Below, piece by piece: positions 1 through 54,275 of a stretch of 54,275 bases of DNA; positions within the stretch are counted from its first letter, which is position 1; every line of letters starts with the position of its first letter. The DNA comes from Rhodanobacteraceae bacterium (GTDB lineage Bacteria; Pseudomonadota; Gammaproteobacteria; Xanthomonadales; SZUA-5): the NCBI GenBank assembly GCA_043754435.1, contig JAYUUS010000067.1, positions 1 through 54,275 of the forward strand, given 5' to 3'. The translations under genes were made by a program, and so were the position numbers. A model generated the notes under the pieces. That model was not told where the DNA came from and did no database searches. It worked only from the letters and a program-made list of their open reading frames with translations.

Positions 1-324
1 GCGGCGGTGAACACCTGTTTTGTATTGCCGGTGCTGTTCAAGCTTGAGCTGGCGAATGTGTTGTGCAGCGCGATGCGCCGAAGGCAGGCAGACCCGGCAC
101 TGCTTAGCCAACTGGCGCGTGAAGTGCAAGTGTTACCGATGCGTTTCGAGTCGCTAGGTTTAAGCTTTGATGCCCTACTTGCCGGTGCCCTGCACTATGA
201 CTTGACACCGGATGACTATATTTATTTGGAAATGGCGAAGCGGCTCAACCTGCCGTTAGCAACGTTGGATGCGAAATTGGCGCACGCCGCGAAAGCTGCT
301 GGCGTTATCGTGTTGACTGATTGA
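1..324 (+). CDS. PIN-domain (VapC-like) toxin, 5'-truncated by the window edge
   Basis: Frame is open from base 1. PIN-type motifs: LELANVL, LTPDDYIYLEMA, LPLATLDAKL. Confidence 0.8.
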   Translation, partial: AAVNTCFVLPVLFKLELANVLCSAMRRRQADPALLSQLAREVQVLPMRFESLGLSFDALLAGALHYDLTPDDYIYLEMAKRLNLPLATLDAKLAHAAKAAGVIVLTD

Positions 325-436
325 AACTTAGGCCAAATCGCGCTTGACCTGATCTAAGAAAAAATTGAACGACGCAATATTTGATTGATATACGCACCAA
401 AAAATTTGAGTTCAGCCCCAACAATAAGGCTTACAA

Positions 437-3400
437 ATGTCTACTGCTATTACTTCTCCATCGCTCGACACCGATTACACGCTAGATTCTAAATACACTC
501 GCTTCGATGGGCGTATTTATTTGTCTGGCATCCAAGCCTTGGTGCGCTTGCCGCTGATGCAGCGCCAGCGTGACAAAGCGTCGGGGTTAAACACCGGCGG
601 CTTTATTTCTGGCTATCGCGGCAGCCCGCTGGGCGGTTTGGATCAAGCGCTGTGGAAGGCGCGCAAGCATTTGAAAGGCTCGGGCGTGGAATTCGCGCCG
701 GGCTTAAATGAAGACTTAGCGGCGACTGCGGTTTGGGGCTCACAGCAGCTGAATTTATTTCCGGGTGCTAAAGTCGATGGCGCTTTTGCGATGTGGTACG
801 GCAAAGGCCCAGGCGTGGACCGCACAGGCGATGTGTTTAAACACGGCAATGCCGCTGGCACCAGTAAACACGGTGGCGTCTTGGTTTTGGCTGGCGATGA
901 TCATGCCTGCCGCAGCTCGACCTTGCCGCACCAATCCGAGCATGAATTTATCTCGGCGATGATGCCGATTTTGAATCCTGCCGGTGTGCAAGATATTTTG
1001 GACATGGGCATTCTGGGTTGGGCGCTGAGCCGCTACACTGGGCGCTGGGTCGGTTTTAAAACCATTGCCGAAACCGTGGAATCCTCCGCTTCCGTGCACG
1101 TCAACCCGCATCAGCTCGGCATCGTGATCCCTAGCGATTTTGAGATGCCGCAGGGTGGGCTGAATATTCGTTGGCCAGATCCACCGATGCAGCAGGAAAT
1201 GCGTCTGCACCAATATGCGATGCAGGCAGCGATGGCGTTTGCGCGGGTGAATCAACTCGACAAAATCATCTTTGATTCGCCAAAAGCACGCCTGGGCATT
1301 ATCACCACCGGCAAGAGCTATTTAGATGTGCTGCAGGCGTTGGAATATCTAGGGATTGAGGAAGATGAATGCCGTGATGTGGGTATTCGCGTCTACAAAG
1401 TCGGCATGACTTGGCCGCTTGAGCCCGAAGGTATTCGCAATTTTGCCAAGGGTTTAGAAGACATTATCGTCGTCGAAGAAAAGCGTTCCTTCATCGAAGC
1501 TCAGATGAAAGAGCATATGTATAATTGGGATCAAGGTATCCGCCCTAGCATCGTCGGTAAATATGACGAGCAGGGCGTGTGGGTGCTGCCCTCGATTGAC
1601 GAGCTGACGCCCGCACGGATTGCGCGTCTTATTGCCGCACGATTGGGCCGCTTCTTTACCTCGGACCGCATTAAAGAACGCCTTGCGTTTTTAACCGCAA
1701 AAGAGAAAGAACTGGCGTTGCCACGCGCGAACTTCCCACGCGCCGCACATTTTTGCTCAGGCTGCCCGCACAACACCTCCACCGTGGTGCCCGAAGGTTC
1801 GCGCGCCAGCGGCGGCATTGGTTGCCACTACATGGTGACCTGGATGGATCGCAAAACCGACACCTTCACGCAAATGGGCGGCGAAGGCGTGCCCTGGATT
1901 GGGCAGTCGCCATTCACCGAAACCAAGCATATTTTCCAAAACTTGGGCGATGGCACCTACTTCCACTCCGGTTCGCTGGCAATTCGCGCTTGCGTTGCCG
2001 CCAAGGTCAATATCACTTTCAAGATTCTTTATAACGACGCGGTCGCAATGACCGGTGGTCAGCCGGTCGATGGCACGCTTTCAGTCCAAGATATGGCACG
2101 CCAAGTGGCTGCCGAAGGCGTCAAACAAATTGTGCTGGTCTCCGACGACCCAGGCAAATGGGAAAACGTGGAAGGATTCCCCAGCGGGGTCACGCTAGAG
2201 CACCGCGACGATTTGGATCAGGTGCAGCGCAGCTTGCGTGAAAAATACGGCGTCACCGTGATTATTTACGAACAAACCTGTGCTGCAGAAAAGCGCCGCC
2301 GCCGCAAACGTAAGCTGGCGGTGGATCCACCAAAACGCATCATGATTAATCAAGCTGTGTGCGAAGGCTGTGGCGATTGCGGCGTAGTCAGTAACTGCGT
2401 GTCCTTGCTGCCGGTGGAAACCGAGCTTGGCCGCAAACGCGCGATTGATCAAAGCTCATGCAACAAAGACTATTCCTGCGTCAAAGGTTTTTGCCCCAGC
2501 TTCGTCACGATTTACGATGGCGGCTTGAAGAAACGGCGTGGCTCCAGTGCAGATCCGGGCTTTAGCGATTTGGCCTATCCAACGTTTCATACCGATCTGA
2601 GCGAACCGTGGAACATTTTAATCACCGGCGTCGGTGGCACCGGCGTGGTAACGATTGGCGCATTGATTGGCATGGCCGCGCATTTGGAAGGTAAAGGCAC
2701 GACCGTGTTGGATCAAACCGGCTTGGCGCAAAAAGGTGGCGCGGTGACCTGCCATGTGCGCATTGCCAAGGCGCCGCTGGACATTCACGCGGTACGTATT
2801 GCCGCTGGCGAGGCGGATTTGGTGATTGGATGCGATGTCGTCGTCGTCAATGACTACTGGGCACTCAGCAAAATTCGTGAAGACCGCACGTTTGCGGTGA
2901 TCAATTCCTACGAATTTATGCCGGGCACGTTTACCCGCAACCCGGATATGCAGTTCCCGCTGGCGAAAATGCTGGACTCGATCGGCTTGGCGCTTGGGCA
3001 TAAAAATTTAGATGTGCTCAACGCCACCGAGATCGCCACCGCGCTGATGGGCGATTCCATTGCGACCAATCTATTTGTGCTGGGCTACGCCTGGCAGAAA
3101 GGTTTGGTGCCGCTCAGCCTGGATTCCTTAATGCGTGCAATTGAGTTGAATGACGCGGCAATTGCGATGAATAAGCTGGCCTTCAACTGGGGCCGTATGG
3201 GTGCGACCAATATGCAGGTGGTGCTGAAAGCCAGCGGCCTGCTTGTGGATACCGTGCGCCCAATAAGCGCGAATGCGTTTGATTCCGCCACTGCATTGAT
3301 GTTCGCGAAAGCGCCGGTAACCAAAACCGTGGACGATTTAATCGCGCACCGGGAAAAACTGCTGACCGAATATCAAGACGCCAGCTACGCGCGCAGCTAT

Positions 3401-3982
3401 CGCGAATTCGTCGATCTTGTGCGCGCTGCAGAAAGCAAAGCCACGCCAGGAAAAACCGATTTGACTGCTGCCGTGGCGCGCTATTTAGCCAAAGTGATGG
3501 CCTACAAAGACGAATACGAAGTCGCCCGGCTCTACACCTCAGGTGATTTCGAAAAGCAAGTCAATGAAACCTTTGACGGTGATTTCACCATGAAATTCAA
3601 TCTCGCACCGCCACTGATTTCGAAAAAAGATCCGGTGACCGGGCATTTGAAGAAGCAAGAATTTGGCGCGTGGACGTTTAAAGCCTTCAAGCAGCTAGTA
3701 AAGCTCAAACACCTGCGCGGCGGCAGTTTCGATCTATTCGGCAAAATCGCCGAGCGCAAGATGGAGCGCCAGCTAATTGTTGATTACAAAAACTGCGTCG
3801 AAGGTTTATTGGGCCGCCTAAACACTGGCAACCACGCGTTAGCCGTTGAAATTGCCAAAATCCCCGAACTGATTCGCGGCTATGGCCACGTCAAAGAAGC
3901 ACATTACGCCAGTGCAAAAGTGCGCTGGGATCAGCTGATGGTGGAGTGGCAAAAGCCGACTGCGGTGAAGGCGGTCGCTTAG
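437..3982 (+). CDS. Indolepyruvate ferredoxin oxidoreductase family protein (fused alpha/beta)
   Basis: 1181 aa. Motifs SGYRGSPLGG, WYGKGPGVDR, FCSGCPHN, TPP motif GDGTYFHSG, ferredoxin CEGCGDC...CNKDYSCVKGFCP, GVGGTGVVT. Confidence 0.95.
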   Translation: MSTAITSPSLDTDYTLDSKYTRFDGRIYLSGIQALVRLPLMQRQRDKASGLNTGGFISGYRGSPLGGLDQALWKARKHLKGSGVEFAPGLNEDLAATAVWGSQQLNLFPGAKVDGAFAMWYGKGPGVDRTGDVFKHGNAAGTSKHGGVLVLAGDDHACRSSTLPHQSEHEFISAMMPILNPAGVQDILDMGILGWALSRYTGRWVGFKTIAETVESSASVHVNPHQLGIVIPSDFEMPQGGLNIRWPDPPMQQEMRLHQYAMQAAMAFARVNQLDKIIFDSPKARLGIITTGKSYLDVLQALEYLGIEEDECRDVGIRVYKVGMTWPLEPEGIRNFAKGLEDIIVVEEKRSFIEAQMKEHMYNWDQGIRPSIVGKYDEQGVWVLPSIDELTPARIARLIAARLGRFFTSDRIKERLAFLTAKEKELALPRANFPRAAHFCSGCPHNTSTVVPEGSRASGGIGCHYMVTWMDRKTDTFTQMGGEGVPWIGQSPFTETKHIFQNLGDGTYFHSGSLAIRACVAAKVNITFKILYNDAVAMTGGQPVDGTLSVQDMARQVAAEGVKQIVLVSDDPGKWENVEGFPSGVTLEHRDDLDQVQRSLREKYGVTVIIYEQTCAAEKRRRRKRKLAVDPPKRIMINQAVCEGCGDCGVVSNCVSLLPVETELGRKRAIDQSSCNKDYSCVKGFCPSFVTIYDGGLKKRRGSSADPGFSDLAYPTFHTDLSEPWNILITGVGGTGVVTIGALIGMAAHLEGKGTTVLDQTGLAQKGGAVTCHVRIAKAPLDIHAVRIAAGEADLVIGCDVVVVNDYWALSKIREDRTFAVINSYEFMPGTFTRNPDMQFPLAKMLDSIGLALGHKNLDVLNATEIATALMGDSIATNLFVLGYAWQKGLVPLSLDSLMRAIELNDAAIAMNKLAFNWGRMGATNMQVVLKASGLLVDTVRPISANAFDSATALMFAKAPVTKTVDDLIAHREKLLTEYQDASYARSYREFVDLVRAAESKATPGKTDLTAAVARYLAKVMAYKDEYEVARLYTSGDFEKQVNETFDGDFTMKFNLAPPLISKKDPVTGHLKKQEFGAWTFKAFKQLVKLKHLRGGSFDLFGKIAERKMERQLIVDYKNCVEGLLGRLNTGNHALAVEIAKIPELIRGYGHVKEAHYASAKVRWDQLMVEWQKPTAVKAVA

Positions 3983-3985
3983 TTT

Positions 3986-4579
3986 ATGGCAGCCGGGCAG
4001 CTTGAACGGATCAAAATCGAAGGATTTCGATTTATTCGAGCGCTCGACTTACGTTTAAGCCCAATCAATATTTTGATTGGGGCTAATGGCTCCGGCAAAT
4101 CGAATTTTTTGAGTTTTTTTGATTTTTATAAGCAGTTTAGCCGTCAAAACCTTGAATTTTATGTTCGCCAGCAAGGTGGTGCTAGCAAGTTTTTGCACTT
4201 TGGTAGCAAACAAACAAAACGACTAACTTTTCAGGTCGACGTTGCGGGAGATCAACAATTTATAAGTCTGGAGCCAAGTGTTACCGACGAATTTATTATT
4301 GATCTCGTGGATTTTCCTGGAGTTTTTTCGCGCGGTTTGAAAGAGAAGTGGCTTAGATACCACTTCCACGACACTAGTGAATTCGCAAACATTAAAAAAG
4401 CTGCGCGTTTAGATCAGACGCAAATGCTCATGCGCGATGGCGAAAACCTAGCGCCATTTTTGCACCATATTCGAAGTGAAGCGGTACTTTGCGAAGGGCA
4501 AACCGAGGGCGAGTTTCTAGATAAGTACGCCGTGCCTGCCCGCGTTTTGATGAGTGGATTCGCTGGCTGGAATCATTAG
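3986..4579 (+). pseudogene. Truncated ABC/AAA_21-type ATPase (COG4637-like) fused in frame to remnants of a DUF4276/TOPRIM-like gene
   Basis: Walker A GANGSGKS and YHFHDTS...DGENLAPFL are present, but the signature and Walker B half are absent. The protein then continues VLCEGQTE. DNA is AT-richer than the flanks. Confidence 0.65.
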
Positions 4580-4625
4580 CCTAATTCGTGCCAGACATCG
4601 TTTCTTACTAAAGGTGCGAGATTGG

Positions 4626-5924
4626 ATGGATACCCCAAAAACAGACCAAACTTCCGCAATCGACCAGAGCGCGGCCATCATCGCGCTTTTTGGCATTATC
4701 GAGTTGGATGCTAGGCCGCTGCTGGCAGTGGCAGCGTTAGCGCGGGCCTATTTAGCGCGCCGTTCTGGTCCCCTACTCAACACCGTATTTAGTTTTCGGG
4801 ACACTTATCCGGTGGAGTTGGCGTTTTGCCAAGCGCGTGCAAGTACACGCGATGCGACTGTCAATGCGCTGCTTCGACAGGGCGTATCGCTACCAATCGC
4901 GCAAGCATTTATGGCCACCGAAACGCGCGATTTGAGCGCTACGCTTATGCGTTTAGATGTCTGTGAATTCATCGCGCTCATCAACCCGCGCAACGGCTAC
5001 ATCTTAATTACCCACCCTGATGTGGCCCTGATTAGCGCCGTGCTGCCGGCTCAGGCGCTGCTGCCAGCGCTGCCGCAAACGCCGTGTGCCAAGCCTGTGT
5101 CACTGACGCTAAACGATTTGGAATCGCTGCCTGAGCGCATCGACTGCTCGGCATTGCGGCATCTGTATGTGCCACATAGCGCGATTTTGGCGCCCTGCTT
5201 GCAGCAACTGGGCAATTTAATCTCTTTGCACACGCTGCAATTAGCGAATGCGGCCACATTGGACGCTGCAGTGCTGGCGCATTTGCCGGTCGCGGAGTTG
5301 ACGACGCTGACCTTGTCGGGCCTTAACGACGCACCTGCCCTGCACCTTTGGCTGGGGCAATTGCGCGGCCTTAAACGCCTGCGCCTGCAGCATATGCAAT
5401 CGGGCACCCTGCGGGTGCTGTCGGGATTGAACGGCGCACTTTTGCAGGCCATTGATATTCAGGCTTTCGATCTAAAAGGTTCAGCCGATGCCAGCTGGAG
5501 TGCGTTTTGGCAACACGCAGCGACCTTGATAGACCTTCGCCTCGCATTTATTGATGAAAATCAGCTCGCGTCGGTGCTGGCAGCGCCTCTGCCAAATCTG
5601 CGCAGGCTAGCCATCGCGGACGATTTGGGGCCTAAGGCGCTGGCGCAATTGGCAAGCGCAAACTTGAATAACTTGACCGATCTAGATCTAACGCACACCC
5701 GAATTGACGGCCCGGCACTGCAAGCCTTCGTGAACCAACGCGCGCTACCCAAGCTGCGCGGCATTGCGATCGCTCTATATGGCGAACAAGTTGAAGACTG
5801 GTGCGACTGGAACGGTGCCGTAGTCGGCCAAGGCAACGTCCGTCTGGATCATCAGGAGATCGAAAGCCGCTATTTAGCAGGTTCCGGCGTGCGCGTTATT
5901 CCGGCATTTACCCCTGATTGGTGA
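4626..5924 (+). CDS. Leucine-rich repeat protein (ribonuclease-inhibitor-like repeats in the C-terminal part)
   Basis: Repeated LxxLxL units (LRGLKRLRL, LPNLRRLAI, LNNLTDLDL). ATG 4626 chosen because it avoids overlap with the upstream ORF; the ORF is open from 4554. Confidence 0.7.
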   Translation: MDTPKTDQTSAIDQSAAIIALFGIIELDARPLLAVAALARAYLARRSGPLLNTVFSFRDTYPVELAFCQARASTRDATVNALLRQGVSLPIAQAFMATETRDLSATLMRLDVCEFIALINPRNGYILITHPDVALISAVLPAQALLPALPQTPCAKPVSLTLNDLESLPERIDCSALRHLYVPHSAILAPCLQQLGNLISLHTLQLANAATLDAAVLAHLPVAELTTLTLSGLNDAPALHLWLGQLRGLKRLRLQHMQSGTLRVLSGLNGALLQAIDIQAFDLKGSADASWSAFWQHAATLIDLRLAFIDENQLASVLAAPLPNLRRLAIADDLGPKALAQLASANLNNLTDLDLTHTRIDGPALQAFVNQRALPKLRGIAIALYGEQVEDWCDWNGAVVGQGNVRLDHQEIESRYLAGSGVRVIPAFTPDW

Positions 5925-5935
5925 GCTGTAAGCTT

Positions 5936-7732
5936 ATGATTATTAAGAAAATTATTGTGGCAGAAAGCGACCGCGCAACGTCTGAACATTACGGCAGCGA
6001 TGATCTTTTGACCGCAGGCCTAGGCGCTGCAGGCCTGCGCAATCCGGTAGCGCCCGCTTTTCTTGCGCCAGAAACGCCCACCGTTATTGAGCTGCGTCGC
6101 CGCGCAATTTGGGCTAATTGGCGCGGCATTGCGGATTTAAGCGTAGGCGGCGGTTACGCTGAATTTTATGGCTCGCTAGCGCCAGTCCCGGGCCGGGAAT
6201 TCCACTCGCTGACCCGCGTGCCCGGTGCGAAACAGCCGCATCGCGTGCTGCTGCAATTGCCGGACGCGTTTGATTTGGCGAAGCGGTGCGTGGTGGTTTC
6301 GGCGTCGTCGGGTTCACGCGGCATTTACGGGGCGATTGCGCTCGCGGGTGCCTGGGGGTTACCGCGCGGCTGTGCGGTGGCTTATACCGATAAAGGTGCA
6401 GGAACGGGCTATGTTGATACCGGCAGCGCGCATCCCTTTGCTTTCGATGGCACGCAATTAGCCAGCGCGCCAGCGGAGTTTTCGGTCGAGCCTTTTCAAG
6501 GCGAAGGCATTGCACCGATTGCAATCAAACATGCACATTCTGGCGATAACCCAGAGGCTGATTGGGGTATCCACGTCCGCCAAGCTGCGGATTTTGCGTT
6601 GAAGACGTTAACCGCAGCGTATCCGCAGGTGCCAGCCTTCACCTACGCCAACACTAAAATCATTGCGGTCGGCGTTTCCAACGGCGGCGGTGCAGTGCTG
6701 CGCGCGGCGGAGTGCGCTGAGCCTTGGCTAGACGGCGTGGTTGCGGTATCACCCAACATTTGGGCCGCAGGTGCAACAGGTACGCGCCCGCTTTACGATT
6801 ACGCAACAGAAGCCGCGATTTGGCTACCGTGCGCACTTAATGCGGCGGCCTTTGACACTGTGCCGTTGGCGCGGTTAGGCGGCGTGAAATCAGCGGCCGG
6901 TGCAAACCGCTGCCGCGCGCTGCAGCAGTTGGGCTGGCTCAAAGCGACCAGTTTGGATGCGCAATATGAGCAAGCCTACGCGCACTTAAAAGCGCAGGGC
7001 TGGACTGACGCCGCACTCAGCGCGGGTGCGCTTAGCACCAACTTTGATTTATGGCGCGCGCTTGCGGTCAGCTATGCCTGTGCCTACGCGCGTACGGATG
7101 CTGCGCATATGCCCTGCGGCTACGCTTTTCACGCGCTCGGGAGTGACGGCAAAGCGCGCGCGCCCACAGCAATTGAGGCCGCCGCCTGGCGCAGCGACGC
7201 ATCCGGTATTGCGCCAGGTGCCGGGGTTTTTATCACCGATTCGTGCGCGCAACAGCTGGATGCCAACGCGGCCGATCCAACGCTAGCCGGGCTGCTTTGT
7301 TTGCGTGCGTTGTCGCAGGGCAACGACGAAATCGCAACGACCGTACAAGCCAGTATTGCTGCCACTGCGGCCAAACCACCTCGCGTTGGCCTTGCAGTTA
7401 TTGTCATTCACGGAATTGACGACGGCTTGATACCTGCCGCCTTTAGCAGCGCGCCCTATGTCGCGATGGCGAAAGATCAGGGTCGAAGTGTGCGCTATTG
7501 GCGCGTACACAACGCGCAGCATTTTGACGCCTTTATCAGTTTGCCCGCATGGGCGCATCGCTATGTGCCCCTGATGCCATACGCCTATCACGCCTTAGAT
7601 GCTGTTTGGTTGCATGTGTCGCAAGGTGCGCAATTGCCAGCAGACGCTGAGCTAATAACGACACCGCGCACGCTGAGTGCGGCGGGCTTGAGTGTGTTGA
7701 CGCACGCGAACTTGGGGGCCTTGCCACGTTGA
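5936..7732 (+). CDS. D-(-)-3-hydroxybutyrate oligomer hydrolase family protein
   Basis: DDLLTAGLG, SSGSRGIYGA, CAVAYTDKG, KHAHSGDNPEADWG, catalytic GVSNGG, HGIDDGLIP, NAQHFDAF. Confidence 0.88.
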   Translation: MIIKKIIVAESDRATSEHYGSDDLLTAGLGAAGLRNPVAPAFLAPETPTVIELRRRAIWANWRGIADLSVGGGYAEFYGSLAPVPGREFHSLTRVPGAKQPHRVLLQLPDAFDLAKRCVVVSASSGSRGIYGAIALAGAWGLPRGCAVAYTDKGAGTGYVDTGSAHPFAFDGTQLASAPAEFSVEPFQGEGIAPIAIKHAHSGDNPEADWGIHVRQAADFALKTLTAAYPQVPAFTYANTKIIAVGVSNGGGAVLRAAECAEPWLDGVVAVSPNIWAAGATGTRPLYDYATEAAIWLPCALNAAAFDTVPLARLGGVKSAAGANRCRALQQLGWLKATSLDAQYEQAYAHLKAQGWTDAALSAGALSTNFDLWRALAVSYACAYARTDAAHMPCGYAFHALGSDGKARAPTAIEAAAWRSDASGIAPGAGVFITDSCAQQLDANAADPTLAGLLCLRALSQGNDEIATTVQASIAATAAKPPRVGLAVIVIHGIDDGLIPAAFSSAPYVAMAKDQGRSVRYWRVHNAQHFDAFISLPAWAHRYVPLMPYAYHALDAVWLHVSQGAQLPADAELITTPRTLSAAGLSVLTHANLGALPR

Positions 7733-7752
7733 GTCGTGCAAGCGCAAGCAAT

Positions 7753-8349
7753 CTAAAGCAACTGCTGCGATAGCGCAAATAACGCCTTGGCGCGATGGCT
7801 ACAGACGTTTTTAACGCTTGCGCCAAGCTCAGCAGCACTTTTTCCTAGAGTGACATCAAAAAATACCGAGTCATAGCCAAAGCCGTTGCTGCCGCGTGGG
7901 GCGAAAAGAATTTCGCCGCGCCATTCGCCCTGTGCAATCAGGGGCAATGGATCGAGCGCGTTACGCACCAGCGCCAATACGCTCACGAAGCGAGCACTGC
8001 GATTTTTTGCGCCGCGCATTGCGTCGAGTAATTTGGCGATGTTCGCCGCACTGTTGCCGTGCTCACCGGCATAATATGCGCTAATCAGCCCCGGCGCACC
8101 GTCTAGCACATCCACGCATAGGCCCGAGTCGTCGGCCAGTGCCGCCATACCGCTTAACTTTGCCGCATTGCGCGCTTTAATCAGCGCGTTTTCCACGAAT
8201 GTGATGCCGGTTTCTTGCGCGTCAGCAATGCCCAAGGCGGTTTGGCTGACGACTTCAATGCCGAGCGGGGCCAAAAGCGCATCGAATTCTGCGAGCTTGC
8301 CCGGATTGCCGCTAGCAATCACAAGTTTATTAAAGCCGAAAAACAACAT
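7753..8349 (-). CDS. rdgB: Non-canonical purine NTP pyrophosphatase RdgB (HAM1 family)
   Basis: ASGNPGKLAE, ADDSGLCVD, GFGYD, SHRAKA; directly downstream of rph. Confidence 0.95.
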   Translation of the reverse strand: MLFFGFNKLVIASGNPGKLAEFDALLAPLGIEVVSQTALGIADAQETGITFVENALIKARNAAKLSGMAALADDSGLCVDVLDGAPGLISAYYAGEHGNSAANIAKLLDAMRGAKNRSARFVSVLALVRNALDPLPLIAQGEWRGEILFAPRGSNGFGYDSVFFDVTLGKSAAELGASVKNVCSHRAKALFALSQQLL

Positions 8350-8383
8350 CGTCTGACTCGGTTCGCTGCTAGAGCCTTATTAA

Positions 8384-9109
8384 TTAAAGCCGCCCTAAAG
8401 CGGCACGCTGTGCCGCACAGAGCTGGGCGATGCCGGTGCCTGCTAAATCCAGCAAAGCGTTGAGCTCAGCACGGGAAAATGCGTGGCCTTCGGCCGTGCC
8501 TTGCACTTCGATAAGGCCGCCCGCATCGGTCATCACGACGTTCATATCGGTGTCGCACTGGCTGTCTTCAATATAGTCTAGATCCAGCACCGGCTGGCCT
8601 TGATAAATGCCAACGCTGACCGCAGCAACTTGCCCATGCACGGGGTCTTTTTTGATGGCGCCCGTCTTAAGTAGCTTCTGACAGGCATCGACTAAGGCAA
8701 CATAAGCACCGGTAATCGCGGCGGTGCGCGTGCCGCCGTCCGCTTGCAGCACGTCGCAATCGAGCTTGATCTCGCGCTCACCCAACGCTTCAAAATTCAT
8801 CACGGCGCGCAAAGAACGCCCGATCAAACGCTGAATTTCATGAGTGCGCCCGCTCGGCCCACGCTGTGTGTCGCGATTGCCGCGCGTATGGGTTGCGCGC
8901 GGCAGCATCGAATATTCAGCCGTCACCCAACCTTTGCCAGTACCGCGCCGGTGCGGCGGGGAGCGATCATCGACGCTCGCCGTACACAGCACTAAAGTGT
9001 CCCCAAAGCCCACCAGCACTGAACCCTCGGCATATTTGGTGTAGTTACGTTCGATACGCAGGCTGCGCAGTTGGTCGGCAGTGCGGCCAGAAGGGCGGGG
9101 TTTGGACAT
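8384..9109 (-). CDS. rph: Ribonuclease PH
   Basis: [53 protein letters not shown]. Confidence 0.98.
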
Positions 9110-9191
9110 GGGTCATCGCTCAATAATTTTGTGACACGATGCTACACGCAGTTGCGGCAATAGTTGGGTGCGATTCAAAGTGATATTGAAT

Positions 9192-10421
9192 CTAACGCAA
9201 CAACGGCGATTCCAAAACTTTAGAGGGCCGACCTAAAACTTTCGCAGCGGCAGCTTTGAATTCTTCGGTTGACACCTTTTTTCGCGCTGCGATGATGAGC
9301 CGGGTGACATCATCTAAGTTGTGTTTGCCGCCACTGACATTGCGAATTTCAGTATCCAGCTCACTCAACAACACAACTGCTTTCGCGGTGACTTCACCGG
9401 CTGATCGCGGCACGGTAATCGTCGTCACCGCTTTACTCCACTTCTTTAGAGCATCTATCGTGTCGCTAAAGCGTTCTTCGGTCATGCCGCCAGAACGGCG
9501 AATTACTTCAAAACCGTAAAATTCCGCAAGTCCTTCCGCGATCCAATCGCTGCGTGAGGAGCCGACAATTCGCGTAATGGAGTGCGTGAGTTCATGCAGT
9601 AAGGTAGATGTGCCGTTTTCACTAATCAAAGGCCGATCCATATGGATAAACAGCGAATTAGGCCCGGAAAGCCCACCCCGCCACATCGGGTCTGGCCCGG
9701 TCACGATCAATAAGCGTGCCGGCATGACTCCAAAAGCACGCTGCATTTCTGGCAAGTTGTAATTAAGCAACGCCAGCATGTCCTGACGGCGTATCCCTAA
9801 GCCCTCGGGGCCGGCGACAAATACTTCGCAGCCAGCAATTTTTTCGATGCGATTAGCGATTTCGCCCGCGATCATCCAGCCCTTGGGCGCATCAAATTTA
9901 CGCTGAAGGTCTTTTAGACTAAATCTATATTGGGTTTCACTAGTGCGCTGATAGCCGGTGTTGACGTGCCAACCTTTCGGTACCGTTAATACCATTTCGC
10001 TCACCGAATGGCCTTTGGCAAGCACGCGCGCTTGTGGAAACGCATCATCGCCGCGAAAAATGGCCCATTTAGCACCGACCAGTGCATCGAACCCCCCATC
10101 CGCGCGTTGGTGATTGATCGCAACCGAATAGCGTAAGGTGCCGCCGGCTTGGGGCGGGGTCCAAAGAACTTTGTCACCCATAATTTTGACTTCGCCGTCG
10201 CCCTTGATTCCGCTGTAGCGACTAGCCGGCATGTTTAAGCGCATATTAGCGACATAGCCGGTGCCCGCAACAATCACGACTGAGCCGTTGGCGGATTTGC
10301 TATTGGGCTGCAAATCCAAGTTGAATCGGGCTTGATAGGTGCGCGAGGCATGGGCACTTTCGACCGTAAAAAACAGCCCCACCACTAAAACAGCCAGCGC
10401 AAGCCAAAAAAAATGGCGCAT
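9192..10421 (-). CDS. Secreted putative zinc metallopeptidase (gluzincin, M61/M1-like)
   Basis: Signal peptide ending AHA; LLHELTH followed by WIAEGLAEFY (HEXXH plus downstream Glu). Confidence 0.7.
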   Translation of the reverse strand: MRHFFWLALAVLVVGLFFTVESAHASRTYQARFNLDLQPNSKSANGSVVIVAGTGYVANMRLNMPASRYSGIKGDGEVKIMGDKVLWTPPQAGGTLRYSVAINHQRADGGFDALVGAKWAIFRGDDAFPQARVLAKGHSVSEMVLTVPKGWHVNTGYQRTSETQYRFSLKDLQRKFDAPKGWMIAGEIANRIEKIAGCEVFVAGPEGLGIRRQDMLALLNYNLPEMQRAFGVMPARLLIVTGPDPMWRGGLSGPNSLFIHMDRPLISENGTSTLLHELTHSITRIVGSSRSDWIAEGLAEFYGFEVIRRSGGMTEERFSDTIDALKKWSKAVTTITVPRSAGEVTAKAVVLLSELDTEIRNVSGGKHNLDDVTRLIIAARKKVSTEEFKAAAAKVLGRPSKVLESPLLR

Positions 10422-10597
10422 AGATTTCCTTGTAATTCATCAAACCGTGAATGCTAACGCTTTGCAGCGCGGTTCGCGCTTATATAGTGCTGTATCTGTC
10501 CGCTTTAGCTGGCGATGCAATGAGTCACATTGGGGCTACGGAACTTCCGACAAAACTTTCAGTCAAGACGGATCTGACCACTCACAACAGGCGCGCT

Positions 10598-11380
10598 GTG
10601 CGAACTTTACAACCTTTGGCTTATTTAATTGCGGCGGCGCTTGTAGTCAATTCTTGGCACAGTGCTGCGAACGCCGTGCCGAGCGTCAGTAGTTCTGAAA
10701 TTCAGGCCAGCCCTGGCATTCAAGCCGCTGTTACCGGGCTTAATCCTCAACTCAAAATAACGAGCATCAAGAACTCCGCGATTCCGGGCGTGAAAGAGGT
10801 CATTGTTGGTTCGGACGTGCTTTATTTTAGTAGCGACGGTAAACATTTGATTCAAGGCACGATGTTTGAAACCAAAACTCGGCGCAACCTTACTGATGAT
10901 GCCCTTGCAGGGCTGCGATTGACCGCGTTGAAAAGCTTGAGTGCCAAAGACATGATTGTTTTTCCCGCCAAGAGTAAGCGGCTGTATTCGATCAAAGTGG
11001 TTTCCGATATCGATTGCGGCGTTTGCCGAAAGCTGCATTCTGAGATTGCGCAGTTCTCGGACGCGGGCATTGAAGTGCAATACATCATTATGCCGCGCAA
11101 TGGTTTGGGCGACGATTCTGCGCGCAAAGCCGTTGCGGTGTATTGCGCGGCAAACCCGCAAAAAGCACTCACGCAAGCAAAAAGCGGCATCGACCCAGGC
11201 AATGCCAGTTGCCCAAATCCGGTGGCGAAAAATTTCGCGCTTAGCGCCGCTTTGGGAATTCATGCTACGCCCACTTTAGTGTTTGACGATGGTGGCATTT
11301 CGCCCGGCTATATGCCGGTGCCAGCGCTTATTGCCGAACTGAATCGCCGTGCTGGGCTGAACGTTAAGAAAGCGCTGTGA
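10598..11380 (+). CDS. DsbC-family thiol:disulfide isomerase, divergent paralog (CGVC)
   Basis: DIDCGVCRKLH and ATP cis-Pro loop. GTG 10598 gives a signal peptide; ATG 10520 is an alternative start. Confidence 0.85.
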   Translation: MRTLQPLAYLIAAALVVNSWHSAANAVPSVSSSEIQASPGIQAAVTGLNPQLKITSIKNSAIPGVKEVIVGSDVLYFSSDGKHLIQGTMFETKTRRNLTDDALAGLRLTALKSLSAKDMIVFPAKSKRLYSIKVVSDIDCGVCRKLHSEIAQFSDAGIEVQYIIMPRNGLGDDSARKAVAVYCAANPQKALTQAKSGIDPGNASCPNPVAKNFALSAALGIHATPTLVFDDGGISPGYMPVPALIAELNRRAGLNVKKAL

Positions 11381-11461
11381 TAGACGCTCGCCCTTCACCT
11401 ACTCGCGAAGTACACTTCAAACAAAATACCGTACTTTAAAACTATTAACTTTGGAAAAATT

Positions 11462-12190
11462 ATGCGCTTCTCGACCTCAATTCTTGCCACCGCCATTTTA
11501 GCTGTAACTTCCTTCGCGCAAGCGGACGAGGCCCAAGTGCGTGCGGCTATTAAAGTTTTAAATCCTTCTGCTGTGGTCGATTCGGTCAAAGCGACGCCGG
11601 TCAAGGGCTGGATGGAAGCAACTTTAGGTGGGCAAATTATCTATTTCAGCGAAGACGGCAAATATCTGCTGCAGGGTGCGCTAGTAGAAACCGCGACGCG
11701 ACGCAATTTGACGGAAGAATCACAGTCCGTGGTGCGCATTGCGGAGTTAGCAAAAATTCAAAAGAAAGACATGATTATTTTTCCTGCCAATGGCGTGACC
11801 AAGCATGTGGTCAAAGTTTTCACCGACATTGATTGTGGGTACTGCCGCAAATTGCACTCAGAAATTAAGCAATACAGTGACTTAGGGATTGAAGTGCAAT
11901 ATTTATGGTTTCCACGCGCCGGGGTTCCAAGTGAATCCTCACGCAAGGCGGTCGCGGTTTTTTGCGCAAAAGACCAGCGTAAAGCACTGACCGACGCTAA
12001 AAATGGTGCTGATCCAGGCAATGCAACCTGCGTGAATCCTGTAGAAGCGGACTACAACATGGGCCAGCGTATGGGCGTTAATGGCACGCCTGCTTTGTTG
12101 TTGGAAGACGGCACCTTGATGCCGGGCTATATGCCAGCGGCACAGCTATTGGCCGAATTGGACAAGCACGCTGCAACAAAGAAGAAATAG
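11462..12190 (+). CDS. dsbC: Thiol:disulfide interchange protein DsbC
   Basis: Signal peptide (AQA), VFTDIDCGYCRKLH, FPRAG, GVNGTP, PGY. Confidence 0.93.
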   Translation: MRFSTSILATAILAVTSFAQADEAQVRAAIKVLNPSAVVDSVKATPVKGWMEATLGGQIIYFSEDGKYLLQGALVETATRRNLTEESQSVVRIAELAKIQKKDMIIFPANGVTKHVVKVFTDIDCGYCRKLHSEIKQYSDLGIEVQYLWFPRAGVPSESSRKAVAVFCAKDQRKALTDAKNGADPGNATCVNPVEADYNMGQRMGVNGTPALLLEDGTLMPGYMPAAQLLAELDKHAATKKK

Positions 12191-12205
12191 GTTAAGCCGC
12201 ACTCT

Positions 12206-12238
12206 AAAAAAACCCTAGCAAAATGCTGGGGTTTTTTT
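12206..12238. terminator. Bidirectional rho-independent terminator
   Basis: A7-CCCTAGCA-AAA-TGCTGGGG-T7 between convergent dsbC and btaB. Confidence 0.85.
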
Positions 12239-12272
12239 GACCCTCCTTCTTTTGCCCCTCTTTATCGCAGCG

Positions 12273-12890
12273 CTAACGCCCAATCCAAACCAAGTAGCGC
12301 CACAAGGCTAGCCCCGAATGTTGTTCATGCCGCTCAACGTGGCTAAATTTTTGCAAGCACGCGGCTAAGGTGCCGTCCATACGGACATGGTTAACCCCCA
12401 TCCAGCGGGCAAACCAGCGGGCGTGAGTGGTATCAAAATCAACAATCGCAAGTTTGCCGGTTGGGGTGAGTAGCCCACGCAGTTTTTGCAACAGCTCAGG
12501 AAGCTGGGAACCGGTCATTGATAGCATGTAGGAACACACAATCAAGTCGTACTGCAAGCTTGGCATCTGGGCAATGTCGGTGTTGCGCAAGCTGATGCGC
12601 GCACGCGCCGTCAGATCTAGTTTTTGTGCCAGATTTCGCCCCGCCTGCACCAACATCGCGGGTGATAAATCAACGCCCGTAATTTCCGCCTGTGGAAACG
12701 CGTGTGCTAAAGCGCAAAGGTTCTTACCTGTGCCGCAACCCAAATCGAGTATCTGTTTTGGCACCACGCCCGCGTATGATTGGCTGAGCAGCGTAATTAA
12801 GCGAGTGCGCCCAAACAAAAATGCCCAGCGGGTGGCGTCATAAATGGGCGCATGCAGCCGATAATAGCGTTTGAGCGCTTCGCTACTCAT
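12273..12890 (-). CDS. btaB: SAM-dependent methyltransferase, BtaB-like (betaine lipid DGTS synthesis)
   Basis: YRLHAPIYDATRWAFLFGR, LDLGCGTG, SYMLSM, IVDF; downstream of btaA. Confidence 0.8.
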   Translation of the reverse strand: MSSEALKRYYRLHAPIYDATRWAFLFGRTRLITLLSQSYAGVVPKQILDLGCGTGKNLCALAHAFPQAEITGVDLSPAMLVQAGRNLAQKLDLTARARISLRNTDIAQMPSLQYDLIVCSYMLSMTGSQLPELLQKLRGLLTPTGKLAIVDFDTTHARWFARWMGVNHVRMDGTLAACLQKFSHVERHEQHSGLALWRYLVWIGR

Positions 12891-12940
12891 AAAATTACCG
12901 CATCCAGGCTGTAATAACGTTTTAGCGCTTCGGTGCTCAT
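12887..12940 (-). CDS. 17-aa mini-ORF MSTEALKRYYSLDAVIL, a diverged duplicate of the btaB 5' end
   Basis: ATGA overlaps with both the btaA stop and the btaB start; 38/50 nt identical to the first 50 nt of btaB. Confidence 0.55.
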   Translation of the reverse strand: MSTEALKRYYSLDAVIL

Positions 12941-14130
12941 GCGAGCACCGCTGCGTTTGCAAAGTTTAGCGACTCGTGCGGACGCAGTTCGGCCAGCCAC
13001 GTACAGCCATAGGTTCCGACCCGATCTAATTCGTGCCAGTGATTCGCCAGGGGCTGATCTTGAACCAAATTCTTGGCGACGAATTCCGGCAGAAAATCGA
13101 CCGCAAGCCCCGCGCTGCGCAAAAGCACCTTGGCTTTCGGCGCGCTGCGTGCCAGGATGTAACGCCATTCACTGTTCAACGCCATCGGCAAATGTGCGGC
13201 CATCCAATCTTGATGATCCAACAAGACAAAGTGCGTAATCGAATCCGGATAGGCAATTAGAAACTCTTCAAAAGTGCCGGTATATATGCTGATTCGGTGC
13301 ACGCGTGCTTTCAAAATTTCAAAATGTTCTGCCTTGAGGTAATTTGGGCAGCAGTTTTCGCTATATTGCCCGGTCAAATACACGCGCCAAAAGTAGTTAC
13401 CGCGCAGATTGGTCTGGGTGAAGACATAGCGTAATTTTGCCCGCACATAGCTAGTGACGCCGCCAGGAAACTGGCGTTCGATTAAGTCCCGCTGCGCACG
13501 CGGCACACCGAGCAGGCTCAGCAGCATGGGCTGGCGCACCAGCCAGCGCAACATCGGGCCAAAGATTTTAGGCTCTATCGCTTCATAGCGCTGACACTGG
13601 ATCGCCAACGTTTCGCTATCGAGCAATTCCAACAGCGCCCGATGCAGTTTCGGCCGTAATATTTTTAAGCTACTGCCCACACCCCACGCCACATCGCCCG
13701 ATGCGCCCTGAAAATACAGGCTGCCGCGGCCGCCGGTCGTGCTGAAATAATGCGCGTTAGCATCCCAAAACAGCTGGGCGCTTGGGCTCAATTTCGGTCG
13801 CAGCTGCGCCATATACAGCGCGCGAAAATTTTTGTGCGCGCCAAGCCCGAACAGTTGAAAAAATTCCTCATGCTTGAGCTCAGAAATCGCCGCGATTTTA
13901 AGTTCAAGCAGGGCGTTTTGCCGACTATTAACGTCAATCGTGTGGATCGCTTGCGGGTCATCCAGCAAGTAATCCAGCGCGTTGCAGCCGGCGCTGGTGA
14001 TCATAGCAATCCTAGAATCTGGCCCGAGTTTAAGCATTTCACGATCTGCCGCTGGGTCTTCCCAACAGGTGTTGTAAATCAGCCGACTGCCGTGCGTCGC
14101 TTTAAAAATTCGATCGTAAATTCCCAACAT
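12937..14130 (-). CDS. btaA: BtaA-like SAM:diacylglycerol 3-amino-3-carboxypropyltransferase (DUF3419)
   Basis: LIYNTCWEDP, ITSAGCNALDY, NYFWRVYLTG, LLDHQDW, DRVGTYG. Confidence 0.88.
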   Translation of the reverse strand: MLGIYDRIFKATHGSRLIYNTCWEDPAADREMLKLGPDSRIAMITSAGCNALDYLLDDPQAIHTIDVNSRQNALLELKIAAISELKHEEFFQLFGLGAHKNFRALYMAQLRPKLSPSAQLFWDANAHYFSTTGGRGSLYFQGASGDVAWGVGSSLKILRPKLHRALLELLDSETLAIQCQRYEAIEPKIFGPMLRWLVRQPMLLSLLGVPRAQRDLIERQFPGGVTSYVRAKLRYVFTQTNLRGNYFWRVYLTGQYSENCCPNYLKAEHFEILKARVHRISIYTGTFEEFLIAYPDSITHFVLLDHQDWMAAHLPMALNSEWRYILARSAPKAKVLLRSAGLAVDFLPEFVAKNLVQDQPLANHWHELDRVGTYGCTWLAELRPHESLNFANAAVLA

Positions 14131-14179
14131 TTTGAACTCCGTTAAAGTCAATTCATTTTAATTAAAGAAAGAATTTAGG

Positions 14180-14734
14180 TTAAATAAGGCTCGTGTCGAT
14201 GAGCAGCCACACGCGCGCCAGCCAATACAGCCCTGAACCCATCAAAATTGCGGCTGCAACATCGCTTGGGTAATGCAAACCCAGCACCACGCGCGAGAGC
14301 GCGATGCATAGACTGAGCGGCACCAACAGCAACGCCAACCAAGGAAAGTAATGGCACGCCACCAACGAAAATGCGATGGCGTGCAGCGTGTGGCCGGATG
14401 GAAAAGAAAACTCATCCAAGGGTGCGACCGTTAAGTGCAGCCCCGCACCCCGCATCAAGGGCCGTGGCCGCCTACTCAGACGCTTAACCAGTTTGTAAAG
14501 CGCAAGCGACACCACCCCAATTGCCGCCATATGCAGCGCCGCAACCGCTCCGCGCGCACCACCCAATGCAATCAGCAGCAGCATCAACAAATACCAAACC
14601 CAACCATCGCCGATGCGGCTGATAAAGCCAAAAAATGGCACCCAGCGCGTGCCGTGCGCGCGTCGGTTTGCGCGTTCGCACCAATGCCATTCGTGCGCTG
14701 CGAACGCTTTAAACACGTTTATATTCAGGTGCAT
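14180..14734 (-). CDS. PAP2-family membrane phosphatase
   Basis: KRLSRRPRP, SFPSGH and SRVVLGLHYPSDV (C1-C3 motifs); hydrophobic. Confidence 0.9.
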   Translation of the reverse strand: MHLNINVFKAFAAHEWHWCERANRRAHGTRWVPFFGFISRIGDGWVWYLLMLLLIALGGARGAVAALHMAAIGVVSLALYKLVKRLSRRPRPLMRGAGLHLTVAPLDEFSFPSGHTLHAIAFSLVACHYFPWLALLLVPLSLCIALSRVVLGLHYPSDVAAAILMGSGLYWLARVWLLIDTSLI

Positions 14735-15950
14735 CGTGTGCTCCTTGAGCGTGACGATCAGTGATGCGACAAATAGGAGTCTGGGCTTCGGCCGTTTTAA
14801 CGTCGCAACCGGTGCTGAGCTCTCGCAATAGCTCGACCAGTGCGCCCGCAACGTGACTGGGGCTCAAGTGCGCCACGCTAAAGTGCGCCGCTTCCCGCAT
14901 ACGTAACGGGCTATCTTGCATCGTTTGCGCCAACAGCAGGGCTTGTGCGATGAAGCCTGGCTCGTCACCAAATCGCGCAAGCTGACCATTACGGCCTGTG
15001 ACCACAAATTCTTCCGCAGCGCCGTAGTCAAATGCACATACCGGCAGCCCGCTAGCCAAGGCTTCCAGCGTGACGTTGCCAAAAGTTTCGCTCAGGCTCG
15101 GAAACAGGAATAAATCCGCACTGGCATAGGCTGCTGAAAGCCCGTCGCCGCGCAGCATGCCCAGAAAAACGTGTCTTGCATCTGATGCTAGCGTTGCGCG
15201 CAGCGCACCAGATGCTGGGCCATCGCCTACCCAAATCATGCGCGCCTGCGGGTGTATTTCTGCAATTGCGTTGAACGCGCGGATTGCAAGCGGCAAGTTT
15301 TTTTCCGATGCAATACGGCCTACGAATAAAATGGCTGGTGCATTGGCGTGCTCGCAGCCCCAGGCAGCACGCACCGATTCGCTGCGGCAAAGTGGCGAGA
15401 AAGCCGTAGTATCGACCGCCCTTTCAAGCCGCTCAACGCGTCGGAAGCCCTTCGCATCGAGGAACTTCTTCAGGCTCGTTGTCGGCACCAATGTTGCTAA
15501 TGCACGGTTGTGGAAAGCGCGCATGAAGGCAAATGCGGCTCGGCGCAAAAAACTTAAGCTATAGTGATCCATAAAATCGTCAAAGCGCGTGTGCAAACCG
15601 GTTATCACCGGAATACCAAGCTGCTTTGCCGCCGATACCGCCGACCAGCCCAAAGGGCCTTCAGTGGCGACATAAACACCTTCGGGACGGACTTTTTGCC
15701 AATGCTTCAATAATCGGCGCTTCGCTGGCAGGCCAAAGCGCAGGCCGACATAGAAGGGTAATTGCGCGCCCGGCACTAGGTGTTCAACCACTAAGCGCTC
15801 AGGTGCTTTTTGCGAATCCCCAGGCTGTGTTGGGCGCACCACTTCCACATGGTGGCCCAGTTTTCGGCAATGCTGTACTAATGACAGCACAGTCAGCGCC
15901 ACACCGTTGATTTCCGGCGGGTAGGTCTCGGTGACGAAAGTAATTTTCAT
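14709..15950 (-). CDS. GT4-family glycosyltransferase, probable glycolipid synthase
   Basis: VTETYPPEINGVA, ATEGPLG, FVGRIASEKN, FPSLSETFGNVTLEALASG. Confidence 0.9.
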   Translation of the reverse strand: MKITFVTETYPPEINGVALTVLSLVQHCRKLGHHVEVVRPTQPGDSQKAPERLVVEHLVPGAQLPFYVGLRFGLPAKRRLLKHWQKVRPEGVYVATEGPLGWSAVSAAKQLGIPVITGLHTRFDDFMDHYSLSFLRRAAFAFMRAFHNRALATLVPTTSLKKFLDAKGFRRVERLERAVDTTAFSPLCRSESVRAAWGCEHANAPAILFVGRIASEKNLPLAIRAFNAIAEIHPQARMIWVGDGPASGALRATLASDARHVFLGMLRGDGLSAAYASADLFLFPSLSETFGNVTLEALASGLPVCAFDYGAAEEFVVTGRNGQLARFGDEPGFIAQALLLAQTMQDSPLRMREAAHFSVAHLSPSHVAGALVELLRELSTGCDVKTAEAQTPICRITDRHAQGAHDAPEYKRV

Positions 15951-16018
15951 GTGCGTCCAGCTGGCCTTTCTTTAGACCTTAAGGTTGCGCACTAAGATGA
16001 TGCTGGTTAGTCAAAAAA

Positions 16019-16036
16019 GTGACAGTTTGGTGATTC
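16019..16036 (-). promoter_or_regulatory. Candidate Pho box (PhoB site)
   Basis: Minus strand reads GAATCAC-CAAA-CTGTCAC (7-4-7, one consensus half-site), about 70 bp upstream of the P-free lipid operon. Confidence 0.55.
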
Positions 16037-16090
16037 TCAACAAGCCAATTCGCCAAATAGTTGGTATGCACAACCAACTAATTCGCACAG

Positions 16091-16124
16091 GGACACTGAA
16101 AACACCGTGTCCGCAGCCTGTCCG
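16091..16124. promoter_or_regulatory. Candidate enhancer (UAS) for the sigma-54 activator
   Basis: GGACAC-N10-GTGTCC inverted repeat plus a TGTCCG direct repeat at 11-bp spacing, 70-100 bp upstream of the -24 box. Confidence 0.4.
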
Positions 16125-16194
16125 TACACTAGAGCGTTTCCATTAAAAAGGCAAAATAGTAAGTAAAATCATATAGATAGAAATCTCCACAGAT

Positions 16195-16210
16195 TGGCAC
16201 GCAGATTGCA
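16195..16210 (+). promoter_or_regulatory. Sigma-54 (-24/-12) promoter
   Basis: TGGCAC-GCAGA-TTGCA matches the TGGCAC-N5-TTGCW consensus; the operon encodes a sigma-54 activator. Confidence 0.88.
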
Positions 16211-16241
16211 TAACAACACTAATCTTCGAGAACTAAGCGCC

Positions 16242-17558
16242 ATGCCCGATTCCTTGCCCCATAAAAACCCAGCGTTCGGAAACGTTTCTGCGTTCCGCAA
16301 CACCGAGGCCCAAGATGCAGTGCTTTTACCCAGCACCGCTAAACTTAGGCACTGGCGCAAAGTTGTGATCGCGGTAGTTGTGGTTGGTCTTTTAGCATTT
16401 ATGGCGAAACCGGTGCTGCGCTATTTGGCTGGCAACTCAGTACGCGCGTCGGCACTGCAATTTAGTAGCGTTACGCGCGGTGATTTAGTGCGCGAAGCGA
16501 CCGGTTTCGGCCGGGTGGTAGCGGCTCGCAGCCCGAGTCTTTTTGCCGCTAGCGCAGGCGTAGTGCATTTCGTTGCCGAAGCCGGCACCTTGGTTGCAGC
16601 CGGTGCCGTATTAGCTGAGATTGAAAGCCCCGAGCTGATGGCGAAATTGGCACAAGAACAGTCGAGCTTGCTCGCTTTTAAATCCGACGCGGCGCGCCTT
16701 GGAATTACCAACCAGCGCGCGGCCTTGGCAAAAGCGCGTGAGCTAGACACCGCGCGAATTGCCCAAGTCGCAGCCAAGCGGGAATGGCAGCGCGCCGAAC
16801 GCGCATTTACGGTGCATGCGGTTAGTCAAGTCGATCATCTGCGGGCAAAAGATGCGCTGGATGCGGCGGAAATTTTGCTGCAAGCAGCCGAAAGCGATCT
16901 CAGTTTGGAACGTCAAGCAATGCGTTTAGAGCTGGAAAATCGTAATGCTTTGGTGGCGCGTCAGGCGTCCGCTGTAACCGAGCTAGAGCGTCAAGTTGCG
17001 GCTTTGAAAATTACCGCACCTTTCGCCGGTGTCGTCGGGCAACTCAACGTTAGCGACCGCACTAATGTCGCTGCGAATACCGCGCTGCTGAGTTTGGTCG
17101 ACTTGGCGCAGCTAGAGCTTGAGGTTTCGGTGCCAGAAATCTATTCCGCCGATTTGAGCATTGGCTTGCATGCCGACGTGGAACTGGGTGCCGTGCGCTT
17201 ACCTGCTGTGGTGCGCTTGGTATCACCGGAAATCAAAGACGGCGCTTTAGCGGTGCGGGTGCGATTTTCTGGCAATCCACCGACTGACCTGCGACAAAAC
17301 CAACGCTTAAATGTGCGTATCAAATTTGATGAGCGCAAAAATGTCGTCTTGGTGGATCGCGGCGGCTTTTTAGATGCCGAAGGTGGACGTTTTGCCTGGA
17401 AGCGCATCGACGATCAGCTGGTACGTGTAGCGATTACCACGGGCAGTTTTTCCACCGACAAAATTGAAATAAAAAGTGGCTTAAATGTCGGCGATGTCGT
17501 CGTGGTTTCGACCTTGCCCACGAAAGTTACCGGGGATCAGGTGAATTTGCTTGAGTAA
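16242..17558 (+). CDS. Periplasmic adaptor (membrane fusion protein, MacA/HlyD family)
   Basis: N-terminal TM segment, lipoyl-like halves, long coiled coil, ITAPFAGVV. ATG 16242 lies downstream of the sigma-54 promoter. Confidence 0.88.
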   Translation: MPDSLPHKNPAFGNVSAFRNTEAQDAVLLPSTAKLRHWRKVVIAVVVVGLLAFMAKPVLRYLAGNSVRASALQFSSVTRGDLVREATGFGRVVAARSPSLFAASAGVVHFVAEAGTLVAAGAVLAEIESPELMAKLAQEQSSLLAFKSDAARLGITNQRAALAKARELDTARIAQVAAKREWQRAERAFTVHAVSQVDHLRAKDALDAAEILLQAAESDLSLERQAMRLELENRNALVARQASAVTELERQVAALKITAPFAGVVGQLNVSDRTNVAANTALLSLVDLAQLELEVSVPEIYSADLSIGLHADVELGAVRLPAVVRLVSPEIKDGALAVRVRFSGNPPTDLRQNQRLNVRIKFDERKNVVLVDRGGFLDAEGGRFAWKRIDDQLVRVAITTGSFSTDKIEIKSGLNVGDVVVVSTLPTKVTGDQVNLLE

Positions 17559-17637
17559 TTGCGCACATAAACCTAACTAAAAACCTTTACTTAAGCAAAA
17601 ACGTAGCGCATCAAAATAATGTGAATTCGAGTACTGC

Positions 17638-17742
17638 TCGTCATTGCGAGCGTAGCGAAGCAATCTCGTCGTTGGGCTTTTTGCGCCAATTGTCTGGCGC
17701 GACTGTAATCAAGAGATTGCTTCACTTCGTTCGCAATGACGA
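17638..17742. repeat. REP/RPE-like palindromic element (GTCATTGCGAG type)
   Basis: Arms TCGTCATTGCGAGCGTAGCGAAGCAATCTC and GAGATTGCTTCACTTCGTTCGCAATGACGA form an imperfect hairpin of about 30 bp; related copy at 49675-49767. Confidence 0.85.
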
Positions 17743-17784
17743 AGGATCGAAAGCCAGCCCACAATAATTAACTAGGAACCTAAT

Positions 17785-18483
17785 ATGCTAAAAATGACCA
17801 ATATCAAAAAATACTATCGTACCGCTTTGGTGGAAACCCACGCGCTGCGCAACTTCAATTTGCACGTAAAGTCAGGCGAATTTCTGGCGGTCACCGGGCC
17901 GTCTGGTTCTGGCAAAACCACTTTCCTCAATCTAGCGGGATTGTTGGAAGAGCCGAGCGAAGGCAGCTACGAATTAGACGGCGTTGCGGTTGACAAAATG
18001 AATGACGACGCGCGTTCGCGCATCCGCAATGAAAAATTGGGTTTCATCTTCCAAAGCTTTAATCTGATTCCGGATTTAAATTTGTTCGACAACGTTGATG
18101 TGCCACTGCGCTATCGCCGCATGCCAAGAGCGGAGCGTAAGCAACGCATCGAGCAAGCGTTGGAGCGCGTGGGCTTAAGTTCGCGTATGAAGCACTATCC
18201 GGCCGAGCTTTCCGGTGGTCAACAGCAGCGCGCGGCGATTGCCAGGGCACTGGCAGGCTCCCCGAAACTGCTGCTGGCGGACGAGCCCACGGGCAATTTA
18301 GATTCCGCAATGGCGCGCGCCACGATGACTTTACTGGAAGAAATTAACGCCGCTGGCACCACCATCATTATGGTCACCCACGATCCAGAACTCGCGCGCC
18401 GAGCGCATCGCAATGTGCACGTTGTAGACGGCGAATTGGTGGATTTAAATCGCGTTGAATCGTTAATGCGCGAAGCCGCCTAA
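17785..18483 (+). CDS. ABC transporter ATP-binding protein (MacB/LolD type)
   Basis: GPSGSGKT, LSGGQQQR, LLADEPTGNLD, VTHD. Confidence 0.95.
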   Translation: MLKMTNIKKYYRTALVETHALRNFNLHVKSGEFLAVTGPSGSGKTTFLNLAGLLEEPSEGSYELDGVAVDKMNDDARSRIRNEKLGFIFQSFNLIPDLNLFDNVDVPLRYRRMPRAERKQRIEQALERVGLSSRMKHYPAELSGGQQQRAAIARALAGSPKLLLADEPTGNLDSAMARATMTLLEEINAAGTTIIMVTHDPELARRAHRNVHVVDGELVDLNRVESLMREAA

Positions 18484-18518
18484 GACGCTTTGTAAGCCAC
18501 AAATTACGGAGCTTTATC

Positions 18519-19835
18519 ATGACGCGATATTATCTTTCCCTGGCCCTGCGTGGGCTTATGCAGCATCGGGCACTGACGGCACTGATGGTCATCGCCATTG
18601 GTTTGGGCATTGCTGCAACCATGACCGGGCTTACTATTGTGGCGCGCTATGGCTCTGATCCCATACCGCAAAAATCTGACCAGCTATTTGCGGTACAGTT
18701 GGACAGCTGGACCGGCGATGCGCCGACCAATGCAGACAACGGTACCGCCCCGCCGAATCAGCTGACCTACAAAGACGCGACTGCGTTAATGCAGCGCGCG
18801 CCAGCAAAACGCCAAACCGCGATGTATGTAACCCGGATTGCGGTGCAGTCCGACAACCCAGGAATCGCGCCGTCTAGACATATCTTTCGTGCGACCCGCA
18901 ATGATTTTTTCGAGTTGTTTGAACTGAAATTTATCTATGGCAGCGCTTGGACTGACAGTGATGATGCCGCAAAAGCCCGGGTGACGGTATTGACTGCGCC
19001 GTTAGCGGAAACGCTGTTCGGCAAAGCCAATCCCATGGGTAAGCAAGTGCAGCTGGGCAGCGAGCATTTCACCGTCACGGGTGTGGTGGAAAGCTTTAAT
19101 CCCAAGCCAAAATTTTATGATCTCAATAACGGCAGCTTGGGCGAAATGGACGAAGCTTATTTTCCCATTGACACTGCGGTCGATGTGCAGATTATTCAGA
19201 TGGGTAACACCAGCTGTTTTGAGTCCCCGGGCGATGGCTGGGTTTCTTTCACGCAGTCCGAATGCGTATGGATTCAATACTGGGCGGAACTAGAAGATGC
19301 GCAGGCGGTGACTAAATATCAGCAATTTATTGATGCTTATGCCGATGAGCAGCGTCTGCTTGGCCGCTTTGACGACACCACCCGCAATAACCATTTGCTC
19401 AACGTCAAGCAATGGCTAACTGCCTGGAAAGTGGTGCCGGAGGACAGCAAATTGTTTGTCTATGTTTCGGTTGGATTTTTACTGGTTTGCTTGATTAATG
19501 CGGTCGGGCTGATGTTGGCGAAGTTTTTGCGTCGCAGCAGTGAACTGAGCGTACGCCGCGCCTTGGGTGCGTCGAAAAAATCGATCTTTATTCAGCACCT
19601 TTTTGAAGCTGGTGTTGTCGGTGCTGCAGGGGCATTGCTCGGTGCGCTGTTGACGCAACTGGGTCTACAAGGCATGCAAGTGCTGTATTCCGAGCTTGCA
19701 AACTTTGCCACCTTAGATCTGCCCATGCTCGGCTTATTAGCGCTTATCTCAATTGGCGCAACGCTGTTAGCGGGCATTTTGCCAGCGTGGCGTGTCAGTC
19801 AATTGCCGCCTGCATACGCTTTAAAAGCAAACTAA
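18519..19835 (+). CDS. ABC transporter permease (MacB/FtsX family)
   Basis: One N-terminal TM, large periplasmic domain, ELSVRRALGA, three C-terminal TMs. Confidence 0.9.
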   Translation: MTRYYLSLALRGLMQHRALTALMVIAIGLGIAATMTGLTIVARYGSDPIPQKSDQLFAVQLDSWTGDAPTNADNGTAPPNQLTYKDATALMQRAPAKRQTAMYVTRIAVQSDNPGIAPSRHIFRATRNDFFELFELKFIYGSAWTDSDDAAKARVTVLTAPLAETLFGKANPMGKQVQLGSEHFTVTGVVESFNPKPKFYDLNNGSLGEMDEAYFPIDTAVDVQIIQMGNTSCFESPGDGWVSFTQSECVWIQYWAELEDAQAVTKYQQFIDAYADEQRLLGRFDDTTRNNHLLNVKQWLTAWKVVPEDSKLFVYVSVGFLLVCLINAVGLMLAKFLRRSSELSVRRALGASKKSIFIQHLFEAGVVGAAGALLGALLTQLGLQGMQVLYSELANFATLDLPMLGLLALISIGATLLAGILPAWRVSQLPPAYALKAN

Positions 19836-19901
19836 CTAAAAATATTTGCGTTAGACAATCCCACGCTAAATCAAAATTGCATTAATTGAGGAGTAAATAA
19901 T

Positions 19902-21107
19902 ATGGGCCCGATCATTCGCGCATTATTTAAACGTAAAACTGCAGCCATTTTAGTGCTGTTAGAGATCGCTATTACGCTTGCCATCGTCAGTAATGCGCTC
20001 AGCTTAATCGCCACCCGCAGCCAACAAATGGCGCGTGAGAGTGGCGTGGATGAGTCACAAGTGTTTTTCTTTGGCAGCGTGGCGATTGATCCTAAAAGCT
20101 ACAACGCCAACGCCGCGTTTAGTGCTGACCGTGCACGCTTGCTGGCGATTGACGGGGTGGAAAATGCCTATGTCACCGATAGCTTGCCGCTCAGCGGCAG
20201 TGGTTCCGACACCACCTTACAAACCGGCCCAGACGATGATCGGGATATTTCCTCCGCCACTTATTACGCCGATGAAAACACCTTAGCGACCTTGGGCGTG
20301 AAATTGATTGCCGGGCGTAACTTCGACGCGCGCGAAATTACTACATTGGCACCGCGCGGTTCGGAAGTTCCGCGGGTAATCATGCTGTCTAAAACTCTTG
20401 CGGATCAGCTGTTTTTCGGCGAATCAGCGATTGGCAAAATTCTGCCCGGGCCTGACAACACGCCGAACGGCCCCGAGGTGATTGGCGTCTATGATCAATT
20501 GCAGGCTCCTTGGGTCGGTTCTGATGCAGTGGAAAATACTTCGCTGATGCCGTTTCGCCCCAGCGTTGCGGTCAACTGGGTGGTTCGGGTCAAGCCTGGG
20601 CAATTGGATCGCGTGCAAAACTTGGCGCGCGAGGTGTTAGCAAAAGCCGATCGCACCCGTGTGATCGGCAGCAAATCCCGCTCGATTGCTGAGCTGCGCA
20701 AAGAAAGCTATGCCGGTGATCGCGCGATGATCGTGCTGATGTCGGGTTTAAGTCTATTGTTAATCACTATTACCGCGCTCGGCATTGTCGGTATGGCGAG
20801 TTTTTGGGTCACGCAGCGCACCAAACAAATTGGCACGCGGCGCGCCCTGGGCGCCACGCGCTCGGCGATTGTGCGCGAATTTCAAGTTGAGAACGCCCTG
20901 TTGACAACAGCGGGGGCGGCGCTCGGTGTTGTCCTCGCCTATGGCTTGAACTACTGGTTTGCCAAACAGGCAAATGTTGCGATGCTGCCAGTGTTTTATG
21001 TGCTAGTCGGCGTTGCAATGGTCTATGCGTTGGGGCAACTGGCCGTGTATCGACCAGCACAACGCGCCAGTCAGGTGTCACCAGCGATTGCCACGCGCAC
21101 GGTCTAG
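19902..21107 (+). CDS. ABC transporter permease (MacB/FtsX family)
   Basis: RTKQIGTRRALGA and PAQRASQVSPAIATR; same topology as the preceding permease. Confidence 0.9.
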   Translation: MGPIIRALFKRKTAAILVLLEIAITLAIVSNALSLIATRSQQMARESGVDESQVFFFGSVAIDPKSYNANAAFSADRARLLAIDGVENAYVTDSLPLSGSGSDTTLQTGPDDDRDISSATYYADENTLATLGVKLIAGRNFDAREITTLAPRGSEVPRVIMLSKTLADQLFFGESAIGKILPGPDNTPNGPEVIGVYDQLQAPWVGSDAVENTSLMPFRPSVAVNWVVRVKPGQLDRVQNLAREVLAKADRTRVIGSKSRSIAELRKESYAGDRAMIVLMSGLSLLLITITALGIVGMASFWVTQRTKQIGTRRALGATRSAIVREFQVENALLTTAGAALGVVLAYGLNYWFAKQANVAMLPVFYVLVGVAMVYALGQLAVYRPAQRASQVSPAIATRTV

Positions 21108-21122
21108 CCTGATGATGCAAGC

Positions 21123-22601
21123 ATGAACTATAAAAGCAGTATGACTGATAAAAACGCACCTGAAAAAAGCCCAATTCAGAATAGTCCACGGATTCTAATC
21201 GTGGATGACAACCCGCAGGTATTGGACGCGCTTGCGCTGTTGTTTACTTTGGATGGCTATCAGTCCGAACAGGCGCATGACCCGGCCGCAGCACTTGCGC
21301 TGTTTGAGGCGTCACAATTGCGCGGTGCGCCGTTTGATTTGGTGGTGCAGGATATGAACTTTTCCACTGACACCACGGGCGGTGCGGAGGGCTTGCACCT
21401 GTTTGCGCAGCTGCGCGCACTGAATCCAGATATTCCGATTGTTTTGTTGACCGCCTGGACGCATTTGGAACAGGCGGTCGAACTGGTGAAGGCAGGTGCT
21501 GCAGACTATTTGGCGAAGCCTTGGCACGACGAAAAGCTGCGCATTAGCGTGCGCAATTTGCTGGAGTTGAGCGAACAGCGCGCCTTGGCCGCGCGTTTAC
21601 GCTTGGCGGCGCACTTTGATGCCGCAGATCGGGCGCAGGCGCTCAGCAAAATTGATTTGCGCGGCGGTTTATTTGTGTCTAGCGCCATGCAAGCGCTGGT
21701 GCAGATGGCGGCGCGCGTGGCGCCCAGCGATGTCGCGGTGTTAATTAGTGGCCCAAACGGCGCGGGCAAGGAGCGCATTGCCGAAATCGTGCACTACAAC
21801 TCTAGCGTAAAGACCGGCAATTTAGTGGTGCTCAACTGCGGTGCACTGCCGGTGGATTTGATTGAAGCGGAACTATTTGGTGCGGATGCTGGTGCCTACA
21901 CGGGTATTGCCAAAGCCCGCGAAGGCCGTTTTGAAGCGGCCGATGGCGGCACTTTGTTTTTAGACGAAATTGGCAATTTGAGCTTGAGCGGGCAGATGAA
22001 GCTATTGCGCGTTTTAGAAACCGGGCGCTTCGAGCGCTTGGGCTCAACCAAAACACGCCAAGTTAAAGTGCGCGTGATTTCTGCCACCAACGCCGATTTA
22101 CCCGCGCAAATTCGCGCCGGGCAATTCCGTGAAGATCTCTACTATCGTTTGAACGTGGTGCCGCTGGTGCTGCCGCCGCTGCATGAACGCTTGGCCGACA
22201 TTGTGCCGCTAGCCCTTTCTTTTTTGCGCCATAGCGTGCGCTTAAGCGCCAACGCGCAGGCGGCGTTGAAACGTCACACTTGGCCCGGAAACGTGCGTGA
22301 GCTGCGCAATGTGATGACGCGCGCCAGTTTGATGTGTACTAACCAAGTGATTGAGCCGCAGGATTTAGCCTTGCCGGATTTAGCGCCGCCCGCTTTACTT
22401 GGCAACGCAGCTGGCCGCGTCGAGCCTATTGAGAATAGTCATGCCCAAGCAAACGCTAAAGAGCCGAGCCGCGCCGAGCTTGAAGCCGCACTCTTGCAAA
22501 GCGGCAATGTCGTTGCGGATGCTGCGGCCATGCTCGGCATGACGCGGCAATCGCTGTATCGGCGCATGGAGCGATTTGGAATCGCGCGCGGCGAACGCTA
22601 A
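21123..22601 (+). CDS. Sigma-54-dependent response regulator (NtrC/Fis family)
   Basis: REC domain (IVDD, QDMNF, AKP), AAA domain (GPNGAGKE, ELFG..GAYTG, FLDEIG, WPGNVREL), C-terminal Fis HTH. Confidence 0.95.
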   Translation: MNYKSSMTDKNAPEKSPIQNSPRILIVDDNPQVLDALALLFTLDGYQSEQAHDPAAALALFEASQLRGAPFDLVVQDMNFSTDTTGGAEGLHLFAQLRALNPDIPIVLLTAWTHLEQAVELVKAGAADYLAKPWHDEKLRISVRNLLELSEQRALAARLRLAAHFDAADRAQALSKIDLRGGLFVSSAMQALVQMAARVAPSDVAVLISGPNGAGKERIAEIVHYNSSVKTGNLVVLNCGALPVDLIEAELFGADAGAYTGIAKAREGRFEAADGGTLFLDEIGNLSLSGQMKLLRVLETGRFERLGSTKTRQVKVRVISATNADLPAQIRAGQFREDLYYRLNVVPLVLPPLHERLADIVPLALSFLRHSVRLSANAQAALKRHTWPGNVRELRNVMTRASLMCTNQVIEPQDLALPDLAPPALLGNAAGRVEPIENSHAQANAKEPSRAELEAALLQSGNVVADAAAMLGMTRQSLYRRMERFGIARGER

Positions 22602-23929
22602 TGCGGCGCACGTTGCAACTCATTGGTTTCGTGCTGGCGTTGCTGGTGCTGATTGCCGCCCCGAATTTGCTTTATCGCAATCACTCTCCATTGAGCGCAA
22701 TTTTGCTCAGCATTGGCGGGGCGATAGGGTTGGCAATTGGCTATCAATATGTGCTGTGGCAACCGTTCGCACAGCAGCTAAAAGCACTGAGTTCTTTAGT
22801 CGCAGCTTGGCGCGATCAAGATTTTTCCACTTCTATCGCAAAACCCGAAAACGCCCACTTAAATGAGTTGACGCAAACGCTAAACGCCCTTGGCGACACC
22901 TTGCGCTCAGAACGCGTGAACCTAGTCCAGCGCGAGCTAATGCTAGATACCGTGATTCAAAACACGCCAACCGCGCTGGTGCTGGTGGCGATGAATCAGC
23001 GGGTCGTGGTGTGCAACTTAGCCGCGCGCGAGCTTTTCAATGCTGGCAAACGCTTTGAAGGCGAAGCTTGGGATGCGGTGATTGTGCGGCTGCCGGAAGC
23101 CTTGCGCGAAGCATTAACGAGCGGGCACGAAGGTTTGGTGACGCTGGAGCAGGCGGGTGCTGACGCTGGCAGCGAGGAAATATTTCATCTTTCCCAGCGG
23201 CAATTCACACTGCAGGCGCGCCCGCACCGGCTGATTTTGCTGCGCCGCATGACCACGGAATTAGCGCGCCAGGAAGTAGCGACCTGGAAAAAAGTGATTC
23301 GCGTCATCAGCCATGAACTCAATAATTCCTTGGCACCGATTTCGTCGATGGCACACAGCGGCGCGGTGCTATTGGCACGCGGGCAGTTAGAGCCTTTGAC
23401 CAAAGTTTTCGCCACCATCAGCGAACGCAGCACGCACTTAGCGCAATTTATCGCCAGCTACGCGCGCGTCGCGAAGTTGCCGCTGCCGCAGCGCAGCGCG
23501 GTGCACTGGCCTAGTTTGCTCGAGCGGGTAATCGCTGCGGCCAGCGCGGGTGTCATCACCACCTGCCCTGATTGCTTCTGTGATATCGACGTCGTGCAAA
23601 TCGAGCAGATGTTGATTAATTTGCTAAAAAATGCGGTTGAAGCTGGATCTGAGCCCAAGCAAATCAGCTTATCGGTTTACGCCAGCAACAATGGCATGCA
23701 AAGGGGCTTCAATTTAGCAGTCGCTGATCGCGGCAGCGGCATGTCCGATTTGGTCATGGCCAGCGCCTTACTGCCGTTTTATTCGACCAAACGCACGCCC
23801 AATGATGGCTCCGGCAGCGGCCTAGGCCTAGCACTGGCGCGCGAAATTGCCGAGGCGCACGGTGGCCGCATTAGCTTGAGCAACCGCGAGGGCGGCGGTT
23901 TGCTGGTGCGGGTGTTTTTGCCGACGTAG
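22601..23929 (+). CDS. Sensor histidine kinase (two closely spaced TMs, HAMP, PAS)
   Basis: SHELNNSL H-box, NLLKNAVEA, DRGSG, GSGLGL. Confidence 0.92.
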   Translation: MRRTLQLIGFVLALLVLIAAPNLLYRNHSPLSAILLSIGGAIGLAIGYQYVLWQPFAQQLKALSSLVAAWRDQDFSTSIAKPENAHLNELTQTLNALGDTLRSERVNLVQRELMLDTVIQNTPTALVLVAMNQRVVVCNLAARELFNAGKRFEGEAWDAVIVRLPEALREALTSGHEGLVTLEQAGADAGSEEIFHLSQRQFTLQARPHRLILLRRMTTELARQEVATWKKVIRVISHELNNSLAPISSMAHSGAVLLARGQLEPLTKVFATISERSTHLAQFIASYARVAKLPLPQRSAVHWPSLLERVIAAASAGVITTCPDCFCDIDVVQIEQMLINLLKNAVEAGSEPKQISLSVYASNNGMQRGFNLAVADRGSGMSDLVMASALLPFYSTKRTPNDGSGSGLGLALAREIAEAHGGRISLSNREGGGLLVRVFLPT

Positions 23930-23939
23930 CATCGCACCG

Positions 23940-26924
23940 CTACTCCTGCGCCCCCGGCGTTTGCGCCATCGGCGGCACCGGCGCAAAATAACCAACGGTC
24001 GCCAGCAAGGCACCTACACCAAGCGTGGCGAAAATGCCGGGTAGCTCGCCTAAATTATGGCGATCCACCAGCAGCATTTTTGCCAGCACCACACCCATTA
24101 ACGCGGCACCCGCAAACCACACTGGGCGGCGCGATCTTGCGTGACCAAGCAGCATTGCGCCACAGCCAGCCAAGGCCCAAACCAGCGCCAAAGCCGCTTG
24201 CCCGGTGCGATTAAAAAACGCGTGGCCAAGTGTCGCCAGACTCGGATCGTAAACCTGCACCACGGCGCGTAAGGTAAACGCGGTGAGCAGCCAAAACGCC
24301 AATACCAGCAGGGGGTATTTTGCCGCATCATTTAACTGGCCGAATTCATCGCGCGCAGCCAAAGTGAGCAACGCAAACAGCGCCAACAGGGTTATTTCAA
24401 GCGGGTTAAGCAGCGGGATAAAGTGGAACGGTGTGCTGTCGCCGCGCAGCACCGAACCGCCGAGCAGCGCAAGCGTGATGCCCACTGCCCACACTTGGGT
24501 TAGTTGCGGGCGCCAGCTGATGCTGGGATCGTTAAAGAACTGCTGCAATGGGGTTGCAACCGCAGCAATATTGCGAATCAACATAAAAAATACGATGGCA
24601 AACGAAGCAATATTCAGAGCAAAACGTAGGCCCTCGCTCAGCGTCGAACCGTGCATTTGCGAATCCAGCACCAAGCTCACCAGAAAACATACGCCGATTA
24701 GCCAAAGGCTGTGTGCTAATTTCAAGCCGAAGCCTGGAAAGCTGAGACTGCTGGCACTCGGCAAGCCGCCTATCTGCTCGGCGGGCTTTGCCAGCAGCGC
24801 CATACTGATAACCGAAGCAACTAGATAGCCGGCTAATGCTAAGCCGCGATAATTTTCTAATATGGGGCCAACCACCGATGCAAACAGCGCCACCGGCCCA
24901 AGTACCGCGAGCGGCAACAGTGCGCCTATACGCAAGCTGTCGAATTTTAGTGCGCCGCGTGCCAGTGCAGACAGCAGCATCGTAAGCGCCAAAAATGCAA
25001 TAGCGGCGGCAGGTTGAAAGCTGGAAAGCACATGCCTGTCAATTTCGCTGATACCCGCAAAGCTCCACCACAGCAGGCCAAAAACCGCACCCAGCCATGC
25101 CAGGGGCGCAAGCTGTGCGCCGACACTGCCATCCTCTTTAGGTGTGCGACCCAGCAGCCAACCGCAGGCAAAACTAGACAAAGCCAGGAGCAAAGCGCCG
25201 AGGCACTTAGCGTTCCAGAATGCCGGCACTTCGGTCATTGCCACGTAGCCATTGAAGTAGGAGAACCAGGCAAATACCTGCAAAAGCAAACCCAACAGCA
25301 CGGGCGCAGTGCGCTTTTGATTTAAGCCGAGCCAAAGCACCGCAGCACCTTCCATTGCCCACAATGCACTGGTGATTTGGGCATTGAAATACAGCGGGAT
25401 TGCGAGCGTGAAAAACGTCACCGCTAGAATGGTAAAGCACTTACGCAGCAGGCTCGCTTGTTCTTGCGTGCGCAGCGTGTAGCTCAAGCCGCCATAAATC
25501 AGCGCAGCGCCAAAACTGGAGAGCGCTAATTTCTTATCCTGACCGGCAAGCAACCCCGCCTGCGCGCCCAAAGTAGCCAGCGGTACGCCAAACACCAATA
25601 CGCCATCGAGCACCGGCTTGCCCGCACCGTGTCGAAGCGTGTAGAGCACGGTGATCGCTAAATAGATCGCAAAGAACGCCAGTAAAAAGGGTTCTACATT
25701 GCCAAAAAACTCTGGGCGGTAGTAATTAGCACCCCAACCGATGCCGATGCCAAAAGTACAGATCGCGCCTAAGAAATTAAGACTGCGCCAGCCTTTCTTT
25801 AACGCAATTGCCAAAATCCCTAAATTCAGAATCAAATAGTAGCCAAACAGATGGACGTAATTTCCGCCGCCCGTGGACGCCAATATCGGTGCCGCAAAAC
25901 CCCCGATTGTGGCGAATAGCGCCAGCCAAAGCGCGTCTTGCATGACCGCAAGCACCACACCGACAGCGACGATCACCAACATCAGGCCAAATGCTGCTGC
26001 GCCATCAAGCAAGTGATATAGCTGCAACGCGGCATATACCGTTAGCAGCAATGCGCCCAACCCCGCACCCTGCACGCTTAAGGAAAAGCTGCGTTTCTCG
26101 ACCCGCTTGCCGTAACCAAAAACAATCGCCGCAATTGCCGCCAACGCGACCGCGATCAAACGCAAACCGATCGGAATGTCGAAATAGCCGCGCGCGGCCA
26201 AATAGCGGTAGCCCGAGGCTAAGCCGACCAAAAGCAGCAACATGCCCAACTTTATTGGCCAATTTTCAAAACTGAGCAGCTTGTTCGCCCATTCTGGCAG
26301 TTCCGGTGCGGGCGGCATGGCATCTGGTGCGATGTAACTCGGTGTCGGCTTCGGCGCATCCCAAGCGTTATTCGGGCTGGGTGACGCTTTGGGTGCCTGT
26401 GGGACGCCCCAGCCGGGTTCGGGCTGGGGTATTGGCGAGGCTTTCAGCAGCGCTGGGGGCAAAACTACAGCGGGTTCGCTGGCACGATACTGCGCACGAG
26501 CGGATGCCGCAGGGTTTACTAATTCAAGCGTTGGCCATGCTAACGGCGGCAGTTCTGTTGGTGCTGTGTCAGATGCTGCTGATGGTGTAATCGGTGCTTC
26601 CAGGGTAGGTTCATAGGCTTGCGGCATCGGCTCAATACCTGAACGCACGGGCGGTGGCACCGGATTCGCAGCATAGGATTTTCGCGGCGGCACCGCAGGC
26701 ACGATGTAGGGGCGCTCTGGACTCAATTGCGCATTAGAATCCGGCTGCCGCTCAAAATTAGGAGAGCGATCTTGCTCGATTAGACTCAAACGCTGCTTCA
26801 AAGCGCTAACACGTGCCATAAGTGCTGCGATCAAGCCGCCAATAATCATAAAAGTAAGCGCCTGCGCATCGCTGGCATAAAGCAACAGTGCTAGAAACGC
26901 GCCGAGAAAAAAGTAACCGACCAT
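23940..26924 (-). CDS. DUF2339-family large integral membrane protein
   Basis: Pro-rich linker, then NWPIKLG, GGFAAPILASTG, WAMEGA and many TM helices. Confidence 0.8.
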   Translation of the reverse strand: MVGYFFLGAFLALLLYASDAQALTFMIIGGLIAALMARVSALKQRLSLIEQDRSPNFERQPDSNAQLSPERPYIVPAVPPRKSYAANPVPPPVRSGIEPMPQAYEPTLEAPITPSAASDTAPTELPPLAWPTLELVNPAASARAQYRASEPAVVLPPALLKASPIPQPEPGWGVPQAPKASPSPNNAWDAPKPTPSYIAPDAMPPAPELPEWANKLLSFENWPIKLGMLLLLVGLASGYRYLAARGYFDIPIGLRLIAVALAAIAAIVFGYGKRVEKRSFSLSVQGAGLGALLLTVYAALQLYHLLDGAAAFGLMLVIVAVGVVLAVMQDALWLALFATIGGFAAPILASTGGGNYVHLFGYYLILNLGILAIALKKGWRSLNFLGAICTFGIGIGWGANYYRPEFFGNVEPFLLAFFAIYLAITVLYTLRHGAGKPVLDGVLVFGVPLATLGAQAGLLAGQDKKLALSSFGAALIYGGLSYTLRTQEQASLLRKCFTILAVTFFTLAIPLYFNAQITSALWAMEGAAVLWLGLNQKRTAPVLLGLLLQVFAWFSYFNGYVAMTEVPAFWNAKCLGALLLALSSFACGWLLGRTPKEDGSVGAQLAPLAWLGAVFGLLWWSFAGISEIDRHVLSSFQPAAAIAFLALTMLLSALARGALKFDSLRIGALLPLAVLGPVALFASVVGPILENYRGLALAGYLVASVISMALLAKPAEQIGGLPSASSLSFPGFGLKLAHSLWLIGVCFLVSLVLDSQMHGSTLSEGLRFALNIASFAIVFFMLIRNIAAVATPLQQFFNDPSISWRPQLTQVWAVGITLALLGGSVLRGDSTPFHFIPLLNPLEITLLALFALLTLAARDEFGQLNDAAKYPLLVLAFWLLTAFTLRAVVQVYDPSLATLGHAFFNRTGQAALALVWALAGCGAMLLGHARSRRPVWFAGAALMGVVLAKMLLVDRHNLGELPGIFATLGVGALLATVGYFAPVPPMAQTPGAQE

Positions 26925-27104
26925 TGTGATATCGCCTTTGTGGGGCCTGGATGCCCCAACGTTTGATTTTTGAGAAAAAATAATTCAGGCGCAATCAGGC
27001 CGTATTTTCTTGCCAAGCTCAAGCCCGTAAAGCTGAGTATCGGCGATTGATACTGGCGATGCTTGATACTGCCCTTCACGATGTTGATGCGCGGGCGATA
27101 TCGC

Positions 27105-28658
27105 TTATTTGGTTTTAAGCTCGCTTAGTTCTTGGCGCTGTGCCGGCAAGCGCACTTCCATGCGCACGCCGCCCAACTCCGAAGCGCTAGCATTTAGCGT
27201 GCCGCCGTGCGCTATCACGATCATTTTGGCGATTGCCAAACCCAAACCTGCGCCGCCGTGCGCGCGGCTGCGCGAGGTATCGGCGCGAAACAGCGGCTCG
27301 GTCAAGCGCGCCAATTGCTCCAGGGCTACGCCCGGCGCGCTATCGTCAATGCTCACGCACCAATATTCGCCCACACACTCCAGCGCGATCACGATCTGGC
27401 CGTTGCGGTCGGTGTAGCGCACGCAATTGCTCAAAATATTCGTAAACACCTGCGCGAGTCGACGTGCATCTGCGCGCACCCAGCTTTCGCCTGCCGCCTC
27501 ATTAGCCATCAGCGGTGGAGCTAGCGGACGCAAATGCAAACCCGCCTGCGCAATCGAACTCTTTTGCGCGTTGACGGCGGTGTTGACGAGTTCACGTAAA
27601 TCGATCGGCTCAAAGCGATAGTCCAGTGCGCCAATATCAGACAAACTCAGCTGATACAAATCTTCAATCAACATCGTCAAGCGCTCGATTTCGCTGGACA
27701 GCGATGCCAACGCCGCCGCATCCGCCTTGCGCACGCCATCCTCTAAGGCTTGGATCTCTGCGCGCAGCACCGTGACCGGCGTGCGCAGCTCGTGCGAGAT
27801 ATCCGCCGTCCAACGCCGCCTAGCATCGCGCGCCTGCTCCAGCGCCTGGGCGGTGCGATCAAACGTTTGCGCCAACTCCCCTATTTCATCCGTGCGCTGG
27901 ATGCTTGATCGGGCCGAAAAGTCCCCATCGGCAATGCGCTTTGCGGTTTGACTCAGCGCCCGCAAAGGTGCTGTCAGTAGCCGCGCCAAAAAAATTGAGG
28001 CGAGCAGCGCGATCGCTAAAACAATCAGCCCCAGCACAATGCTGGCGCGCAGTTGGTCGCGAACAAAGTGTCGATCCCATTCGGAATTTAACGCGGGCAG
28101 TTTTATCAGTCGCAGCTCCCCAATTTTTTGCGTTGCCAGCATCAGTCGCAAAATATGCGCGGATTGCGTGGTGTTCGGATTGCCGGCAACCCGCCGTCCC
28201 TGCGCATCAAACAAACCAAAACGCTGGACAAAATCAAGCGCATCTGGAGAGGGGCCTGGACGCTGCGGCGGTGAACCCTCACGCGGTGGCGGTGGCGGTG
28301 GCGGTGGGCGATCACCGTCCCACGGCGGGGGCTGACCGTCGTGCATGGGTGGCGCACGCTCATCGCGCGGCGGCGGTCGCTGCCAATCAATTTGCGCATA
28401 GCTAAGATCCGCCCGCCCGGCTTCCACCAAGCGCCCCAAGCGCTGCGGCCGCTCGCTCAGCATGGCAAAACCGCCCTGCTGTTGATAATCCTCCAGCACC
28501 AATGCCGCTACATTGCGCGCCTGATCAAGCTCAATACGATCTAAATATCCCAACAACCCACGCTCTAGCCGGGCTTGCTGCAGCGCGATGAGGGCCGTAG
28601 TTGCAAGCAACACCAGCACCGCCGACACTAAAAAAATTCGCTGCCACAACCGCATCAA
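27105..28658 (-). CDS. BaeS-like sensor histidine kinase
   Basis: Two TMs, HAMP, DISHELRTP, NILSNCVRY, GGAGLGLAI; Pro-rich periplasmic segment. Confidence 0.88.
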   Translation of the reverse strand: MMRLWQRIFLVSAVLVLLATTALIALQQARLERGLLGYLDRIELDQARNVAALVLEDYQQQGGFAMLSERPQRLGRLVEAGRADLSYAQIDWQRPPPRDERAPPMHDGQPPPWDGDRPPPPPPPPREGSPPQRPGPSPDALDFVQRFGLFDAQGRRVAGNPNTTQSAHILRLMLATQKIGELRLIKLPALNSEWDRHFVRDQLRASIVLGLIVLAIALLASIFLARLLTAPLRALSQTAKRIADGDFSARSSIQRTDEIGELAQTFDRTAQALEQARDARRRWTADISHELRTPVTVLRAEIQALEDGVRKADAAALASLSSEIERLTMLIEDLYQLSLSDIGALDYRFEPIDLRELVNTAVNAQKSSIAQAGLHLRPLAPPLMANEAAGESWVRADARRLAQVFTNILSNCVRYTDRNGQIVIALECVGEYWCVSIDDSAPGVALEQLARLTEPLFRADTSRSRAHGGAGLGLAIAKMIVIAHGGTLNASASELGGVRMEVRLPAQRQELSELKTK

Positions 28659-28994
28659 TAAGTCCTAACTCAAGCTATGCGCTAAACAATAGCGGCATCC
28701 AGGCCTTAGCAGAACCGCGAAATGCAAAATCCACGGAATCTCCTCGATTCGCGCAGCGAAACATTCGCTTACTGGCTGACTACCCGCTGGCTCAAGCGCA
28801 AGCTGTGCGGCCGAGCAAGTATTCGACATGGCTGCACGGTTTTGCGCCGATCCGCTGACACAAAGCGTGCGCAATCAGGAAGTCCTTTCGCCCATGTGCC
28901 GCGCAAACTCCGCAGACGCGCTCAGCAATGTCAGCCTAGGTTCTTTGCTAGGCCTAGAACTTGGCGTTCGATAAATTTTTCTTTTTCCTCGAAT

Positions 28995-29234
28995 CTAGAT
29001 CAGCGCCGTGGAGGCCAAATCGCACGATCGTGGTGCGCGATTTGGCAATGCGCTGACAAACTGCTCGCAGGCTGTGTAGGCAGCCCTACCCGGTGCGGGA
29101 GTGAGCAGCATCGGACGCTCGAAATGGTGGTAGTAGCGTTCTGATAGCCATGCGCCCGATAAGACCGTTGGCAGAACAAACAACAATGGCCAAAGGCACT
29201 TTTTTTGACGTTGGATGACTCCGAGCAACCCCAT
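28995..29234 (-). CDS. Small hypothetical membrane-anchored protein (79 aa)
   Basis: ATG 7 nt after the TPR gene stop, on the same strand; one hydrophobic segment and a C-terminal Cys pair. Confidence 0.35.
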   Translation of the reverse strand: MGLLGVIQRQKKCLWPLLFVLPTVLSGAWLSERYYHHFERPMLLTPAPGRAAYTACEQFVSALPNRAPRSCDLASTALI

Positions 29235-29241
29235 GTTCTGG

Positions 29242-30492
29242 CTAACGCTCTAGCCCACATTGCTCGATCTTTTTTTGCAAAGTAATCAACTCGGGCGGGC
29301 GTCTACCAGAGGCAATTACCGGGGCTAATAGTTCACAGGCGGCGGCCTTGTTGCCAGCTGCGAAACGCACTTCAGCCAAAGTAATATAGGCACTGGCATC
29401 TTTACGCAATCCAAAATTTAGCTGCGCTAAGCGCTCAGCCTCAGCGCTATCGGCAATCAGTAAATAAAACTTCACTGCGTGCTGCGCATAGGTCGCCGGG
29501 AAAGCCTTTAAGCGTTCGGCGTAGCGGATTTTTGCGCGGATCAACCACTTTTGCTCTGCCGCCGTATTGCCCTGCTTATTTTCCAAAACTGCCAAGCCAG
29601 CCATATCTTCTGGGTTTTGCGTCTGTTCGATGACACTCAGATAGAGGGCACGCGCCTCGTCAAACTGCCCAACCCGCACCAAACACTGCGCCAAATGCTC
29701 TAATGCTAGGGAATAGCCCGGCAGACGCGTTAATGCGCTGCGGAAAAAGCGGATTGCTTGCTCGGGCTGATCGAAGCGCAACAGCGCGATCCCCTGCTGC
29801 GTGTGCAGCCAAGCCAAGGGCATGGGTGCAACGTCGGTATAAACAAACTGCGCTTGATGAAAATAATCGCTGGCGCAGGCAAGTTCACCGCGATCAATGC
29901 AGTCGTTTGCCAGCTTGACTAGCTCGGCGTATTCCTTGCCGGTCGTCAAGGGCGCATTCGGAATACTGCGCGCCGCAAGCGGCGTTAGGCCGCGCGCATT
30001 GGCAATTTCCAAACGCAGCGCGGCGCTGGCATTTGCATCGTTAAGTCGATCTAGCAGAGCTAGTGCAGTATCAAACTCATGCATATAAGAGAAAATGGTT
30101 GCCGCCAATAGCTGTGCATCGGCGTCTGATTCTGGGCTAGTGGCTAACACTTGTGCCAAAGCATAAGCGTTATCCAAATCAGCGGTTGCGCCTAAGGCTT
30201 GATAGCGTTGAAACAATACGCCAGCACGAACTGCACGCGAATGCGGAGTGTCAAGCTTTGGTAGATTAGCTAGGCGTGCATCCAGCTGCCTTAAATAAGC
30301 AGCGCCATCGGTGGTAGCGCGATCCTGCACCGAGAGCGGATAGTTCGGCAGCGCTAAAACCATCGGCAGTTCCGGCAAGACTGCTAATGCCGGATCTTCG
30401 AGGGAATTTTTTGCTAACGAATTAGTTGAGTTAGTTTGAGGTTTAAGCTGAGTGCTGCATGCTTGAACAAGCAACACTAAGCAAAAGACCAC
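29242..30492 (-). CDS. TPR-repeat lipoprotein (DUF4331 partner)
   Basis: Lipobox LVQAC; helical TPR-like repeats (EQAIRFFRSAL, GQFDEARALY). Confidence 0.75.
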   Translation of the reverse strand: MVFCLVLLVQACSTQLKPQTNSTNSLAKNSLEDPALAVLPELPMVLALPNYPLSVQDRATTDGAAYLRQLDARLANLPKLDTPHSRAVRAGVLFQRYQALGATADLDNAYALAQVLATSPESDADAQLLAATIFSYMHEFDTALALLDRLNDANASAALRLEIANARGLTPLAARSIPNAPLTTGKEYAELVKLANDCIDRGELACASDYFHQAQFVYTDVAPMPLAWLHTQQGIALLRFDQPEQAIRFFRSALTRLPGYSLALEHLAQCLVRVGQFDEARALYLSVIEQTQNPEDMAGLAVLENKQGNTAAEQKWLIRAKIRYAERLKAFPATYAQHAVKFYLLIADSAEAERLAQLNFGLRKDASAYITLAEVRFAAGNKAAACELLAPVIASGRRPPELITLQKKIEQCGLER

Positions 30493-30528
30493 AAGCTTGT
30501 TGTACCTCGTAAAGATAACTAATTCAAC

Positions 30529-31965
30529 TCAGTTTGGATCTGCAAGGAAAGGGAAATCGGTTAAGTTGGCAAAGTTGTCGTTACCAACGTTATCACTAAC
30601 GCCAGGGCCAACCACTGCGCCTAAGGTGTCGTCAATCACATCGCGATTCAAAGTGCGACCACCGCATTTGCCCGCAACACCCAACTCCACTGCAAGATAC
30701 TCATCGCAGGCAGGTTTGCTGATGTCAATAATCAAGCGATCATCGACCAAAACACTTGCTAATGTTGCTGGCGGTAAAAGCGAATTGGCACGGCCATCCA
30801 GTGTGTCAAGGACGGCCAGATTATTGGTCATCTCGCCAGTGAATTGCGTCCAATTGGAAGCTGGGCCAACGGCGCGGTTATACGCATCTTTAAGTGCAGT
30901 GCCAGTAGATGGTACTAAATTAATCAAGGCGGTATTAATCGCCGGACGCCCCATACGATCAATCTGACCGCTGCTCAAAAATTGACAGCTTTGCCCAGAA
31001 ATCGAGGTTAAACGGTTCAAATTAACGCGACCGCTAGTCGGCAAATTCGGTACTGTGGTTGTGTAGTCCAAAGTTGCGTTGTTACAGCCGCTAAAGGTCA
31101 TCACCACGTCGCCAAATGGGAATGACTGTGTACCTGCCGAATTGCCGGTTGGCGGAAAGGTACCGCCGCTGGTATAGCGCAATGGCACAGTAGCAACCGC
31201 ACCGTTAATTGTGCCGACACCCACCAGCCAAAATTGACGGCCGGCGTTGTCATGGGTATGCCAAGCAACATTGAGGCGATCCGGGCCACCCGTGGTCGGA
31301 ATGACTTCAACGCTTAGACCATGCCCAGGATTCGCCGCATCATACCAGCTGCCGGAAATGCCGGGGCCGATGCCTGTGCCGCCGGTGCGTACGGTTGAGC
31401 TATAAACCTTCAAAACATTACGCGTACCGTCGTTCAGTGCAGCATTCGGGATCGCAAGCACGATGCTGAGCGTGTTGGCGTTGAGAAAGAAATTGGTGCC
31501 GGGGTTGGTAAAACGCGGTGCAAGTGCGGCGCGTGTGGCATTGAATGCGTTCAAATCAAAAAAGAATGGATCATCACGCAAGCCAGTATAAACGCGAAAA
31601 CCGCCTGTGCCATTGAGCGTGCGCCCAACGCTACCGCTTGCAGTTAAGCCGGCAATACCGCTGCAATCAACGCGCGTTCCACCGGGAAAGCGACAGGTGA
31701 CGACGCGCTCCGTGGCACCGTTATCAATATGAATGCGGTAATCAACGGCCGAAGAAAAGGTGGACGCCGCGTTTGCTATGGGGAAAAGCGTTGTCGCGAT
31801 GATGGTTTCGGCTGGATTACGCGGATTGACAAAGGTGTAAACGTCATTGATGTCAGCGCTAGGGTCGTTCGTGGTCAGCGGCGAATCCCGGTGATCAGCG
31901 GCCCAAGTTTGCGTGGCAACCAATATTGACAGTGCCAGTACACTGCGAAGGCTTATAATTCTCAT
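30529..31965 (-). CDS. Secreted DUF4331-domain protein with an inserted domain of about 130 aa
   Basis: Signal peptide then ADHRDSP, ADINDVY, GLRDDPFFFD, QIDRMGRPAINT, GRTLNRDVID, FPFLADP. AGGAG RBS lies 9 nt before ATG 31965. Confidence 0.85.
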   Translation of the reverse strand: MRIISLRSVLALSILVATQTWAADHRDSPLTTNDPSADINDVYTFVNPRNPAETIIATTLFPIANAASTFSSAVDYRIHIDNGATERVVTCRFPGGTRVDCSGIAGLTASGSVGRTLNGTGGFRVYTGLRDDPFFFDLNAFNATRAALAPRFTNPGTNFFLNANTLSIVLAIPNAALNDGTRNVLKVYSSTVRTGGTGIGPGISGSWYDAANPGHGLSVEVIPTTGGPDRLNVAWHTHDNAGRQFWLVGVGTINGAVATVPLRYTSGGTFPPTGNSAGTQSFPFGDVVMTFSGCNNATLDYTTTVPNLPTSGRVNLNRLTSISGQSCQFLSSGQIDRMGRPAINTALINLVPSTGTALKDAYNRAVGPASNWTQFTGEMTNNLAVLDTLDGRANSLLPPATLASVLVDDRLIIDISKPACDEYLAVELGVAGKCGGRTLNRDVIDDTLGAVVGPGVSDNVGNDNFANLTDFPFLADPN

Positions 31966-32212
31966 TTGGTTCAACTCCTAATTAAGTGCGGGGTAAATCA
32001 ATTGGGTTCAGACATGCTACGCGGTCAAAAAGGACATTGGGTGCAGAATAGTTTACAACACCTAATAGATGATAACGCTTGACAATAGGTTGGGCGCTTG
32101 CGCAGCAAAATGATCCCCCAATTTTGTGGGGCAAAACTGTTCGCAACCGCACTGAAAATTATATAGTTCTGAGTTTTGCACCTCATTTTAGGTTGACGCA
32201 AAATGACGCGCC

Positions 32213-32252
32213 AAAAAAAACCCGCCTCAATTCACATCAGGGCGGGTTTTTT
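32213..32252. terminator. Rho-independent terminator of aceA (bidirectional shape)
   Basis: A8-CCCGCC-N14-GGCGGG-T6. Confidence 0.8.
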
Positions 32253-32275
32253 GTAACCATCAGGAATTGATCAAA

Positions 32276-33553
32276 TCAATGTTCAAACTGCTCGGTTTCA
32301 GTGGAACCTTTGAGCGCAGTAATTGAGCTGTTGGCACCCGCGATCACTTGGGTAACCTGATCGAAATAGCCGGTGCCAACTTCGCGCTGATGTTTGGTGG
32401 CGGTGTAGCCATCTTTTTCAGCGGCGAACTCAGCGGTTTGTAGCTCGACGTAGGCGGACATTTGCCGTTCTTTATAGCCTTTTGCCAGCTGAAACATCGA
32501 AAAGTTCAGCGCGTGGAAGCCGGCTAAGGTGATGAACTGGAACTTGTAGCCCATTTTTGCGAGCTCGATTTGGAAGCTGGCAATCGTGGCGTCGTCCAAA
32601 TACTTTTTCCAGTTAAAGCTTGGGCTGCAGTTATAAGCCAGCATTTTGCCTGGGAACTTTGCGTGGATAGCGTCGGCAAACTGCTTGGCGAACACCAAAT
32701 CAGGCTGCCCGGTTTCGCACCAAATTAAATCTGCGTACGGCGCGTAAGCCAAACCACGGCTAATCGCTTGTTCAGCGCCCATTTGCGTGTAGTAAAAGCC
32801 TTCAGGCGTGCGTTTTCCGGTTAAAAACGGTGTGTCATTCGGGTCGATATCGTTCGTCAATAAATCCGCCGCGAGCGCATCGGTGCGCGCCACAATCACG
32901 GTTTGTACGCCCAAGCAATCCGCTGCCAAACGCGCAGCAATCAATTTTTGTACCGCTTCGGTGGTGCTGACGAGCACTTTGCCGCCCATATGACCGCATT
33001 TTTTTGCGCTAGCTAATTGATCTTCCCAATGCACACCGGCAGCGCCCGCTTCAATCATGTGCTTCATCAGCTCAAACGCGTTGAGCACACCGCCAAAGCC
33101 CGCTTCAGCATCCGCCACAATCGGCACTAGCCAATCGCGCTGGGCGCCACCTTCAGCCTGTTCAATTTGATCTGCGCGCAACAAAGCATTATTGATGCGC
33201 TTAACAACATTGGGAACCGAATCCACGGGATACAGCGACTGATCTGGATACATCGAACCTGAAGTGTTGGCGTCGGCAGCCACTTGCCAACCGGACAGAT
33301 AAATCGCTTCTAAGCCAGCCTTGACCTGCTGCATCGCCATGTTGCCAGTCAGCGCGCCGAGCGCATTGACGAAAGGTTTGGTGGTAATTTTTTCCCATAA
33401 CTTCTCAGCGCCGCGCTTGGCTAGACTGTGCTCAACGTGTACCGTGCCGCGTAAACGCACCACATCTTCTGCGGAATAAGGGCGGGTGACGCCTTTCCAA
33501 CGGGGGTTGTCACGCCAATCGGCTTTGAGTTGTTCGAGGTCAAGAAATGCCAT
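32276..33553 (-). CDS. aceA: Isocitrate lyase
   Basis: KKCGHMGGK signature, [32 protein letters not shown]. Confidence 0.98.
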
Positions 33554-33698
33554 GCGGTGCTCCGGGTTAAGGTTGCTGGGCGCATGAGTGTGTGAGTTTG
33601 ATGTGGAGTGTGAACTCTATCTGGCGCTTTTTTACCTGCTTACAAAAATAAAAAAACCGCCCAAAATACTTTGGAACCGCAATGCGGTGGATCGAAAT

Positions 33699-33775
33699 TG
33701 GTCGGAACGGCGAGATTTGAACTCGCGACCCCCACCACCCCAAGGTGGTGCGCTACCAGGCTGCGCTACGCTCCG
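33699..33775 (-). tRNA. tRNA-Pro (GGG)
   Basis: CGGAGCGTAGCGCAGCCTGGTAGCGCA-CCACC-TT-GGG-GT-GGTGG...GTTCAAATC...CCA; 77-nt cloverleaf with encoded CCA. Confidence 0.97.
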
Positions 33776-33808
33776 ACTTTTCGATTGAACTTAGACAGAC
33801 CTTTCTGT

Positions 33809-34207
33809 TTAAGCGCTCAACAACCCTAAAACCCCTTCGAGTTCTAGGCGCAGGCTGCGAATAATTGCGATTCTAGCATCTGCATTTTCAACATTTAATA
33901 CTTCAGGTTTAAAACTAGGTTTAACGCTCTCACGAAGCGCATCCCCTTCAATGCGCTGCCGCGCACCGCCAATCGTGAAACCCTCATCATACAGCAAAGT
34001 TCTGATTTGGCGAATCACTAATACATCGTGGCGCTGATAATAGCGCCGATTCCCGCGCCGTTTAACGGGCTTTAGGTTCGGAAACTCCTGCTCCCAGTAG
34101 CGAAGCACGTGCGGCTTCACCAAGCACAAATCGCTGACTTCGCCGATAGTGAAGTAGCGCTTTGCGGGAATTGGTGGTAGCTCGTTATTGCTTCCCGGAT
34201 CCAGCAT
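33809..34207 (-). CDS. MerR-family transcriptional regulator (ihfA-associated)
   Basis: [27 protein letters not shown]; conserved position after ihfA. Confidence 0.93.
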
Positions 34208-34487
34208 GGGCTTCCACGCGCGCCTTTAATTTTTGACCAGGGCGAAAGGTTACCACGCGCCGCGCCGAAATCGGTATCGCTAAACCAGTTTTTGGATTGC
34301 GTCCGGGCCTTTGATTTTTCTTGCGTAAGTCGAAATTTCCGAAACTTGACAATTTGACGCTATCGCCGGCTTCCAGCGAAGCGGTGACAACGTCAAAAAA
34401 GGCGTCCACAAACTCTTTTGCTTCGCGTTTATTCAATCCGACGTCTTCAAATAAGCGTTCGGCTATTTCAGCTTTGGTGAGCGACAT
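34185..34487 (-). CDS. ihfA: Integration host factor subunit alpha
   Basis: [41 protein letters not shown]. Confidence 0.97.
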
Positions 34488-34502
34488 CCGTGTTTGCCCT
34501 TA

Positions 34503-34558
34503 GATTTGATGAGCGGTGATTTGATGAGCGGTGATTTGATGAGCGGGTGATATGAAGA
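34503..34558. repeat. 15-bp tandem repeat (GATTTGATGAGCGGT) x3 plus a degenerate partial unit
   Basis: Read directly in the pheT-ihfA spacer; the third unit has one extra G. Confidence 0.9.
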
Positions 34559-34570
34559 TCTAGCTTTCGT

Positions 34571-36967
34571 TTAGCTGCGAATAACGCCACCTAAATCGAC
34601 GGCTATTGCAGCCATTACGCGCTGCACCGCCGCCTCGACTTCTTCATCACCAAGGGTGCGTGAAAAATCCTGCAAAATCAAGCTGATAGCTAAACTTTTG
34701 CAACCTTGTGGCAAACCTGCGCCGCGATAAACATCAAAGCAATCAAGCGCACTTAACATTCCCCCCGCAGCCGCAACCGCGCACGCTTTTAACGCCTCAA
34801 ACGACACCGATTCCTTTAGCACGACCGCCAAGTCGCGCCTTGAGCTGGGGAATTTACTCAAGCTCTGCGCTTTGGGTACACTGGTTTCACGTACCGCTGC
34901 CAAATCGAGCTCAAACAGCACCGGCGCGCCACGTAAATCCAGCGCTCTTACCAAAGCTGGATGCAGCTGTCCGATTATGCCAATGGCAAATTCACCGAAA
35001 AAAACTTGCGCTGAGCGGCCAGGATGTAAATAAATAGGCGCAGCGTTGTCCTTACCAAAAGCGACGTAGCGCGCAACGCCTGTACCCATAAGCAATGCGT
35101 CCACATCACCCTTCACATCAAAATAATCGACTGCACGCGTGGGCGCGCCCCAGATTTCGTTCGCAACCGAACCCACGGCAACCCCGGCGATACGGCTAGG
35201 CTCGGATTTACCCTGATCCAAAAACACCACACCCAGCTCGAACAGCCGCACGCGATCCTGCTGGCGGCGCTGATTTTGCGCCAACGCCGTCAATAAATTT
35301 GGCAGCAAACTTGGCCGCATGACATCAATTTCGGCCGACAGCGGATTTTTGATCGCATGACCCACTAAGCCGAACGCCTGCAGGGCCACGCTTGAAGTAA
35401 ATGCAAAGGTGATCGCTTCTTGATAGTCGCGCGCGCACAGCAGGCGACGTAAATCGCTGCTTGGACGCTGGGATTCATGTGTCACCAGCGGGCTTAAACG
35501 CAAATTTGGCAGCGTGACCGGAATTTGGTCGTAGCCAAACACACGCGCAATTTCTTCGATCAAGTCTGCTTCAATGCTGATATCAAAGCGGCCGCTGTGT
35601 GGGCGCACCTGCCAAACGGCATCGTGCCGGTGCTCAGCCGTAACAGCAAATCCAAGATCACGCAAAATGGCTTCGACGTTGACGTCAGTCACCGTGACGC
35701 CTAGCACCTCATCCAGCTTGCTGCGACGCAAATTCACGATATTAGCTTTGGGTAAGGAATCTAGATTCTCAGCGCGGCAAATTGGCCCCGCTTGACCGCC
35801 ACAAATTTGTATGAGCAGCGAGGTTGCACGCGCAAGCGCGGCTTCGGGCAGCGCCGCATCCACACCGCGCTCAAAGCGGTGGCTGGCATCGGTATGCAGG
35901 CCCAAAGTTCGGGCGCGGCCCATAATCACTTCCGGCGCAAAGTGCGCGGCTTCAAAGAAAATATCCACGCTTGTTGCCGTAACGCGCGAATCAAAACCGC
36001 CCATAATCCCCGCAATAGCGAGCGCTTTTTCGGAATCAGCAATCACTAGAAAGCTCGGGTTCAATTGCACCGTTTGCTCATCCAGCAGCTTTAAAGATTC
36101 CCCAGCGCGTGCGCGCCTAACCGTCACGTCGCCGCTTACGGCGCTTAAGTCAAACGCGTGCATGGGCTGACCGAATTCTAGCAGCACGTAATTGGTGATA
36201 TCCACGACCGGATGAATGCTGCGAATGCCACAGCGACGCAGACGTTCTTGCAGCCAAATCGGTGTAACTGCGTTTGGATTAATACCTTTTACGATTTGCC
36301 CCAAATAGCGCGGGCAGCCAAGCGCATCTTCCAGAACTATTTTGCGCGTATCGGTAATGCTTGGACTAACGACATTTGCCGCAACGCCAATCGGCTTCCG
36401 GTTAAAAAGCGCACATAGCTCGCGCGTCAGGCCAAGCACGCCCAAGCAGTCGCTGCGATTCGGCGTCATTTTCAGCTCAATCACGGCGTCGTCAAGCGCT
36501 AGGTAGTCGCGAATTGAAGTGCCGACAGGCGCGTCGTTTGGTAGCTCATAAAGCCCATCCACGCCAGCCGGTAAACCCAGTTCAGTGCTAGAACACAGCA
36601 TGCCAAAGGATTCAATGCCGCGCAGTTTGCCAATTTTAATTTGAAGGCCTCCGGGCAAACCACCCGGCAAAACACTGCCAACGGTTGCCAGCGGTGCCTT
36701 TAGGCCCACGCGTGCGTTCGGTGCGCCACAGACTATTTGCAAGAGTTCAGGGGTGCCGATGCTGACTTTGCAAACGCGTAACTTGTCGGCATCGGGGTGT
36801 TTTTCACAGGCAACAATTTCGGCGACAAGCACGCCACTGAAAGCAGGTGCAACCTCAAAGCAGTCTTCTACTTCAAGCCCAGCCGCAGTCAGCTTTTGCA
36901 GCAGCTGCGCACGACTAATGCCGGTCAAATCGACGCTTTCGCGCAGCCAGAGTTCAGAAATTTTCAT
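34571..36967 (-). CDS. pheT: Phenylalanine--tRNA ligase beta subunit
   Basis: MKISELWLRE, HPDADKL, TPNRSDCL, RFERGVD, C-terminal FDX-ACB domain. Confidence 0.98.
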   Translation of the reverse strand: MKISELWLRESVDLTGISRAQLLQKLTAAGLEVEDCFEVAPAFSGVLVAEIVACEKHPDADKLRVCKVSIGTPELLQIVCGAPNARVGLKAPLATVGSVLPGGLPGGLQIKIGKLRGIESFGMLCSSTELGLPAGVDGLYELPNDAPVGTSIRDYLALDDAVIELKMTPNRSDCLGVLGLTRELCALFNRKPIGVAANVVSPSITDTRKIVLEDALGCPRYLGQIVKGINPNAVTPIWLQERLRRCGIRSIHPVVDITNYVLLEFGQPMHAFDLSAVSGDVTVRRARAGESLKLLDEQTVQLNPSFLVIADSEKALAIAGIMGGFDSRVTATSVDIFFEAAHFAPEVIMGRARTLGLHTDASHRFERGVDAALPEAALARATSLLIQICGGQAGPICRAENLDSLPKANIVNLRRSKLDEVLGVTVTDVNVEAILRDLGFAVTAEHRHDAVWQVRPHSGRFDISIEADLIEEIARVFGYDQIPVTLPNLRLSPLVTHESQRPSSDLRRLLCARDYQEAITFAFTSSVALQAFGLVGHAIKNPLSAEIDVMRPSLLPNLLTALAQNQRRQQDRVRLFELGVVFLDQGKSEPSRIAGVAVGSVANEIWGAPTRAVDYFDVKGDVDALLMGTGVARYVAFGKDNAAPIYLHPGRSAQVFFGEFAIGIIGQLHPALVRALDLRGAPVLFELDLAAVRETSVPKAQSLSKFPSSRRDLAVVLKESVSFEALKACAVAAAGGMLSALDCFDVYRGAGLPQGCKSLAISLILQDFSRTLGDEEVEAAVQRVMAAIAVDLGGVIRS

Positions 36968-36982
36968 CGTTTTAGCTCCGGG

Positions 36983-38026
<1,044 letters not shown>

Positions 38027-38043
38027 TCATTTGGGTTGGGTGC

Positions 38044-38076
38044 AAAAAAATGGGGAAGCGATTAAGCCTCCCCATT
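38044..38076 (-). terminator. Terminator-like hairpin between rplT and pheS
   Basis: AAATGGGAGGC-TTAATC-GCTTCCCCAT-T run on the minus strand. Confidence 0.6.
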
Positions 38077-38136
38077 TGCGTGCAAAATTGAGTCGGCTGC
38101 TTTACTTAAAGCAAAGCAGCTTTAGCGCCTCAGCAT

Positions 38137-38571
38137 TTAGGCGGCAGCAGGTTGTGCCTTGCCTGTATTAGGCTTTTTCGTGGCAACTTTTTTCGCGACA
38201 ACAGGCTGTTCCGTGGTTACGCCAGCTTTTTTTGCGGCCTCTGCAAGTGTTGCAAAGGCGGCCATATCGTGTACGGCCAAGTCAGCAAGTACCTTACGGT
38301 CCAGCAAGATTCCGGCTTTTCTCAGGCCGTTCATCATGCGGCTGTAGCTCATTCCGCACAAGCGTGCACCGGCGTTGATACGAACGATCCACAGGCTGCG
38401 ATAATCGCGTTTTTTCTGTTTACGACCGATGTAGGCGTATTGCAGCGCCTTGGTGACGGCTTGCTTTGCTACGCGGAATACTTTGCGACGGGCGTTGAAA
38501 TAGCCTTTTGCGCGGGAAATGATTTTTTTGTGACGGCGACGGGCGGTAACGCCCCTTTTTACGCGTGCCAT
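38137..38571 (-). CDS. rplT: 50S ribosomal protein L20 with C-terminal extension
   Basis: [16 protein letters not shown]...LWIVRINA...[10 protein letters not shown]. Confidence 0.98.
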
Positions 38572-38616
38572 AGATTAGTCCTTAATGAGAAGTCAATAAA
38601 TGAAGCTGACGCGCGC

Positions 38617-38814
38617 TTAGGCGTACGGCAACATACGAGCAATACGTCCTGCGTCTTCGGCACGAACCAGGTTTGGCCCACGCAGATTACGTTTACGCTT
38701 GGTCGACTTCTTAGTCAGGATATGGCTTCTAAATGCGTGGCCGCATTTGAACTTGCCGCTACCGGTTTTGCGAAAGCGTTTAGCTGCCGCTCTGTTCGTT
38801 TTGATCTTTGGCAT
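38617..38814 (-). CDS. rpmI: 50S ribosomal protein L35
   Basis: [14 protein letters not shown]...[12 protein letters not shown]. Confidence 0.98.
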
Positions 38815-39021
38815 AGGATTCTCCTTTTATTTTAAAACCCCACCGAGTGTTCACTTCGATGCCGCGAAGTGCGCTTTTGGAACTTAGTGGTGCGAATCAA
38901 ACTGGTTTTAACACCAGTTTGTTTGTTAAACCGCAGTCAAATTTGCATATTTGGCTTATTTGTCTGCGGCCCGAAATGCAACTTTTATGCCGTGTCGCCT
39001 TGCGGCGAGACTAAGCTATCG

Positions 39022-39549
39022 CTACTTCGCTTTTTTCGGGCCTAACATCATGCTCATGATGCGGCCTTCAATTTTACTTCTTTGTTCGATCAGCGCATCT
39101 TCTTTAAGCTCATCACCAATGCGCGTCAGCATGGCATCACCCAGCTCCAAGTGCGCCATTTCACGCCCTTTGAATCGCAAATTGATTTTGACTTTGTCGC
39201 CTTCTGCCAAAAACTTTCTAATTTGTTTGATTTTGACGAAAAAATCGCCATCGTCAGTGCCAGGTCGAAACTTCATTTCTTTGATTTCGGTTTGCTTCTG
39301 GCGCTTTTTCGCATCGTGCGCCTTTTTTTGCAGCTCAAAGCGATATTTGCCGAAGTCCATAATGCGACAAACCGGCGGATCACTGTTCGGCACAATTTCT
39401 ACCAGATCAAGCTCCAGCTCACGCGCCCGCCGCTGCGCGTCTAAACGCGGTACGACGCCAACATTTTCACCGGTTTCGTCAATTAAACGAACGTATGGAA
39501 CTCGAATATCTTCGTTGCGCCGGGTCTGGCGCTCTGGTGGGGCAGCGAT
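39022..39549 (-). CDS. infC: Translation initiation factor IF-3 (probable non-canonical ATC start)
   Basis: PPVCRIMDFGKYRFE, KEMKFRP, FKGREMAH. GGAGG lies 8 nt upstream of the in-frame ATC at 39549. Confidence 0.95.
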   Translation of the reverse strand: MAAPPERQTRRNEDIRVPYVRLIDETGENVGVVPRLDAQRRARELELDLVEIVPNSDPPVCRIMDFGKYRFELQKKAHDAKKRQKQTEIKEMKFRPGTDDGDFFVKIKQIRKFLAEGDKVKINLRFKGREMAHLELGDAMLTRIGDELKEDALIEQRSKIEGRIMSMMLGPKKAK

Positions 39550-39614
39550 GTGTGAATCCTCCAAAATAGAATCAGAAATTCGGCCAACGATTCGACCGAG
39601 TAATTTAGCCCTTA

Positions 39615-39644
39615 AGCATACCTAGATTTAGCGCCTGCACTCAA
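39615..39644 (-). promoter_or_regulatory. Candidate sigma-70 promoter of infC
   Basis: TTGAGT-N18-TATGCT, about 65 nt upstream of the infC start. Confidence 0.4.
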
Positions 39645-39753
39645 GAGGTAAAAACTTTTATTGCATGGGACATGTTCAGGCGTGGTGCCACAATCCAACT
39701 TCTAGCAAGCAATCAGCTACATAGAAAAGAAGGTGACGCCACAAATAAAATTC

Positions 39754-41418
39754 TCAGCGAGCAAGAGGTTTAAACTTAATCCGATGCGGTTGCGCCGCCT
39801 CTTCGCCTAAACGACGCTTCCGATCTTCCTCATATTCATGGTAGTTGCCAACCATAAACACCGCTTGCGAATTGCCTTCAAACGCCAAAATGTGCGTGGC
39901 GATTCGATCTAAGAACCAGCGGTCGTGTGAAACCACAATCGCAGCACCCGGAAAAGCCAACAAGCCTTCTTCCAGCGCACGTAAGGTTTCAACGTCCAAA
40001 TCGTTAGATGGCTCATCCAAAAGCAAGACATTGCCTCCACTCATCAGCGTTTTCGCTAAGTGTAAGCGCCCACGTTCACCGCCCGAGAGCGAACCGACCA
40101 ATTTTTGCTGGTCGCCACCTTTGAAGTTAAAGCGCCCGATATAGGCGCGGCTTTGCAATTCATACTTACCAATGGTGATGATGTCGGAGCCGCCGGAAAC
40201 TTCCTGCCAAACGGTATTGTTGTCATTGAGCGACTGGCGCGACTGATCCACCGCCGCAAGTTTGACGGTGTGGCCGATTTTAATCTCGCCGGAATCAGGC
40301 TTTTCCGTGCCCAACACCATCTTCATAAACGTCGACTTACCCGCGCCGTTTGGCCCCAACACACCCACGATCGCACCGGCTGGAATAATAAAGCTTAAGT
40401 TATCAATCAGTAAGCGATCACCAAAACCCTTGCTGACGTTCTTAAATTCAATCACCGAATCGCCTAAGCGATCACCGGGTGGAATGTAGAGGTCTTGAGT
40501 TTCATTACGTGTCTGGAATTCTTGGCTGTTGAGCTCTTCAAAGCGCGCCAAACGCGCCTTGCTCTTAGTTTGCCGGCCTTTAGGGTTTTTACGCACCCAT
40601 TCTAGCTCAGCGGAAATCGCTTTTTGACGCGCTTTGTCGCTAGAGTCTTCGCGCTTGAGGCGATCATCTTTTTGTTCCAACCAGCTGGTGTAATTGCCCT
40701 TCCAGGGAATACCACGGCCGCGATCCAACTCTAGGATCCACTCAGCCGCGTTGTCCAAGAAATAACGATCATGGGTAACGGCGACGACGGTGCCAGGGAA
40801 ACGCGCTAAAAATGTTTCTAACCAGGCGACCGATTCAGCGTCCAAGTGATTGGTTGGCTCATCCAGTAGCAACATATCGGGCCGCTCAAGCAGTAATTTG
40901 CATAGCGCAACACGGCGCTTTTCACCGCCGGATAGCACTTTGATCGGCTGATCCCACGCAGGTAAACGCAGCGCATCAGCGGCGACTTCTAGCTGACGCT
41001 CCATATTGTGGCCATCGCCCGCAGCAATTAGGGCCTCAAGACTGGCTTGTTCGGCCGCCAACGCATCAAAATCGGCGTCTGGCTCAGCGTAGGCTGCGTA
41101 GACTTCGTCTAAGCGCGCTTGCGCGTTGGTGACGCTACCTAATGCCTGCATGACTTCTTCGCGCACGGTATGGGCGTCGTTTAAAACCGGCTCCTGTGGC
41201 AAATAGCCAATGCGTATTCCCGCCTGCGCCCGCGCTTCGCCCTGAAATTCGGTATCCACGCCCGCCATGATGCGTAAAACGGTTGACTTCCCAGAGCCAT
41301 TAACACCCAGCAAGCCGATTTTGGCACCTGGGAAAAAGCTCAAGCTAATATCTTTAATAATTTCGCGCTTTGGCGGGATGATTTTGCTCACCCCATTCAT
41401 CGTGTAGACGTATTGCAT
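39754..41418 (-). CDS. ettA: Energy-dependent translational throttle protein EttA (ABC-F)
   Basis: ISLSFFPGAKIG, two ABC domains, LSGGEKRRVALC, ELEWVR, LSGGERGRLHLA; 554 aa. Confidence 0.96.
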   Translation of the reverse strand: MQYVYTMNGVSKIIPPKREIIKDISLSFFPGAKIGLLGVNGSGKSTVLRIMAGVDTEFQGEARAQAGIRIGYLPQEPVLNDAHTVREEVMQALGSVTNAQARLDEVYAAYAEPDADFDALAAEQASLEALIAAGDGHNMERQLEVAADALRLPAWDQPIKVLSGGEKRRVALCKLLLERPDMLLLDEPTNHLDAESVAWLETFLARFPGTVVAVTHDRYFLDNAAEWILELDRGRGIPWKGNYTSWLEQKDDRLKREDSSDKARQKAISAELEWVRKNPKGRQTKSKARLARFEELNSQEFQTRNETQDLYIPPGDRLGDSVIEFKNVSKGFGDRLLIDNLSFIIPAGAIVGVLGPNGAGKSTFMKMVLGTEKPDSGEIKIGHTVKLAAVDQSRQSLNDNNTVWQEVSGGSDIITIGKYELQSRAYIGRFNFKGGDQQKLVGSLSGGERGRLHLAKTLMSGGNVLLLDEPSNDLDVETLRALEEGLLAFPGAAIVVSHDRWFLDRIATHILAFEGNSQAVFMVGNYHEYEEDRKRRLGEEAAQPHRIKFKPLAR

Positions 41419-41501
41419 GGCAGTTTCAGCTTTGGCTTTCGAGGCCGCGAAGTTTGCCTGAACTACCCTGAAAGAACAGCTCGCAGAGCACTTGGCACCG
41501 C

Positions 41502-41530
41502 AAAAGAAAAAGGCGCCGAAGCGCCTTTTC
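41502..41530 (-). terminator. Rho-independent terminator of the IPTL-CTERM gene
   Basis: GAAAAGGCGC-TTCG-GCGCCTTTTTCTTTT. Confidence 0.85.
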
Positions 41531-41571
41531 CCGTATTCAGTTTTTCAACTTAATTGCTACATCAGCACGAC

Positions 41572-42924
41572 TTAAGCGCGGCGATTTGCCATAAACATGC
41601 CCAAACCCAAGAAGCCAGCCAGCAACATCAGGCTGCCCATCAAGGACAAAGCTGGCACTGGAATCACCGGCACTGCTACTGGAGCCGAGCCAACTACGAC
41701 GATAATTGGATAGGTGAATGTTTGCGCATTGCCAGTGGTATTGCATGTCAGCGCGCCGTTAAATGTGCCGGCGGTGGAGCCGGTATAAGTGACGGTTACC
41801 GTTCCTGGAGTGCCCGCTACCAAATTCAAGGAAATTGGTGCCACTGTAAAGCCTGCACCGACAATGCCGCAGGTCAACACGGCATCAGCACCAGTAGCTG
41901 TGAACACAAATCCACGGTTGGATGACCCGGTTGGCAGGTTGTAGCTTGGCAAAGGACTTGCCGTCCCCGACGGAGTGGTTGGCGTAACTGTTGCGGCAGC
42001 TGTCGCTGCAGGGCAAGTCAAAGACCAAGTCCGCGTGACTGCTGTGCCGGGTGTGGAGGTTTCAGTGCAGGCTAACGAAGCCGAAGCGGCAGTAGCACCG
42101 CGTGTGCAACCCAGATTGATTGATCCGGCGGTGGTGGTGGTGTTAAAGGTGCCGTTTGCAGGGGTCGTAGTGGGGGCAGCAAAAGATGCCGCGCCTGCGC
42201 CGGTAATTGCACAGCCTGAAACAACGGTATTGCCCGTGCCTACTGCGCCTGAAGCAGCGATTGCAATACTGGACGTTGCTGCGCCAGCGGGGCCAGCAGG
42301 AAAGGTCACGCCTGCAGCGGTAGTTGGCGTGTAGGTCAAAGTGGGGGCCGTATTGGTTCCGCCGCCACCTGCAATGGTGATTGGCAGGCCAGTGTTTTCA
42401 TAAACATAACGCGTAACCGTCGCTGGAAAGCCGGTTCCTGCCGTGGTCGAGAGCTGTGCGTAACCGTAATTTAAAGCTGCGGTAACTTCATTGGTAAAAC
42501 GAAACCCCACGAACGATGTGGTGCTGGTGACGCGGAAATCGGGCGCTTGGGCTGTGCCTGACAAGACATAGGTGCTTGCAGGACCAACAACTGAACCCGG
42601 GGCCAGCAAGGTGGTGCCTGCAGCAGTGCTTACAACTTGAGTGTTATTTCCCGCCGCTGTAGACTGGAAAAATGCCAAATTGGTTGAACTCGCAAATGGG
42701 TTGAGATCCCAACCGGGTACTGCAGACGCAACGGTTCCGGAAACGTTAGTGACAACGTTAAAATAGATACCAGCCGTTGTAGCGGGGACTGGGAAGTTGA
42801 CCACACCGCTATCTACAATTGCCGCCATTGACATCGTCGAAACCAAAGACAGTGCGGTTCCACCCACAACTGCAGCAACGCGCGCGCTCAGGCGGGCATT
42901 GGTAAAGCTAAAATTCTTAGTCAT
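41572..42924 (-). CDS. Secreted Thr/Ala/Gly-rich surface protein with IPTL-CTERM-like sorting signal
   Basis: Signal peptide (SMSMA), beta-rich domains with paired Cys, C-terminus PVPALSLMG + TM helix + NRRA. Confidence 0.78.
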   Translation of the reverse strand: MTKNFSFTNARLSARVAAVVGGTALSLVSTMSMAAIVDSGVVNFPVPATTAGIYFNVVTNVSGTVASAVPGWDLNPFASSTNLAFFQSTAAGNNTQVVSTAAGTTLLAPGSVVGPASTYVLSGTAQAPDFRVTSTTSFVGFRFTNEVTAALNYGYAQLSTTAGTGFPATVTRYVYENTGLPITIAGGGGTNTAPTLTYTPTTAAGVTFPAGPAGAATSSIAIAASGAVGTGNTVVSGCAITGAGAASFAAPTTTPANGTFNTTTTAGSINLGCTRGATAASASLACTETSTPGTAVTRTWSLTCPAATAAATVTPTTPSGTASPLPSYNLPTGSSNRGFVFTATGADAVLTCGIVGAGFTVAPISLNLVAGTPGTVTVTYTGSTAGTFNGALTCNTTGNAQTFTYPIIVVVGSAPVAVPVIPVPALSLMGSLMLLAGFLGLGMFMANRRA

Positions 42925-43181
42925 TATTAGAAACTCCAGTATTATGGATGTGAGGTGAAATAGTGCGCGCGCGAAGATTGATGTTGCAGCAAAGCGGGCA
43001 ACGAATAGACGGTTGGCAATGCACATCGGTAAGGTTGACGTCGAATGCAAAAAAAGTCAACGATTAATGAATGTTTGCCAACGTCAACATGTCATTAGAG
43101 GATGTTTTTCAATGGGGGATTTGACGAGTGTCTTTTTATTTTGCTTTAAAACGAGCCACGGGCGTTTGACGTTCGCCGCTG

Positions 43182-44231
43182 ATGCCTGACGCTAATTCGC
43201 ACACCTTCTCAGCCCGCCTGTTGGCTTGGTTTGACCAACACGGCCGCCATGATTTGCCTTGGCAGCACCCGCGTTCGCCCTATTTTGTCTGGCTATCGGA
43301 AGTGATGCTGCAACAAACCCAGGTAGCAACCGTGAAAGGCTATTTCATCCGCTTTGTTACCCGCTTTCCGACGCTGCCTGAACTAGCGGCGGCGAGCCTT
43401 GATGAGGTGTTAAGCCTTTGGGCAGGCCTAGGCTATTACAGCCGCGCGCGCAATTTGCACGCGTGTGCCAAGCAATGTGTGCGCGAATATGGCGGAACTT
43501 TGCCCGCCGACCAAGCAAAATTGCAGGCATTGCCAGGAATTGGCCGCTCTACAGCGGCCGCGATCTGGGCACAGGCTTTCGAACAAAAGGCCGCCATATT
43601 GGACGGCAATGTCCGGCGCGTATTGGCCCGCATCATCGCCACACGTGAATGGCCGGGCTTGCCGCAGGTTACCCAAGCGCTTTGGCTGGAAGCCGAATTG
43701 CGTTTACCCAATACACGCTTTGCCGATTACACGCAGGCACTGATGGACTTGGGTGCCACGGTCTGCACGGCGCGGGCACCAAAATGTAGCGCTTGCCCGG
43801 TAGCGAACGATTGCCAAGCACTATTGCTTGGATTAACCGAATCGCTGCCGGTAAAGCGTCTGAAAAAGGCGCGGCCAACACGTTTTACAAAGTGGCTATT
43901 GGTGCGTGACGCGCAGGAGCGCGTACTTTTGATACGCCGCCCTGAACTTGGCATCTGGGGCGGGCTGTATTGCCTGCCGGAGGCTGCAGATTCTGCCGAT
44001 TTTTTCAGCCAATCCTTACCGCTGCAAAATCTAGTGCTACACACGCCTATGCCGGAAATTCGGCATCAATTTACCCATTTCACCCTAATCGCAACGCCCG
44101 TCAGCGCCTACGCCCACGCCACTGAAGGCTTGGGCGAGGCAGGATTTATTTGGGTGGATCGGCAAACGATGCGCCAGTTTGGTCTTCCCAGCCCGGTTCG
44201 GCGCTTACTGGAGCAATTTTTTCAGACGTAA
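43182..44231 (+). CDS. mutY: A/G-specific adenine glycosylase MutY
   Basis: WLSEVMLQQTQV, WAGLGYYSRARNL, LPGIGRSTA, LDGNVRRV, [4Fe-4S] Cys cluster. Confidence 0.97.
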   Translation: MPDANSHTFSARLLAWFDQHGRHDLPWQHPRSPYFVWLSEVMLQQTQVATVKGYFIRFVTRFPTLPELAAASLDEVLSLWAGLGYYSRARNLHACAKQCVREYGGTLPADQAKLQALPGIGRSTAAAIWAQAFEQKAAILDGNVRRVLARIIATREWPGLPQVTQALWLEAELRLPNTRFADYTQALMDLGATVCTARAPKCSACPVANDCQALLLGLTESLPVKRLKKARPTRFTKWLLVRDAQERVLLIRRPELGIWGGLYCLPEAADSADFFSQSLPLQNLVLHTPMPEIRHQFTHFTLIATPVSAYAHATEGLGEAGFIWVDRQTMRQFGLPSPVRRLLEQFFQT

Positions 44232-44296
44232 TGTTGAACATCGTAATCCGTGTAATGAGTAAGCTTAGCAACTGATTTATATAGAGAACTACACGC

Positions 44297-46105
44297 TTGG
44301 GCGCACTTTACGGCGAAATTTTCACCGATTGGCACACGCCAGTCGAGTTCAGCGCATTCACTGCCAGCGCGGCAAAACTCAAGCACCGCGCGCGCGCCGG
44401 GCAAACGCTACGCCAAACACCGGGTGCTGCACTGATGTGGGCGAATGCAGGCACCCCGAATGACCGGGCTGTAGATGGCCAGCCTTGGCTCGACCGGGAT
44501 TTATGGATTGCCTTTGACGGCGCACTGCACAACCATGCCGCACTGCTTACTGAGCTCAAGCTGCCCGTTGAAACACGGATTTTGGCGCTGCTCGTCCATG
44601 GCTGGCGGCGCTTCGGCGTGAAGTTTGCGCAGCGGCTAGAAGGTAATTTTGTGCTGGTCGTGATTGATTTTGCCCAGCGTAAAGTGTGTTTAGCGCGTGA
44701 CCCACTGGGCGCGCGCGCACTGCACTATCAAATGCGGCCTGCAAGCGCTAAGGGTCCTGCATGTTTGCGCTTTGCCAGCGAAGTTGCGGCGCTAGTTGTG
44801 CCGAACACGCCGCCCTGCAGCCACGCCGTCGCCAATTATTTCGCGTTTGCCGCCATGCCAACATCGCAAACGATGTATGCGGACATACAAACCTTGGCTG
44901 CCGGTGCGCAGATTACGCTGAACGATACTAAGCTGAGCGTTGAAACCCATGATTTTGACGTGCCAGAGCCCATCCGAAAAATAACCGATAGCGATGCGAT
45001 ACAGCAATTTCGTGCCTTGCTTGCGGCCTCTATTCGCACGCATTCGCCAACGACGGGCCGACTTGGGATCAGCCTCAGCGGTGGCTTGGATTCCAACACG
45101 CTGTTCGCATTGAGCACCGACCAGCGGCCTGCACAAGATCTGTGCGCGCTGAGCTGGCAGTTTGAGCAGCTTAAAATTTGCGATGAAACTGAGTTTTCAA
45201 ACTTACACGCCACCTCGCGCAACATCGAGCATCTGCGCTTTAATGCAGACGCCCTGACTGTGCTGTGCCGGCCCGCGTTGCGACCGGTCAGCCGAAATAC
45301 CCCGCACTCAAATATCTATCGCGAACTCAAGACGCAACTGTATGCACTGGCCGCTCAGGCCAAAGTACACACGCTGTTTAATGGCGCGTTTGGCGATCAC
45401 TTATTTAGCGATATAAACGAGTGGCTGAGTGATGCGCTAGCGCGCGGGGATTTCAGCCCGATTATGCGCGAATATCTCTGGCGCTTGCGGCGTAACCCTA
45501 GGCTTTGGCAAGATGGCTCCGTGCGCCGCATGGTGCGCCGCGCACTTGGCTTGGGTGTTTATCGGTATCGCCACCTCAATGAGCTAACGCCGTTCGCGTG
45601 TGCGCAAGCGCAGATTTCTGAGCCTGTTCAGGGCCTGCGCGCGCATCAGCTTGAACTTAATTTAGGCACAGGCGCGCAATTTGGCGCCAGTGGTGAAGCC
45701 GAGTTTGCTGAGCGTTTTGGCATTGACCTGAGTACACCGTATCGGTCACCCGCGCTATTGCGTTTCATGCACGCCCTGCCCGTCCACCTGAGCCAGCGAC
45801 GCGGAATCAGCAAATGGATATTGCGCGAAGCGATGGCTGAAAAAATGCCGGAGGCGATTCGAGTGCGGCCCAAATCAAGCAGTTTGCAGCCGTTTTTTGA
45901 CACCGCAATCGCCGGGCCCGCACGCGCGCAGGCTTCAGCACTGCTTTTTTCCGCCGATGCCGACTGGCCTAGGTTTTATCAGCACAGCAAAATAAAGGCG
46001 CTTTTCGATGCCACCCGCAGCGACGCGGAAAGTGCGAAGTTGTGGCAATGCTTAGGATATGAGCTATGGCGGGTCGAAATTGGACTGCGTGCGTCGCGGG
46101 GATGA
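44297..46105 (+). CDS. Asparagine synthetase-related protein (lasso cyclase-like; no N-terminal catalytic Cys)
   Basis: ARDPLGARALHY, FASE, PP-loop SLSGGLDS, FGDHLF, KWILREAM...RPK. The N-terminus is MGALYG rather than MCG. Confidence 0.8.
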   Translation: MGALYGEIFTDWHTPVEFSAFTASAAKLKHRARAGQTLRQTPGAALMWANAGTPNDRAVDGQPWLDRDLWIAFDGALHNHAALLTELKLPVETRILALLVHGWRRFGVKFAQRLEGNFVLVVIDFAQRKVCLARDPLGARALHYQMRPASAKGPACLRFASEVAALVVPNTPPCSHAVANYFAFAAMPTSQTMYADIQTLAAGAQITLNDTKLSVETHDFDVPEPIRKITDSDAIQQFRALLAASIRTHSPTTGRLGISLSGGLDSNTLFALSTDQRPAQDLCALSWQFEQLKICDETEFSNLHATSRNIEHLRFNADALTVLCRPALRPVSRNTPHSNIYRELKTQLYALAAQAKVHTLFNGAFGDHLFSDINEWLSDALARGDFSPIMREYLWRLRRNPRLWQDGSVRRMVRRALGLGVYRYRHLNELTPFACAQAQISEPVQGLRAHQLELNLGTGAQFGASGEAEFAERFGIDLSTPYRSPALLRFMHALPVHLSQRRGISKWILREAMAEKMPEAIRVRPKSSSLQPFFDTAIAGPARAQASALLFSADADWPRFYQHSKIKALFDATRSDAESAKLWQCLGYELWRVEIGLRASRG

Positions 46106-46111
46106 GCTGTT

Positions 46112-46361
46112 ACCTAACGAGGCTGTAGGAAAAGTAAATTGGGCCTGGTTTGCAACCCGTCTGCGCTCATTGATGCCGCTCTTGGCTGAAAAAAAGCGCC
46201 TTTAAGGATGAAAACTTGCCCAGATTTGGCGTACAAGAGCCTTGCAGCAGCCAGAAGTGCTGGACTGCCGACCAAAAGGTTTCTGGAAATCACTTTTTCT
46301 ACAGCCTCAACGCTACGTTAAGCCGCCGGACGCACCTCTCTGTCAGTCGGTCTTGTTACCT
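46112..46361 (-). other. Degenerate integron attC site interrupted by the MITE
   Basis: Removing the MITE gives 57 nt, AGGTAAC...GCGGCTTAACGTAGC-GTTAGGT. R' matches GTTRRRY and the toxin stop TAA overlaps the R'' AAC. Confidence 0.55.
46119..46308. mobile_element. 190-bp MITE with GAGGCTGT... terminal inverted repeats
   Basis: TIRs GAGGCTGTAGGAAAAGTAA and GAGGCTGTAGAAAAAGTGA (17/19); AAC duplicated on both sides; no ORF. Confidence 0.8.
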
Positions 46362-46616
46362 TAGCAGCTTGTCATACTCGGCGTGACTTCCAATCCAAAA
46401 CCACTGCAACCCTTCTGAAACCGGCACGCCAAGCGCTCGGTAGTGCAACCCGACGCGAACACTGCGATAGCGCCCATAATTTACGTGCTTGAACTGCAAT
46501 GACGGATGCGCCGGATTTTGCTTGAGCAAGGCATAGTTGCTGTAAGCAAGTGTTTGAATTTCAAAAGGTAATGCGTCAAGTAGAGCCCAAAATTTGCTCG
46601 ACGCGAAATGCTTCAA
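46356..46616 (-). CDS. ParE/RelE-like toxin
   Basis: HPSLQFK, SVRVGLHYRALG, WFWIGSHAEYDKLL; TTG start overlaps the antitoxin stop. Confidence 0.85.
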   Translation of the reverse strand: MKHFASSKFWALLDALPFEIQTLAYSNYALLKQNPAHPSLQFKHVNYGRYRSVRVGLHYRALGVPVSEGLQWFWIGSHAEYDKLLR

Positions 46617-46813
46617 AGTTCGCGAGCCAGGCCGTTTTGATATTCGGCAAGCGCCTCTGCTGCAAGGGCGTCGAGTTTACCTGCAGCTGCATCTGTCTCA
46701 ATTTGCTTGTCCCATGCCATAGAGTCGAATTTGACAAACCAACTTCGAAACTTGGCGAGATCAACAGGGGGAAGGTTCTGAATTGCCTGTTCAATAGCAT
46801 CAATTGTGCTCAT
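46613..46813 (-). CDS. Putative antitoxin (66 aa, acidic)
   Basis: MSTIDAIEQAIQNL...WDKQIETDAAAGKLDALA; translationally coupled to the toxin; GGAG RBS. Confidence 0.8.
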   Translation of the reverse strand: MSTIDAIEQAIQNLPPVDLAKFRSWFVKFDSMAWDKQIETDAAAGKLDALAAEALAEYQNGLAREL

Positions 46814-46967
46814 TTGGGTGTTATCTCCGTAGTGAACCGCCATAAAAGTCGGTTCGATCAATCCGATTAGTTTGGCTTGAACACATAAATTAGTGTGCTT
46901 CTTCAATTTTGGTAATGGTGAAGGAATTCACTGACACTTCGTATACTTTTAGCTCTTCTGGATATAC

Positions 46968-47355
46968 CTACGTTTTGGCTTGACCGCGCCGAATGGCGAA
47001 CTGGAAAACGTAATTCGTCTCGAACGCGTCACAAAATGATTTTAGGTTATAGGACAGTGTTTCTCCAGACTTTAGAACGCGTTCAAAGTCGTATTTTCTA
47101 TCTCCTCGCCACTGCTGCAAATAGCGATTTTTTTGCCAGATGGTTCCTTCGTATTTGCACCGAATTCGCTCAGATACATGCTCAGCAAGTCCTCCTTGCT
47201 CGGCAAATATAAACGATACGCTGTTGCTCCCCTTCGAGGGAGTTGCGGTTGCGGTCGAGGTCGCAGACATCATGCGAGGTTTGCGGAGCAATCAGCGGCA
47301 ACTGGCATCCCGAAAGAAGCAGTGCAGAAACCGCAAATGCGTAGATAAAGTGCAT
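46968..47355 (-). pseudogene. Frameshifted small lipoprotein gene
   Basis: MHFIYAFAVSALLLSGC (lipobox) stops at 47182, while an overlapping frame continues to 46968. Confidence 0.45.
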
Positions 47356-47404
47356 GCGTTCTAACTTATTAATAAAGCTAAGATATTTTTTCATTACCAC
47401 GTCA

Positions 47405-48880
47405 TCAGGCAAACAATACCGCACTAATCGCACTGGCCGACATGGATTCGCAGATGCCATCAAACGCTGCTTTAACGGCGGCACCCGCAGTTACTGGGCG
47501 CAGCGCAATGATTAAGCCATTGAAACCGGCACTGCGGGCACTGAAGGCAAATTTAGCGGCGCCGGGCAAATTCGGGTCAATTAATATTACCTGAGGTGGG
47601 CGTGCCAGCAATTGCGCCAACAGGCCATCCACATAAATCGGTTGCTCCAGCACCAACCCACGTGATTCCACGGCGGTGCCCGCAATTTGTGTCAACGCTT
47701 GATCCAGACTGAGCAGCCAGCAACGCGCACCCACAGCCAGCGCAACGCGGGTGCGGGGCACGGCAATGGTGCTATTTTCATACATGCTAGCCTCTAAACC
47801 TTTCGGCAAAGGCACGCTCAGCACCAAAGTAAGCCCCAAAGCGGGATCAAATTGGCGCGTTAAACGCGCACCCATTGACGCTTGGCACTGCGCGCAAAGC
47901 ACCAGCGCCAGATCGCTCGGCAGCCAGCTCGGTGTGCTGCCAAAGCCTATTTCATCACTGCGGTAGCTGCTCGCGGGCAGCTTGCGATCCCAAGCTAAGC
48001 TCGACTCACGCGCGGTCAAGTCACTAACCCCGCAATAAGCGCTCAAACGCAAGCTGTCATTTTCAAGCTGCAGCGTGGCGCTCAATTCTGGCGTGCTCAA
48101 GCTTGCGCGTCGATGCGCAAACATTAAAAGCGGCAGTAACGCACTGGCGCAGGCTGCTGAATTGGCAGCGATCAGACGCGCGTCATTACGATTGCACTTC
48201 AAGCTAATCTGGGCCACGCTTAGTTTTTCGAGCGCCTGTGCCACGGCTTCCAAATTGCATGTGACAGCACTTCGTATCAACGGCGCATTGCGTTCCGTGC
48301 GCTCCAGTACCTCTGCCAGCGCTTCAATCGCGGCACCGGTGGCAAATAATTCATGTCGCAGTTGGCCGTAACGCGCCTGCGCTAAGGCTAAGGCCCAAGC
48401 TAAGGCGTCACGTTCCTTGCGCACTTCGGTGAGCGAGCTGCGCTGTTTGCGCAGTTCACGCGTTTTTTCGTAAGACTTTAATTCGGTTTCTTGCGCGCTT
48501 TGTTGCCAAACGCGCGTCTTTTCAACTTCTTCTCGGGCGTCCAACAGCAATACATGCACGCCCGATTTTGAGCTAAACAGATGCAAATCTATAAACCGGC
48601 CATTGGGTAAACCAATATGCTTCAACGCAGCCCCGCGCACGCGGGGTAAGCCTACACACAGCGCTTTAAGCAGGCTGGCTATTTCTTCAGGGGGCGTTTG
48701 CTCTAGGCTAAAACGTGCTAACTCCCCGATGTAGCCCAACCATTGCCAGTCTTCATCAAAGCTGAGCAATAACGAATCCACCGGCGCGATTGCGGCGCGG
48801 TTCAAATAATGTTCTATCGCGCGCGGCAAAACTACTTTGCTTTGCTTGGCCAAAGCGTTGATGCCATAGCTAATACTCAT
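47405..48880 (-). CDS. Degenerate hybrid sensor protein (PAS-like domain, coiled coil, pseudo-HATPase, pseudo-receiver)
   Basis: LRHEL at the H-box position, eroded N/G1/G2 boxes, C-terminal PPQVILID receiver-like fold; ATGA overlap with the GTPase gene. Confidence 0.6.
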   Translation of the reverse strand: MSISYGINALAKQSKVVLPRAIEHYLNRAAIAPVDSLLLSFDEDWQWLGYIGELARFSLEQTPPEEIASLLKALCVGLPRVRGAALKHIGLPNGRFIDLHLFSSKSGVHVLLLDAREEVEKTRVWQQSAQETELKSYEKTRELRKQRSSLTEVRKERDALAWALALAQARYGQLRHELFATGAAIEALAEVLERTERNAPLIRSAVTCNLEAVAQALEKLSVAQISLKCNRNDARLIAANSAACASALLPLLMFAHRRASLSTPELSATLQLENDSLRLSAYCGVSDLTARESSLAWDRKLPASSYRSDEIGFGSTPSWLPSDLALVLCAQCQASMGARLTRQFDPALGLTLVLSVPLPKGLEASMYENSTIAVPRTRVALAVGARCWLLSLDQALTQIAGTAVESRGLVLEQPIYVDGLLAQLLARPPQVILIDPNLPGAAKFAFSARSAGFNGLIIALRPVTAGAAVKAAFDGICESMSASAISAVLFA

Positions 48881-49395
48881 CGCGCACCTGCAATCAACGC
48901 TTGCGTTAATGCTTTAAAACCCACCTCTACACCCTCCCCAGTCATCGCGCTGGCCTCAAATACCGGCATAGATTTACGTAATTCTGCCAGCATCGCGGCT
49001 GTCACTTCCCAGTCGTCCAAACGATCGAACTTATTCACCAATAAAACCGCTGGAAGCTCCGGGTTGGTTTCTTGACGCGCCTGCATAAGCAGATACAGCG
49101 CCGAGCGCAGGGTCGCTTCGCGGGTGCCATCGGCGACTAAAACCACGCCACTGGTGCCCTGTAAATAGCTCAGCTTGACGCTATCGAGCGCGCTTTTACC
49201 GGCAATATCCCACAGCACCAGTTTGACGCGGGGTGCATCAGGCAGCGTTGGTTCAAGCTGTTTGGTGTCAATTTTAACGCCGACTGTGGTTACATATTTT
49301 TCGCTAAAAGCCGAGTGTACAAAGCGCGCCACTAAGCTGGTTTTGCCCACGCCAAAATCACCCAGCATACAAACTTTTCGCGTTAATTCTTTCAC
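48877..49395 (-). CDS. Rab/Ras-like small GTPase
   Basis: G1 GDFGVGKT, G2 YVTTVG, G3 WDIAG, G4 NKFD, G5 EASA; 172 aa. Confidence 0.92.
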   Translation of the reverse strand: MKELTRKVCMLGDFGVGKTSLVARFVHSAFSEKYVTTVGVKIDTKQLEPTLPDAPRVKLVLWDIAGKSALDSVKLSYLQGTSGVVLVADGTREATLRSALYLLMQARQETNPELPAVLLVNKFDRLDDWEVTAAMLAELRKSMPVFEASAMTGEGVEVGFKALTQALIAGAR

Positions 49396-49642
49396 GGCTG
49401 GCGACTATAAAAAATTGAACTCATGGAAAGTATTAAACTCTAAAAAATAGGAAACGTTTATAAAAAGCAGAACGCATTGGTAAATATTGATGGCGACGTC
49501 AGCCGGATTAGGCTGGATAGTGATGGCGCGAACTAAGTTCCGCAATGCGTCAAAGTATTCAATAAGCAAGATTCGTGCAAGAAGTTTTGTTTGAATGTTT
49601 TGGCATACGCAAAACTATCCAGAGAAGCTGCACTCTACACCG

Positions 49643-49797
49643 CAATGCCATTAATTTAACGAAATTCCGCGAAAGATTCGTCATCGCGAGGAGCGCAGCG
49701 ACGTGGCGATCTCCATACGCGTCGAGTAAAAAACTAGATTGCTTCACTGCGTTCGCAAAGACGAATCGGTGACTTTTCCCTTAAGTTAACGGCATTG
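49643..49797. mobile_element. 155-bp IS4-type MITE with a 10-bp target-site duplication
   Basis: TIRs CAATGCCATTAATTTAAC and CAATGCCGTTAACTTAAG (15/18); CTCTACACCG directly repeated at 49633-49642 and 49798-49807. Confidence 0.88.
49675..49767. repeat. REP/RPE-like palindrome nested in the MITE
   Basis: GATTCGTCATCGCGAGGAGCGCAGCGACGTGGCGATCT...AGATTGCTTCACTGCGTTCGCAAAGACGAATC; right arm nearly identical to that of 17638-17742. Confidence 0.82.
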
Positions 49798-49865
49798 CTC
49801 TACACCGATCCAACATGTCCAGTTAAGCTCGTCCTTCTAACCTCCTAAATCTATAGGTCACAAAC

Positions 49866-51140
49866 ATGACTCATTTGTCAGTTTATTTGACATCAGTAGC
49901 CGCAAGCGGCGCATTCGTGGGTAACTTGATCTCGTTTGACGCGCTTGGCGCGCATGTCCACGTTGGTGACGTTGGTGTCAATGCCGCTGAGCGATTACGC
50001 AAAATTCAAATGGCGGCGCGTAAATTGGCAGGCTTGAGCGGGTCAGACGCTGAACTTTTGGGAAGCTGGGATGAAGCGGCGCAGTGGGCTTTTTTTCAAG
50101 GCTACGCAAGCGCTAAAAAACCCGACGCCGTGGTGCTGACGCCGGCACTGGTGGCGCGAAAGCGTTGCGCGCTTTGGCTTAAACAAGTCACCAACGCCAC
50201 GCCAGAGGATTTAAGCCCGCAAGCTTTAGCCGATGAGAGCTTCCAGTTTTTGCGCGAATTTGGCGGCGTGAGCATCAGTGCCAGCCAGTTGGCCGGTGAT
50301 GCGCTCGCGGCGGCTGGCTATGTTGGCCTGCATGGCGTGGGCCGTGGCTCCGTGCGCGGCGCGGTGCTGCTCAGCCTTGATTTTAACCCAACGGGTGATC
50401 CAGATGCGCCGGTCGCTGCGGCGCTGGTGGGCAAAGGGATTACTTTTGATTCCGGCGGCTATTCGATTAAAGAAAGTGCCGGCATGGTCACCATGAAGCA
50501 CGATATGGGCGGTGCCGCGACGGTAACTGCTGCGTTGGCGCTCGCGATTGCGGGCGGGCTGAACAAACGTGTGAAGATGTTTTTATGCTGCGCGGAAAAT
50601 TTAATTAGCGGCCACGCTTACAAGTTGGGCGATATTTTGCGCTATCGCAATGGCGTTAGCGTCGAAGTGGTTAACACCGATGCCGAAGGCCGATTGGTAT
50701 TAGCCGATGGCTTGCTGGATGCCGCAGCCACCGGCGCACCCTGGATTTTTGACGCAGCGACGTTGACCGGTGCCGCCGTAGTTGCCACGGGCGGCGACTA
50801 CAACGCGGTTTTTAGCACCAGCCGCGAAGCCAGCGCGCAGTATTTGCAGTGGGCTGAGGCTTGTGATGAGCCGCACTGGCCGTTGCCGCTGGCCGCGTTT
50901 CATCAGTTCAAATGCCCAAGCCCGTATGCCGATACCGCAAATTCCCGCGCCGTTAAAGGCGGCGGGCCGGGCGGCGCCAGCAATGCGGCCGGGTTTTTGT
51001 CGCGCTTTGTACCGCCAGATCGCCAATGGATTCACTTGGATCTAGCCGCTTCATTTGCGGAAAGCGACGGCCCGATGTTTGCCGCCGGTGCCACCGGCAT
51101 CGGCATGCGGACTTTGGCGCATGCGCTGCTGCAGGTATAG
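49866..51140 (+). CDS. pepB: M17 leucyl aminopeptidase, PepB type
   Basis: VGKGITFDSGGYSIK, MKHDMGG, NTDAEGRLVLAD, ATLTGA; PepB-like short N-terminal domain. Confidence 0.85.
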   Translation: MTHLSVYLTSVAASGAFVGNLISFDALGAHVHVGDVGVNAAERLRKIQMAARKLAGLSGSDAELLGSWDEAAQWAFFQGYASAKKPDAVVLTPALVARKRCALWLKQVTNATPEDLSPQALADESFQFLREFGGVSISASQLAGDALAAAGYVGLHGVGRGSVRGAVLLSLDFNPTGDPDAPVAAALVGKGITFDSGGYSIKESAGMVTMKHDMGGAATVTAALALAIAGGLNKRVKMFLCCAENLISGHAYKLGDILRYRNGVSVEVVNTDAEGRLVLADGLLDAAATGAPWIFDAATLTGAAVVATGGDYNAVFSTSREASAQYLQWAEACDEPHWPLPLAAFHQFKCPSPYADTANSRAVKGGGPGGASNAAGFLSRFVPPDRQWIHLDLAASFAESDGPMFAAGATGIGMRTLAHALLQV

Positions 51141-51151
51141 AGATTTTGCTA

Positions 51152-52306
51152 TTGCGTCCGCTTACAGGTAAAAATCGGCCCATCACCGTACTGCAAATCG
51201 TGCCCAAGCTTGATACCGGTGGCGCAGAACGCAGCGCGATCGAAATCGCCGAGGCGCTAGTCGCCGCTGGCCATCGCGCCATTATCGTTGCTAAGCCTGG
51301 GCGCTGGAGCAGTTGGGCACAGCGCGTGGGTGCTGAGCTGATCGCGCTTGATCTGGGTCGGAAAAGCCCGCTGGTGTTACTCAGCTTGTACAAACTGCGG
51401 CGTATATTGCTGGCAGTGCAGCCCGATATTGTCCACACGCGCTCGCGTTTGCCCAGCTGGCTCACTTGGTTAACGCTCAAAAGCTTAGCCAAATCCAAAC
51501 GCCCGCATTGGGCCACCACCGTACACGGACTGCATTCGGTCAGCCGCTACAGCGCCATTCAGCATGCCGGCACGCTGGCAATTGCGGTTAGTGAAACCGC
51601 CAAAAACTACGTGCTTAAGTATTATCCCAACGTGCGCAGCATGGATTTAACCGTGATTGAGCGGGGTGCCGACACCAAACTTTTTTACCCGGCGCAAAAC
51701 ACCGCCGCATGGCAAAGCGCTTTTCAGGCCCAGTTTCCGGGCTTAATAGGCAAAAAACTGTTGCTGTTGGCGGGGCGCGGCACACGCTTAAAAGGCCATA
51801 GCGACGCGCTGCATTTACTCGCCAATTTGCGCCAGCACGGCGTGGATGCCGCGCTTTTTTTTGCCGGCATTGTGGAAGCCGAGCGCAGCGCTTATCTGAG
51901 TGAAATCAAGCAGCTTTGTGCTGATTTAGACTTAACCAACGTAACCGTTTTTAGTGCATCGCGGACGGATCTGCCCGCATTGTATGCACACGCAGCGTTG
52001 GTGTTGCAGCTATCAAATCGCCCGGAAAGCTTTGGCCGTACCGTCGCCGAAGCGTTGCTGTGCGGCGCACCGGTGCTGGGTTTTGATCACGGCGGCGTGG
52101 GCGAGCAATTACGCGCCGCCTTTCCCGCTGGCCTAGTGCCGCTCGGGGATCGCGCGCAACTGGTGGAACGCGCGCGCGCGCTGCTGCAAACGCCCGCTCA
52201 TGATTTCGCCGTCGATTTAGCAAAAGTGCCGACCTTGACGCAAATGCAGGGTAAAACGCTTAGCTGCTATCAAGCCCTGCTGCAACGTCAAGTTGAAAAA
52301 AGCTAG
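51152..52306 (+). CDS. GT4-family glycosyltransferase
   Basis: VLQIVPKLDTGGAER, VHTRSRLP, GRGTRLKG, PESFGRTVAEAL; start uncertain (TTG 51146 or 51152). Confidence 0.87.
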   Translation: MRPLTGKNRPITVLQIVPKLDTGGAERSAIEIAEALVAAGHRAIIVAKPGRWSSWAQRVGAELIALDLGRKSPLVLLSLYKLRRILLAVQPDIVHTRSRLPSWLTWLTLKSLAKSKRPHWATTVHGLHSVSRYSAIQHAGTLAIAVSETAKNYVLKYYPNVRSMDLTVIERGADTKLFYPAQNTAAWQSAFQAQFPGLIGKKLLLLAGRGTRLKGHSDALHLLANLRQHGVDAALFFAGIVEAERSAYLSEIKQLCADLDLTNVTVFSASRTDLPALYAHAALVLQLSNRPESFGRTVAEALLCGAPVLGFDHGGVGEQLRAAFPAGLVPLGDRAQLVERARALLQTPAHDFAVDLAKVPTLTQMQGKTLSCYQALLQRQVEKS

Positions 52307-52308
52307 AC

Positions 52309-52869
52309 ATGACGGAATTCCCTACACTCCTCACACCCCGGCTGATGCTGCGTCAAATCATACCCAGTGACGCCCCTGCCCTATTCGCCAACCACAGCAA
52401 CGCTGCCGCCATGCCGCTGTTTGGTAGCGACCCTTTGACCGAATTAGCGCAGGCGCAAAAGCTCATTGAAACCTTCGAAGCTGCGCGCAACTGGCCCAAT
52501 CCCGGCATGCGCTTTGCCATCGCGCTGAAAACCCAGCCTGAGCTGATGCTCGGCAGCTGCGGAATATTTAAGCAAAACCGTGCTTGGCACAGCGCAATTT
52601 TAGGCTATGACGTGGCCTTGAATATGCGTGGCTGCGGCATAGGTAACGAAGCCGTCAGCGCCGTACTCGATTGGGCCTTTGCCGCCCTCAAGCTCAACCG
52701 CATTGAGGCGCAAGTACACCCAGAAAATATCGCCTCGATGCGCCTGCTCACCCGCTTGGGTTTCGTGCGCGAAGCGCTGCAGCGCGAGGCCGGTTTTTGG
52801 GGCGGACGCCATCAGGATTTGGTGCTGATGGGGTTATTGCGTAAGGAGTGGCGACGACAGCCCTTTTGA
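52309..52869 (+). CDS. RimJ/RimL-family GNAT N-acetyltransferase
   Basis: LLTPRLMLR, LGY, RGCGIGNEA, LNRIEAQVHPENIASMRLL..LGF. Confidence 0.9.
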   Translation: MTEFPTLLTPRLMLRQIIPSDAPALFANHSNAAAMPLFGSDPLTELAQAQKLIETFEAARNWPNPGMRFAIALKTQPELMLGSCGIFKQNRAWHSAILGYDVALNMRGCGIGNEAVSAVLDWAFAALKLNRIEAQVHPENIASMRLLTRLGFVREALQREAGFWGGRHQDLVLMGLLRKEWRRQPF

Positions 52870-52913
52870 AAACCAGACTGACACAGTGGAGCGGAGTCTT
52901 TCAGCCACTCGAA

Positions 52914-53309
52914 TCAGCCCATCGCAGAGCGCGCTGCTTGTGCTAAAAACCCTGAGCGGGTTGCGCCATGTGACTTGGCGTAGTCATCGATTTTTGCCAG
53001 CAGCAATCGCGGCAAAGTAATGTTGATTTTTTCGGCAGGCCCAAAATAGCGCTCTATATCGACCTCGACCACCGCCCAAACCCACTTTACACACTCCGGG
53101 TCAGATTGATGCACTGAAAGCGGTTGCGCCAAAGGTATGTCTAAGCCATCTTCAATTAAAGTTTCACAGTGAAAATCAATCGCCGCCTTAGCGTTATCCA
53201 AAGCCTCATCAAGCGTGTCTCCAGCGGCAAAACACCCTGGCAAGTCGGGGACCAAAACGCCAAACGCAGTCGATTCAGTGCCGGGTTCAATTGCTAAAAC
53301 AAATTTCAT
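52914..53309 (-). CDS. hicB: HicB antitoxin
   Basis: VPDLPGCFAAGDTLDEAL; C-terminal RHH KINITLP...TRSGFLA. Confidence 0.93.
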   Translation of the reverse strand: MKFVLAIEPGTESTAFGVLVPDLPGCFAAGDTLDEALDNAKAAIDFHCETLIEDGLDIPLAQPLSVHQSDPECVKWVWAVVEVDIERYFGPAEKINITLPRLLLAKIDDYAKSHGATRSGFLAQAARSAMG

Positions 53310-53318
53310 AGTGATCCT

Positions 53319-53498
53319 CTATTTTATCCCGGCCTGTTTCAACAATTTGTGCGTAATCCCAATTCCTAAGGATTTTGGGTGCGGCACACTAATATGCCCC
53401 GGCTTTTCTGGGTGCTTATAGATATGGTGACTGCCACGGACGCCCCGCAATACCCAACCTGCCGCCAAAAGAAGTTGAATGATCTGCTTACTATTCAT
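53319..53498 (-). CDS. hicA: HicA toxin
   Basis: MNSKQIIQLL...GW...GSHHIYKHP...VPHP; 59 aa. Confidence 0.92.
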   Translation of the reverse strand: MNSKQIIQLLLAAGWVLRGVRGSHHIYKHPEKPGHISVPHPKSLGIGITHKLLKQAGIK

Positions 53499-53644
53499 TG
53501 GTCTATTGTAGCAATCCACAAAGCCGATAAAATACGCTGCAGGCCAAATTATAGCGTCTTGTGTTTGCACAAAGCTCCGCTTCATTCCATACACAGCCAA
53601 GCTGACGCATACTTGCCACCTGATAGATTAGAACCGCAGAAATT

Positions 53645-54199
53645 ATGAGCTATAGCCGTAGCAGCGAACCCGTGCGCTTTGAGCGCAACTGCAAAGCGAT
53701 TTTGGTGCCCGCTGGCGATGAAGTGGAGTTACCCGTGGGCAGCATTGGCTACATTACCCAAGCTTTGGGCGGTAGTTTTACCGTATATGTCGAAGGCAAT
53801 TTGTTTCGGATCGCCAATGATGATGCGGATGCGATTGGCAAAGAGCCTATGGCGGCACCGGAGCTGCCGGAAAATGCCAGTGACGATGATGTCGAAAAAG
53901 TGGTCTGGCAGCAGTTGAAAACTTGTTTCGACCCGGAAATACCGGTCAACATCGTCGAATTAGGTTTGGTCTATGAGGTACAGCTCACCCCGACAAGTGA
54001 TGGCAAACGCAATGTTGCGGTCAAATTGACGCTCACCGCACCCGGCTGCGGCATGGGTGAAACGCTCACGAACGACGTGACGCGCGTATTAGAGCTGATT
54101 CCGACCATCCATCAAGCCGATGTCGAGCTGACCTTCGACCCGCCGTGGAATCGCGACATGATGAGCGATGTCGCCAAGCTTGAAACTGGCATGCTTTGA
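53645..54199 (+). CDS. sufT: Fe-S cluster assembly protein SufT (DUF59)
   Basis: ITQALGGSFTV, CFDPEIPVNIVELGLVY, TLTAPGCGMG, FDPPW. Confidence 0.93.
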   Translation: MSYSRSSEPVRFERNCKAILVPAGDEVELPVGSIGYITQALGGSFTVYVEGNLFRIANDDADAIGKEPMAAPELPENASDDDVEKVVWQQLKTCFDPEIPVNIVELGLVYEVQLTPTSDGKRNVAVKLTLTAPGCGMGETLTNDVTRVLELIPTIHQADVELTFDPPWNRDMMSDVAKLETGML

Positions 54200-54239
54200 T
54201 TAAGTTATTGTGGATTTAGGGTTTGTTGTTGCCGTTCGC

Positions 54240-54275
54240 CCTGAGCCTGTCGAAGGGCCCTTCGACAGGCTCAGG
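54240..54275. repeat. Perfect 36-bp palindrome (CCTGAGCCTGTCGAAGGG-type REP-like element), running to the window end
   Basis: CCTGAGCCTGTCGAAGGG followed directly by its exact reverse complement CCCTTCGACAGGCTCAGG. Confidence 0.8.

Follow-up and report, generated by a model that had tools for sequence, protein, structure and literature searches.

What does a small GTPase do with a partner that has the outline of a hybrid histidine kinase and none of its working ATP-binding motifs, and is such a partner a gene in decay or one that is kept for another use? The question is raised by a pair of genes in the window (the whole 54,275-nucleotide stretch of DNA that was analysed), where the two reading frames share four nucleotides. 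A first-pass annotation had reported the ATGA-overlapping pair, and both open reading frames exist, on the minus strand; the junction reads ...gcgcgATGAgt.... The features are:

48877–49395, minus strand: Rup-type small GTPase, 172 aa, GTG start (Pfam Ras, E 9.5e-26)
48877–48880, minus strand: ATGA overlap of the GTPase stop (TGA) and the partner start (ATG), read directly
47405–48880, minus strand: pseudo hybrid histidine kinase (Rup output protein), 491 aa plus stop, ATG start
48536–48835, minus strand: predicted PAS-like N-terminal domain, residues 16–115, the Rup-associated input (pLDDT 81.5)
48338–48535, minus strand: long signalling helix, residues 116–181, running from the PAS-like into the DHp-like region (AF2 model)
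48500–48505, minus strand: codons of Gln126-Gln127, an invariant pair (alignments A1, A2, A4, A5)
47801–48337, minus strand: second DHp-like helix and CA-like (HATPase_c-derived) domain, residues 182–360 (motif table)
47408–47740, minus strand: receiver-like (beta-alpha)5 domain, residues 381–491 (secondary structure, alignment with receivers)

The GTPase belongs to the Ras superfamily: it scores 90.7 bits against Pfam Ras (PF00071), above the curated cut-off of 21.6, also matches Pfam Roc (E 7.5e-23) and NCBIfam small_GTP (E 1.1e-14), and carries all motifs from G1 to G5 (GDFGVGKTS, TTVG, WDIAGK, NKFD and SA), which are invariant across 11 loci (GTPase alignment A3). As had been read from the letters, it lacks the catalytic glutamine of G3 and ends in ...LIAGAR, without a cysteine for prenylation. 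Glutamine follows DxAG in none of 36 related GTPases, and all 36, like the window protein, have phenylalanine at the position equivalent to Ras Gly12. Between congeneric pairs, dN/dS of the GTPase gene is 0.007–0.071. The earlier label "Rab-like" stands as a family resemblance and goes no further; beyond the family level the protein is of the Rup type, which has been described as closer to eukaryotic Ras, Rab and Rho than any other bacterial proteins (Wuichet & Sogaard-Andersen 2014, Genome Biol Evol 7:57, PMC4316618).

The partner is harder to place. It matches no family in Pfam or NCBIfam, and because pairwise BLASTP against the intact Rup kinase of the same genome is not significant (best E 0.11), its homology to kinases is visible to profile methods alone. 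A profile of 22 window-family sequences (A1) aligns by hhalign with a profile made only of 23 intact Rup-linked hybrid kinases (A5) at 99.9% and E 7.7e-33, collinearly over 444 columns, with a gapped, low-confidence stretch in the middle of the CA-like region. All 23 intact relatives reach HisKA, HATPase_c and Response_reg of Pfam, whereas none of the 22 window-family members reaches any of the three; when PDB sequences were searched with the profile, the receiver matches were all below threshold (ShkA, E 0.14; NtrC, E 0.28). Both descent and fold make the partner a degenerate hybrid histidine kinase, so the origin and the erosion of the catalytic boxes suggested by the first-pass annotation have both held up.

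The same alignment bears out the suggested layout motif by motif. LRHELF stands opposite LSHEFR of the intact kinases, LLPLLMFAH opposite INLxxNAxK, CGVSD opposite DTGPG and PSDLAL opposite GAGLGL; in the receiver, WLLSLD pairs with LVVDDD, VILID with LILVD, ALRP with ALSA and CES with xKP. The two Asn of the N box, the Asp-Gly-Gly of G1 and the three Gly of G2 do not vary in any of 38 intact relatives, and in the partner they are replaced by P250 and F254, by C283, V285 and D287, and by P321, D323 and A325, respectively. The receiver keeps Asp435 and has replaced its acidic pair, Thr/Ser and Lys, with L392 in place of an invariant Asp, S479 in place of the invariant Lys and ALRP where intact receivers have ALSA. 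His176 aligns with the H-box His, while the rest of that box (xxRTPL) is gone. None of the catalytic residues that are invariant among the intact proteins has stayed so in the degenerate clade. His176-Glu177 and Asp435 do persist in the subclade to which the window partner belongs, and for this reason some phosphotransfer by the partner could still occur.

On the tree, the degenerate partners have a single origin: a branch with 100% SH-aLRT separates the 25 of them from all others, and this branch also holds on the N-terminal columns alone.

The predicted structure of the full-length partner (AF2, pLDDT 80.5) comprises an alpha/beta N-terminal domain, a long helix that runs to the LRHELF remnant of the H box (His176), a CA-like domain that is again alpha/beta and, at the C-terminus, a (beta-alpha)5 domain. 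Foldseek returns PAS/LOV histidine kinases as top matches (E 4.8e-11), and ShkA, RetS (6dk8), DivL and ChpT (4fmt, 4fpp) are in its list, so that the histidine kinase fold held when it was checked by both model and profile. The N-terminal domain has no match to Pfam PAS, and we call it PAS-like on the evidence of the model, with a Roadblock/MglB-like fold as the alternative. In VIA-align, the first 22 ranks are taken without exception by PAS, LOV or phytochrome domains (Z up to 7.5; rmsd 2.6–3.2 over 86–112 residues), where a Z below 8 may mean a common arrangement only; longin-type chains (AP-3 sigma, COPI zeta) reach Z 6.3–6.5. Foldseek matches of this domain are weak (E 3e-3 to 1.6e-2) and include LAMTOR, dynein roadblock and RagA beside PAS. 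The order of its elements, alpha-beta-beta-alpha-beta-beta-beta, had pointed to a Roadblock/MglB-like fold.

This N-terminal domain is found fused to kinase, HD-GYP (HD_5) and PP2C (SpoIIE) outputs. The residues common to the degenerate and intact clades cluster in the N-terminal module; Q126 and Q127 are among them, and this pair also occurs in the HD-GYP and PP2C outputs. An arginine finger on the helix was considered and rejected: Arg123 is fixed in the degenerate clade only, and the Arg of the intact relatives is found at a different site and is missing from L014, so we make no dual-finger claim.

The two genes also stay together. The ATGA arrangement occurs again in L002–L009, and the pair with the same overlap is present in six of six congeneric genomes, a recurrence that makes the pairing more than chance. 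A Rup gene lies directly upstream at all loci of genus g1, at 14 of 15 loci with the N-terminal domain across the class and at 9 of 12 further loci; at L032, no upstream Rup ORF of at least 90 aa was found. The survey of related genomes that the first-pass annotation had proposed thus returns a tight linkage to the GTPase. Homology to kinases, loss of motifs and conserved linkage of GTPase and partner are, at the level of sequence, established.

Around the pair in the window lie pepB, a GT4 glycosyltransferase gene, a ParE-like toxin-antitoxin pair, an asnB-like gene and mutY. A Pfam scan of the neighbouring ORFs found no OmpA or Robl_LC7 (roadblock) match, in agreement with the absence of adjacent OmpA and MglB/roadblock genes noted before. 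Searching the 54-kb window by tblastn with the ~200-aa accessory proteins of intact loci gave no match, and neither did the ~550-aa accessory proteins (L023, L041 and L044, which are 34–36% identical among themselves). Consensus scans found one promoter against a shuffled mean of 2.5 and seven terminators against a shuffled mean of 4.9, neither above expectation.

How the two proteins might meet is indicated by a model of their complex. It scores an ipSAE of 0.87 in three of three runs, against 0.35 for the best of three controls, so the modelling proposed at the outset supports binding. Among solved complexes this mark is attained by 58 of 80, and among mismatched pairs by 2 of 110, in a calibration set built without the custom alignments and the riding ligand that were both used here. 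At least 92% of the contacts agree between runs, and pLDDT of the partner is at least 82. The predicted interface takes in residues 14–15, 34–44, 60, 65 and 73–80 of the GTPase, and residues 84–92 (a strand of the PAS-like domain) and 119–138 (the Gln-Gln helix) of the partner. In this model the switch regions of the GTPase are predicted to bind the PAS-like domain together with the Gln-Gln helix, and Gln126-Gln127 to touch Thr36 of switch I.

An intact version of the system is encoded elsewhere in the same genome (G000, 90% complete; all genomes compared are metagenome bins). On contig C158 (loci L014 and L023), a Rup GTPase gene overlaps that of a ~500-aa output with the same N-terminal domain and QQ motif, in which HisKA, HATPase_c and Response_reg all score above their Pfam cut-offs; ahead of the output lie an OmpR-type regulator and two accessory genes, one of 548 aa and one of 205 aa. 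The GTPase of this system carries WDLAGA and falls in a separate clade; the C158 system is therefore of another lineage and not a recent parent of the window pair. The lack of OmpA-type and accessory genes at the window locus is a derived loss.

We consider it probable that the pair descends from the Group 1 Rup system as a form reduced to two genes, in which the switch docks on a non-catalytic, kinase-shaped partner. Rup would be an intact nucleotide switch unable to supply its own catalytic glutamine. The partner would be a former soluble hybrid kinase with a single input, the PAS-like domain that accompanies Rup genes; it has kept this domain, the Gln-Gln helix and the DHp/CA/receiver fold, and has lost its ATP boxes and the phospho-chemistry of its receiver. 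Rup-GTP would dock through its P-loop, switch I/beta2 and switch II on the PAS-like domain and the Gln-Gln helix, and the partner probably gives a glutamine in trans, in the role of a GAP, and reads the nucleotide state. The signal may then travel along the continuous helix into the kinase-shaped body, which would act by protein binding and not by phosphate transfer, as the pseudokinases DivL and RetS do. Its targets would likely be found among the proteins of the intact Rup-kinase phosphorelay that another part of the genome encodes. That a GTPase-operated pseudokinase actually plugs into this phosphorelay, by binding the intact hybrid kinase or the regulator, is a further step that we regard as possible but doubtful; if true, a Ras-like switch with no phosphoryl chemistry of its own would control the gain of a two-component pathway.

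The loss of all catalytic boxes could also mean that the partner gene is simply dying, its frame open by chance, a reading to which we give next to no credence. Over the whole protein, dN/dS is 0.048–0.098 (14 pairs with finite dS, of 15) while dN is 0.06–0.19 across six congeneric genomes; the ratios are approximate because dS, at 0.9–2.8, is saturated, yet they lie far below 1 and refute simple decay. Constraint extends along the chain, with dN/dS lowest in the helix/DHp region (0.039), 0.061 in the N-terminal domain, 0.072 in the REC-like domain, 0.077 in the CA-like domain (residues 201–360) and 0.33 in the linker. In 22 sequences with identities down to 38%, 69 columns are invariant, none of 24 genomic matches contains an in-frame stop, and the clade is old, spanning three genera. 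The partner is evidently maintained by purifying selection and not decaying; the unbroken frame pointed out by the first-pass annotation is a retained one, and its own decay scenario failed, since close orthologs are equally eroded and fold and linkage hold. Selection on the CA-like domain, together with the fixation there of clade-specific residues (R258, W297, R339 and S355), might instead suggest that the partner is still an enzyme or ligand sensor whose old ATP pocket binds through these residues. We find this very improbable, given that the N-box Asn, the G1 Asp-Gly-Gly and the G2 Gly, without exception in intact relatives, are all replaced.

Two further readings give the partner a place in the phosphorelay itself. 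It might be an ATP-independent histidine phosphotransferase of the ChpT/Hpt kind, in which His176, gated by Rup, would carry phosphate from the receiver of one protein to that of another, with the intact Rup kinase and its OmpR-type regulator as examples. The presence of ChpT among the Foldseek matches, the conservation of His176-Glu177 in at least 90% of the window's close family and the fact that the same genome encodes both a hybrid kinase that is intact and an OmpR-type regulator all speak for such a shuttle. Against it, only 40% of the 25 proteins in the degenerate clade retain the histidine (76% retain the receiver Asp), L007, L008 and L012 have another residue in place of the histidine although these are conserved and Rup-linked, and the partner's own receiver is without the acidic pair, Thr and Lys; we judge this reading quite unlikely. 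We give an equally slim chance to a Rup-controlled inhibitor or co-sensor that heterodimerises with the intact Rup-linked kinase in the style of RetS and GacS, its DHp-like helices pairing with those of the kinase so that two Rup lineages would feed one output. RetS is among the fold matches, and in genera with degenerate forms, a second protein with this N-terminal domain is found in 8 of 13 genomes (4 of 5 at a completeness of at least 90%), all 12 second copies examined being intact kinases. In genus g6, moreover, the three intact copies examined (L042, L043 and L050) have no adjacent Rup gene and the degenerate pair has one. Against a heterodimer stand a genome of 95% completeness (G005) that has the degenerate pair only, and the strong divergence of the DHp region from that of intact kinases. 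A heterodimer of this kind would be a specific form of the docking of Rup on a non-catalytic partner that we prefer. As for the earlier proposal of a phosphorelay protein repurposed as a non-catalytic scaffold, GAP, GEF or effector, its descent, erosion, selection and linkage, and the modelled binding, are borne out; the GAP role and the non-catalytic output are what we infer from them.

With two overlapping genes and no accessory proteins, the locus is the smallest form of a Rup system seen here. If the switch does dock on a non-catalytic partner, evolution would have removed the enzymatic output of the partner and left the GTPase-facing module and the whole fold. With the enzymatic output gone and the GTPase-facing module kept, the interaction between GTPase and partner becomes separable from phosphotransfer, and three questions can therefore be put to two soluble proteins: whether the N-terminal glutamine acts in trans, whether the PAS-like domain is the sensor of Rup, and whether a kinase body can signal without catalysis.

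The locus had been put forward as an undescribed signalling system, and this does not hold for its parent, the Group 1 Rup system, which was defined computationally in 2014 (PMC4316618). As set out in the text of that article, the Rup GTPase lacks the G3 glutamine and the N-terminal region of the output bears an invariant glutamine, proposed to act in trans; the four-gene neighbourhood consists of a coiled-coil protein, a protein with an unknown domain and often a TM segment and OmpA, Rup, and the output; Group 1 outputs are histidine kinase or GGDEF/EAL proteins; and the system also occurs in Gammaproteobacteria. The same text states that no Rup system had been experimentally characterised as of 2014, and our search of the literature found no later experimental work on any of them. 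The window shares with this description a GTPase without the G3 Gln (WDIAGK), an adjoining kinase-derived output and, in Q126/Q127, the invariant N-terminal Gln, which we equate with the published residue by its description. It differs in having two genes in place of four, without the coiled-coil and TM/OmpA genes, and in an output that lacks the catalytic motifs of kinase and receiver and is probably not a working enzyme. Judged by these sequence characters, the window pair derives from the Group 1 Rup module. Degenerate kinase outputs are not mentioned in the article text, and its supplementary table S2 may bear on them. What is new here is a stripped-down, probably non-catalytic version of the module catalogued in 2014.

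A small Ras-superfamily GTPase is also genetically coupled to a histidine-kinase-type protein in the actinobacterial conservons, which consist of the CvnA kinase, the CvnB roadblock protein, CvnC and the CvnD GTPase (PMC4316618, PMC13343842); as described there, the GTPase is of the MglA type, the partner is a roadblock (MglB-like) protein and the kinase is in the membrane. The window has, in contrast, a Rup-type GTPase, no adjacent roadblock gene and a soluble kinase-derived protein with a PAS-like input. It likewise departs from the MglA/MglB module, lacking an adjacent Robl_LC7 gene and having G motifs of the Rup/Ras type, whereas MglA has an intrinsic Arg finger and Gln. In the proposed mode of action the partner resembles the histidine pseudokinases. 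RetS of Pseudomonas, which pairs with GacS, signals by protein contacts and not by its own autophosphorylation, and it has kept most of its boxes; DivL has lost only the phospho-acceptor His. Like the partner as we propose it, DivL of Caulobacter combines a histidine-kinase fold with signalling by protein-protein contact (PMC4211667). Neither RetS nor DivL is known to be under the control of a small GTPase, and the window partner has lost the N, G1, G2 and receiver motifs all together; it would add a GTPase-controlled case to the few histidine pseudokinases listed for bacteria.

The Ras-family GTPase (Rup) and its partner, a degenerate hybrid histidine kinase, are encoded by adjacent minus-strand genes, in which the GTPase stop and the partner start have bases in common (gcgcgATGAgt):

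48877-49395, minus strand, GTPase, 172 aa, GTG start
47405-48880, minus strand, partner, 491 aa
46968-47291, small ORF beside the ParE-like toxin gene
46356-46906, minus strand, ParE-like toxin gene (Pfam ParE_like 1.5e-08)
44297-46105, plus strand, asparagine-synthase homologue (asnB-like), 602 aa; Asn_synthase 5.5e-26, weaker GATase matches; syntenic in the congeneric locus L017

The GTPase matches Pfam Ras at 9.5e-26 (90.7 bits, cut-off 21.6), Roc at 7.5e-23 and NCBIfam small_GTP at 1.1e-14, and carries G1 GDFGVGKTS, G2 TTVG, G3 WDIAGK, G4 NKFD and G5 SA. The partner falls into no Pfam or NCBIfam family, its sole rows being a sub-threshold Phage_CRI match on the long helix and SMC at E 0.12. 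The coordinates, junction and family searches confirmed in every detail what the first-pass annotation had observed of the two ORFs, their overlap and their motifs. The pair is flanked by pepB and a GT4 glycosyltransferase gene on one side and by a ParE-like toxin-antitoxin pair, the asnB-like gene and mutY on the other; in a congeneric genome, too, it is flanked by pepB and by the asnB-like/mutY genes, and it is thus a stable chromosomal locus. The gap from the partner stop to the asnB-like gene, which holds the toxin-antitoxin pair, is ~1.3 kb in the window versus ~35 bases in L017, so the toxin-antitoxin pair looks like a recent insertion. A 97-aa ORF that lies upstream of the toxin gene and overlaps it is probably the antitoxin. 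Lasso-peptide cyclases are members of the asparagine-synthase family.

By descent, the partner belongs to the histidine kinases. A word-indexed search returned 25 relatives, at 92% to 37% identity, none with a precomputed Pfam domain, and an exhaustive phmmer search returned 46 cluster representatives (E up to 0.001). Many of the distant relatives align over only the first ~200 residues of the partner, and in their consensus the motifs of both kinase and receiver are complete (LSHxxRTPL, NLLxNA, DTGPGI, GAGLGL, DD, PDxxLxD, KP). HisKA, HATPase_c and Response_reg are all three present in 23/23 intact Rup-linked kinases, and any of them in 0/22 members of the partner's own family. Aligned with hhalign, these two sets match at 99.9% probability (E 7.7e-33) over 444 collinear columns (residues 10-470), pairing LRHELF with LSHEFR, LLPLLMFAH with INLxxNAxK, CGVSD with DTGPG and PSDLAL with GAGLGL in the kinase, and WLLSLD with LVVDDD, VILID with LILVD and ALRP with ALSA in the receiver; because each eroded box is thus paired with an intact motif, the boxes had been placed correctly from the outset. 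In the AlphaFold model of the partner (pLDDT 80.5, pTM 0.47), the N-terminal and CA-like domains are both alpha/beta, residues 116-181 form a helix and the C-terminal domain has a (beta-alpha)5 fold. PAS/LOV histidine kinases top the Foldseek matches of the model (4gcz, E 4.8e-11), which also include ShkA, RetS, DivL and ChpT. Profile alignment, model and Foldseek together bear out the hybrid histidine kinase layout that had been claimed.

Comparison of 25 degenerate proteins with 38 intact relatives found every catalytic invariant substituted or relaxed: the H-box His, both N-box Asn, G1 D-G-G and G2 G-G-G, along with the Asp pair, phospho-Asp and Lys of the receiver. Within the degenerate clade, the H-box His is retained in 40% and the receiver Asp in 76%, and W45, C75, R80, G83, D98, H109, R123, Q130, R258, W297, R339 and S355 are fixed in that clade only. 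The family alignment holds 69 invariant columns despite identity down to 38%. Across six congeneric genomes (14/15 pairs with finite dS), partner dN/dS is 0.048-0.098, far from the decay that the first-pass annotation had proposed to check for, with values of 0.061 in the N-terminal domain, 0.039 in the helix/DHp, 0.077 in the CA-like region, 0.072 in the REC-like region and 0.33 in a 20-residue linker; the whole GTPase gives 0.007-0.071. These ratios are approximate, since dS (~0.9-2.8 across pairs) is saturated, and dN itself is low. The partner gene is thus retained and is not decaying.

All trees came from a quick search without a mixture model and are unrooted; we take the direction of change to be loss because the intact state is the widespread one. 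A branch with 100% SH-aLRT sets the 25 degenerate outputs apart from the rest, a split that persists on 125 N-terminal columns alone, which contain none of the eroded motifs. Their earliest-branching member, P0038, retains LSHEFRAPL and DTGPS, which suggests a transitional state. In the independent GTPase tree, the nine GTPases of degenerate outputs share a group (SH-aLRT 90) with those of five intact-kinase loci (L044, L045, L047, L048 and L051), all five of which read WDxAGK; none of them clusters with the intact system of the window's own genome. In the genomes that were searched, only three genera, all of a single family (Rhodanobacteraceae per record titles), carry degenerate forms. A single-ORF version occurs in one of them:

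L010 (G014), 541-2529, minus strand, GTPase and degenerate partner as one 662-aa ORF, Pfam Ras at residues 11-167

The two are separate overlapping genes in L008 and L009 of the same genus; the single ORF of L010 reflects either a genuine fusion or an assembly error of one base.

The N-terminal domain of the partner is modular and tracks Rup. It was found in 16 genomes in a sample of 400 of the class, and a Rup gene lies directly upstream of the protein carrying it in 14/15 loci outside the window's genome. The outputs at those 15 loci are 13 intact hybrid kinases, one HD_5 (HD-GYP-type) protein and one SpoIIE/PP2C phosphatase, the last two retaining the QQ motif:

L030 1492-2982 and L035 1480-2718, N-terminal domain fused to HD_5 or SpoIIE/PP2C outputs, one genome each, directly after a Rup gene

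The model of this domain (pLDDT 81.5) gave VIA-align Z up to 7.5, with ranks 1-22 all PAS, LOV or phytochrome; we tentatively call it PAS-like, since the Z values are middling and Foldseek lists PAS and Roadblock folds side by side. In the model, its C-terminal helix runs on into DHp, as in LOV-kinases.

The association of GTPase and partner proposed earlier is supported by a complex predicted for partner residues 16-140 and the GTPase, to which GTP and Mg were added; it scored an ipSAE of 0.87 in 3/3 runs (best control 0.35), with between-run contact agreement of at least 92% and partner pLDDT of at least 82. That mark was reached by 58/80 solved complexes and 2/110 mismatched pairs, counts that hold only roughly here because custom alignments and a ligand were used. 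The predicted interface involves the P-loop (14-15), switch I and beta2 (34-44), A65 and switch II (73-80) of the GTPase, and, on the partner, strand 84-92 (invariant L86, G90, L91 and P92) and helix 119-138 (R123, Q126, Q127, Q130, E131, L134, Y137 and E138), where Q126/Q127, invariant in all four alignments, would contact Thr36, and Q130 would contact Phe14. The residue after DxAG was Gln in 0/36 related GTPases (15 K, 5 T, 4 R, 4 A, 3 S, 2 E, 1 N, 1 G, 1 F), and the position equivalent to Ras Gly12, where in Ras any side chain blocks arginine-finger GAPs, is Phe in 36/36 Rup GTPases compared, from the window and loci L002-L052; this Phe would fit a different, glutamine-based mechanism.

We propose that Rup-GTP docks on the N-terminal module of the partner, which would read the nucleotide state of Rup and probably speed its decay, and that the continuous helix may relay the change into a kinase-shaped body that now would work via binding, not phosphotransfer. 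Two more specific versions of this proposal are less probable. The partner could serve as a ChpT-like phosphotransferase, for which His176-Glu177 and Asp435 are retained in the window's subclade, or it could act on an intact kinase in the manner of RetS. For the latter, 8/13 genomes of degenerate-bearing genera hold a second copy of the N-terminal-domain protein, intact in all cases examined, and in one genus (g6) such intact hybrid kinases (L042, L043 and L050) lack a Rup gene in the flanking sequence covered; in these genomes the Rup gene sits beside the degenerate partner. The window's own genome holds a complete intact system:

Contig C158 (L023), 6837-12026, minus strand, five-gene intact Rup system

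Its order is OmpR-type regulator, 205-aa helical protein, 548-aa protein without family, Rup (198 aa, WDLAGA) and hybrid kinase (499 aa, with HisKA, HATPase_c and REC). Accessory proteins of the 550-aa and of the 200-aa type each have homologues across the intact loci (34-44% identity), and tblastn found no match to them in the window.

The first-pass annotation had called the locus the best candidate in the window for an undescribed signalling system; the parent system is already in print as Group 1 Rup, defined by Wuichet & Sogaard-Andersen 2014 (PMC4316618), and the locus does not amount to a new class. The dead-kinase two-gene form is absent from the main-text passages of that paper, although supplementary table S2 could list such outputs. 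A literature search found no later literature on Rup systems. As those passages describe them, Group 1 Rup GTPases carry Ras-like G motifs but lack the glutamine of G3, and sit in a four-gene neighbourhood, where Rup and an output of the histidine kinase or GGDEF/EAL type are accompanied by a coiled-coil protein and an unknown-domain/TM/OmpA protein; as of 2014, no member had been characterised. The N-terminal region of the output has an invariant glutamine with a proposed in-trans action (PMC4316618), a proposal that the predicted interface fits. The locus adds a GTPase-linked case to the bacterial pseudokinases and offers a clean, minimal, selectable-looking entry to a family of bacterial Ras-like switches. 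It resembles Group 1 Rup, as set out in those passages, in its GTPase without the G3 Gln and its output with the invariant N-terminal Gln. The HD_5 and SpoIIE/PP2C outputs differ from the kinase and GGDEF/EAL outputs named in that text, and, whereas Group 1 Rup comprises four genes, the window holds, of these, Rup and its output alone, without the accessory genes.
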